Assembly: GCF_963921235.1 (NCBI RefSeq)
Contig: NC_086108.1
Span: 4,526,001 to 4,590,000, forward strand
Direction of reading: 5' to 3'
Source: Mobula hypostoma
Taxonomy: Eukaryota
Length of the DNA stretch: 64,000 bases
The translations under genes were made by a program, and so were the position numbers. Positions 1 to 64,000 of this stretch are shown piece after piece. The stretch's first letter is position 1. Every line of letters starts with the position of its first letter. The notes beneath the pieces were generated by a model, which worked only from the letters and a program-made list of their open reading frames with translations, was not told the origin of the DNA and ran no database searches.

Positions 1-339
1 GCCAATATGGCTCCCCATGTCACTGAAGCACGCAAGACTCCAAACCCTACAACAAGGCTGTGGTCCTCTTGGAGGGTGCCCTGGATGGTGGAGGTCCTTA
101 AATGATGGATGCCATCTTCTAGAGCAGGGGTCCATAGACCCCTTGGCCCATGGCACAAAAATGGTTGGTAGCCCCTGTCCTAGAGGAACTGGCTGAATCT
201 ACAACCCTCTGCAGCTTTTTCAGGTGTGGAGCCTCCGTACCTGATGATGATACAAGCAGTCAGAATGCTGTCCACCGTCAGAGTGCTGTGGAAGTCTGTC
301 GGAACAGACCTTGTTTTGTTGTTGTTTATTATGTTCTGT

Positions 340-705
340 GTTGTTCTGCCGAGCCAGTGGGGAAAATGCTATGCCTTTCCTTTGGCTCTTGGTAGGGTCA
401 CCCATGCCAAACTGACCTGTAGAGGCCAGACTTAAGAGCGGTTCATCAGTCTTCCAGGTTTGGGGTTCAGCTCCGGACTAACAACCCTGACCGGTCAAAC
501 AAAATTGTTACGGAAACAGCAATGAAGAATCCTTCTACATCTGAGTGTGACGGTATTCCTGAGTCTCCACCTGGGACTTGCATGACTGACAGTAGTGAAA
601 ACCGAGAGGAAGCTACTGACAAGATGAAGGAAGCCCTGAACACCACCAGAGATGGAGGACCTTCATTGCTGCCCTAAACACCAGTGGTGTAACAGGCAGC
701 AAGTT
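340..705 (+). mobile_element. Non-autonomous RTE-type short element (family A)
   Basis: Shares sequence with 1-76, 14714-15113 and 25045-25390. It has an RTE-like 5' block (gggttcagctc...ctaacaaccc) joined to an RTE-like 3' end (R.RWRTFIAALN). Confidence 0.6.
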
Positions 706-964
706 TAACATATACATGATAAATATACTTGATCTTGAATCTTGCTGCAGTCCCTGGTGACATCCCAAATCTCCTCAAACTCCTAATAAAATATGGTCGC
801 AGCTGTGCCTTCTTTGCTGTGGTGTCAATATGTTGGGACCAAACGATCTCTGCCTCACAGGTTGGCTGAGAAATAAATATTGGCGTGAGGGAGAGTTAGC
901 TGTGAAATTGTGTTGTAGCGTCTACTGTGTGGATGGGGAGGGATGGCCTTGACCTGAGTGTATT

Positions 965-1985
965 ATGTTCAAAGTTCAAAGTAATATGTTTATCAAAGTA
1001 CAAATACTGTATATGACATTATGCTTCCCTGAGATTCATGCTCTTGCAGACATTTATTGGGAGAACTACAGAAATGCGAGAGAATTTACAAAAAAGATCC
1101 TAGGTAAACAGAGACGGACAAATAACCACTGTGCAAAAGAAGACAAACTGCAAATACGAAATTAATACTGAGAACACGAGGTGTAAAGAGTCCTTGGAAA
1201 TGAGTCATATTTATTTCTCAGTTCAGAGTTGTGGTGAGTGAAGTTATCCACACTGGTTCAGGAGCCTGATGGTTGTGGGGTGATAACTGTTCCTGAACCT
1301 GGTGGTGTGGGACCTGAGGCTCATTGTGGTGAGTGAAGTTATCCACACTGGTTCAGGAGGCTGATGGTTGTGGGGTAATAACTGTTCCTGAACCTGGTGG
1401 TGTGGGACCTGAGGCTCATTGTGGTGAGTGAAGTTATCCACACTGGTTCAGGAGCCTGATGGTTGTGGGGTGATAACTGTTCCTTAACCTGCTGGTGTGG
1501 GACCTGAGGCTCATTGTGGTGAGTGAAGTTATCCACACTGGTTCAGGAGCCTGATGGTTGTGGGGTGATAATTGTTCCTGAACCTGGTGGTGTGGGACCT
1601 GAGGCTCATTGTGGTGAGTGAAGTTATCCACACTGGTTCAGGAGCCTGATGGTTGTGGGGTAATAACTGTTCCTGAACCTGGCGGTGTGGGTTGTGTACC
1701 TCCTGCCGATGGTTGTACAGGCGAAAAGAGAACGTGTGCTGGATGGTGGAGATCTTTGATGGTGGGTGCTTCTTCCTTGCGGCAGCTCTGTATGTGAATA
1801 TACACAGTGGTGAAGAGGACTTTGCCCGTGATGGACTGGACAGTTTCCTCCACTTGCTTGATGCGGAGCACTGCTGGAGTACCATAGTCTTTGGTGAGAA
1901 CTGGATGATTGTTGTGCACTCTCGCTATCAGGAACTGTAAAATGTAGCCAACGTCATCAGTGGGTAGGTCCTCCAGCTGCAACCG
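965..1985 (-). mobile_element. Rex1/Babar-type LINE 3' fragment containing a 95-bp array
   Basis: Minus-strand frames give IKDLHHPAHVLFS and TTRFRNSYYPTTIRLLN, typical of the Rex1/Babar C-terminus; 3' tail is (ttgaac)-like. Confidence 0.75.
1229..1689. repeat. 95-bp tandem repeat, about 5 copies
   Basis: Unit gtggtgagtgaagttatccacactgg...gggacctgaggctcatt; the ORF track repeats with a 95-bp period. Confidence 0.95.
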
Positions 1986-2607
1986 TTCGGCAAGGAATGG
2001 GGTTCAATTTTCAGGGCTCTGGGCATTCCCCTGACTCAGTACTGCTGCCCCTCACCCCCAACATCCACCAGTCCCTCCAGAGGTACATACGGAGATGGGA
2101 AACTGATACAGAAATCTAAACCATTATGTCCACCTCTCGACTCTCACCCATCACCCTTAACCAAACCCCCACCCCTCCCGTCCTGTCCCCACCACCCCAT
2201 CCAATTGTCAAAGCGCCTTTGGAATGTCCTGCCCCCTTTGTGGCATGTTAGATGAGGAGACCCCACTATAGTTCTAGAGATCTTGGCCCAGTCAGGGCCA
2301 ATGTGCCCAAGGCTGAGATGGCCGATAGGAAGCCATTCGGGCCATTGCTCCTTGGTGTTGATTGTGGGTTGTCCCCTCAGGAAGAGCTACTCCTGCCCAT
2401 CCATGGGTTCACTGACACCAACCGGAGATGGGCTCTCCGTCTCTCCCTCAGTACTGCAGGATACCCTGCATACCCGAAGCTCTGGAGGGGGGCAGAAAGG
2501 GGTTTGCACACGTTCTCTTTTTGACTTGAAAGGTGGGTAAGGGGTTAGCAAGAAGCATGGAGGTTTCCCCAGTGGAAACTCTGCCCCTGTAAGACAGGAT
2601 CCAAACC

Positions 2608-5600
2608 CCATAGGACAAAGGAGGAGGAGAAGCCCATCAAGTCTGCTTCACCATTCCATCGTGGCTGATTTATTATTCCTCTCAACCCCATTCTCCAGCC
2701 TTCTCCCCCATGACCTCTAATCAAGAACTTACCACTCTTCACGTTAAATAAGCCCAATGGCTCAGCCTCCACAGCCATTGTGGCAATGAGTTTCACCACC
2801 CTCTCACTAAAGAACTTCCTCATTTTTATTCTAATGGACATCCTTCTATTCTGAGGCTGTGCCCTCTGGTCCTAGACTCCCTCATCATAGGAAACATCCT
2901 CTCCACATCAACCCTATCTGTGCCCTCTGGTCCTAGACTCTCTCATCATAGGAAACATCCTCTCCACATCCACTCTATCTGTGTCCTCTGGTCCTAGACT
3001 CCCTCACTATAGGAAACATCCTTTCCACATCCACTCTATCCATGTCCTCTGGTCCTAGACTCTCTCATCATAGGAAACATCCTCTCCACATCCACTCTAT
3101 CTGTGTCCTCTGGTCCTCGACTCCCTCACTATAGGAAACATCCTCTCCACGTCCACTCTATCTGTGCCCTCTGGTCCTAGACTCCCTCATCATAGGAAAC
3201 GTCCTCTCCATATCCACTCTATCTGTGCCCTCTGGTCTGGGACTCTCCCATCATAGGAAACATCCTCCCCACATCCACCTCTATCTGTGTCCTCTGGTCT
3301 TAGACTCCCCCCACCATAGGAAACATCCTCTCCACATCCACTCTATCTGTGCCCTCTGGTCCTAGACTCCCCCACTATAGGAAACATCCTCTCCGCATCC
3401 ACTCTAACTGTGCCCTCTGGTCCTAGACTCCCTCACTATAGGAAACATCCTCTCCACATCCACTCTATCTGTGCCCTCTGGTCCTAGACTCCCCCACTAT
3501 AGGAAACATCCTCTCCGCATCCACTCTAACTGTGCCCTCTGGTCCTAGACTCCCTCACTATAGGAAACATCCTCTCCACATCCACTCTATCTGTGCCCTC
3601 TGGTCCTAGACTCCCTCACTATAGGAAACATCCTCTCCGCATCCACTCTAACTGTGCCCTCTGGTCCTAGACTCCCTCACTATAGGAAACATCCTCTCCA
3701 CATCCACTCTATCTGTGCCCTCTGGTCCTAGACTCCCCCACTATAGGAAACATCCTCTCCACATCCACTCTATCCATGTCCTCTGGTCCTAGACTCTCTC
3801 ATCATAGGAAACATCCTCTCCACATCCACTCTATCTGTGTCCTCTGGTCCTCGACTCCCTCACTATAGGAAACATCCTCTCCACGTTCACTCTATCTGTG
3901 CCCTCTGGTCCTAGACTCCCTCATCATAGGAAACGTCCTCTCCATATCCACTCTATCTGTGCCCTCTGGTCTGGGACTCTCCCATCATAGGAAACATCCT
4001 CCCCACATCCACCTCTACCTGTGTCCTCTGGTCTTAGACTCCCCCCACCATAGGAAACATCCTCTCCACATCCACTCTATCTGTGCCCTCTGGTCCTAGA
4101 CTCCCCCACTATAGGAAACATCCTCTCCGCATCCACTCTAACTGTGCCCTCTGGTCCTAGACTCCCTCACTATAGGAAACATCCTCTCCACATCCACTCT
4201 ATCTGTGCCCTCTGGTCCTAGACTCCCCCACTATAGGAAACATCCTCTCCGCATCCACTCTAACTGTGCCCTCTGGTCCTAGACTCCCTCACTATAGGAA
4301 ACATCCTCTCCACATCCACTCTATCTGTGCCCTCTGGTCCTAGACTCCCCCACTATAGGAAACATCCTCTCCACATCCACTCTATCCATGTCCTCTGGTC
4401 CTAGACTCTCTCATCATAGGAAACATCCTCTCCACATCCACTCTATCTGTGTCCTCTGGTCCTCGACTCCCTCACTATAGGAAACATCCTCTCCACGTTC
4501 ACTCTATCTGTGCCCTCTGGTCCTAGACTCCCTCATCATAGGAAACGTCCTCTCCATATCCACTCTATCTGTGCCCTCTGGTCTGGGACTCTCCCATCAT
4601 AGGAAACATCCTCCCCACATCCACCTCTACCTGTGTCCTCTGGTCTTAGACTCCCCCCACCATAGGAAACATCCTCTCCACATCCACTCTATCTGTGCCC
4701 TCTGGTCCTAGACTCCCCCACTATATGAAACATCCTCTCCGCATCCACTCTAACTGTGCCCTCTGGTCCTAGACTCCCTCACTATAGGAAACATCCTCTC
4801 CACATCCACTCTATCTGTGCCCTCTGGTCCTAGACTCCCCCACTATAGGAAACATCCTCTCCGCATCCACTCTAACTGTGCCCTCTGGTCCTAGACTCCC
4901 TCACTATAGGAAACATCCTCTCCACATCCACTCTATCTGTGCCCTCTGGTCCTAGACTCCCCCACTATAGGAAACATCCTCTCCACATCCACTCTATCCA
5001 TGTCCTCTGGTCCTAGACTCTCTCATCATAGGAAACATCCTCTCCACATCCACTCTATCTGTGTCCTCTGGTCCTCGACTCCCTCACTATAGGAAACATC
5101 CTCTCCACGTTCACTCTATCTGTGCCCTCTGGTCCTAGACTCCCTCATCATAGGAAACGTCCTCTCCATATCCACTCTATCTGTGCCCTCTGGTCTGGGA
5201 CTCTCCCATCATAGGAAACATCCTCCCCACATCCACCTCTACCTGTGTCCTCTGGTCTTAGACTCCCCCCACCATAGGAAACATCCTCTCCACATCCACT
5301 CTATCTGTGCCCTCTGGTCCTAGACTCCCCCACTATAGGAAACATCCTCTCCGCATCCACTCTAACTGTGCCCTCTGGTCCTAGACTCCTTCACTATAGG
5401 AAACATCCTCTCCACATCCACTCTATCTGTGCCCTCTGGTCCTAGACTCCCCCACTATAGGAAACATCCTCTCCGCATCCACTCTAACTGTGCCCTCTGG
5501 TCCTAGACTCCCTCACTATAGGAAACATCCTCTCCACATCCACTCTAACTGTGCCCTCTGGTCCTAGACTCCCTCACTATAGGAAACATCCTCTCCACAT

Positions 5601-6267
5601 CCACTCTATCCATGTCCTCTGGTCCTAGACTCTCTCATCATAGGAAACATCCTCTCCACATCCACTCTATCTGTGTCCTCTGGTCCTCGACTCCCTCACT
5701 ATAGGAAACATCCTCTCCACGTTCACTCTATCTGTGCCCTCTGGTCCTAGACTCCCTCATCATAGGAAACGTCCTCTCCATATCCACTCTATCTGTGCCC
5801 TCTGGTCTTGGACTCTCCCATCATAGGAAACATCCTCCCCACATCCACCTCTACCTGTGTCCTCTGGTCTTAGACTCCCCCCACCATAGGAAACATCCTC
5901 TCCACATCCACTCTATCTGTGCCCTCTGATCCTAGACTCCCCCCAACATAGGAAACATCCTCTCTACATCCACTCTAGCTAGGCCTTTAGATTTTCAATA
6001 GGTTTCAATGAGATCCCCCGAAATTCTTCTAAACTCCAGCAAGTACAGACTGAGAGCCATCAAACGCTCCTCATATGATAATCCTTTGATTCTCGGGATG
6101 ATTCTGATGTACCCCCTCTGCTCCTTCTCCAATGACAGCACATCCTTTTGTAGGTAAGGGACCAAAATGGCTCACAATACTCCAAGTGTGGTCTGAGCAA
6201 AGCCTTATAAAGCCTCAGCATTACGTCCTTGCTTTTATATTCCAGTCCTCTTGAAATGAATGCTAGC
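2608..6267 (-). mobile_element. CR1 LINE 3' fragment split by an internal 61-bp array
   Basis: CR1 3' UTR at about 2608-2850; the ORF2 C-terminal sequence resumes at about 5980-6267 and is homologous to the other CR1 copies at 35160-35815 and 45455-46190. Confidence 0.85.
2857..5977. repeat. 61-bp tandem array, about 51 copies, with ~612-bp higher-order repeat
   Basis: Unit tgtgccctctggtcctagactccctcactataggaaacatcctctccacatccactctatc. The variant catgtcc recurs at 3041, 3775, 4387, 4999 and 5611. Confidence 0.97.
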
Positions 6268-6384
6268 CCGTTGAGTACGTGGCTATCTCCTACCCTCCTG
6301 GGTCAGAGGCACAGGCCTGGGGCCAATAAAGCAGGTGTGTCACCTCTCTCTGCCTCATATTGATTCTTGCATAATGTCCCCCAG

Positions 6385-6513
6385 CCAGGAAAGCTCCCGA
6401 TGGAAGCATCATTCCGAACACCTATTGCGATTTCTGTCTGGGTGGGACTTCTGGGAACAAGAAGACAGGGTTTCCTGAAGATCTCATTTCCTGTGCGGAT
6501 TGCGGGCGCTCCG
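6385..6513 (+). CDS. DPF1: DPF1 internal coding exon, first half of PHD1 ([43 protein letters not shown])
   Basis: Manual translation matches the d4-family motif (human DPF1 recalled as [21 protein letters not shown]...[14 protein letters not shown]). Acceptor cccccag| and donor |gtgagt; 129 nt, phase 1 to phase 1. Confidence 0.93.
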
Positions 6514-6954
6514 GTGAGTTTCAGTTGATTTACCTTCGCTCGGGCCCCCTGCCAGCACCACCTGTGCCCCCCCCAAACCATCTCCTCCGCCGGTCCCCTT
6601 TCACCATCCCCCTCCCCCCTCCTTCAATGCCCACCTCCCATGGCACCATCCAGAGGCAGAGGATGGGGCGTAGGGAGTCTCGGAATGCCAAAGGAGCTGG
6701 ATAGGAAGTGTAGAGTGAGCGGGGGGAGCTGTTGGCTGGCAGGCCTGGTGCTGAGGTGGATGGGTAATTTGAGCACGATCTGCAAGGAAGGGCCAGCATT
6801 CAGTAATTCAAAGTGAATTTATTACCGAAGGACGTAATGCCACCTGATGCTGCCTTGAGATTCATTTTCTTGCAGGCATTTACAGGAAAATAAAGAAATA
6901 CAATTGAATTAATGAAAAGCTATGCATAAACTGACAAGCAACCAATGTGCAAAT

Positions 6955-7235
6955 GAGCATGGTAGTGTAGTGGTTAGCACAGTGCTTTACAGTACCGATA
7001 AGCGGGATCAATTCCCACCACTGTCTGTAAGGAGTTTGTACGTTCTCCCCGTGACCACGTGGGTTTCCTCTGGGTGCTCCGGTTTCCTCCCACAGTCCAA
7101 AGGTGTACTGGTTAGTAGGTGAATTGGTCTTGTAAATTGTCCCGTTATTAGAGAAGGGCTAATTTAGAGGATTACTATTGGGGGGGGAGGGGCACGGTTT
7201 AAAGGGTTGGAAAAGCTTATTCCACGCTTTATCTC
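6955..7235 (+). mobile_element. tRNA-derived V-SINE (HE1-like)
   Basis: Head ggtagtgtagtggttagc (A box) and V-domain gggtttcctctgggtgctccggtttcctcccacagtccaaag. Confidence 0.8.
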
Positions 7236-7751
7236 AACAAATAAATAAAAATGTGCAAATAAACAAATAAATAATACTGAGAACATGAGTTGTCAAGTCC
7301 TTGAAAGTGAGTCTGTAGGTTGTTGTGGTGCGTGAAGTTATCCACACTGGTTCAGGAGCCTGATGGTTGTGGGGTAATAACTGTTCCTGAACCTGGTGGT
7401 GTGGGACCTGAGGCTCATTGTGGTGAGTGAAGTTATCCACACTGGTTCAGGAGCCTGATGGTTGTGGGGTAATAACTGTTCCTGAACCTGGTGGTGTGGG
7501 ACCTGAGGCTGCTGTACCTCCTGCACGAAGGTAGTAGCAGGAAGAGAGCATGGTCTGGATGGTGGGTGGCTTTGATGATGGTTGCTGCTTTCTTGTGGCA
7601 GTGTTCCTTGTAGGTGTGCTGAATGGTGGGAGGGGCTTTTCCTGTGATGGATTGGGCTGTACACACTTCTGTAGTCTATTTGGTTCTTGGGAACTGGTGT
7701 TTCCATACCTTGCCGTGACACAATCTGTAGAATGTATCTATAGAATATGTA

Positions 7752-7875
7752 GCAGTCCTGATGAAGGGTCTCGGCCCAAATCATCAGCTGCCTGATCTGC
7801 TGAGCTCCTCCAGCGTTGTGTGTGTGTGTGCATCACTCTGGATTTCCAGCATCTGCAGAATCTCTTGTGCTTCTA
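7752..7875 (+). mobile_element. Penelope-type terminal repeat with a degenerate hammerhead
   Basis: cagtcCTGATGAagggtctcggccc followed by aaa (GAAA and cleavage site lost), then the same 3' block seen at 23940-24025. Confidence 0.65.
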
Positions 7876-9216
7876 GAAGTTTGTCAAAGTTGTCACGGTG
7901 AGACTCAGGGATGTGCGGGGGATCCCCTGGATCCTAGCTCGGTGCCACCTTACTGTGGTGATCTCCGATGGAGCCTGGGGCTGTTTGAGGGCAGCCCCCA
8001 ACTCCATTCCCTGCCAAGCCTCAGTGTACCTCTCTCTAGAGCCTTCCTCCAACCTCACGCCCAGCAAGGATTTTTGCGGTACAGGGAATGCAGTGGGCTT
8101 GTGAACTCTGCAAGGTTCTATAACAACCACGTGGTGAAGGACACACCATCTAGCTCTGGAGAGACATTGATCGCAGGGTCCTGGAGAGAACCCCCCCTCC
8201 CCCACCACCACCAACTCTCATTCATAATGGTGGCCTAACCAACCACCCCAAAGATGAGGTGCCAAGATGGCGTCGAGCTGCAGTTTCTGTCAAGTTCGTG
8301 ACCACAAGACATAAGAGCAGAATTAGGCCACTTAGCCCATTGAGTCTGCACCGCCATTCATTATGGTCAATCCATTTCCCTGTCAGCCCCAATCTCCTGC
8401 CTTCTCCCCGTATCCCTTCATGCTCTGACCAATCAAGAATCTATCAACCTCTGCCTTAAATACACCTAATGACTTGGCCTCCACAGCTGCCTGTGGCAAC
8501 AAATTCCACAGACTCACCACTCTGGCTAGAGAAATTACTCCCAATCTCCGTTCTAAATGGACATGGTTGTTTCTTTAGTTTCGTAGGGATGGTTTTGGAA
8601 CAGAGGGGGGTTAGAGATCAGGTTAGAGTTTAGAGACAAGGATGTGGGGGAGATAGTGGACATGCCAGCATCCAAGCCTCGGCTCCATTTTGGAAGGTCA
8701 GCAACGTGGACATGGTCGGATGTCAGCAGACCAATGAGAAACAGGGGCCGGCGACTGCCCCTTGGGATGTGAATCGTGAGGTCAGAGTTCAAGGCCTAGT
8801 GCTGGGCATCACATCATCGGAGAGTCTGGAGTTTTGGGTTCCTCATCCAGGGCCCTCATTCATCATTATGGTGAGTCCCGGGGTCGATACCAAAGACTGA
8901 GGTGCAAAGGTCAATCAGAGGTCAAGATCAAAGCCCGAAGAATGATCAGAAGCCCAGAGGCCAAGGCCCAATGACTAGAGCCCTGAGTCTGTGAACCTCT
9001 GCAAGACTGTTGGGAAAGTCAAAGGCCCGTTAGTCTACTGGAGGCTGGAGGCCAAAGCAGATGGGCAGCCCTGGGGTTAGCTTGGCTGGGTGGGAGGAAT
9101 GGGGATTGTTTTGTTGTTGTTGTCTTGTTGCTTGGTGTGTTCTGTGTTTCGCCAAGCATTGTAGGCATGCTGTGTTGATGCTGGAATATGTAGCAACACT
9201 AATAGGCTGTTCTCGG

Positions 9217-9810
9217 CTCAAAGTTCAAAGTAAATGTTATTTTCAGAGTACGTATATGTCACCATATACAACCCTGAGATTCATTTTCCTGTGGGCATAC
9301 TCAGCAAATCTATAGAGTAGTAACTATAACAGGATCAATGAAAGATCAACCAGAGTGCAGAAGACAACAAACTGTGCAAATGCAAATATAAATAAATAGC
9401 AATAAATAATGAGAACATGAGATAAAGAGTCCTTAAAGTGAGATAGTTGGTTGCAGGAACATTTCAAATGATGGGGCAAGTGAGTGTACTTATCCCCTTT
9501 TATTCAAGAGACTGATGGTTAAGGGGTATTATTTGTTCCTGAACCTGGTGGTGCGAGTCCTGAGGCTCCTGTACCTCCTACCTGATGGCAGCAGCAAGAA
9601 GAGAGCATGGCCTGGGTGAGGATCTTTGATGATGGATGCTGCTTTCCCACGACAGCTCAAAGGTGGGGAGGTCTTTACCCTTGATAGACTGGGCCGAACC
9701 TACTACCTTTTGTAGGATTTTCCGTTCAGAGGGATTGGTGTTTCCATACCAGGCTGTGATGCAGCCAGTCAATATACTATCCACCACACATCTTTAGAAG
9801 TTTGTCATTG
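9217..9810 (-). mobile_element. Rex1/Babar-type 3' fragment without array expansion
   Basis: ORF 9578-9787 reads SILTGCITAWYGN...ERKILQKVV; tail shared with 13455-13730 and 38208-38500. Confidence 0.8.
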
Positions 9811-10139
9811 TTAACTTAAAGTCAGAGATCACTGCAGCACAGAAGCCGGCCCAGGTCCGTGCTGAGATTGCGTTGGCTGTTAATGCAAACGATGCATTTC
9901 ACTGTATGTTTCGATGTAGATGGGACAGAAAACCCTGAATCTGAATGAAAGAACAGGCACTGTTTAACGTCTACTACGTATCTCTCTGGCGCTACCGCCG
10001 ACCTGCCGTATTTCAGTGGCAAATCAACCTTTAACCCCTGAGGTGGGAGTTGAACCCCCAACCTTTGGTATGGGACGATCCAACCATGACACAGCTAACT
10101 GTGGTCAGCCAGTTAACTTGCTGCTCCGTTATCCTCACT

Positions 10140-10800
10140 GGGAGGGCTGTAGGGACTGGAGGGGCTTATGGAGAGTGGGAGGGGTGTAGGGACTGGAGGG
10201 GCTTATGGACAGTGGGAGGGGTGTAGGGTCCAGAAGGGGTTATAGAGACCAGGATGGCTGTAGGGACTGGAGGGGCTTATGGAGAGTGGGAGGGGTGTAA
10301 GGACCATAAGGGGTTATAGAGACCAGGATGGGTGTAGGGACCAGAGGGGGTTATAGAGGATGGGAGGGGTGTAGGGACCAGAGGGGGTTATAGAAACCAG
10401 GATGGGTGTAGGGACCAGAGGGGGTTATAGAGAATGGGAGGGGTGTAGGGACCAGAGGGGGTTATAGAGACCAGGATGGGTGTAGGGACCAGCGGGGGTT
10501 ATAGAGAATGGGAGGGGTGTAAGGACCAGAGGGGGTTATAGAGACCAGGATGGGTGTAGGGACCAGAGGGGGTTATAGAGAATGGGAGGGGTGTAGGAGC
10601 TGGAGAGGGTATAAAGAGAATGGGATGGGTGTAGGGACCAGAGGGGGTTATAGAGAATGGGAGGGGTGTAGGGACCAGAGGGGGTTATAGAGACCAGGAT
10701 GGGTGTAGGGACCAGAGGGGGTTATGGAGATAGGGAGGTCGTAGGGGCTGGAGGGAGTTATAGAGAATTTGTGGAGTGTAGGTGTGTGGGGATTACAGAG
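10140..10800. repeat. G-rich ~37-bp minisatellite
   Basis: Unit gggaggggtgtagggaccagagggggttatagagaat, alternating with a ...gagaccaggatgggtg variant. Confidence 0.9.
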
Positions 10801-11614
10801 ACAGGGAAATGCCGGAGCAGGAATTTAACCAAGTGTAACTCCACTCTCTCCTCCTGGGGAACGTCCATTTCGCTGTGCTGGAGGAGGGCTACGGGAGATG
10901 GACCAGGCTGGAAGCCAGCTCGGTTCAGCGGCCTTCCCCTTTAAGAGTGCCGTTACAGAAGGAATGTGATTTAAAGCAGATCTCTGTTGCACACTGAGGA
11001 CGTTACATGCTGAAATATTTAGCGGGGTTGCATCTGAGGTCGTGCAACTGGCAGGAGCACGTCCAGCAACTGACTGGAGCCTGGGATTAGCATCTCGTGA
11101 AGGAAAGTGATGCCTGGCTGTTTCTGATCTCTGGAGTTCATTTGGTGGAAGGAATGTTCCAAAAAAAAATGGTCTAATGGGACGAGAGGCGGCAGCCCCT
11201 GTAAACCAGAGGAGGCTAACAGTTTGGCACAACTGTTTTGGATCAGGACAGATTAAAATAATCCAGAGTTTTACTTGAAACGATGTGGTCAGGCTCCAGG
11301 GACAATTCTGCCCCACTGACTCCCCGTGTCTGATGGGCTGCAGGTTTCTGGGGTGTGACACCCCCTGTGTTGAGAGGGTTCGCAGCCCAGCCCCCCGCTG
11401 CCAGCTCCCAGCAAACAATCACGAGTTTGGGCTGGGAATCTAACCTGGTCCCTGGGAATTCTGTGGGATGAGGTGTGAGGGGTACAGGGGCCGGGGAGGG
11501 GGCATCACACAGATGGGGAGGAATATAGGGGTTTAGAGGGGCGTCACAGATGAGGAAGAGGTAACAGACGGCTGGGGTATAGCACCAAGGGAGTTCACAG
11601 TGACAGAGTGTTGT

Positions 11615-13440
11615 AATGAGGGAGGGGGTTACAGAGACAGGAAAGGGGGTTGGTGAGGGAGGGGTTACAGAGACAGGAAGGGTTGGTGAGGGAGGGGTTA
11701 CAGAGACAGGGAGGGGTGTAGGCGAGGGAGAGGTTACAGAGACAGGAAAGGGGGTTGGTGAGGGAGGGGTTACAGAGACAGGAAGGGTGTTGTTGAGGGA
11801 GGGGTTACAGAGACGGAGGGTGTTGGTGAGGGAGGGGTTACAGAAACAGGGAGGGTGTTGGTGAGGGAGGGGTTACAGAGACGGAGGGTGTTGGTGAGGG
11901 AGGGGTTACAGAGACAGGGAGGGCGTTGGTGAGGGGGGGTTACAGAGACAGGGAGGGTGTTGGTGAGGGCGGGGTTACAGAGACAGGAAAGGGGTTGGTG
12001 AGGGAGGGGTTACAGAGACAGGGAGGGGTGTAGGCGAGGGAGAGGTTACAGAGACAGGAAAGGGGGTTGGTGAGGGAGGGGTTACAGAGACAGGAAGGGT
12101 GTTGTTGAGGGAGGGGTTACAGAGACAGGGAGGGTGTTGGTGAGGGAGGGGTTGCAGAGACAGGGAGGGTGTTGGTGAGGGAGGGGTTACAGAGACAGGG
12201 AGGCTGTTGGTGAGGGAGGGGTTACAGAGACAGGAAAGGGGGTTGGTGAGGGAGGGGTTACACAGACAGGGAGGGTGTTGGTGAGGGAGGGGTTGCAGAG
12301 ACAGGGAGGGTGTTGGTGAGGGAGGGGTTACAGAGACAGGGAGGCTGTTGGTGAGGGAGGAGTTACAGAGACAGGGAGGGTGTTGGTGAGGGAGGGGTTA
12401 CAGAGACAGGGAGGCTGTTGGTGAGGGAGGGGTTACAGAGACAGGGAGGGTGTTGGTGAGGGAGGGGTTACAGAGACAGGGAGGGTGTTGGTGAGGGAGG
12501 GGTTACTGAGACAGGGAGGCTGTTGGTGAGGGAGGGGTTACAGAAACAGGGAGGGTGTTGGTGAGGGAGGGGTTACAGAGACAGGGAGGGTGTTGGTGAG
12601 GGAGGGGTTACAGAGACGGAGGGTGTTGGTGAGGGCGGGGTTACAGAGACAGGAAAGGGGTTGGTGAGGGAGGGGTTACAGAGACAGGGAGGGGTGTAGG
12701 CGAGGGAGAGGTTACGGAGACAGGAAAGGGGGTTGGTGAGGGAGGGGTTACAGAGACAGGAAGGGTGTTGTTGAGGGAGGGGTTACAGAGACAGGGAGGG
12801 TGTTGGTGAGGGAGGGGTTACAGAGACAGGGAGCGTGTAGGGGAGGGAGGGTGTTACAGAGACAGGAAGGGTGTTGTTGAGGGAGGGGTTACAGAGACAG
12901 GGAGGGTGTTGGTGAGGGAGGGGTTACAGAGACAGGGAGCGTGTAGGGGAGGGAGGGTGTTACAGAGACAGGGAGGGTGTTGGTGAGGGAGGGGTTACGG
13001 AGACAGGGAGGGTGTTGGTGAGGGAGGGGTTACAGAGTCGTGGAGTGGCACAGTGGAGGGAGGGTGTTTACAGAGACAGGATGGTGTAGGGGTCAGAAAG
13101 TTTTACTAAGACAGGGAGGGGTGTTATGGTGGGATTGGTTTGCAGAGACGGAGGGGTATAGGGGGAGGGAGGGGTTACAGAGACAGGGATGGTGTAGGGG
13201 GGTTACGGAGACAGGGAGGGTGTTGGTGAGGGAGGGGTTACAGAGACGGAGGGTGTGGGGGGGGGTTACAGAGACAGGGAGGGTGTTGGTGAGGGAGGGG
13301 TTACGGAGACAGGGAGGGTGTTGGTGAGGAAGGGGTTACAGAGGCAGGAAAGGGTGTTGGTGAGGGAGGGGTTACAGAGACAGGGAGGGTGTTGGTGAGG
13401 GAGGAGTTACAGAGACAGGGAGGGGTATAGGGGGAGGGAG
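11615..13440. repeat. G-rich ~35-bp minisatellite
   Basis: Unit gggagggtgttggtgagggaggggttacagagaca, about 50 copies. Confidence 0.93.
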
Positions 13441-13454
13441 TGGTGTTACTAGTT

Positions 13455-15180
13455 CAAAAGTTAGAAGTAAAGTTTATCAGGGTACATATATGTCACCATA
13501 TACAACCCTGAGATTCATTTTCCTGTGGGCATACTCAGTAAATCTACAGAATAGTAACTGTAACAGGATCAATGAAAGATCAACCAGAGTGCAGAAGACA
13601 ACAAATTGTGCAAATGCAAATATAAATAAACAGCAATAAACAACGAGAACATGAGATAAAGAGCCCTTGAAGTGAGATCACTGGTTGTGGAACTATCTCA
13701 ATGATGGGGAAGTGAGTGTAGTTATCCCCTTTTGTTCAAGAGCCTGATGGTTGAGGGGTGGGAACTGTTCCTGAACCTGGTGGTGCGAGTCCTGAGGCTC
13801 CTGTATGGCAGCAGCGAGACCTGGGTGGTGAGGATCTCTGATGATGGATGCTCCCTTTCCTACGACAGCGTTTCATGTAGATGTGTTCAGAGGTTGGGAG
13901 GGCTTTACCCATGGTGAACTGGGCTGTATCCACTACGTATTGTAGGATTTCCCATTCAAAGGCATTGGTGTTTTCATACCAGGTTGTGATGGTTATTTAC
14001 TCACTTTCTGCTTGTGACACCGCTGGTGTTTTTAGATTAGATTATGAGGACACGCAGTCCTCTTTTATTGTCATTTAGTAATGCATGCATTAAGAAATGA
14101 TACAATGTTCCTCCAGAATGATATCACAGAAACACAAGACAAATCAAGACTGAAAAACTGACAAAAATCACATAATTATAACATATAGTTACAACAATGC
14201 AAAGCAATACTATAACTTGATGAAGAACAGACCATGGGCACAGTAAAAAAAAGTCTCAAAGTCTTTCGAAAGTCCCATCATCTCACACAGATGGTTGAAG
14301 GGAGAAAAACTCTTCCTGCCATGAGCTTCCAGCGCCGCAAACTTGCTGATGCAGCATCCTGGAAGCACCCGACCACAGTCCGACTCCGAGTCATCCGAAA
14401 ACTTCGAGCCTTCGACCAGCCCACCGACACCGAGCACCGAGCACCATCTCTGCTGAGCACTTCGACCCCGGCCCTGGCAACGGGCAATAGGTAAAGTCAG
14501 GGATTTGGGGCCTTCCCCTCCGGAGATTCTCAATCGCACAGTAGCAGCAGCAGCGAAGCAGGCATTTCAGAAGTTTCTCCAGATGTTCATCTGTGCTCCT
14601 CACGTCTGTCTCCATCAAATCAGGATTGTGCATGGCCCCTATTTAACAAATACGATATCATTCGGAGTGACCGCGTGCATTGCATCACGCCGCCATCTTC
14701 TCCTCCCCTTCTCCTGGTGTTTAGGGCAGCAATGAAGGTCCTCCATCTCTGGTGGTGTTCAGGGCTTCCTTCATCATGTCAGTAGCTTCCTCTCGGTTTT
14801 CACTACTGTCAGTCACGCAATTTCTGGGTGGAGACTCAGGAATACCGTCACACTCAGATGTAGAAGGAGTCTTCATTGCTGTTTCTGTAACAACTTTGTT
14901 TGACCAGTCAGGGTTGTTAGCCCTGAGCTGAACCCCTGAACCTGGAGGACCGGTGGACCACACTTGGTCTGGCCTCTACCCTTTGACCTGTTTGGCATGG
15001 GTGACCCTACCAAGAGCCAATGCATAAAGCCCTGACTCCAGCCAACATAGTGCTCTGGGTCATTGAGGCTGCAAGCCTCCAAACCCTACAACAGGTTGTG
15101 GTCGTCATGGAGGTAGGCTGTGATGTAGCAATCAATACACTCTCCACTACACAACTATAGAAGTTTGTCAAAGTTTCGCA
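13455..15180 (-). mobile_element. Rex1/Babar-type fragment hosting a nested RTE-type element (13992-15114), which hosts a third element (14032-14713)
   Basis: TSDs aggYtgtgatg (13981-13991 / 15115-15125) and ctggtgttt (14023-14031 / 14714-14722). Confidence 0.8.
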
Positions 15181-15624
15181 AAGGATTGCAGACAAACAAA
15201 AGATCATGGGTTCATTGTCTGTCCAGAAATCTGTAGGCACAGGGGAAGAAGCTGTTCCTAAAATGTTGAGGGGGTGTCTTCAGGGTCCCGGACCTCCTCT
15301 CTGATGGCGCCATGATAGCATAACCAGTAGTGTAACGCGATTACAGCTCAAGCCGTCCCGGAGTTTGTACTTCATTTCTGGCGCCGATCTGCAGGTCCTC
15401 CCCATGGAACGCGTGGATCTCCTCTGGGTCCTGTGTTTTCTCATACTAGTTAGGTTAATAGGCCATTGCAAATTGTGCCATGATTGGGTTAGGGCTAAGC
15501 GGATTTGTCGGGGTTGGCATGACTCGAAAGATCTACCCTGCCCTGTATTGGTAAATAAGTAAATTAATAACGAGAGGAGGCTATGTTCTGGGTGCTAGGA
15601 GTCCTTAATGATGGATGGGTGTTG

Positions 15625-16000
15625 GGATGGAGATACATCTCCACCAAAGGAGGTGTAAGGCGCTCCTTCCCTCCACTAGCCTGCAGGTCACCCTTGGGCA
15701 AGGTGTAGCACCTGCTTAGCCCCCTGATCAGGGTCATGTGAAGCCATGGGATCAGGTGGTGGATGGTCGTATGAGCAGCCGGTGTGTATCACAAATCCTG
15801 GTTATGTGACCTCTGACACCAGGCAGACAATCTCTGAAGAGTATTGATAATGGCTGGAGTCACCCGTCTTGAAAAGACACTGCCCAGAAGAAGATAATGG
15901 CAAACCACTTCTGTAGAAAAATTTCCCAAGAACAATCATGGTTAAAGATCACAATTGCCCACGTCATACAGCACGGCACATAATGAAGATGATGATGGCA
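15625..16000 (+). mobile_element. RTE-type SINE (family B); second copy at about 19085-19480
   Basis: The two copies align. They carry ggcaaaccacttctgtagaaaaa (RTE-like block) and a ...cacggcacataa(tga)n tail. Confidence 0.65.
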
Positions 16001-16218
16001 TTGAGACATACACTGAAATGGGCTGTTTGTGCTTACATTCAACATAACTCAAAGACGTGTTGGGGGGAGGGGCGGTGGCAGCCTGCTGGTGTCACCACAC
16101 GTTCTCATGTCAAGAACCTACCGAAGATACAAATCCTATCCAAGAGCCGAGCAATCAAAGTGCAATGAATTAAATAAATCTGGGGACAGCGTTAGTGTCA
16201 GGAATGGTGAGCAGATAA

Positions 16219-17345
16219 CACTGGACAACAAAGGTTTTGCTTCCTGAATACTTCTGGGTGTACCTTGTGGATATTGAGCTGCTGATCATGAAAATCACCA
16301 TGTAAATTCCTCATCATACACCATTTTTGAATTCACTTATATTAGTGATTTCAATTCATAATTCAAGTCAGAGAACTGATGCCAAGATTAAGGGGGCATT
16401 TTTGTTGGTCCACAAATCAAACAGGTCGCCAGCGACAGGCAATTTGAAGAACTTCTAGTGGGACTGGAGAAAATCACATGGAAGGCATTCAAGGATGCTG
16501 TTGAAAGTTTTCTCGGCAACTACAGAGCACCAAACTACATGCAGCTGGTTGACAACAAGCTTCAAGCATACAAAACCATGAAATGAAACATGTCACTAAA
16601 TATTTTTTTGATTATGATAGACTCTTGAAGCTGAACACAAATATAATTACAGACTACTCATACTACGTAGGAATTTGAGGAAACAGAAAACTTTCATTGA
16701 ATATATTATGTTTAATTGCATAATAGTGCTGACACTGCAATAGTTCAACTAAGCTAAAAATATTGTGTTGATAATTTTCATTTGTACTCAGTGTCTGAGG
16801 CTTCTCACTTAAGTGTCCAACAATAATCAGCCAGCATTGATGGATTCCAGTTGCCCTGATACTGTTTCTCCATGACCTCAATGTCCTGGTGAAACCTTTC
16901 ACCATGCCCGTCACTAACAGCACCAAGATTTGCAGGGAAGAAGTCTAAATGGGAATGCAGAAAATGAATCTTTAGTGATATGTTGCACATCATGGTTTTG
17001 TATGCTTGAAGCATGTTGTCAACTAGCTGCATGTAGTTTGGTGCTCTGTAGTTGCCAAGAAAACTTTCAACAACATCCTTGAATACCTTCCATCTGATTT
17101 TCTCCGGTCCTACTAGTAGTTCTTCAAATTGCCTGTGGTTGATGATCTGTTTCATTTGTGAACCAACAAAAGTGCCTTCCTTGGCATCCTTTATTCTGAC
17201 TTGAATTATGAATTAAAATAACAAATATAAGTGATTTCAAAATAATGATGTGTGATAGGGAAATGTCATGATGATTTTCATGATCAGCAGCCCAAAGTCC
17301 AAAAGGTACATCCAGAGGTATTAGGAAACAAAATGTTGTCCAGCG
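16219..17345. mobile_element. DNA transposon remnant, probably Chapaev3 (CMC), arranged as a foldback
   Basis: Termini CACTGGACAAC / GTTGTCCAGCG with flanks taa / tga. ORF 16805-17155 reads KIHFLHSHLDFFPANLGAVSDGHGERFHQDI...MLADYCWTL. The family assignment is from recall of this motif. Confidence 0.6.
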
Positions 17346-17407
17346 TGATATTCTTTGTGTCAATGACCATTACAGGGCACTCTTCTGTCTCTCTCCCCAC
17401 CCCCCAG

Positions 17408-17520
17408 GTCACCCCTCGTGCCTGCAGTTCACGGTCAACATGACGGCGGCGGTGAGGACCTATCGCTGGCAATGCATCGAATGCAAGTCCTGCAGCCTCT
17501 GTGGCACCTCAGAGAACGAC
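17408..17520 (+). CDS. DPF1: DPF1 coding exon ([38 protein letters not shown])
   Basis: Translation matches the DPF1 PHD1/PHD2 junction as recalled. Pyrimidine tract plus cag| acceptor, |gtaagt donor; 113 nt, in frame with the previous exon. Confidence 0.96.
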
Positions 17521-17809
17521 GTAAGTCATGCCACAATGGGTGCCAGGTCCAGCACCTGCGGGTGAGAAGGCTGCTGGCTCGGTGGGGCCAGCGGGGTGCG
17601 AGGGGGGCGGTTGTCCTAACTTACGTCACTCCTGTTTGACCGATAGAGTCCTATCTGAAACACAGCCACCCCTTATCCTGACTTTTACCATGCCCGATGC
17701 TCCTCACACTCCTCTGCTGACTGGCCCAAACCGTTTCCCAGTTCAAAGTTCAAGGTGCGTGCAGGGATGGGGTTTAAGGAAGGGGGAGCAGGGTTCTGGG
17801 ACAGCAGTC

Positions 17810-18040
17810 AGCAACTCAATGGTAAAGAGAGAAAGGGGAGGGGAGGGAGAAATTGCCAGAAGTTAGAGAAATTGATGCTGCTACTGTCAGGAGACGGAAT
17901 ATGAGGTGTTGCTCCTCCAACCTGATAATGGCCTCATCATGATTGTAGAGAAGGCCACGGACCAACATGTCAGAATGGGAATGGGGAGTTGAATTGAAAT
18001 GGTGGCCACTGGAAAATCCTGACTTTTGTAGGAGACGGAA
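17810..18040 (-). mobile_element. Penelope-like element, GIY-YIG C-terminal remnant
   Basis: HFNSTPHSHSDM...RLEEQHLIFRL in ORF 17816-18079. Confidence 0.75.
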
Positions 18041-18199
18041 CAAAGATCTCTTCCTCATCAGAATCCTGATCTTCTCCACTGTAACCTCCTGCTGCCCTGA
18101 ATCCTCTCCATTCTCTGTGCTCCTTCATTTCTTGTTGGTATATCATCTGTACACTTAATTGCTCCACCATTAGTAGAGTCTTCAGCTGTTGGGCTCCTG

Positions 18200-19045
18200 A
18201 GCTTCCTTCCCTCCTCCTCCTTGCCTCCTCCCTTCCCTCCTCCTCCTCACCTCCTCCCTTCCCTCGTCCTCCTCGCCTCCTCCCTTCCCTCCTCCTCCTC
18301 GCCTCCTCCCTTCCCTCCTCCTCCTCGCCTCCTCCCTTCCCTCGTCCTCCTCGCCTCCTCCCTTCCCTCCTCCTCCTCGCCTCCTCCCTTCCCTCATCCT
18401 CCTCGCCTCCTCCCTTCCCTCCTCCTCCTCGCCTCCTCCCTTCCCTCGTCCTCCTCGCCTCCTCCCTTCCCTCCTCTTCCTCGCCTCCTCCCTTCCCTCC
18501 TCCTCCTCGCCTCCTCCCTTCCCTCCTCGCCTCCTCCCTTCCCTCCTCGCCTCCTCCCTTCCCTCATCCTCCTCGCCTCCTCCCTTCCCTCCTCCTCCTC
18601 ACCTCCTCCCTTCCCTCGTCCTCCTCGCCTCCTCCCTTCCCTCCTCCTCCTCGCCTCCTCCCTTCCCTCGTCCTCCTCGCCTCCTCCCTTCCCTCGTCCT
18701 CCTCGCCTCCTCCCTTCCCTCCTCCTCCCTTCCCTCGTCCTCCTCGCCTCCTCCCTTCCCTCCTCCTCCTCGCCTCCTCCCTTCCCTCGTCCTCCTCGCC
18801 TCCTCCCTTCCCTCATCCTCCTCGCCTCCTCCCTTCCCTCCTCCTCCTCCCTACCCTCCTCCTCCTCGCCTCCTCCCTTCCCTCGTCCTCCTCGCCTCCT
18901 CCCTTCCCTCCTCCTCCTCACCTCCTCCCTTCCCTCGTCCTCCTCCCCTCCTCCCTTCCCTCGTCCTCCTCGCCTCCTCCCTTCCCTCCTCCTCCTCGCC
19001 TCCTCCCTTCCCTCGTCCTCCTCGCCTCCTCCCTTCCCTCGTCCA
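18200..19045. repeat. Polypyrimidine ~26-bp minisatellite
   Basis: Unit cctcctcctcgcctcctcccttccct, about 30 copies. Confidence 0.93.
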
Positions 19046-19479
19046 CCTTGCCTTCAAGGGGCTGCTTAATCGCATATGACGGGGTGGAGATACGTCTCTA
19101 CCAAAGGAGGTGTAAGGTGCTCCTTCCCTCCACTACCCTACTGGTCACCTTTGGGCAGGGTGTAAGATGTAGCACCTGTTTAGAACCCCCCCCCCCCCCC
19201 GCCGATCAGTGTCACGTGAAGCCGTGGAACAGGTGGTGGATGGTCGTATGAGCAGCCAGTGCAGATCACAAGTCCTGGTTATGCGATCACTGACCCCAGG
19301 CAGACAATTTCTAAAGAGTATTGATCATGGCTGGGGTCACCTGTCTTGTAAAGACACTGCCCAGAAGAAGGCAATGGCAAACCACTTGTGTAGAAAAAAT
19401 TGCCAAGAACAATCATGATCATGGAAAGACCCTGATCACCCATGTCATATGACGCAGCACATAATGATGGTGACGATGA

Positions 19480-19895
19480 TATGAGGAGAGATTGAGAGAG
19501 CTAGGGCTTTTCTCTTCGGAGTGAAGGAAGATGAGAGATGACAATAGAGGTGTACAAGATGATAAAAGGCATAGATCAAGTGGACAGCCAGAGACTTTTT
19601 CCCAGGGTGGCAATGGCTAATACGAGGAGGCATAACTTCAAGGTGATTGGGGGAAAGTACAAAGGTGGTTTTTCTTACACAGAGGTGGTGGGTGTGTGGA
19701 GACCATCGTATGGTGTGGTGGTAGATGCAGATACATCAGGGACATTTAAGACATTCTTAGACGAATGGATGATAGGAAAATGGAGGGCTATGTGGGAGGA
19801 AAGGGTTAAATTGATTTTGGAGTAGGTTAAAACATCAGCACAATATTATGGGCTGAAGGGCTGTATTGTGCTGTAGTGTTCTATGTTCTGTGTTC
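19480..19895 (+). mobile_element. CR1 3' fragment
   Basis: IEVYKMIKGIDQVDSQRLFPRVAMANTRRHNFKV, then a ttctatgttct tail. Confidence 0.85.
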
Positions 19896-20284
19896 TTAAA
19901 ACCTTTCCCTTTAACCAAGCTCTTCATCTCCTGCCTTCTGTGAGGCTAACAGATTTGTGAAACACCCTTGGCAATTTTATTTTCTCACGTCAGAGGTGCT
20001 ACATAAATGGAATTTGCAGTTGTTGTTCCAGACTGAACAGTTTGTCTTCTGACAGGAAGGCTGAGAATGTTGGTACCTGAGGTGAGATTGGAGTGTGCAG
20101 TGCAGTCATCGGCAGCTATTACATTGCTGGTTACACAGCCAATAAGTACTTTGCTTCACACGGAGGTTGGCAGGAATGTGGAACATCACCTGTCAGGAAC
20201 AGCATAAAGGCGCTGATTGCCATAGAAACATTAAAACAGGCACTTTTTAAAGTTGCAGAACCACCATGGGTAGACAGATAGAAC

Positions 20285-20990
20285 AGAACAGAACAGAACT
20301 TTCTTGTCATTGCTCAAGACAACGAGGGTGTGGTGCTACTCCAGTCTGTGCAGAACAGATATTTACAATCCATGCAGTACAGCTTAATTAAAAAATTCCC
20401 ATATTTACATGCAACAAGTGACTTTGATAGTCCATAACACTCAAAGGGGATTGGCAAGCCGGAGTGTAGCATTATTCAACACACAACAGCCTTGGGGAAG
20501 AAGTTGTATTTCAGTCTTACTGTCTTGACTATGGTGTTTCTGTATCTCCTACCAGATGGCAGGAGATTGGACGGACAATGTCTGGGTTGGAATGGGATGG
20601 GTCTTTAGTGATGTTATGAGCCGCAATAGGCATCGAGAGATGTAGATCAGCTCCAAGTCCAGTAGTTGAGTCCCAGTGGAGTGCTGAGCCGTCCTGATCA
20701 CCCATTGGAATGCTTTGTGATCTGTCTTGCTGCAGCTAGAGTCCCACCCTGACATTCCATATGTCAGTATGCTCTCTGTCGCACGTCGATCAAAGTTGGC
20801 CTGAGATTTTTGGGGCAGATTAGCTCCCATTGGACACCTCAGGTACTTTGGTCGCTGTTGTGTCTTCCCTACTGTCGAGGTTGTGTTGATGGTCCAAGAG
20901 AGCTCCTTGGTGATGTTCATCCCCAAGAGCCTTTCCAATTCAATACTCTCTGTGGCCTGCTCCCTGTTGCCTTGATTCAGCCTGTATCCG
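20285..20990 (-). mobile_element. Rex1/Babar-type LINE 3' fragment (different subfamily)
   Basis: LGMNITKELSWTINT...KTQQR...ESILTYG in ORF 20549-21010; (gttct)n tail. Confidence 0.75.
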
Positions 20991-21569
20991 ACCTTTCCAA
21001 TTTGATACACTCCATAGCTTGGACCCTGCTGCCTCGATTTGGCCTGTACCCGACCTTTCCAATTTGTCCTGGCGTTTAAATCGATAAAACCTCAGGTCTT
21101 CCTTGCTCTCAGCAGCAGGCCCACTGTCTCACCTCACCTCACCTCAGTTCTACACATCGAATTCCCTCCAAAGGGAAGTTACAGACTATTCCTTGTGATG
21201 GTCATTTACCAGAAAGAAAATGATCGACAAAGTGTTTAGTTGTTTTCATTGGCCACCAGCCAGAAGCTGCTGAGATTCACCAGCACCATCTTAAACCAGA
21301 ACGAGTGAGTCAATGAGTCAGACAGCATGGAAACAGGCCCTCAGCCCAAATGGTCCATGCCGACCAAAATTCCAGTTGGGTTGGTCCCATTTACCCACTT
21401 TTGGCTCAACCCTCTCCAGGAGTTCCCCACCTGGGGTGCATGGCCCCGTTGGTTAATGTTAGGGGTTTATGGCGTAAAAAAGGTTGGGAACACCTGCTCT
21501 GAACCTTTCTGATCCTTGTACCTTTCCAAATGTCTTTCATATGTTAATATACCTGCCCCAACAGCTTCA

Positions 21570-21970
21570 CCTGACATCTCCATCGACACACAGACTGACC
21601 CCTGACATCTCCACCCACACACAGACTGACCCCTGACATCTCCATCCACACACGGACTGACCCCTGACATCTCCATCCACACACGGACTGACCCCTGACA
21701 TCTCCACCCACACACGGACTGACCCCTGACATCTCCATCCACACACGGACTGACCCCTGACATCTCCACCCACACACGGACTGACCCCTGACATCTCCAC
21801 CCACACACAGACTGACCCCTGACATCTCCACCCACACACGGACTGACCCCTGACATCTCCACCCACACACGGACTGACCCCTGACATCTCCATCCACACA
21901 CGGACTGACCCCTGACATCTCCACCCACACACGGACTGACCCCTGACATCTCCATCCACACACGGACTGC
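21570..21970. repeat. 32-bp minisatellite, about 12 copies
   Basis: Unit ctgacatctccatccacacacggactgacccc. Confidence 0.95.
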
Positions 21971-21984
21971 CCCCAGGAATGAAA

Positions 21985-22385
21985 TTAAATATGTAGTGTA
22001 AAAACAGAAATAAAAAAGTAGTGAGGTAGTGTCCAAGGGTTCAATGTCCATTCAGAAATCGGATGGCAGAGGGGAAGAAGCTGTTCCTGAGTCATTGAGT
22101 GTGTCTTCAGGCTCCTGTACCTCCTCCCTGATGGTAGCGATGAGAAGAGGGCATGACCTGGGTTATGTGGGTCTTTCATGATGGATGCTGCCTTTTGAGG
22201 CATTGCTCCATGAAGATGTCCTGGATTCTAGTGCTGACTGAGTTTACAACTTTCTGCAGCTTATTTTGATGCTGTGCAGTGCCTCCCCCATACCACTCAA
22301 TCAGATTGCTGCCCACAGTACATCTGTAGAAATTGACGAGCGTCTTTGGTGACAAACAGAATCCCCTCAAAATCCTAATGTTGTT
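21985..22385 (-). mobile_element. Rex1/Babar-type 3' fragment
   Basis: KAASIMKDPHNPGHALFSSLPSGRRYRSLK. Confidence 0.8.
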
Positions 22386-22511
22386 GGCGAGACCAGTGTG
22401 AGCAGTAAAGACGCAGTTTGTAGGCCGTGCTCACTGCTGCCCATGGTGAAGGAAGTGTCTCTGGGTCACACAAGGGCCTGGTGTAAATTGTTTTTACCAT
22501 TTTCCTCCTGA

Positions 22512-23260
<749 letters not shown>

Positions 23261-23811
23261 AACATAGAACAGGAACACGCTCTCTGGTCTACGGTGTTGT
23301 GCCAAACCTATCAAATTAGTAATCAGATGGCCAACTAAACTAATCCCTTCTGCCTTCACAATGTCCCTATCCCTCTACTTCCCTCACATTCACGTGCCTA
23401 TCTAAATGTCTAGTGGAAAATACGGCAGGAGGAGGGGCAGGTAGTGTTGAGGAAACAGAGAGGCTGCAGTAGGATGAAGATTAGGAGAATAGGCAACAAA
23501 ATGGCAGATGGAATACAGTGTCAGGAAGTGTGTGGTCATGCACTTTGAGAAATGAAAGTGTAGACTACTTTCTCAATGAAAGAAATTTCAAAATTCCGAG
23601 GTGCAAAGGGACTTGGGAGGATTCCCTAGAGACTGGAGCTGAGAGGAAAAGTGGATCAGCCATGGTGAAATGGCAGGGGAGACTCGATGGGCCAAATGGC
23701 CTAATTCTGCTCCTGTATCTTATGAGTCCGTAATGTACTGCCACTAGCAGCACTCCAGGCAGTGCATTCCAAGCACCCACTCTCTTAATGAAAGCAGGGT
23801 AGTAGAAAAAC

Positions 23812-24029
23812 AAGCAACACACATCAAAGTTGCTGGTGAACGCAGCAGGCCAGGCAGTAAGAGATCTCTTACTAACTCTTCCTTCAGTTAGTCCTGATGA
23901 GGGGTCTCAGCCCGAAACGTCGACTGTACCTCTTCCTAGAGATGCTGCCTGGCCGGCTGCGTTCACCAGCAACTTTGATGTGTGTTGCTTGAATTTCCAG
24001 CATCTGCAGAATTCCTCGTGTTTACGTCA
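23812..24029 (+). mobile_element. Penelope-type mini-element with inverted arms and a 9-bp TSD
   Basis: TSD TAGAAAAAC at 23803-23811 and 24030-24038; 47-bp inverted repeat 23811-23857 / 23945-23991 with one mismatch. Confidence 0.85.
23890..23925 (+). ncRNA. Minimal type I hammerhead ribozyme motif (Penelope-associated class)
   Basis: AGTC-CTGATGA-GGGGTCTCAGCCC-GAAA-CGTC|GACT: intact CUGAUGA and GAAA cores, stem I AGUC/GACU, stem II GGG/CCC, palindromic ACGU in place of stem III, GUC cleavage triplet. Confidence 0.75.
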
Positions 24030-24764
24030 TAGAAAAACGATGCAAGTTCAAGGTTCAGTGAATGGGGGAGGGGTGAGTGAGAGAACAAAAGGGAACGTCT
24101 GTGTTAGGCTAGAGTTCAGGAGTGGGTGAGAACTCAAGTGGTGGTCATTCAGGCTGAGAGAGGGCGGGGAGAATAAAAAAAAGGAAAGTATGTCTGACGA
24201 AGTTGGCGACAGAGGGAGACAAACAAAATACAAATTTACTTTTTTTTTAAAACTGAGTGAACAAAATAGGGAATGAAAAGATTGGAACTGCTGTGCTCAG
24301 CATTGCAGCTGGAAAGCTGCATTCCACACAGTCAGAAGGTGAGGTGCTGGTTTGTGAGCTTACATTGAGGGTCTGCAGACAGAGCGGTTAGAGGGGAAGT
24401 GTGAAGGAGGACTGAACTATCAGGCCTGATAATTATCTTTCGGCCTGAAGTATTAATTCTGATGCTGTGCCTGGTTGGCCAAGTAATTCCAGACTCTTCT
24501 GCTTTTGTGCCAGATTTCCAGGATCTGCAGTAGCTTGGGGAGCTTAGGGATGCTGTGTTTTTCCTGGTCGGTGGATGAAGCCTGATTGCTTGAGTTTATG
24601 TGGAGGATATGACATAGGTTGGGCCATTCTTGTTCTCCTCTCCCATCCCTTTCACCATCACCCCTTCGGTCAGCTCACCGCTCTTGCCTTCTGTGGAAGC
24701 CCTCACTCATTTCCTGCTCCCTTTCACACCCATTTTAAATCCCCATCCACGTTTGCAGTGCCTG

Positions 24765-25040
24765 TGTTGTGGGTAGTGGTGAGCACAACGCTTTGCTGTA
24801 CCAGTGACTCGGGTTCAGTCCCTGCCACTGCCTGTGAGGACTTTGTACGTTCTGCCCGTGGGGGCGGCACGGTAGCGTAGTGGTTAGCGCAACGCTTTAC
24901 CATACCATTGACCCGGGTTCAATTCCCGTCACTGCCTGTAAGGAGTTTGTACGTTCTCCCCGTGACCGTGTGGGTTTCCTCTGGGTGCTCTGGTTTCCTC
25001 CCACAGTCCAAAGACATACAGGTTAGTAGGTTAATTGTAT
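24765..25040 (+). mobile_element. V-SINE, two tandem tRNA heads followed by the V-domain
   Basis: ggtagcgtagtggttagc A box, gggttcaattcc B box, V-domain core. Confidence 0.8.
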
Positions 25041-25044
25041 TGGC

Positions 25045-25390
25045 TTGCTTACTGCCTGATACGCTGCTGGTGTTTAGGGCAGTAATAAAGGTGCTCCACC
25101 TCTGTCTGTCCATACTGTCACTCAGATGTAGAAGGATTCTTCACCGCTGTTTCCGTAACAGTTTGGCTTGACCAGTCTTGGTTAATAGTCATGAGCTGAA
25201 CCCCAAACCTGGAGGACTAGAGGACCATTCTTAGTGTGGCCTCTACCCTTTGACCCTTTGACCTATTTGGCATGGGTGACCCCTCCAAGAGCTAAAGCAC
25301 GAGGCCCTGACTCCAGCCAACATGGCTGTCCAGGTCATTGAGGAAAACAAGCCTCCTAACCCTATGACAAGGGTGTGGTCCTCCTAGGGG
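25045..25390 (-). mobile_element. RTE-type short element (family A)
   Basis: DRQRWSTFITALNTS end; aligns to 340-705. Confidence 0.65.
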
Positions 25391-25864
25391 TTGTGAGTTG
25401 GACATGTGGGTGTAATTGGGCCCATTGGGCCCTATTACTGTGCTGTATCTCTAAATTAATAAAACCAGTGGGACCAGGATTATAGACGTTTGCTGTGCAG
25501 GCCTTGGAAAAGCCTGTGTGCGCCTGGTCCTGGTCAAACCCATCCAGTTCAGTGTGTTCGTTGGGCTGGGAGGGCCCGTTACTCTGCTGTATCTCTAAAT
25601 AAAAAATAAAATAAACCAGAAAGGGAAGAGAGAAAAAGTGGAAACCCTCAGCAGGTCAGGCAGCAGCGGCGGAGAGAGGAGCAGTTATATGGTTAATGAG
25701 GCTCGCACAAAATGCTGCATGAACTCAGCAGGTCAGGCAGCATCAATGGAGGAGAATAAATGGTAAACGCTTTGGGCCGAGGCCCTTTATCAGGACTGGG
25801 AAAGAGAAAGGAAATGATGCTGGAGGAACCCAGCATCTGTGGAGAGAGAGACTGTTAAACAGAT

Positions 25865-26460
25865 TATAGAAGAGTACAGCACAGGGAGAGGCCATTCGGC
25901 CCACAATGTTGTGCTGAACCAGCTAAAAAGCACCCAAACACTATCCCTCCTCCCTACAGCATGTCCATATCCCTCCATCTTCCTCACATCCATGTGACTA
26001 TCCAAATATCACTTAAAAGCCTCTAATGTATTTGCCTCTACCACCAGACCAGGCAGCGCATTCCAGACATCCACCACTCTCTGAGTAAAAAACTTACCCC
26101 TCACATCCCCCTTGATCCTACCCCCTCTCACCTTCAATGCATGCCTTCTGATATTAGACATTTCTACTCTGGGAAACAGATACTCTCTGTCCACTATATC
26201 TATGCCTCTCATAGTCTTATAAACCTCTATCAGATCTCCCCTCAGCCTCCCACACGCCAGAGAAAACAACCCAAGTTTATCCTGCCTCTCATGCTAGCAC
26301 ATGCCCTCTAAACCAGGCAGCATCGGGTAAGCCTCTTCTGCAGCCTCTCCAAAGCCTCAATATCCTTCCTGTAGTGGGGTGACCAGAACTGTACACAATG
26401 CTCCAGATGCGGTCTAACTAGAGTTTTATGAATTTGGAACATAACCTCCTGACCTTTGAA
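25865..26460 (-). mobile_element. CR1 3' fragment
   Basis: LVRPHLEHCVQFWSPHYRKDI and RLRGDLIEVYK...FFTQRVV. Confidence 0.9.
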
Positions 26461-26807
26461 CTGGATATTTTGCAGTTGGGTCCGCTCACCGGGACTGGGA
26501 AAGAGAAAGAACACGATGCTGGAGGAATTCGGCAGGTCAGGCAGCATCTGTGGAAGGAAATGGACAGTTGATGTTCCAGGTCAAGACTTTTCATCTGGAC
26601 TGAAGAATAGAGGAGAGAGAGCTGGTGTAGAGAGGTGGAAAGGTGGGGTGGCAAGTGATGGGTGAATCCAGGTGAGGAGGGATGATAGGCAAGTGGAGGA
26701 AGGAGGTGAGGGGTGGAGGTGACACAAGGGCTGCAGATAGTGGAACCTGATAGGAGAGGAAGGTGGAGCACGGAACCAAATCAGGGAGGTGGGGAGGTGA
26801 TACGGGA

Positions 26808-27394
26808 ACTGTGTGTGTGTGTGTGTTGTGTGTGTGTTGTGTGTTGTGACTGTCTGTGTGTGTGTTGTGACTGTGTGTGTGTGTGTTGTGTGTTGTGACT
26901 GTCTGTGTGTGTGTTGTGACTGTGTGTGTGTGTTGTGACTGTGTGTGTGTGTGTGTTGTGACTGTGTGTGTGTGTGTGTTGTGACTGTGTGTTGTGTGTT
27001 GTGACTCTGTGCGTGTGTGTGTTGTGACTGTGTGTGTGTGTTGTGTGTTGTGACTGTGTGTGTATGTGTGTGTGTTGTGACTGTGTGTGTGTGGAGAGTG
27101 TGTGATGTGACTGTGTGTGTGGAGAGTGTGTGATGTGACTGTGTGTGTGTGTGTGTGTGTGTGTGTTGTGACTGTGTGTATGTATGTATGTGTGTGTGTA
27201 TGTGTGTTGTGTGTTGTGACTGTGTGTGTGTGTGTGTTGTGACTGTGTGTGTGTTGTGACTGTGTGTGTGTTGTGTGTGATGTGTCTGTGTGTGTGTGTA
27301 TGTTGTGTGTGTTGTGACTGTGTGTGTGTGTGCGTTGTGTGTGTTGTGACTGTGTGTGCGTGTGTTGTGTGTGTTGTGACTGTGTGTGTGTGTG

Positions 27395-27436
<42 letters not shown>

Positions 27437-27441
27437 GTGAC
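26808..27441. repeat. Compound (TG)n / gttgtgact microsatellite
   Basis: Seen directly in the sequence. Confidence 0.95.
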
Positions 27442-27924
27442 TGTGAATCAAGTCACCGGAGAGACACTGAAGCTGGTGTCTTTATTCACAGAAGCAAGCA
27501 GTCATCATACTGGAGACAGTCTCGGAAGGCAAGGCCCCTAGACTTATAAAACATCACATTTTTATACCCTTAAAATCAATAGTAACTCAATAGTTTTTGA
27601 ATAGTTAGAATAATGTTGTTTACTTCATTACTTCCTCTTGAGCTGCATGTAAATTTCAAACAGCTAAATCTTCACGCCAACACTCCTGACACCTAGATTG
27701 AATGTTAATCACCACTGTTCCTGAATGCATTCATGCATATGCAGACATCTCAGGTCAATGGGATGTTTCCTGGTTTACAATCAACCCCAGTCTGCAGCTC
27801 CAGGAAGATCATTGTTCTGAGCTGCATTCTAAATTCAATCTACAATCCACATTCAGATCTGAAGACTGCTTGCTGTAGGAATTGATATTTACTATATTCC
27901 ATAACTCCAGAGTCTGCCCTAACA
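27442..27924 (-). mobile_element. Possible solo LTR
   Basis: TG...CA ends; on the minus strand a TATA-like ggtataaaaa precedes aataaa. No TSD visible. Confidence 0.35.
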
Positions 27925-28489
27925 ATGGGCAGGTAAAGTATGAGGGGAACTTGGTAGATCCAGGAGTGAGGGAATGGGCCAGAGGAGGAGTTTACTGGAA
28001 GATAAAGAGACAACATTGGATTGTAGACTACGCAGGCAGAATGTGAGGTGCTTTTCCACAGAATGTTACTAGTCTTCACTTAGAAGACTAAATGAAGGAG
28101 AGAGAGACAAAGACAGACAGAGCAAGAGCCAGAGAGTGAGAGACACAGTGTGTATGAGACAGCGGAGGGAGGGAGACAGACAGAGATAGAGAGGCATACA
28201 GAGTGAGAGATAGAGAGAGTGGGAGAAAGGGGGATATCTCTGATAGGCAAAGACCAGGTGATTCCAAGTGGCAGTCAGGTTTAGGATGTTGTTGATAGTG
28301 AAGTTGTGATGACACTCCACAGACCTGAAGGAGCTGGGAAATGGGAGGAGCCTGAAGCGTAGTTTTGGCCACCAAGAAGAGGACGGGTCAAATCGCCTCC
28401 TCTGGTGTAAACTTTGCTGTTTGCCCGGAGCAGAAGATCTCACCTTTTTAACAAATTTATCATTAAAAATCTGACTTTCTTTTTTTCTT

Positions 28490-28596
28490 CTCTCTCTCCC
28501 TTTTTCACTCTCTTTCTGTCACACTCACACCCACTGTCTCACTCCATCTCTCTCCCCTTTTCTCCGACTCTCTCCCTCTCTCGCTGTCTGTGTGTG

Positions 28597-28652
<56 letters not shown>

Positions 28653-28781
28653 TTTGTCTGTGTCTCTGTCTCTGTCTTTCTCCCCCCTCTGTCTTTCTCT
28701 CTCTATCTCTCACTCTGTATGTCTCTCTATCTCTGTCGGTCTCTCCTCTCAACTCTCACACACACCACACACTAACTGTCT

Positions 28782-28819
<38 letters not shown>

Positions 28820-28895
28820 TCTCGGTCTCTCACACACACACACGCACTCTCTCTCCCCCTCTCTCACCCCCTCCCTCCCCCCCTCCCCCTCACAG
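28490..28895. repeat. (CT)n / (CA)n low-complexity tract before the last DPF1 exon
   Basis: Seen directly in the sequence. Confidence 0.9.
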
Positions 28896-28966
28896 GTAGT
28901 TGGAGTTGCCATCTGTGTTTGCAGCAGCTGAAAGAGAAGGCCTCGGCGTACATAACTCTAACCTAA
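28896..28966 (+). CDS. DPF1: DPF1 terminal coding exon ([23 protein letters not shown])
   Basis: cacag| acceptor after a long CT tract; TAA at 28964-28966. The C-terminus [11 protein letters not shown] matches DPF1 rather than DPF2 or DPF3 as recalled. Confidence 0.95.
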
Positions 28967-30792
28967 GAGGACCCACACTTGCTGGCACCTCCTGCGCTGC
29001 CCGGGGATGTCATGTCTCAGCCATCTCCAGCCCCAGAACGTGGCCACATTCCAGAAGCACGGCACCAACTGTTGTAAGATAGCGACCCTTGGCCCAAAGA
29101 CACCACAATGCTGCTTCCTGGGGCAATGTCTATCCTTGTACTCTGATCTTTAAACGTATGTTTTACAGACATTGACATTTTAGTGGGGATTTGCTTTCAC
29201 TCTGTGGGCGGTTGCCTTCACACTGAGAACTTTCTGAGAGACAGCGGGAAGATATCGAGAGAGCAGAGCGATCAAAGGACCCAGTTCTGTCCGTCCACAG
29301 AGCCAGTGGTTGGATTTTTGCCTCGGACTAGGTGCGGACTGCTGGGGCACCGACCCCTCCTTCATCCTGGCTTCTGAGGTGCCCTGATCTCCTGGTCATG
29401 ATGAACCAATCCCATTGGGGGCGGCAGGACAAACTTCGGATGGAGAGCCAAATCGACTCCCTTGTTCCCTCGCCCTCCCCCGACACAGATCCCCCTCCTA
29501 GCAAACCCTCAGTGCAAACGGGAGTTGCTTGTAAAAAATATGCATGGCGTGATGTAGATGTTGTACTCTTCCCATCCCCCCAAATGGCTGCAAGGAAAGC
29601 GAGATGAGGCAGTGGGAGGAGTGGAGATGAAACCTTGTTGCATTTGGACCAGAGACCAATTCACCTTGGATTGTGAGGGTCAATCCCATGCTGTTGAAGT
29701 GACCTCGAGTGGATCTTTCAGTGAGGTTGAATCTATGACTGGGCATTGGTCAGACATTGTGGTGCCTCTCCCATTCAGACATCTCTTCTTGACATTCACC
29801 TACAGAAGATGTGGCGATACTTTACCGGAAGCTTGTGACGGATCCAGTCTTCTACTGGGCATGAATGAGGATTGAGGTCTCCACCCCTCTGGAGCCAACA
29901 TCTCCTTTCACCTTGCGAGGGAACTTTGGGACTCCTCGGGACTACTTTCTTAAGCTGATGTGTGTGTTTGTTAATGGGTGTGATTGGGCGTGCCAGGCTC
30001 ATTGGTCAACGCAGGTGATTGGCATACTGAATGGGCCAATGATTGCAGCTGGTCAACAGGCCCTGGGTTTTTACTCATTCGTAGCTCAAGTCTCAGAACA
30101 CTCCGTCCAGGACGTCTGTGGAGGGACACGTGTACCATGCCTGCCAAACGCTCCGATGCGTCCCTGGCCTTGGATGAAAGTCAGGACACGTGATGAGATC
30201 AGAACTTTACCCTGCGTGTTGGTACGGCGTCTGACTTGCCGAGGACTGATGGTGCTGGTTATTCAGAAGATCCTAAGGATGGGGGAGGGAGGCGGTGGTG
30301 GGAAGGTGACACTGCCCCCTGGGGTAGAGCCACCCTTGTGGTCTAGGTACCCTGGCTCGATTCTGACCTCCAGCGTTCTCTGTCTGGAGTACGCAGGTTC
30401 TCCCTGTGACCCTGTGGGTTCCCCGGATGCCCTGCAGATTGGTAGGCGAATTGGCTGCTGTAAATTGCCTCCTGCGTGTAGGTGAGGGGTAGAGTCCTGG
30501 GGGCTGGGGGTGGGGAAAATTAAATGGGACCGGTGTGGAAGGGTGTGTGAAGGTTGTCAGGCAACACACCGGCTATCTCCTGTTCTGTTTGACTCTGTAA
30601 CCCCAACCCCAGGCTGAATCTTTCCTCCAAGCCCATTACCTAACCTAGTGAAAGGCCATTCAGCCCAGCAGCCTGTGGGGCCCATTGCCCAACCAGCCAC
30701 ATGCTCCCCACTCATCACCGTTTTCTTTCAAAGTAAATCCCACAGTAAAAGTATCTGTGCTGTGGCATGAATACTTACATTTGAGGCACTGT

Positions 30793-31316
30793 CCCTAAAC
30801 ACTATTGCACACTATCATTCCCTAAACACTATTGCACACTATCATTCCCTAAACGCTATTGCACACTATCATTCCCTAACCACTATTGCACACTATCATT
30901 CCCTAAACACTATTGCACGATATCATTCCCTAAACTATTGCACACTATCATTCCCTAACCACTATTGCACACTATCATTCCCTAAACACTATTGCACGAT
31001 ATCATTCCCTAAACACTATTGCACGATATCATTCCCTAAACACTGTTGCACACTATCATTCCCTAACCACTATTGCACACTATCATCCCCTAAACACGGT
31101 TGCACACTATCATTCCCTAAACACTATTGCACACTATCATTCCCTAACCACTATTGCACACTATCATTCCCTAACCACTATTGCACGATATCATTCCCTA
31201 AACGCTGTTGCACACTATCATCCCCTAAACACTATTGCACGATATCATTCCCTAAACACTGTTGCACACTATCATTCCCTAAACACTATTGCACACTATC
31301 ATTCCCTAACCACTAT
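30793..31316. repeat. 27-bp minisatellite, about 19 copies
   Basis: Unit ccctaaacactattgcacactatcatt. Confidence 0.95.
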
Positions 31317-33934
31317 AGGACGTAGAAGCAGATTTAAGCCATTCACTCCGTCAAGTCTGCTCTACCCCTCCAACATGGCTGATCTATTTTCCCTCTCAAC
31401 CCATTTTCGTGCCTTCTCTCTGTAACCTTTGATGCCCTGACTAATCAAGAACTTATCAACCTTCACTTTATATATACCCACTGAATTGGCCTTTTAACAC
31501 CTTTCAATTTTAGACAATCTTAATTTCCATTGCCACCTCATAATCGCCTAACTTTATTTATTTACAGGCAGGGTATTTATTGCCTGTCCGTAACCGACCC
31601 CAGGAAGGTGGCAGTGACCTGTTGATAAGCTGTCCTCTGATATTCTGCTCCCTGGTAGAGAGGACACCTCGGCAGTTGTCATACAGTGGACAGCTGGTGG
31701 TGGGGAAGTGGAGAGTGGGACGTAGTGGGTTGTTATGCCTTGGGAGAGGCTGCTGGGGAGGGCAAGAGGGATCCAGGGCAACAGGAGGCGAACAGATGGT
31801 TAGATTCTTAAAGGGCTAGCACTGATGTGATGGGCTGAGTGGCCTTGGGCAGGTGAAAGGCTTTTGTTTGATGCCACTTTCAGGATCGGAAGCTCTGCAC
31901 AGGCAGCTCTGAGGTGCAGCCACGTCATGGGACTGCACAGCAAGATCCCACGGAGAGTAATGCAGATCGTTCAAGGAGTGAAAAATGCTGGTCCCAGGGA
32001 AAGGCGGTCAGCACAGAATGGCGGTACCCGAAGGGTCCCTGGCGTCCTTCTGGGAGCCTCCCGCCTTCCCCCAACACTGACGCTGTTCCCTGAGTCCCCC
32101 AAATCGAGTTCACAGCCCAGGTGCGGTGTCTGTGGATGGCAGGGAGGGATTTAGACAGGTCATTGATATCGTGCTCAAATGCAGAAGCATCTCACAGGAG
32201 AAGTGAGCATGGGAGAGAGTAATTGGGCAAACTGGGGAGGTGGGGACCCAGCCACAGCTGCCAGAAGGAATCTGGGGTGGATCGAGAGATCAGGACTGGA
32301 GGTAGCGGGGCGATCTGTGTAGGCTGCAGGGATAGAGGGGAGTCACAGAAGTGGGGGGGAGGGGAGCCTGCATCAGACTGGGAGTTCGTGTGCGTTGGTG
32401 AGCACGCCCAGGTTTGTTGGGAGAAGTAGGAGTGCTGGGATAGTGACTGGGCTAAGGAAGGTAGGAGAGGAGTAGAGGAATGGTGCAAAGGTTTGAGCTG
32501 CCGTCCCCCAGCACCAGAGACCTGGGTTCGATGTCGGTTTCTCATTTCCTTCACAGATCCCAACGATGAGTGGGGTTGGTGGGTTAATTGACACGCTGTG
32601 AGCGTGCATAGGCAGGGATAGAGTCTGGGCGGTGGGGGGGTCGATGTGAATGTGCAAATGGGATAGTTGATGGTCAGCACAGTGTGGATGGGCTGAATGG
32701 CCTGATCCAGTGCAGTTTTTTTTTCCTGAGTCAGCCTGCAGGCTGCTCCCCACCCTCCCTCGCGAGTGGCTGGAATCCCCAGCCTCTCCTCTCCTGATTC
32801 ACAGCACAACGGGAGCCAGCTCATGAATGCCCCCGGTGACGTGGCGTCACATCGAGTGTCAGGGCAATGGGTAACTGCATTGCGAACCCCTCAGCCGTTT
32901 GCCTGTGTTTGCCCAGTGTGTTATGTGTGCTGTTTCCTGTAATGTGTAAATCTGGTTAAAGTGTCTTAAATTGACCTGCTTCTGTTAAATCGTTGGGATC
33001 TCTTTACGAAAGCGAGAAAGCGGGAAGTCATGGCATATTGCGGTTTTGTTTGAAGGTTAAAACGGACCGGCACTTGCCCTTCAAGGACAGCCAGGGGGAC
33101 CTCAGCTTTATCCTCTGGGTTACAGTAGGCTACTGCTTAGGGTTTCTGACCGTGACCAGCGGGTCGCACACCAACAGCTGAACTGTGTCCGTCGCAGGTC
33201 CACAAACCTGTAACTGCCCTTCACGCACCAACTCTTTACCTCTGACCTCTCTCCTACACAGTCGCTTCTTTCCACACCTTGTGGCACATCGGGTGGCAGC
33301 CTCGCCGTTACTTTAACATTTTTGTCTGTCTTTTACGAGACCAAGTCACTCGCTCGATGCCCAACACAGTACGGATGGAAAGCGTGCAAGGAGCAGGCCG
33401 GATTTGAACCCATGACCACTTGGCTCGATGTCCGGTGCAGATGCCACAACACTATCAACCGGCTTCTCCTATACAATACGTTCCTCCAATCACCTTAACA
33501 TTAAACCCCCCTCGCCCCCCCAGAGCTGGTATTTCAGGTTGGGACCCTCCAGCTAGTTAGGCCAGTGGGTTCCAAACCTTTTTCTAATCCCAATTAACTG
33601 AGGGGTCCGTGGACCCCAAGCTGGGAATCCCTGGGTTAGACCAAAGGGCCTGTCTCTGTGTGGTGTAGCTCTCTGCCTCTATGCTCTCTAACTTGCCACC
33701 TGGACCTCACCAACCCTGCATTGTGCCTGGGTCCAAGTCCAGGAAGGTCCTCCTCCAGCATAACTGAGGGAGCACCTTCTCCACATGGTTTGTAGTGGTC
33801 CAAGAAGGCACGCAGACCCTCTCCCCGCCCCCCCCAACCAATTCCTCAAGGGCAGAGTGGTTGGGCCAATAAATTCAGGCCCACATCCCAATGTACGAAC
33901 ACAAGTCACCTTGAATCTCAATCTTGACAATTAC

Positions 33935-34530
33935 ATGGAACATGGAAGAGTACAGCACAGGAACAGGCCATTCGGCCCACAATGTTGTGCTAAACCAGCT
34001 AAAAAAACAAATCAAAAACACCCAAACACTAATCCCTCCTACCTACACCATGTCCATATCCCTTCATCTTCCTCACATCCATGTGCCTATCCAAATGTCT
34101 CTTAAAAACCTCTAATGTATTTGTGTCTACCACCAGACCAGGCAGCACATTCCAGACATCCACCACTCTCTGAGTAAAAAACTTACCCCTCACATCCCCC
34201 TTTGAACCTACCCCCACCTCCCTCACCTTCAATGCATGCCCTCTGGTATTACACATTTCTACCCTGGGAAACAGATGCTCTCTGTCCACTCGATCTGCCT
34301 CTCTTAATCTTGTATAAACCTCTATCAGATCTCCCCTCAGCCTCCAGTCCTCCAGAGAACACAACCTAAGTTTATCCAGCCTTTCATGACACATCCTCTA
34401 AACCAGGCAGCTTCCTGGTAAACCTCTTCTGCACCCTCTCCAAAGCCTCGACATTCTTCCTACAGTGGGGTGACCAGAACTGTATGCGATACTCCAGACG
34501 TGGCCTGACCAGAGTTTTATAAAGTTGCCC
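33935..34530 (-). mobile_element. CR1 3' fragment (same subfamily as 25865-26460)
   Basis: ORF 34029-34394 is the CR1 ORF2 C-terminus. Confidence 0.9.
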
Positions 34531-35159
34531 AGTCCTGATTCCACTTCCAGAACAGTGTCAGATTTGTGAGATGGTGGACTGTGCAGATGTTTAGCATGTC
34601 CCAGGCAGAAGCCAACATCCCCCCCCCACATCTGGATTCCACGTAACACACCGAAAATGCTGGAGGAACTCAGCATCTCGGCCCGAAACGTTGACTGTTC
34701 ACTCTTTTCCAATGCTGAGTTCCTCCAGCATTTTGTGTGTGTTGCTTTGGATTTCCAGCTTCTGCAGATTTTCTCTTGTTTGTGTCTGAGTTCTAAGTGT
34801 TGGCTCTGCACAGGGCCCAAGGAGAGAGCATTAAGGGCCCCTGTGTCCCACAGATCGCTAAAAGCTGTGGTCTCCATCGGCGTGGATGTCGATTCCGTGT
34901 CTTTAGTGCAGGGGGCAGGGGAAAGGTCACTCTCTCGAATTTAACTGTTGCACTCCAGACCCGGTGAAGTTAACAGAGGGGTTCAGTCGCCAATGGCAAC
35001 CAGAGAGGCTGCTGTAGAAGTGAACATTCACCAGTGTTCAAGGACTTGATTCTCAACACTGAGTCCCAATCTTTACTAGAAAGAGGTTTGAGCTGACAAT
35101 CCACAATCTTACAATCATATGGAATAGACAGAGGCTATTCAGCCCATCAAGTCTGTGGT

Positions 35160-35815
35160 GGTTTATAAGACATTGGAGCAGAACTAGGCCATTCATCCCA
35201 CTGAGTCTGCTCCGCCATTCCATCATGGCTGATCCCAGATCCCACTCAACCCCACACACCTGCCTTCTCACCATATCCTTTGATACCCTGACCAATCAGG
35301 AGATGATCAACTTCCGCCTTAAATATACCCACGGACTTGGCCTCCACCACAGTCTGTGGCAGAGCATTCCACAGATTCACTACTCTGGCTAAAAAAATTC
35401 CCCCTTTTCTCTGTTCTGAAAAGGTCGCCCCTCAATTTTGAGGCTGTGCCCTTTAGTTCTGGATACCCCAACCAGTCCTTCCACGTTTGGTAGGTTTCAG
35501 TGAGATCCTCCCCGCATTCTTCTAAACTCTAGTGGGGACAGGTCCAAAGCTGCCAAACGCTCCTCATGTGTTAACCCCTTCGTTCCCCGAGTCATCCTCG
35601 TGACTCTCTACAATAACAACACATCTTTTCTGAAATATGGAGTCCCACTGTGTGGGCTTGACTAGTGTCTTATAAGGGCTCAGCATTATCTCCTTGCTTT
35701 TATATTCTATTCCCCTTGAAATAAATCCCAACATTGCATTTGCCTTCCTTACCACAGACTCAACCCGTAAATTAACCTTCTGGGAGTCTTGCATGAGGAC
35801 TCCTAAGTCCTCCTT
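35160..35815 (-). mobile_element. CR1 3' fragment
   Basis: KANAMLGFISRGIEYKS. Confidence 0.88.
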
Positions 35816-37423
35816 AATACTACCCCTACTACAGTGTGACCTTCCCTCATTACTAGACTGTGTACATTTTGGGTGTCTGTAGTCTGTTCTCCGGGCAGGG
35901 AAGTGAACGCAGGACCTGCTGGCTCCAGAAAGGGGGAGACCCCCCCCCCAGCAGTAATTGAAGAGAATTGTTTGCTGTCAATTAGTCTCAGAATCTCACA
36001 AACCATCGGAGGAGATTCCAACAACTTAACCAGCGATTTTTAAGGCGAAAGAAAGTGACAAATAAATGATTACTGTAAAACGAAAAAATGCTGTTGCTGC
36101 AAAGCCAATTTCAACATTGTTGGTGTAAGGAAAATTGTAAAGATTTTGAGATGAAGTTGTTTCTATATGTGTTGGTGAACTCTGTGTACCTGAGGCTGCA
36201 GTGTGTTTGCGGTACCCTGGGTGTAGCTGCTCCCTCAGAGGGGGCAGGGTTACGCCCTGGAACAGCGTCGGATGTGAGATGGGGTGATGTTACCACATCG
36301 CTGGGAGAGGTTACCGTCAGCTCGCGGGCTGATACACCTCCTCCCGCAGAGCCACCATGATGCTACTCCAAACATGCCGTGCTGTTGGCTTCTCTCCATT
36401 TCAAGGCAAGGCCATTTGGCCCATTGTGGATAGCCTACACCTTGTAGACAGGAAGAAGGGCTGGTGGGGGGTGCGGAGGAGGTGAATTCTTCAGGTTGGA
36501 AGGAGGGGACAGGCCCCAGATTGGACTCTCAGCTCCTTAGGGTGGTGATGGCTTATGACCTACGGTTGAAGGATCAGCTCCTTTTGGGTGAGATGACCTA
36601 TGACCTATGGTTGAAGGGTCAGCACCTTTGGGTAGAGATGACCTATGATTAGATAGGATTCAGTCCCAATTCCCACCCTGAGGGCTTAGGTCCTCAATAC
36701 TGGAAATTAAATGGGAACCAGCGGTTGAGAGGGAGGGGAGACACAGGACTGGCCGTGGTTTCTGTTGCATGCATCACTCTCCTCCTCAGCTCCTGGTTCT
36801 TGCATCACACGGAGAGTGTTTCCTGCCCTTGCTGCAGTCATGGTTGCTGTCATCAAGAATGGGGAGTAGGGTTGTGGATTTTGGTGCTACTAACCTACTA
36901 CTACATCCTACATCCTACTAACCCTCTCTCCCCACCCTGGCCAACCCCTCACACTAAATATCAGCAGAACTACCTCTTCAATCCCTCATCCCGAAAGTAC
37001 CACTCTGAGGGCAGGTCAGTGGGGTTGTGGGGGGACAGGGGTCAGCTTAGAGGAAATGGTATTTGAAGGAAATACGAGACAGACTAGGTTGCAGGGAGGT
37101 TGGAATCAATAGAATTGCCCCAAGGGCCAGCATACACGATGGGCCGAATGGCTTTCTTCTGTGTCTTAAACCCATGGTTCTGTAGGAAGAGGCTGGGTCA
37201 CACAGCCATGAAACCAGATGATCCCATCTCCCGTATGTGAGGCCCCAACTGACCCCGAGCGTAGCATTACCAAGGCCGTACGCGTAGTGCTCTGTAGCCT
37301 CGCGCAACTCAGGCAGGAGAACCACTGTACCGGTCTGAGTTGTCTTTGCTAGTGTTATTTTGGCGTATCTGTGTTGCAAAAGTGATGTTGTCTGTTTCAA
37401 GTAGTGTTCCTGGCAGTTTTAAG

Positions 37424-37429
37424 AATAAA
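37424..37429 (+). terminator. Candidate DPF1 polyadenylation signal AATAAA (alternative at 36061-36066)
   Basis: AATAAA at the end of a U-rich unique block, just before dense repeats resume. No transcript evidence. Confidence 0.3.
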
Positions 37430-37519
37430 AATTAATTGGATTTGATTATCAGTCTGGAAGGAGGGCTGTTGGCTCATTTTCGTTCTTCATTAGCATTATC
37501 TGAGGTTCCTGCTGCCAGT

Positions 37520-38185
37520 CTCTTGCACGCATACACACTCTGACACACACACATTCACACTCTCTCACACGCACACACTCCCACATAAACATTTGCACAC
37601 ACTCACACACACAGACACACAAGCATATACTCACATACACACTCACAGACACACAATACATTCTGACACACAATACACACACACTCACACACAGACACAC
37701 TCAAACATGCACATGTGTATACGTACACATATGCACAAAGACACACATGCACAGACATGCAAACCTACATGCACACACGTACAAACTCATGCAGATCATA
37801 TGCACACACGTTTGCATGCACACACATACATAAGCAAATCACACAAACACACGTGTATGGACATGCACATACACACAAATACAGACACACGCACCCACAT
37901 GTGTGCAACCACACAGACACGCATATACACACACAAGTATATGCACATGCACACATACACAATCATACAGAGTCACACTGACATGCACATGCATAATTGT
38001 ACACACACACACAGGCTTGCACATTGGCATAACCACGTGCAGGCATGTATGCACATGCAAGCAATCACACACATATACACGCACACACCCACACATGCAC
38101 ACACACATGCTCCCATGCACACACTTGTAAATACATACACACACACATGTATGCACACACACACATGCACACATACCCATGCTCC
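37520..38185. repeat. Degenerate (CA)n low-complexity region
   Basis: Seen directly in the sequence. Confidence 0.9.
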
Positions 38186-38207
38186 ATAAGGCTATATAAG
38201 ACATTAT

Positions 38208-39690
38208 AAGTTCAAAGTACAAAGTAAATTTATTCTCAAAGTACACACAGTACATGTCATCATACACATGCCTGAGATTCATTTTCCTGCGGGCGTACTT
38301 AATAAATTGAATAGCCATTATAGGATCAATGAAAGACCACACCCAACGGGGTAGACAACCAGAGTGCAGATGACAACATACTGTGCAAATACAAGCATAA
38401 ATAATAATAATAAATAAATAAATAAGCAATAAATATCAAGAACATGAGATGAGTCCTTGAAAATGAGTCGATTGGTTATGGGAACATTTCAGTGATGGGG
38501 TGAGTGAAGTTATCCACACTGGTTCAGGAGCCTGATGGTTGTGGGGTAATAACTGTTCCTGAACCTGGTGGTGTGGGACCTGAGGCTCATTGTGGTGAGT
38601 GAAGTTACCCACACTGGTTCAGGAGCCTGATGGTTGTGGGGCAATAACTGTTCCTGAACCTGGTGGTGTGGGACCTGAGGCTCATTGTGGTGAGTGAAGT
38701 TATCCACACTGGTTCAGGAGCCTGATGGTTGTGGGGTAATAACTGTCCCTGAACCTGGTGGTGTGGGACCTGAGGCTCATTGTGGTGAGTGAAGTTATCC
38801 ACACTGGTTCAGGAGCCTGATGATTGTGGGGTAATAACTGTTCCTGAACCTGGTGGTGTGGGACCTGAGGCTCATTGTGGTGAGTGAAGTTATCCACACT
38901 GGTTCAGGAGCCTGATGGTTGTGGGGTAATAACTGTTCCTGAACCTGGTGGTGTGGGACCTGAGGCTCATTGTGGTGAGTGAAGTTATACACACTGGTTC
39001 AGGAGCCTGACGGTTGTGGGGTAATAACTGTTCCTGAACCTGGTGGTGTGGGACCTGAGGCTCATTGTGGTGAGTGAAGTTATCCACACTGGTTCAGGAG
39101 CCTGACGGTTGTGGGGTAATAACTGTTCCTGAACCTGGTGGTGTGGGACCTGAGGCTCATTGTGGTGAGTGAAGTTATCCACACTGGTTCAGGAGCCTGA
39201 TGGTTGTGGGGTAATAACTGTCCCTGAACCTGGTGGTGTGGGACCTGAGGCTCATTGTGGTGAGTGAAGTTATCCACACTGGTTCAGGAGCCTGATGGTT
39301 GTGGGGTAATAACTGTTCCTGAACCTGGTGGTGTGGGACCTGAGGCTCATTGTGGTGAGTGAAGTTATCCACACTGGTTCAGGAGCCTGATGGTTGTGGG
39401 GTAATAACTGTTCCTGAACCTGGTGGTGTGGGACCTGAGGCTCATTGTGGTGAGTGAAGTTATCCACACTGGTTCAGGAGCCTGATGGTTGTGGGGTAAT
39501 AACTGTTCCTGAACCTGGTGGTGTGGGATCTGAGGCTCCTGTACCTTCTACCTGACAGCAGCAGTGACAGTGAGCATATCCTGGGTAGTGGGGGTCCCTG
39601 ATGATGGATGCTGCTTTCCTGCTTTCGTCTAGGTAGGGCTTTACCTGTGATGGACTGGGCTGTATTCACTACTTTTTGTAGGATTTTCAA
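38208..39690 (-). mobile_element. Rex1/Babar-type 3' fragment with about 11 copies of the 95-bp unit (38500-39537)
   Basis: Same unit as 1229-1689; ORF 39460-39738 reads SGRRYRSLRSHTTRFRNSYYPTTIRLLN. Confidence 0.85.
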
Positions 39691-41154
39691 CATAGGAACA
39701 GATTTAGGCCATTCGGCCCATCGAGTCTGATCTGTCATTACATCATGGCTAATTTATTATCCCTCAACCCCATTTTTCTGCCTTCTCCCAATAACCTTTG
39801 AGTCCCTTACTAATCAATCTCTGCTTTAAATATACGCAATGACCTGGCCTCCTCAACCGTCCGTGGTAATGAATTCCACAGATTCACCACCCACTGGCTA
39901 AAGAAATTCCTCCTCATCTCTATTAAAAAGGCAGCAATATTACAGAGCTTTTCGATGCCTTTCTATAAATGAGTGTATCCTGAAAACACACCAATGTCAT
40001 ATTTATTCACCTTGAGCTCATAATCTGTGTCTATATTCAGAGGAGCTTAATATAGACCTGACAATAGCTTGTTTTCTAACGAACCCTTCCCTTCTCGTCA
40101 CTATTATATACATCTGTGAAGAGAGGGGTGGAGAGAGCGAGGCCAGTGAAACCCTCTCCCCCACACCCCTCCCACCCCCACCCCCACCTCCAAGATAGAA
40201 GGTTGTTGATCCAGAGTCAGATTCACTTATTTATTAGTTCCACTCCAGGTTTTCCAAATGATCCCTTCTTGGATACTGAAGATTGGATTTTAATGAAAAA
40301 AACACAAAGGTTTATTTAACCTGCATGGACATTCAACAGGGAAAAAAACCCGGCTTGGCCCAAAATTCTGGGAAGCTTGTTCCCTGTACAAGCCGGGGCC
40401 AGGGGCCAGAGACAAGTTCCAGGGGCCAGAGGCTGCCTGTGACACTGGTCGTCCTTTCCTACCCCAGTGTCCCAGTAATAAATGGGGAATGTGGAGGAAT
40501 GTTACCATCACCGAGACATACAGTAAGGAAACAGGCCCTTCTGCCCATCTTGTCTGTGCTGACCAAGGTGCACATCAGTTCCCTCTGATGTTTTTTTAAC
40601 GGCTGCACAGAAGCAAGACATGAGCAAGAAATGTTCCCACGGCCTGAAAACTGCGCGGTGCTTTAAATGTTTCTTTTGAAATATGGTTACTATGAACATT
40701 TAGAATGAAAATCACATTCTTTTGATTTTATTTTTTAATTGAAGGGTATAATGAAATACAGTATGAGAAAGAAAATCTTTCACACTTCATCAACTTTTTC
40801 TGGCTGCATGCAATTCCAGCTGCACGGCAACAAAGGCTATGTGCATGGGAGCATTGCAGTTACTGCATAGCCATGCTTGGAGGGAACAGTGGTGGTCATC
40901 TGAGCTAGTTCCACTTGCTCGCATTCGGACTATATCCCTCCAAACCATCCCGATCCATATACCTGTCTAAGTACTTGTTCAATACTGATATTGTACCTGC
41001 CGAAAACACTTCCTTGGCTCATTTCATACATGCCCCATTCCCTGGCAAAGTTATCCCCTCGATCCCTTTTTAGGTTGATTTATTTATCACGCAAACATAA
41101 AGTGAAGCACGTGACTAGCGCTAACAGCCAACGCACCCAAGGCGAGGGGGAAGG

Positions 41155-41900
41155 AAACACACAGAAAACGTTGGAAGAACTCAGCAGGTCAGGCAGCATC
41201 TATGGAATTCCTTTCTTCAGGTCTGGAAAGGCAGGGGGAAGTTGCCAGAACAAAAAGGTGGGGAGGGGCTGGGGCAGGAGGACAAGCTAGGAGGAGATAA
41301 GTGAAGCCAGGTGGGTGGGAAAGGGCTGGAGAAGAAGAAATCTGATAGGAGACGACATTGGACAATAGGAGAAAGGGAAGGAGGAGGGGACTGAGGAAGA
41401 AGTGATAGGTAAGTGAGAAGGTGAAAGGTCAGAGCGGGAAAGTGGGAGAGGGGTGGAATTTGTTTACCGGAAGGAGAAATCGATATCTATGCCATCAGGT
41501 AGGTGGCTGAAATAAGAGGCTGCGAGGTGATAGGTGGAAGAGGTAAAGGGCTGAAGAAGAAGGAATCAGGTGGGACTTTCCCCTCACCTGGTCTCACCTG
41601 TCACCTGCAAGTGTACTCCTTCCCCTCCCCCACGCACCCACCTTCCCCCTCGTCCAGTCTCACCTCTCAGGTGCCACCTTCTCCTTCCGACTTCTACCCT
41701 CTTCTGTTCCAGTCCCAGTGGAGGGTCTCCATCTCAAACGTTCCCTGAGGAAAGGGAAGGAGGATAGGGACCAGAGGGAGGTGATGGGCAGGTGAGGTGA
41801 AGAGAAGGGGTGAGAGGGGAACCAGAATGGGGAATGAAAGAAGAGGGAAGAGGGGGGAGGAGGGAGAATTTAATGGATGTTTGCAAAATCAATGTTCAAT
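41155..41900 (-). mobile_element. Cluster of Penelope-like 3' UTR / terminal fragments
   Basis: gaactcagcaggtcaggcagcatct terminus plus purine-rich blocks homologous to 22780-23110. Confidence 0.6.
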
Positions 41901-42767
41901 TTATGCCAAGGAAACCTCCTAAGGTCCATAGACTGCATGGGCCACTATTAATAGGTCATCTCTGAATGCCATAAGCCATAGGAGCAGAATTAGGCCATTT
42001 GGCCCATCGAGTCTGTTCTGTCATTTCATCATGGCTGGTTCATTTCCCTCTCAGCCCCAATCTCCTGCCTTCCCCCCCGTACCCCTTCATGCCCCGACTA
42101 ATCAAGAATGAATCAACCTCTGCTTTACATATACGCAATGACTTGCCCTCCACAGCCACCTGTGGCAATGAATTCCACAGATTCACCACCCTCTGGCTAA
42201 AGAATTTCCTTCTCATCTCCGTTCTAAAAGGACACCCCTGGTCCTCTGGTCTTAGGCTCCCCCACGGTAAGAAGCATTCTCTTCACATCCACTATGTCAA
42301 GACCTTTCAACATTGGATAGGTTTCAGTGAGGTCAATCTCCACTGAGACATCCTCTTGTTACCACCGCATTTCCTCCCGGTGAAGGGAGCGAGTTCCCAG
42401 TTTGACCCACAGAAGCTGAAGGAACAGCAATCCCTTTCCAAATCTGGATGGCCTGTAAGTTTCAAATTCAAGCGACAAGATTCAAATTCATTTATCATAT
42501 GAACATCAAAACTTTCAGTGAAATGCATCATTTGCGTTAACAACCAACACACCCTGGGGATGTGCGGGGGGCAGCCCACAAGTGACATCGTACGTTGCGG
42601 CGCCAATGGAGCATGCCCACAGCGTTCAGCAGAACACAACAAGCAACCAGACAACAACAGCCAAACAAGCCCCGTTCCTCCCTCTCACGCACCGTTCTCC
42701 AGCCCCAGGACAGGCCATCATCAGCCTCACCAGCTATCACCAGCCGAGGCTCAGTTCTCCGCACCAT

Positions 42768-42922
42768 CTAGAAACATAGAAACATAGAAAATAGGTGCAG
42801 GAGTAGGCCATTCGGCCCTTCGAGCCTGCACCGCCATTTATTATGATCATGGCTGATCATCCAACTCAGAACCCCGCCCCAGCCTTCCCTCCATACCCCC
42901 TGACCCCCGTAGCCACAAGGGT
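42768..42922 (-). mobile_element. Young CR1 3' end, near-identical to 60188-60340
   Basis: (tagaaaca)n tail and about 150 bp with very few differences. Confidence 0.9.
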
Positions 42923-43414
42923 CTAACGTTGCTCTCAGGGACATTGGCTACAAGTTGCGAGTCCTTGTTGAGCTCTGGGGTTCTTGTAACAGAACACAGA
43001 ATATAGAATAGTACAGGCCTTTCGGGCCACAAGGTTGTGATGACCTTCTAACTTACTCCAAGGTCAATAGACAATAGGTGCAGGAGTAGGCCATTCGGCC
43101 CTTCAAGCCAGCACCACCATTCACTGTGATCATGGCTGATCATCCACAATCAGTACCCTTTTCCTGCCTTCTCCCCATACCCCTTCACTCCGCTATCAAT
43201 CTTCTCTCCCTTCCTACATAGCCCTCCATGTTTCTATAATATGTGTGCCTATTGAAGAGTTGCTGATGTATCTGCCTCTAGCACCACACCGATAGAACGT
43301 TCCATGCACCCACCATTCTCTGCATGAGAAAATACTTACCATCCTGGAGGTGGTACGATGGGAGAGGGGAGGGGGAGAGTCCTCGGAACCCCTCTCCACA
43401 AAACGTTTCAATTA

Positions 43415-44260
43415 CACTCAGTGCCCGCTTCATTAGGTAAACCTGCTCGTTGATGCAAATATCTAATCAGCCAATCATGTGGCAGCAACTCAGTGTGTAA
43501 AAGCATGCAGACACGGTCAAGAGGTTCAGTTGTCTTTTTTTAGCGTGTCGCACCAGACAGTCAGCCATTCTTGTCTGGCGCGTGGTGACAGGACTGGTCT
43601 CCTTTTGGATTAACCAGGTCACGATATGAACGTTCCTGGCTCGACCCCTGTTTTTTACGAGGCCGAGTGGCCAGCTCGACGCTCAACCCGGCACGGATGG
43701 AAGCGTGTTCGGGGGGCGGGGGGGGGTGGTGGCCCGGCTTGGATTCGAACTCGGGAGCCTTCACTCCGGAGTCCGGCGCTGATGCCACTGCGCCACTAGC
43801 CGTCCTGGCTCAGTTGTTGTTCAGACCGAACGTCAGAGTTGGGGTAGAAATGTGATCCAAGTGACTTCGACTGTGGAATGATTGCTGGGGCCAGACGGGG
43901 TGGTTTGAGAATCTCAGAAACTGCTGATCTCCTGGGATTTTCACGCACAACGTTCTCTAGAGTTTACAGAGAGCGGTGCGAGAAACAAAAAAAATCCAGT
44001 GAGCAGCAGTTCTTTGAGCAATAACACCTCGTTAATCAGAGACATCGGAGGAGGGTGTCCAGACTGGTTCAAGCTGACAGGAAGGTGACAGTAACTCAAA
44101 TAACCAGGCGTTACGGCAGTGGTGTGCAGAAGAGCATCTCTGAATGTACAACACGTCAAACCTCAAAGTGGATGTGCTACAGATGCAGGGCACCACGAAC
44201 ATACACTCGTTAACCACGTTATGAGGTACCTCCCGCACCTAATAAAGTGGCCACTGATTC
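43415..44260 (+). mobile_element. Tc1-like DNA transposon, internally deleted
   Basis: TA then TIR cactcagtgcccgcttcattaggta, right TIR acctaataaagtggccactga. Residual HTH reads SDFDCGMIAGARRGGLRISETADLLGFSRTTFSRVYRE. Confidence 0.8.
43534..43809 (-). mobile_element. tRNA-head SINE inserted in the Tc1; related copy at about 33265-33462
   Basis: A box tggcgcagtgg, B box gagttcgaatcc; TSD TCAGTTGT at 43526-43533 and 43810-43817. Confidence 0.8.
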
Positions 44261-47200
44261 AACAGCAGAAACCAGGGTTGTGCAGTTAGGAATCTTGGCG
44301 TCAGATTCAGAACCCAATTTGGAATGAGTCTTGTGTTTTTAATTTACTGGCAGGTAGACAGAGGGAGGATTAAAAAAAGCCCTGTGTGAACTTTGGGGCC
44401 TTTCCACGCTACGTCCCGAATCTAGTGCTTCAAAGGCAGCGTGTCACCCCGGCTGAAATCAAATCCTGAGCAGGGTGGAGTGTGGGAGAGTGGAAGTGGA
44501 GAGATCCATTAAAAACCAGCTTGTCACAATCAGCTCAGCTCCAGAGCGGAAAGCTGTAGAAATGTCTGCTTCACAGTGGGAGAGGGTTGTCATAGGAACA
44601 GCGAGAGCGCTCACAGACAGAGCATGAATGATTGATGTGCAGCGAAACTATTAAGAACTCAATATGAAAATGGGAAAAGGCAAGAGTCTGTGGAATATCA
44701 TTATGCTCTGTCATATCACAAGCTGTCAAAGATGAAATGTTTTTATTATACAGCCTGGGCTGATCAACTGGAGAGGCAGCAGTTCCATAGTTCCCCACAT
44801 TTCACAAACAAAAATGAATTTAAAAAAAATCTATTCCATCTTGAATTCCTCTAGTAACAGTGTTTGGTTTGAGAGAGTCACAGCCACAGCAGCACAGAAA
44901 CAGGCCTTTCGGCCTATCTGGTCTGCAAGGCCAGAGGTTTCACTGTTCCGCAGCGTTAATTGGCACTAGACCCGCCTGAGGCTGCCCCCAGCGTTCTTCC
45001 CACCCAAACAGTCCTGCCGCAAGCATTTTCCTTACCACCGAGGAGGCAGTTCAGCCCATCCAGCTGATGCAAGCTCAGAAAGTATACCATCCCACGGGAA
45101 TCAGAATCGCGCACAGAATGCTGCAGGAAAGAAATAAACACACAACATTTCAGGCTTCTGCAGAATCAGCTCTACTTTCATGAAATTTGTAGTCTTGTGG
45201 CAGTGACACGATGAATTACATAAAATACACTTTAAATTACAATAAGAAATACATATAAAAGAAATAAGTAGTGCAATCAGAAATAAAATTAGTGAGGTAG
45301 TGTTCAAGGGTTCACTGCCCATTCAGAAATCTGATGGCAGAGGGGAAGAAGCTGTTCCTGAATCGCTGAGTGTGTGTCTTCAGGCTTCTGTACCTCCTTC
45401 CTGAGGGTAGCAATGAGAAGAGGCTGCCACTGCTACTGTAACCCACTGTGATACAGGGATAAGATATAAGACATAGGAGCAGAATTGGGCCATTCAGCCC
45501 ATCGAGTCTGCGCCACCGTTCCATCCTGACTGATCCCGGATCCCACTCAACCCCATACACCTGCCTTCTCGCCATATCCTTTGATGCCCTGACCGATCAG
45601 GGAATTATCAATTTCCAACTTAAATATACCCACGGACTTGGCCTCCACCATATTCTGCGGCAGAGCGTTCCACAGATTCACTATTCTCCTGCTAAAATAA
45701 TTCCTCCTTACCTCTGTTCTAAAGGGTTGCCCCTCAATTTTGAGGTTGTGCCCTCTAGTTGTGGATACCCCCAACATAGGAAACATCCTCTCCACGTCCA
45801 CCCTATCTGGTCCTTTCAACATTTGATAGGTTTCAATGAGATCCTCCTCCATTCTTCTAAATTCCAGTGAGTACAGGACCAAACCTGCCTAATGCTCCTC
45901 ATATGTTAACCCCTTCATTCCCAGAATCATCCTCATGAATCTCCTCTGGACTCTCTCCAATGACAACACTTCCATTCTGAGATATGGGGCCCAAAACTGT
46001 TGACAATACTTCAAGTGCGGCTTGAATTGTGTCTTATAAAGATTCAGCATTATCTTCTTGTTTTAATATTCTGTTCCCTTGGAAATAAGTGCCAATATTG
46101 GATTTGCCTTCTTTACCACAGAATCAATCTGTAAACTAACCTTCTGGGAGTCTTGCACAAGGGCTCCCAAGTCCCTCTGCACCTCTGATGTTTAAATTTT
46201 CTCCCCATTTAGATAATAGTCTGCACTATTGTTCCTTTTACCAAAATGCATTATCATACATTTCCCAACACGGTATTCCATCTGCCACTTTTTTGTCCAT
46301 TATTCCAATTTGTCTAAGTCCTGCTGCTTGTATTGCTTCCTCAGCACTACCTACCCCTCCACCTATCTTCGTATCATCTGCAAACTTTGCCACAAAGCCA
46401 TCAATTCCATTATCCAAATCATTGACGAACAATGTGAAAAGTAGCGGCCCCAATCCTGACCCCTGAGGAACACCACCGGTCACTGGCAGCCAACCAGGAA
46501 AGCCCCTTTTATTCCTACTTGCTGCCTCCTGCCTATCATTTATTCCTCCATCCATGCCAGCATCTTTCCTGTAACGTATTTTATCTTGTTAAGCAGCCCC
46601 ATATGTGGCATCTTATCAAATGCCTTCTGAAAATCCAAGTAAATGACATCCACTGCCTCTCCTTCGTCCACCCTGGTGGTTACTTCCTCGAAGAATTCTA
46701 ACGGATTTGTTAGGCAAGGTTTCCCTTTACAGAAACCATGCTGACTTTGACTTATTTTATCGTTAGTCTCCAAGTATCCCAAAACTTCATTCTTAATAAA
46801 AGACTCCAACATTTTTCCAACCACTGAGGTTAAGCTAACTGGCTTATAATTTCCTTTCTTTTGCCTTCCTCACTTCTTAAAGAGTGGAGTGACATTTGTA
46901 ATCTTCCAGTCCTCCGGGACCGTGCCAGGATCAAGTGATTCTTGAGAGATCATGACCAATGCATCTGTTATCTCTTCAGCAACCTCTCTCAAGACTCTGG
47001 GATGTAGTCCATCTGGTTCCAGCTTAAGACCTTTCAGTCTGCCTCTCACTTTTCCCTTTGTAATAGCAATGGCTTTCATTCCTGCTGCCTGACACTCACG
47101 GACCTCTGGCACACTGCTAGTGTCTTCCACAGCGAAGACAGATGCAAATTCCCATTAAGTTTATCTGCCATTTCTTTGTCCCCATTACTACCTCACCAGC

Positions 47201-47698
47201 ATCATTTTCCAGTGGTCCAATATCATCTCTCACCTTCCTTTTACTCTTTATATAACTGAAAACTTTTGGTATCCTGCTTTATATTATTGGCTTGTTTGCC
47301 CTCATATTTAATCTTTTCCCTTCTTTTGGCTTTTTTAGTTGCCTTTTGTTGGATCTTAAATGCTTTCCAATCATCCAACTTCCCACACACTTTTGCTATC
47401 TTATATGCCCTTTCCTTGGCTTTTATGCAGTCCTTAACTTCCCTTGTCAGCCACGGTTGCCTACCCCTGCCATTTGAGAACATCATCTTCTGTGGGACAT
47501 ATCTATCTGCGCCTTGTGAACTATTTCCAGAAACTTCAGCCATCTCTGCTCTGCCATCATCCCCACCAGTATCCTCCTCCAATCCACCTGGGCAAGCTCC
47601 TCTCTCATGCCTCTGTAATTCCCTTTGTTCCACTGTAATACTGATACATGTGATTTATGATTCTCCATCTCAGATTGCAGTATGAATTCAATCATATT

Positions 47699-47901
47699 AT
47701 CCAATCACGAACAAGAGAAAATCTGCAGATGCTGGGAGTCTATCATCTTGTGTTTCTCCCACCCTCCCCCAACCTTTAAATGTACTCCTCATCTTTTTTT
47801 CCCAGTCTTACTGAAGGGTTTCAGCCCGAAACGTCGACTGTACTCTTTTCCATAGATGCTGCCTGGCCTGTTGAGTTTCTCCACTGTTTTGTGTGGGTCT
47901 C
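47699..47901 (+). mobile_element. Penelope-type terminal element with a mutated hammerhead
   Basis: TSD TCAATCATATT at 47688-47698 and 47902-47912; cagtcttactgaagggtttcagcccgaaacgtcgactg. Confidence 0.75.
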
Positions 47902-47912
47902 TCAATCATATT

Positions 47913-49624
47913 GAGATGACAGAGGAACTGAATGATTATTTTGCATCAGTCTTCACAGTGGAAGACATCTGCAGTGTACCGGACATTCAAGAGAGTCAGG
48001 GAAATGAGGTTTGTGCAGTGAAAATTATGACTGAAAAGGTGCTCAGGAAGCTTAACGGTCTGAAGGTGGATAAATCTCCTGGACCTGATGGAATGCGCCC
48101 TCGGGTTCTGAAGGAAGTAGCTGGAGAGATTGCGGAGGCATTAACAATGATCTTTCAAGAATTGATAGATTCTGGCATTGTACCAGATGACTGGAAAATT
48201 GCAAATGTTACTCCGCTATTTAAGAAGGGTGTGAGGTAGCAGAAAGGAAACTATAGACCTGTTAGCCTGACATCAGTGGGTGGGAAGTTGTTGGAATCAA
48301 TTGTTAGGAGTACCTGGAGGCACATGACAAAATAGGCCAAAGCCAGCATGGTTTCCTAAAAGGAAACTCCTGCCTGACAAACCTTCTGCAATTTTTTGAG
48401 GAAATTACAAATAGGGTAGACAAAGGAGATGCAGTAGATGTGGTGTACTTGGATTTTCAGAAGGACTTTGACAAGGTGCCACACATGAGGCTGCTTAACA
48501 AGATAAGAGCCCATGGAATTACAGGGAAGTTAAGAGCATGGGTGGAGCATTGGCTGGTCGGCAGAAAACAGAGAGTGGGAATAAAGGGATCCTATTCTGG
48601 ATGGTTGCCGGTTACCAGTGGAGTTCCACAGGGGTTGGTGTTGGGACCATTACTTTTTATGATGTATATCAATGATTTGGACTACAGTATTAATGGATTT
48701 GTGGCTAAATTCGCCGATGATACAAGGATAGGTGGAGGAGCGGGTAGTGTTGAAACAGAGAGCCTGCAGAGAGACTTAGATAGTTTAGTGGAATGGGCAA
48801 AGAAGTGGCAAATGAAATACAATGTTGGAAAGTGTACAGTCATGCACTTTGGTAGAAGAAATAAATGGGCAGACTATTATTTAGATGGGGAGAGAATTCA
48901 AAATGCAGAGATGCAACGGGACTTGGGAGTCCTCGTGCAGGATACCCTAAAGGTTAAACTTCAGGTTGAGTCGGTGGTGAAGAAGGCTAATGCAATGTTG
49001 GCATTCATTTCTAGAGGTATAGAATATAAGAGCAGGGATGTGATGTTGGGGCTCTATAAGGCACTTGTGAGACCACACTTGGAGTATTGTGTGCAGTTTT
49101 GGGGTCCTTATTTTAGAAAGGATATACTGACATTGGAGAGGGTTCAGAGAAGATTCACAAGAATGATTCCAGGAATGAGAGGGTTACCATATGAGGAACG
49201 TCTGGCAGTTCTTTGGCTGTATTCCCTGGAGTTCAGGAGAATGAGGGGAGTTCTCATAGAAACATTCTGAATGTTAAAAGGCCTGAACAGATTAGATATG
49301 GCGAAATTATTTCCCATGGAAGGGGATTCTAGGACAAGAAGGCACGACTTCAGGATTGAAGGACGTCCTTTTAGAACTGAGAGGCGGAGAAATTACTTTA
49401 GTCAGAGGGCAGTAAATCTGTGGAATTTGTTGCCACGAGCAGCTGTGGAGACCAAGTCACTGGGTGTATTTAGGGCAGAGATAGATTAGCCAGGGCATCA
49501 AAGGGTATGGGGTGAAAGCACGGGGGTGGGGATGACTGGATGAAGTGAATCAGCCCATGATTGAATGGAGGAGTAGACTCAATGGGTCGAATGGCCTACT
49601 TCTGCTCCTTTATCTTATGGTCTT
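47913..49624 (+). mobile_element. 5'-truncated CR1 inserted in the opposite orientation into the older CR1
   Basis: ORF 48440-49270 encodes RT (GVPQG, KFADD); (tcttatgg) tail; short atatt duplication. Confidence 0.92.
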
Positions 49625-50984
49625 ATATTATGATCATTATCTGCTAAGGGTTCCCTTACATTAAGCTCCCTAATAAGATCTTATTACACTGTAGCCTATC
49701 TAAGATAGCCTTTCCTGAGTAGGCCCAACCACAAGCTGCTCTAAAAAGCCATCTCATAGGCATTCAACAAATTCCCTCTCTTGCGATCCAACACCAAACT
49801 GATTTTCCCAATCCCCTTGCATATTGAAGTCCCCCATTACAATTGTGTCATTACCCTTATTACAAGCCCTTTCCGGCTCCCTTTGCAATCTCAGCTCCAC
49901 ACCTTGGCTACTATTTGGAGGCCTATATATGATTCCCATAATTGTTTTTTCACACCTGCTGTTTCTAAACTCCATCCACACAGATTCAGCATTCTTGGAC
50001 CCTATGTCACCTCTTTCTAAAGATGTAATTCCATCTCTTACCAACAGAACCACACCACCACCTAGGCCTTTCTGCCTGTCCTTTCAATACACAGTGTATC
50101 CTTTGATGTTAAGCTCCCAACTATTGGCCTTCTTTCAGCCATGACTCAGTGATGTCCACAACTTCATACCCACCAATCTCTAATTGCATCACAATTTGTC
50201 CACCTTATTCCAAATGTTATGCACATTTAAATACAGCACCTTCAGTCCTGCATTGTTTGCCCTTTTGAATGTTGTCTCTGTGGTACAATTTAACTCTTTG
50301 CTCTGTCTGCAATTGTACCCAGTCATTGGCTTGTCCTTCCTTAGATTCATGTTACACCCATCATCTACTTGTAAACCTGCTGGCTCATCCTCAGCTCTAT
50401 CATCCTGATTCCCATCACCCTGCCATATGTGGTTAAACTGCTCCCAACAGCTCCAGTAAACCTGTCCAAAAGGATACTGGTCTCCTTTGGATTCAAGTGT
50501 AACCCGTCCCTTTTGTACAAGTCACACCTGCCCCAGAAGAGGCCCCAGTGATCCAGAAATCTGAATCCCTCCCCTGCTCCAATTCTTCAGACACGCATTT
50601 ATCTGCCATCTCAATCTATTCCTCCTCACTGTTGCATGGCACAGGCAGTAATCCAAGATTACTACCCTTGAGGTCCTGCTTCTCAGCTTCCCTCCTAACT
50701 CCCTGTATTCTGTTTCCAGGACCCCCTCCCTTTTTCTACCTGTGTCGTTGGTACCAATATGCACCTCGAGTTCTGGCTGCTTACCCTCCCTTTTCAGGGT
50801 ATTGTGGATGTTTTCAGAAACATCATGCACCCTATTGACAGATAGGCATTCACTGATCACCCGTCTGTCCCCCTGACCATAGAGTCTCTCTTACTGCTGC
50901 CATCCTCTTCATTTCCCTACCCTTCTGAGCCACAGGACCAGACTCAGTGAGACCCTCCCTCGCTGGTGATGTATTCCGACATTG

Positions 50985-52950
50985 TACCGTGACAGACCCG
51001 TCCCCACCGGTACCGTACCCCGGTGTTATACGGTGACAGACCCGTCCCCACCGGTACCGTACCCCACTGTTACACGGTGACAGACCCGTCCCCACCGGTA
51101 CCGTACCCCGCTGTTATACGGTGACAGACCCGTCCCCACCGGTACCGTACCCCGGTGTTACACAGTGACAGACCCGTCCCCACCGGTACCTCACCCCGGT
51201 GTTGTACGGTGACAGACCCGTCCCCACCGGTACCGTACCCCGGTGTCACACAGTGACAGACCCGTCCCCACCGGTACCGTACCCCGGTGTTATACAGTGA
51301 CAGATCCGTCCCCACCAGTACCGCACCCCGGTGTTATACAGTGACAGACCCGTCCCCACCGGTACCGTACCCCAGTGTTATACAGTGACAGATCCGTCCC
51401 CACCGGTACCTCGCCCCGGTGTCACACAGTGACAAACCCGTCCCCACCGGTACCGTACCCCGGTGTTACACGGTGACAGACCCGTCCCCACCGGTACCGT
51501 ACCCCGGTGTTACACGGTGACAGACCCGTCCCCACTGGTACCGTACCCCAGTGTTCTACAGTGACAGACCCGTCCCCACCGGTACTGTACCCCGGTGTTA
51601 TACAGTGACAGACCCGTCCCCACCGGTACCGTACCCCGGTGTTGTACAGTGACAGACCCGTCCCCACCGGTACCGTACCCCAGTGTTATACAGTGACAGA
51701 TCCGTCCCCACCGGTACCTCGCCCCGGTGTTATACAGTGACAGATCCGTCCCCACCGGTACCGTACCCCAGTGTTATACAGTGACAGACCCGTCCCCACC
51801 GGTACCGTACCCCGGTGTTACACAGTGACAGACCCGTCCCCACTGGTACCTCGCCCCGGTGTCACACAGTGACAAACCCGTCCCCACCGGTACCGTACCC
51901 CGGTGTTACACGGTGACAGACCCGTCCCCACCGGTACCGTACCCCGGTGTTACACGGTGACAGACCCGTCCCCACCGGTACCGTACCCCAGTGTTCTACA
52001 GTGACAGACCCGTCCCCACCGGTACTGTACCCCGGTGTTATACAGTGACAGACCCGTCCCCACCGGTACCGTACCCCAGTGTTCTACAGTGACAGACCCG
52101 TCCCCACCGGTACTGTACCCCGGTGTTATACAGTGACAGACCCGTCCCCACCGGTACCGTACCCCGGTGTTGTACAGTGACAGACCCGTCCCCACCGGTA
52201 CCGTACCCCAGTGTTATACAGTGACAGACCCGTCCCCACCGGTACTGTACCCCGGTGTCACACAGTGACAAACCCGTCCCCACCGATACCTCGCCCCGGT
52301 GTCACACAGTGACAAACCCGTCCCCACCGGTACCGTACCCCGGTGTTACACGGTGACAGACCCGTCCCCACCGGTACCGTACCCCGGTGTTACACGGTGA
52401 CAGACCCGTCCCCACTGGTACCGTACCCCAGTGTCACACAGTGACAGACCCGTCCCCACCGGTACCGTACCCCAGTGTTCTACAGTGACAGACCCGTCCC
52501 CACCGGTACCGTACCCCGGTGTTGTACAGTGACAGACCCGTCCCCACCGGTACCGTACCCCGGTGTTGTACAGTGACAGACCCGTCCCCACCGGTACTGT
52601 ACCCCGGTGTCACACAGTGACAAACCCATCCCCACCGATACCTCGCCCCGGTGTCACACAGTGACAAACCCGTCCCCACCGGTACCGTACCCCGGTGTTA
52701 CACGGTGACAGACCCGTCCCCACTGGTACCGTACCCCAGTGTCACACAGTGACAGACCCGTCCCCACCGGTACCGTACCCCAGTGTTCTACAGTGACAGA
52801 CCCGTCCCCACCGGTACCGTACCCCAGTGTCACACAGTGACAGACCCGTCCCCACCGGTACCGTACCCCGGTGTTGTACAGTGACAGACCCGTCCCCACC
52901 GGTACCGTACCCCGGTGTCACACAGTGACAGACCCGTCCCCACTGGCACC
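50985..52950. repeat. 44-bp minisatellite, left block, about 45 copies
   Basis: Unit cagtgacagacccgtccccaccggtaccgtaccccggtgttata. Confidence 0.97.
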
Positions 52951-53592
52951 TGTAACAGCCTTTGCCCCAACTGACTCCCGTTGCCTAGGGTGAATAGCCG
53001 TCGACCCCACCAAACGGTGCAAATGCTTTGGTGCGGATACATGTGAGGCACCCAATGATCAGCCAAGACCCAAATATTAAACAATGTACCAAGTGCGAGT
53101 AAAGAATTATACTTTATAGCAAGTTTTGGAGATGAGTTAGCAGCAACAACTAAAAGAAAAGGCGCCGCATAAGTAACTTATCAGTCTTGTGCACATAATA
53201 TTTTAATACGTTGGAGCTCACGCCTCCGATTCCATCCACACGTCCTTCCGAGACTCCGGCCACCATCCAAGCCCTCGAGGTCCGGTATCTGCCGCCCTGG
53301 CACCGCTGTCCGTTCCCCGCACATCCGTCCTCTCTCCTCGCTTCCCTGAAAATGGTCCGTGCTCCTCAACTCAGCACAGATACAAGATAACCGAACATGA
53401 CTTCCATTGGCTAACAAATGAATACAATTTCCATTATCACATTGTATAACCCAAACATTGCTGTTACAGAGAACCCCTTGCTCAGCAGTTAACATTACGA
53501 GAAGCCATTTTAATATAACACCTCTGAGAAGCCATTTCGGTAAGAAGTGATTAACGGTTATCAGTCCGTCTAATGTTACTGAGAGCCCTATA
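52951..53592 (-). repeat. 3' LTR
   Basis: Aligns to 59000-59641 at about 93% by hand count; adjoined by PPT ggtggggggagaa on the minus strand (53593-53605). Confidence 0.93.
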
Positions 53593-53613
53593 TTCTCCCC
53601 CCACCGAGGTAAG

Positions 53614-56600
53614 TCATGCCCTCATGACGTTCAGATAATTTGTCTTCTCTTCCTGCAGAGCACACAACCCAATCCACGGGCAGAAAGCAGTGATCTGACT
53701 CCCCAACACAGTAGAGATCACACCTTGTTTCCTGGATGCTACGTAGGCCAACCTCTCTGGGGGTTTCTGACTACTCTGAGACCTACGTACCCCCTCATCT
53801 AACTCTTCCGCCTCGGACACTACAGGGGACCCTTTGAAACTCTGAGGAGAACCCTCACCCAAGCCCCTCTGCACCTCGGAACCCTCTATCTCTGGTTCAG
53901 GCCCTACCTCATCTCCTTCAGCGCCCTGCGCTACTACGGACTGCCCCTCACTAGCACCTCTTACCCCATCTAACCCAGTGGGGGAAAGGCCAGGAGTCTC
54001 TTCCTCCATCACAGGAGCACCAGCGAACGGCAGAATGTACTAACCATCCCAGTCATCATCCTCCGAGTCAGTATCCCTCACAGGGGCTGGGCCCCGGCCC
54101 GCCTCTCCCGGGGTAGGCACATCCTCCACCCTGTGGGGACGCAGAGTCCTGGTATTGTGTGCAGCCGCCTCGTCAGGATCCTGCTCTACCTGTACATCTT
54201 GCCCCAGGGACAACAGGTGATTCCGACGGAGAATCTTGACAGGCCCCTTTCCATCCTCAGGCCGTATACAGAAAACCGGTAGGTTTGGCATCTGACTCTC
54301 CACCACATAGGGCGTAGCTGCCCAGCGATCAGCCAGCTTGTGTTTTCCCAGTAATCCCAGATTCCTGATGAGGACTCGGTCTCCCGGCAGGAGTTGAGAG
54401 AACTTTAATTTCTGGTCATGCCCCCTCTTATTTCCCCCATTCTACCAGGCGGCCGCCTCCCCAGCCGACTCGTAAGCTCTTATCGGTTCTTTCCTCATAT
54501 CAGACACATACTTCAAGAAGGGCTTCGGCGACAACCTCACCTGCATCAGTCCCGAAACAGAGGTCAATGGGCAACCTTGCCTTGGGCCCAAACATAAGAT
54601 AATAGGGCGAGTAACCAGTAGCTTCGTTGCGTGTACAGTTGTAACAGTGAACCAGATGCCCAATATGTCAACTCCAACGATTCTTTTTGCTGATCTCCAG
54701 AGTCCCGAGCATGTCTAGCAGCGTCCGATTAAACCTTTCCGGCTGGAGATCGCCCTGCGGATGATAGGGCGTGGTCCTCGATTTCTCAACCCCCAGCATG
54801 CCCAGCAACTCATAGATGAGCTTACTCTCAAAGTCCCGCCCCTGGTCACTATGTGTCTGCCGAGGAAGGCCATAATGCACAAAATACTTCTCCCATAGCA
54901 CTTTCGCCACTGTCGTCGCCCTCTGATCCTTGGTAGGAAAAGCTTGCGCATACCTGGTGTAGTGCTCCGTGATGACCAAGACATTCGCCGTGTTGCTGGC
55001 ATCGGGTTCTATGGCCAGGAAATCCATACACACCAGGTCCAAAGGCCCCGCACTCTGCAAGTGGGACAAAGGGGCAGTCTGCCCGGGCAGCGTCTTCCAG
55101 CGTATGCAACGAATGCAGGATTTGCGGAACTCTTCAACCTCCGTCCTCATTCGGGGCCAGTAAAACCGATCCTTGAGCAATCCATAGGTCTTTTCCACCC
55201 CCAGATGTCCAGAGTCATCATGGAGGGACTTCAACACAACCTTCCGATACTTCTCCGGCAGGACCGGCCTGAGGTCGGTCCGTGAGTGATGTTACCCAGT
55301 ATAACATTTGGTTCTTCAACCTCAACCGAAGCCATTCTTTCAGTAACGGGGACACGGGACCATGCTTAGCCTTCTCCGCCCCGTGTCACATCCCCCTCTT
55401 CCACGGCATGCCAGACCCCTTCCATGGCATGCCCGACAGGGCCAATGTCCGGGTCATCTCACTGAGCAGTGGCCACTTCCCCAGGGCTTAACCCCGGCAG
55501 CTGTGTGGTCTTCAGAGCAGTCATGTCACAGTACACTAGGGGCAGAGCGTCATCGGATGCCCCCAATGAGTCCACTGCTCGATCTGGCCTCTCCTTCTCC
55601 TCAGCCTGCACGGTGATAGCAAACTGGCACATCGCCTTCACCCCGGATGCAGGAACATTCTCCCACTCCTCGTCCTTCCCCGGCTCCTCATGGCCCCGTC
55701 GGGACAGAGCATCTGCGTCGACATTCCGGCTCCCCGGCCGGTACTTTAGGCTGAAATCATGTGCAGACAAGGCTGCCAGCCACCAATGGCCTGTGGCATC
55801 CAGTTTCGCCGAGGTCAGGATGTAGGTGAGCAAGTTGTTGTCTGTCCTCACCTCAAACTTGGCCCCGTAGAGATAGTCACTCAGCTTATCCACCACCGCC
55901 CATTTCAACGCCAGGAACTCCAACTTGTGAGTGGGATAGTTTCTCTCCGAAGGCGACAAACTCCAGCTGACAAATGCTACAGGCCTCAGGCCGGCACCTG
56001 ATCCTGATATAAAACGGCCCCTAACCCCTCATGACTGGCGTCAGTGTGTAGCACATAGGGCAATCGGGGGTCTTCCCATTCTTCTACCGGTCCATTACAA
56101 TAGGAGACGCATAAAGGCTTCAGGACTCCGTGATGATCCCAGCCTCCTTCAACTTACGCAGATGCTGCCGCACGTCTTCCACATCTGCGGGGCCAGTCGC
56201 CGTGATTGTTCTCTAAACGGACTATCCTCTGTCACCCGTGTGGTGTGGCGAGTGCTCCTGGAACAACCCACATCAAACTCGTCAAGGGAAAAAACATCTG
56301 TCATCACCAACATCTTCTCCACCAGCCTCCGCTTCCAACCCTCCGGTACAAGTGATGCCCCAAAGTTAAAAGCTTCAGCGGTCAATTTAGGCCTTTTTCC
56401 CGACAGCTCTCCCCCAACTGGCCTCACGGGGGCGCTATGCATCACCGTCACCGGGAACAAATGTGCCAGAGGCATCCCTGGCTTAAAGGTGACCTCCCGG
56501 GCAGTCGTGCTCCTGACGATCACCACTAGCCTGCGTGCCTGTACCACCAAGGGCTTCTGCAACTCGGGTCTCACCAGCACCCCAACCGGGAATCTCGACT

Positions 56601-57246
56601 CCCCCTCGAGATCTTCCGGGGTGTCCACTAAAAGGGCTTCACCCTCAGGCACCCCCCAGAATCTAGGGATCCCCATCACTCTTGCTACTTCACCTGGCCA
56701 CACCACCCTGGGCTTCGACTGGGCACACCACACAGTGCCTCGTTCACACGCTGCGTCCAGCCCAGGGCGACCCCACGCTTCCTCAAAAGCAGCTCAGAAC
56801 ACTGGGTGCACTGACAGGGTCTCCAAAAAGTCTTCACCCGCCTTCTCCTTACAGGCTCCCAGGAGTCTCTGCACAATAGGGGTGTTGGTCCCCACCACAA
56901 TTGACACACCCCCAGTCTCACCGGGGTCTGGGCAAACCAGTACCAGGGCCTCATGAGCCTCAGACACCCCCACCTCAGCTTCCAGGAGCTCCAGTTTCAT
57001 GGACAAATAACCATCGTACGTGTAATCACCATCACTGATGCCCCATATCTCCAGTGCACTGAAAGGTGTCGGGGTAAATGCGCCAGATACTGATTGTAGA
57101 TCGACCGGTACAGTAATGTGACCTGCGACCCAGTATCGAGTATGGCTTTTGCATGTATCCCCTCTATCCATATCGACATGCTGGATCGGGGCCCCACCAA
57201 TCCTTCTGGGATAGGATCTTTTCCTCTCGACGATCCCGCAGCACAT
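53614..57246 (-). pseudogene. Gypsy pol remnants: protease, RT start, RNase H, integrase
   Basis: ILDTGSQV (PR); LHTDAS, ERNYPTHKLEFLALKWAV, TDNN and NVDADALSR (RNase H); HDDSGHLG..C..C, LVCMDF, HSDQGRDFES, YHPQGD.QPERFNRTL (IN). Confidence 0.93.
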
Positions 57247-57419
57247 TGTTGGGAATGTATTTTCCCAGAGACTCCAGTCCGTTGCCTCACTGAATCTCCT
57301 CTAAGTTTCCCGACCCTCCCCTTCCTGCTGGGACACCGGGGGACTCTCCCTCCGAGGGGCTCCCTGCTGTTCACATTCCCACCTGCAGTGCCCTTCTTCT
57401 CCACAGTTATAGCACACGC

Positions 57420-58915
57420 CTCACCTCGCCGAACCCCGGCCTCCGCCTGGCCTCAGTGCCGTCCATCCCTTCAGGGAGGGGCCTTTTCCGCTAGTCCCCT
57501 CCCGCGGAGGGACCCCACCTGCCGCGACCCCCTTTAGTGTCCCCCACGTGGAGATGGCCCTGGTCATTTCACCACAAGGAGCTACTACCAAGGACTGTAC
57601 CTTGTTAACGGAGCCTTCTTCCACTTCCAATGCGTCCTCCTCCTCCCTGACCTCTCTGAGCAACTGAAAATTAAGTAGTAATAAAACCATAAATAATTAA
57701 ATAGTAATATGTAAATTATGCCAGGAAATAAGTCCACGACCAGCCTATTGGCTCAGGGTGTCTGACCCTCCAAGGGAGGAGTTGTAAAGTTTGATGGCCA
57801 CAGGCAGGAGTGACTTCCTATGACGTGTCTGCTACCCTCAGCCTGCTGCCCCAGCACACAACAGCAAACATGATCGCACTGGCCACCACAGACTTGTAGA
57901 ACATCCTCAGCATCGTCCGGCAGATGTTAAGGGACCTCAGCCTCCTCAGGAAATAGAGACGGGGGGAATGCGCTGTACGAGACTGCCGGAGGCTCGTAGC
58001 AATAGCATCATGTCTCTGCGCACCCCTGACTACCTGGTCGATCCTTATCCGATCCACCTCATCCCCTGAAATGACCCCCTGGTGCCTCAAACAATTTAGC
58101 CTGCACTCTAGTCAGAGAAGATACTCAGAAAGCTTTTCCCCTTTCTCCTGACGCAGATTCTTAATTCCCCCTAAAAGCTCCACCGGGCTTCCCGTCAGCC
58201 CAAACGCCTCCCGTCAGCCCAAACGCCTCCTCTAGGCGACTAGACACTCCTTCCAACAAGTCAAGGACTGGTTAACTCTCACCCCTTTTACCACCTCAGC
58301 TGCCGCCCCCAATCTTTGCCGCTTCTCCTCCTCAGAGCACTGCTACTCACCTAGCAACTGAGAGGTATGTTCTACCCAGGACTCGTAATCCTCTTCCCTG
58401 TCGGGATGGAGGTTCTTCCTGAGAAAATTCTTAACTTCTGTCGTGGACCCACCGCCCCGTTCACCAAAGAGTTCATGGCTGAGGCCAACTCAGAGCCCTC
58501 CCCCTTCCGTGGGGAACTACATTCTCCAAATCCGACCAATCCCTTCCTTCATCCTTCAAAGACGATTGGACACGCTCTCTAAAATCTCCGCCCCCAGCTC
58601 CTCTGGTGTCCCTTCAGACCCTTCCTCCGTCACAGCGTGCACGCCCCATGGCCCTGCCTCACCTACGTCACTGACAGACGGAGGCAGTCCCGATTCCTTG
58701 ACGTCAGCACCAGTCTGTATCAGCACAAAGGCTGAGTTCCCCGTTTTACCGATCCTTCTGCTTACAATCTCAACCTTACCGATAGCTCTGACCGTATTCA
58801 AACATCGAATTAACACATCGTCCAGGGTATGTATATCCACCCCACTTAATACGCAGGCATGATTAACCGCGACATCCTCAATTTCACACCAAAGTTCAAT
58901 CTTGTCCACGTCCAC
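57420..58915 (-). pseudogene. Gypsy gag, PNMA/Ma-like, disrupted
   Basis: ELWCEIEDVAVNHACVLSGV...VLIQTGADV...LPPSV...GPWGV resembles the PNMA N-terminal domain; QLLREVREEE near the capsid end; stops and frameshifts present. Confidence 0.75.
57675..57960 (-). mobile_element. Rex1/Babar-type 3' fragment inserted in the Gypsy gag
   Basis: RLYFLRRLRSLNICRTMLRMFYKSVVASAIMFAVVCWG followed by an AT-rich tail. Confidence 0.8.
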
Positions 58916-58973
58916 CTCTTCTAATCTACCTCTTCTAATCTAACCTGGGTGATTTACCCCGTATCCGACAGAA

Positions 58974-58996
58974 TTCAAATCCCGGACGAGCCCCCA
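58974..58996 (-). promoter_or_regulatory. Primer-binding site for tRNA-Pro
   Basis: Minus strand TGGGGGCTCGTCCGGGATTTGAA, 3 nt from the 5' LTR; the first 18 nt are the canonical tRNA-Pro PBS. Confidence 0.93.
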
Positions 58997-58999
58997 AAA

Positions 59000-59641
59000 T
59001 GTAACAGCCTTTGCCCCAACTGACCCCCGTTGCCTAGGGTGAATAGCGTCGACCCCACCAAACAGTGCAAATGCTTTGGTGCGCATACGTGTGAGGCACC
59101 CAATGATCAGCCACGACACAAATATTAAACAATGTACCAAGTGCGAGTAAAGAATTATACTTTATAGCAAATTTTGGAGATGAGTTAGAAGCAACAACTA
59201 AAAGAAAAGGCGCCACGTAAGTAACTTATCAGTCTTGTGCACCTAATATTTTAATACGTTGGAGCTCACGCCTCCGATTCCATCCACAACGTCCTTCCGA
59301 GACTCCGGCCACCCTCCGAACCCCTGAGGTCCGGTATCTGCCGCCCTGGAACCGCTGTCCGTTCTCCACACTTCCGTCCTCTCTCCTCGCCTCCCCGAAA
59401 ACAGTCCGTGCTCCTCAACTCAGCACACAACAAGATAACAGAACATGACTTCCATTGGCTAGCAAAATGAATACAATTTCCATTATCACATAGTATAACC
59501 CAAACATTGCCGTTGCAGAGAACCCCTTGCTCAGCAGCTAACAGTACGAGAAGCCATTTTAATATAACACTTCAGAGAAGCCATTTTGGTAAGAAGTGAT
59601 TAACAGTTAACAGTCCATCTAGTATTATTGAGAGCCCTACA
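59000..59641 (-). repeat. 5' LTR
   Basis: tgtaacagcc...gagagccctaca, adjacent to the PBS. Confidence 0.93.
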
Positions 59642-60187
59642 CCCCATATTCTGGTGTTATACAATGGCAGGCCCCTCTCCCTTGGTATGGTACTCCAGTG
59701 TATATACAGTGAAGGACACATCCCCACTGGTACCGTACCTCGGTGTTATACAGTGACAAACCCATCCCCACTGATACTGTACTCTGGTGTTACACAGTGA
59801 CTGACCCGTCCCCACCGGTACCATATCCCAGTGTTATACAGTGACAGACCCGTCCCCACCGGTATCGTATCCCAGTGTTATACAGTGACAGACCCGTCCC
59901 CACCGGTACCGTACCCTGGTGTTATACAGTGACTGACCCATCCCCACCAGTACCGTACCCTGGTGTTATACAGTGACTGACCCGTCCCCACCGGTACCAT
60001 ACCCCAGTGTTATACAGTGACAGACCCGTCCCCACCAGTACCGTACCCCGGTGTTATACAGTGACTGACCCGTCCCCACCGGTACCATACCCCAGTGTTA
60101 TACAGTGACAGACCTGTCCCCACCAGTACTGTACCCCGGTGTTATACAGTGACTGACCCGTCCCCACCGGTACCGTACCCCGGTGCT
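59642..60187. repeat. 44-bp minisatellite, middle block, about 12 copies (first ones degenerate)
   Basis: Same unit as 50985-52950. Confidence 0.92.
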
Positions 60188-62491
60188 ATAGAAACATAGA
60201 AACATAGAAATTAGGTGCAGGAGTAGGCCATTCGGCCCTTCGAGCCTGCACCGCCATTTATTATGATCATGGCTGATCATCCAACTCAGAACCCCGCCCC
60301 AGCCTTCCCTCCATACCCCCTGATCCCCGTAGCCACAAGGGCCATATCTAACTCCCTCTTAAATATAGCCAATGAACTGGCCTCAACAGTTTCCTGTGGC
60401 AGAGAATTCCACAGATTCACCACTCTCTGTGTGAAGAAGTTTTTCCTAATTTCGGTCCTAAAAGGCTTCCCCTTTATCCTCAAACTGTGACCCCTCATTC
60501 TGGACTTCCCCAACATCGGGAACAATCTTCCTGTATCTAGCCTGTCCAATCCCTTTAGGATTTTATACATTTCAATCAGATCCCCCCTCAATCTTCTAAA
60601 TTCCAACGAGTACAAGCCCAGTTCATCCAGTCTTTCTTCATATGAAAGTCCTGCCATCCCAGGAATCAATCTGGTGAACCTTCTTTGTACTCCCTCTATG
60701 GCAAGGATGTCTTTCCTCAGATTAGGGGACTAAAACTGCACACAATCCTCCAGGTGTGGTCTCACCAAGGCCTTGTACAACTGCAGTAGTACCTCCCTGC
60801 TCCTGTACTCGAATCCTCTCGCTATAAATGCCAGCATACCATTCGCCCTCTTCACCGCCTGCTGTACCTGCATGCCCACTTTCAATGACTGGTGTATAAT
60901 GACACCCAGGTCTCGTTGCACCTCCCCTTTTCCTAATTGGCCACCATTCAGATAATAATCTGTTTTCCTAGTTTTGCCACCAAAGTGGATAACTTCACAC
61001 TTATCCACATTAAATTGCATCTGCCATGAATTTGCCCACTCACCCAACCTATCCAAGTCACTCTGCATCCTCTTAGCATCCTCCTCACAGCTAACACTGC
61101 CACCCAGCTTCGTGTCATCCGCAAACTTGGAGATGCTGCATTTAATTCCCTCATCCAAGTCATTAATATATATTGTAAACAACTGGGGTCCCAGCACTGA
61201 GCCTTGAGGTACCCCACTAGTCACCGCCTGCCATTCTGAAAAGGTCCCGTTTATTCCCACTCTTTGCTTCCTGTCTGCTAACCAATTCTCCACCCACACC
61301 AATACCTTACCCCCAATACCGTGTGCTTTAAGTTTGCACACTAATCTCCTGTGTGGGACCTTGTCAAAAGTCTTTTGAAAATCCAAATATACCACATCCA
61401 CTGGTTCTCCCCTATCCACTCTACTAGTTACATCCTCAAAAAATTCTATGAGATTCGTCAGACATGATTTTCCTTTCACAAATCCATGCTGACTTTGTCT
61501 GATGATTTCACTGCTTTCCAAATGTGCTGTTATCACATCTTTGATAACTGACTCCAGCAGTTTCCCCACCACCGACGTTAGGCTAACCGGTCTATAATTC
61601 CCCGGTTTCTCTCTCCCTCCTTTTTTAAAAAGTGGGGTTACATTAGCCACCCTCCAATCCTCAGGAACTAGTCCAGAATCTAACGAGTTTTGAAAAATTA
61701 TCACTAATGCATCCACTATTTCTTGGGCTACTTCCTTAAGCACTCTAGGATGCAGACCATCTGACCCTGGGGATTTATCTGCCTTTAATCCCTTCAATTT
61801 ACCTAACACCACTTCCCTACTAACATGAATTTCGCTCAGTTCCTCCATCTCACTGGACCCTCTGTCCCCTACTATTTCTGGAAGATTATTTATGTCCTCC
61901 TTAGTGAAGGCAGAACCAAAGTAATTATTCAATTGGTCTGCCATGTCCTTGCTCCCCATAATCAATTCACCTGTTTCTGTCTGTAGGGGACCTACATTTG
62001 TCTTTACCAGTCTTTTCCTTTTTACATATCTATAAAAGCTTTTACAGTCAGTTTTTACGTTCCCCGCCAGTTTTCTCTCATAATCTTTTTTCCCCTTCCT
62101 AATTAAGCCCTTTGTCCTCCTCTGCTGAACTCTGAATTTCTCCCAGTCCTCAGGTGAGCCACTTTCTCTGGCTAATTTGTATGCTTCTTCTTTGGAATTG
62201 ATACTATCCCTAATTTCTCTTGTCAGCTACGGGTGCACTACCTTCCTTGATTTATTCTTTTGCCAAACTGGGATGAACAATTGTTGTAGTTCATCCATGC
62301 AATCTTTAAATGCTTGCCATTGCATATCCACCGTCAATCCTTTAAGTGTCATTTGCCAGTCTATCTTAGCTAGTCCACGTCTCATACCTTCAAAGTTACC
62401 CCTCTTTAAGTTCAGAACCTTTGTTTCTGAATTAACTATGTCACTCTCCATCTTAATGAAGAATTCCACCATATTATGGTCACTCTTACCC
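60188..62491 (-). mobile_element. Young 5'-truncated CR1 LINE
   Basis: 411-aa open RT segment 60730-61965 (NYRPVSLTS, GVPQGSVLGP, KFADD) ended by one W-to-stop change; (tttctatg)n tail. Confidence 0.95.
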
Positions 62492-62965
62492 AGTTATACA
62501 GTGACTGACCCATCCCCACCGGTACCATATCCCGGTGTTATACAGTGACAGACCCGTCCCCACCGGTACCGTACCCCGGTGTTATACAGTGACAGACCCG
62601 TCCCCACCGGTACCGTACCCCGGTGTTATACAGTGACAGACCCGTCCCCACCGGTACCGTACCCCGGTGTTATACAGTGACAGACCCGTCCCCACCGGTA
62701 CCGTACCCCGGTGTTACACAGTGACAGACCCGTCCCCACCGGTACCGTACCCCGGTGTTACACAGTGACAGACCCGTCCCCACCGGTACCGTACCCCGGT
62801 GTTACACAGTGACAGACCCGTCCCCACCGGTACCGTACCCCGGTGTTATACAGTGACAGACCCGTCCCCACCGGTACCGTACCCCGGTGTTATACAGTGA
62901 CAGACCCGTCCCCACCGGTACCGTACCCCGGTGTTATACAGTGACAGACCCGTCCCCACCGGTAC
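62492..62965. repeat. 44-bp minisatellite, right block, about 11 homogeneous copies
   Basis: Same unit as 50985-52950. Confidence 0.95.
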
Positions 62966-64000
62966 TTCATACTGGTATTTTACAATGACAAACCTGCCCC
63001 CACCAGTGCCTACATTTCTGTGTCCCTGTGTTGTACACCACCTTTTCGCTGTCAGTACTGTTGCTAACAATATCAGTGAAATGTTGCCTATCATAGGGAC
63101 AGGGCCAAACAGCCCCTTTCCGTGTCGTGTGTGAAATGTTTTCTGTGTGGCGTTATTCCGGATTACTATCTTCCTACCCACACCTCAGCGTGGCCGTGGA
63201 ACATGCGTCTTTTCCCAATTTGTGACAGGTAGGTGGGGTCGTCAGCGGTTTGAATGAAGAACCATTTTCCGTCACATTTGTACTGATAATAATCTCTTTG
63301 CATTCAATCACCCGGTGAATTAACTCTTTATTGACCGCAGGACCACCTCACTGACAGGAATGGCTCCAACTTGTCACCAGTCCGGGCCTGGCATAAACCC
63401 TGAGGTAAACGGCTCACACCAACGGATAACTCCTGGTGAGTTGCAGGTTGAGAACTCTGCTCATGCCTGAGGAGGAAGGAGCTCCGAATGGATCGTTCTC
63501 TGCTCAGACCCCAGTCTCATTTCCGTCTCCTTCGGACTCCTGAGGACACGTCTCCCCAAGTCCCTGAAATTGGCCGCACAGGTTGACAGCATGTTAAAGA
63601 AGGCATACACCATGGTTGGTTTGTTTGTCGAGGCTTTGAATACATAAGTCAGCAAGTTGTACTGTGCAAAAGTTCCCACATAAAGTATATAGCTGGGGTG
63701 CTTACGACTTCGACACAGTACTGTAGTCATTTTATGTGCTGCCACCGCTGCAAAAAACGAATTTCATGATGTGTGAGTGACGATAAACCTGATTCTGATC
63801 TGGGTCTCTATTGCGGACTGAGAGTGGGAAGGGACAGGGAGAGGGGAATCACGATTGGGAAAAGGGGAAGGGAGAGGGAAGGAAGCAGGGAGCACCAGAG
63901 ACGTTCTGTAATGATCAATAAACCAAATAACCTTGCCTGGTGTCTCAGGGCTGGGTGTGTCTGCACCCACCCCCACCATCCCCCTCGCCCTGGCACGCCT

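Follow-up and report, generated by a model that had tools for sequence, protein, structure and literature searches.

Background

The last intron of a gene coding for a double-PHD protein of the d4/DPF family contains, on its sense strand, the motif of a minimal hammerhead ribozyme. This raises the question of whether the host pre-mRNA carries a latent self-cleavage site, as an earlier sequence-only reading had proposed, or whether the motif is a passive remnant of a retroelement. The window, i.e. the entire 64,000-nucleotide stretch of Mobula hypostoma DNA under analysis, includes host exons on the plus strand at about 6385-6514, 17408-17520, 22515-22596 and from 28896, and the flagged element (23803-24038) lies in sense orientation between the last two of these. 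The gene is presumably DPF1 rather than DPF2 or DPF3, as judged from the C-terminus of its product; a PDB search with one exon scored DPF2 and DPF3 almost equally (59.2 and 59.1 bits). Its introns also harbor long low-complexity tandem arrays (about 11700-13400 and 26400-27500) with strong GC skew and repeated reading frames, and the last intron holds a tRNA-like head (24866-24937, plus strand; Rfam tRNA, 31.8 bits), probably that of a tRNA-derived SINE.

The element is very probably a 5'-truncated, dead-on-arrival insertion of a Penelope-like element (PLE), with a hammerhead that came along as a passenger of the pLTR and most likely never cleaves in the host pre-mRNA.

Anatomy of the insertion

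The sequence-only reading had described an intact minimal hammerhead inside a TSD-flanked insertion of the Penelope type, and this description is borne out. The cores CTGATGA (23894-23900) and GAAA (23914-23917) are in place, as are stem I (AGTC, 23890-23893, with GACT, 23922-23925), stem II (GGG/CCC) and the ACGT palindrome that forms the stub of helix III. An NUH site is present, the segment GAAACGTC ends at C23921, and the predicted cut falls between 23921 and 23922. A minimal-hammerhead descriptor matched the window at 23894 only and matched none of 100 shuffled windows; together with a z score of -13.3 for the fold of the whole element, this argues that the motif is not a product of chance. 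An Rfam search returned no hammerhead among its 8 matches at E <= 10. The three G-C pairs of helix II place the window copy slightly nearer to the canonical form than the commonest variant of its family, AGGGTCTCGGCCTGAAA, where helix II is closed by G-U or A-U; in the window the closing pair is G-C, as is usual.

The perfect 9-bp TSD (TAGAAAAAC) and the 18-bp palindrome were likewise confirmed. The inverted repeat with a single mismatch is present as well, yet it measures 46 bp and not the 47 bp first reported, the 47th position being a second mismatch; the repeat search reports a longer version of 53 nt with 94% identity. When positions are numbered from the base just past the predicted cut (23922 = 0), the sense arm spans -58 to +107, with the tail as its final 39 nt. 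The inverted arm goes from +68 to +23, omits about 73 nt and terminates at -58, thereby creating the palindrome. The missing 73 nt, which separate the two remnants of the inverted arm, correspond to the antisense hammerhead, presumably lost by deletion, and an AG microhomology lies at the join. The same palindromic junction occurs at 39 distinct loci of the genome (56 matches), which differ from one another in their flanks and in how long their arms are, and undeleted forms of it exist. The positions of all features are collected in Table 1.

Table 1. Features of the host intron and of the insertion (positions in the window)
Feature	Position	Strand	Basis or remark
Host intron, the last one of the DPF-family gene (probably DPF1)	22597-28895	+	
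Left TSD	23803-23811	.	Sequence, repeat search
Partial pLTR copy in inverted, antisense orientation (tailless second reverse-transcribed arm)	23812-23857	-	Complements 23945-23990
Far-end remnant of the inverted arm	23858-23864	-	Comparison with undeleted palindromic copies L024, L026, L041-L060
18-bp palindrome, head-to-head junction of the arms	23856-23873	.	Center 23864/23865; predicted cut 58 nt downstream
Sense pLTR fragment of an RT + GIY-YIG Penelope-like element	23864-23990	+	91-92% identity to both pLTRs of L101
Branch-point-like TACTAAC, pyrimidine tract and CAG/TAG (3'-splice-site-like)	23870-23891	+	Overlaps the competing hairpin
Minimal type I hammerhead motif	23890-23925	+	Helices, CTGATGA, one extra base, GAAA, ACGT
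39-nt PLE tail, sense arm only	23991-24029	+	Runs on into the 5' UTR in the full-length element
Right TSD	24030-24038	.	Sequence, repeat search

The 3'-splice-site-like segment (23870-23891) also holds the initiator-like strings TCAGTT and TTAGTCC. Branch points, splice sites and initiators follow short consensus motifs, and all of these assignments are predictions from such motifs. The term tail is used as defined for related elements (PMC8557442, PMC11167929).

The parent family

A search of the 3.48-Gb genome yielded 2,908 candidates, of which 40 were scored. The insertion had been regarded as young and self-contained; it does appear fairly young, being 97.6% identical to its nearest counterpart among 76 long matches at the loci retrieved, but it is not self-contained. 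Many matches extend upstream of the position equivalent to 23864 into a pyrimidine-rich 3' UTR and then into a reading frame, which in long copies codes for the motifs YIDD, CKRNKCYTC and GVIYC..LYIGET (GIY-YIG). A protein search of the genome listed at least 150 matches, several of them in open frames of more than 1,000 codons.

One copy, L101, is complete. It comprises a 5' pLTR, an RT-endonuclease ORF of 1014 codons from the first ATG, a 3' UTR, a 3' pLTR and a TSD, with the hammerhead about 140 nt before that ATG. Its pLTRs form a 240-nt direct repeat at 98.8% identity. The Pfam matches of its ORF, RVT_1 (E 3.8e-5) and GIY-YIG (E 3e-4), both fall slightly below the curated cut-offs, and a PDB search with the RT-EN part returned nothing at E 0.01. 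The single ORF with an RT and, at its C-terminus, a GIY-YIG domain, the pLTRs arising from partial tandem copies (L101) or inverted copies (the window), and the one-ended tail of 30-40 bp beside a short TSD (39 nt and 9 bp in the window) are those of an endonuclease-bearing (EN+) PLE. The linker CKRNKCYTC conforms to CX2-5CxxC, and a CxxC inside the GIY-YIG domain is followed by two downstream histidines (CCHH), as in Neptune. The parent thus appears to be an endonuclease-bearing PLE with a CX4CX2C linker, Neptune-like by its motifs. An RT-EN linker is common to Neptune and Nematis (PMC8557442).

The family is very abundant. Exact matches in the genome number 32,355 for a tail 34-mer, 48,862 for a hammerhead 33-mer, 61,016 for a 25-mer at the hammerhead 5' side (one per 57 kb) and 121,821 for a downstream 17-mer, all of which are counts of arms and not of loci, since both arms of inverted insertions are included. 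Reversed-sequence control probes gave 0-1 matches. The 61,016 exact matches of the 25-mer imply that the DPF1 copy is not special. Forty copies were sampled by their tail alone (the first 30 and the last 10 of 100 listed places, all on contig C1); an inverted 5' arm was found in 19 of them, a TSD of 7-15 bp in 28, and an intact CTGANGA..GAAACGTC core in 19.

Several copies retain open frames of 1,040-1,130 codons (C2:192829537, C9:117701289, C12:171224903 and C21:108005239 among others), which suggests that the family was active recently. Other copies are inserted in further retroelements, at L064 (1677-2390, plus strand), L008 (40-657, plus) and L079 (1-450, plus), where the flanks contain one RT frame resembling that of LTR retrotransposons and others resembling those of LINEs. 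Scattered over the window are older relics, either of this PLE family or of a sister family, at 7754-7872 (plus), 25720-25797 (minus), 34676-34781 (plus), 47735-47877, 41156-41201 (minus) and 22703-22726 (minus). One of them lies antisense within the same DPF intron, and those that include part of the hammerhead have broken cores.

Comparison with known elements

A truncated and inverted PLE end with a minimal hammerhead is of an already known kind, and its anatomy has been published (PMC8557442, PMC3846280, PMC4209133). The metazoan pLTR hammerheads described by Cervera and de la Pena (2014, PMC4209133) share with the present motif the 4-bp helix I, the extra base after CUGANGA, the G-C pair closing helix II and the palindromic ACGU in place of helix III; they too occur mostly as single copies from truncated PLEs, and also as opposite-strand pairs. 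The differences are a helix II of 3-4 bp rather than 7-8 bp, and a copy number here of more than 60,000 exact 25-mers, compared to the 4,000-9,000 given for coelacanth and Xenopus in the same account.

The EN+ PLEs share the 5' truncation, the adjacent inverted copy, the short TSD, the one-sided tail of 30-40 bp, the junction palindrome and the microhomology deletion (Craig et al. 2021, PMC8557442; Arkhipova et al. 2013, PMC3846280). The inverted, 5'-truncated copy and the 30-40 bp tail are described in the former, and an inverted pLTR, a 9-bp TSD, an 18-bp junction palindrome and a microhomology deletion in the latter. Neptune and Nematis further share with the parent element a Zn-finger-like linker and a GIY-YIG domain at the C-terminus; the window copy, by contrast, keeps no ORF sequence. 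For the Anolis Poseidon element PAc, Frangieh et al. (2024, PMC11167929) explain the tail as the stretch that separates two internal sites at which the RT starts. Its two tail-bounding starts, about 70 and 100-107 nt past the cut, and the use of uncleaved RNA as template are shared with the present family. In PAc, however, the hammerhead lies across the start codon and not in the 5' UTR some 140 nt before the first ATG, and PAc belongs to the Penelope/Poseidon clade, which is without the linker. Non-LTR retrozymes (bioRxiv 10.64898/2026.07.22.740005) resemble the window copy in their PLE-derived type I hammerhead, in being non-coding and in their often intronic location, yet they are built of head-to-tail tandem units, whereas the window copy is one insertion joined head to head, with just one hammerhead, in sense orientation.

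Origin of the window copy

The arms are probably explained by two cDNAs, by analogy with the behavior of the anole element in vitro. The RT-endonuclease of the element would nick the target at sites 9 bp apart, and two cDNAs would be primed inside uncleaved element RNA: one at the tail end, giving the sense arm, copied from 24029 to 23864, and another roughly 39 nt further 5', giving the inverted arm from 23812. Both would come to a stop at -58 relative to the hammerhead cut and join head to head, which would generate the palindrome, and about 73 nt of the inverted arm would be lost at or after insertion. In the host pre-mRNA the hammerhead would then be tucked into a long hairpin.

The sequence-only reading had instead spoken of a mini-element, a term that proves mistaken: the inverted repeat, the palindrome and the tail are usual by-products of a single PLE insertion event. 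A non-autonomous unit propagating itself as a 218-nt hairpin, in the manner of a MITE or a retrozyme, is extremely improbable and largely refuted. It would fit the compact, TSD-flanked form of the element, the 8 other loci that match most of its length at 85-92% (among the best 40 of the 2,908 candidates) and the 39 loci with the common palindromic junction. However, the matching loci are not uniform in where their arms start, how long these are and what is deleted internally, and the internal junction of the window copy recurs at 0 of the 29 other best-matching loci, while the palindromic junction class is small against tens of thousands of copies. Nor does the element resemble a MITE, with many copies of one fixed unit bounded by terminal inverted repeats, as the tail lies outside the repeats; and the two or more head-to-tail units of a retrozyme, each with a complete hammerhead, are replaced here by one sense hammerhead and a deleted antisense one.

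Folding and the prospect of cleavage

The minimum-energy fold of the whole element is one long hairpin of -122.5 kcal/mol, in which the competing hairpin noted earlier (actaact, 23871-23877, with agttagt, 23886-23892) indeed appears. The predicted probability of helices I and II is 0.00 in both 23803-24038 and 23603-24238, and the fold compatible with activity reaches -113.2 kcal/mol, so that forcing the helices costs 9.3 kcal/mol. In the loop alone, helix I attains a predicted probability of 0.07. A bare 36-45-mer is predicted to form helices I and II, but its core pairs with the CGUC of the cut site, as in an inactive monomer. In bare 36-mers, the double hammerhead lies 7.9 (with itself) to 10.6 kcal/mol (with L101) above the monomer hairpins, in nearest-neighbor energies that consider one helix II register and neither tertiary contacts nor proteins. 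Lunse et al., as cited in PMC6765202, are said to have reported cleavage of minimal hammerheads as dimers.

These predictions bear on the proposal that another family transcript, or a PLE protein, activates the intronic site in trans and thereby cuts the DPF1 pre-mRNA. Such a site is conceivable in principle, with an intact core on the sense strand, a self-complementary ACGT that permits a double hammerhead and partner copies abundant in the DNA; moreover, the anole PLE hammerhead cleaves in the presence of the PLE protein (PMC11167929), and dimeric constructs show low cleavage (PMC4209133). The case is nevertheless weak, and we regard it as most unlikely, given the sequestered stems and the energetic cost of the double hammerhead. 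Published minimal hammerheads do not cleave as monomers and do so little as dimers (PMC4209133). The anole hammerhead cleaves only with the PLE protein and is not needed for insertion; the minimal RNA of that protein reaches 172 nt into the ORF, whereas the window fragment is without ORF sequence, and no anole RNA-seq ends fall at the cleavage site (PMC11167929). Family inserts, in addition, seldom begin at the cut, and with tens of thousands of equal copies the effect would apply equally to very many other introns. An influence on the host through RNA structure or splicing, with the 46-bp stem serving as a substrate for editing or dsRNA-binding proteins or with a cryptic 3' splice site, is also very improbable. 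The stem is predicted to be very stable, and TACTAAC, pyrimidines and CAG do follow each other on the sense strand, yet the splice-like motif lies inside the hairpin, its branch-to-AG distance is short and it is common to about 67,000 copies. The passenger reading is therefore preferred, and the hammerhead of the DPF intron is probably silent in vivo; what may speak against it is that the core is fully intact and that equilibrium folding ignores co-transcriptional folding and proteins.

Where the copies end

The family shows a pattern of its own in the position of its 5' junctions. Within the 40-copy sample, the sense 5' end fell at -39 to -22 in 14 of the 34 copies at risk (2.3% per base). 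Between +59 and -21 it did so in 6 of 40 (0.19% per base), and 1 of 37 copies had it no more than 5 nt from the cut. Since the zone was chosen once the sample had been seen, the binomial p of 1e-12 makes the contrast look stronger than it is. This 18-nt zone, equivalent to 23883-23900 in the window, spans the 5' core and helix I. The window copy itself ran past it, to -58. Inverted arms start 30-50 nt further 5' yet often end in the same zone in this sample, which favors a feature of the template over a fixed cDNA length.

Genome-wide counts agree. From 76,741 helix II anchors, 55.2% keep the 7-mer at -39 to -33, while 81.5% keep a control 7-mer downstream; about 32% of arms thus end between the anchor and -39 to -33, and about 20% of them before -32, in estimates that pool both arms and whose mutation correction assumes equal decay of the probes. 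In the next upstream interval, 82.1% of 81,962 anchors keep the 6-mer (a loss of about 2%), and across the cut 81.2% of 121,821 downstream anchors keep the 7-mer (a loss of about 3%, with some 97% reading through). Junctions at single positions, which microhomology blurs by a few bases, number 4,150 of 61,016 at -32 and 607 at -36, compared to 474 at the cut and 184 at +7. Among the first 100 matches at -32, 19 belong to an older sister family. The few arms lost across the cut, together with the ends at the 5' edge of the hammerhead, indicate that the templates were uncleaved RNA and that some feature at this edge terminates reverse transcription. Cleavage as the event that defines the 5' ends is not supported, the 81.2% retained across the cut being set against 81.5% in the control. 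The 474 junctions at the cut, about 1.7-fold those at +7 after correction for detection, possibly represent a small excess; the cut itself is a GTCGAC palindrome, and perfect palindromes centered on it occur at 70 loci.

It is possible, although we consider it rather doubtful, that the hammerhead region acts without cutting, whereby tail-primed reverse transcription would halt on the hammerhead's 5' strand, in helix I and CUGANGA, which lie 22-39 nt upstream of the cut. Either the RNA would begin at this point, or a fold or factor would block the enzyme. As the cause of the end zone, an RNA 5' end at the initiator-like TTAGTCC (-32) and TCAGTT (-36) is ranked first, though held at less than even confidence. 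A fold or a bound protein that blocks the RT is placed second and is somewhat improbable; repair bias or artefact comes last, as an unlikely cause. Penelope has been described as having an internal, TATA-less promoter. A block at the 3'-splice-site-like motif is a further candidate; the position of this motif matches that where the intron of D. virilis ends (PMC4209133).

Several other traces were sought at the junctions. There was no sign of a cap-derived extra G at -33 (by hand count, 17 of the first 100 among the 4,150 matches have G), and spliced retrocopies joining either of two guessed donors to the acceptor-like AGs numbered 0 and 0. Among 16 loci chosen for a GA-AG junction (10 at -32, 6 at -36), no shared upstream exon was found; 10 carry an inverted arm at the junction, and 6 (L102, L105, L108, L109, L114 and L115) a short ACGAAG duplicate of the element's own sequence at the 5' junction, which looks like a templated insertion during end joining. 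One specific arm junction is present in just 7 copies. The fold-back point of the palindrome was rejected as a fixed RNA 5' end, with only the 39 loci and 1 of 40 sampled copies ending at -58, and a hairpin of the nascent cDNA, at about -3.4 kcal/mol, is a weak terminator.

Conclusions

The DPF1 copy itself is of little weight, being one of tens of thousands. If anything here is new, it is the family-wide pattern of ends: no truncation hot spot in the hammerhead zone was found described in the literature searched, and Fig. S2 of PMC11167929 may bear on the point. The end counts lend genomic support, from a second PLE clade, to the in vitro claim of an uncleaved RNA template, and the 18-nt end zone bears on the open question of what purpose the PLE hammerhead serves. 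Should the proposed reading of this zone be true, about a third of the arms would be short cDNAs of the strong-stop type, the in vivo templates would have been uncleaved, and tens of thousands of inserts would record either the 5' end of the element RNA or a stop of its RT.
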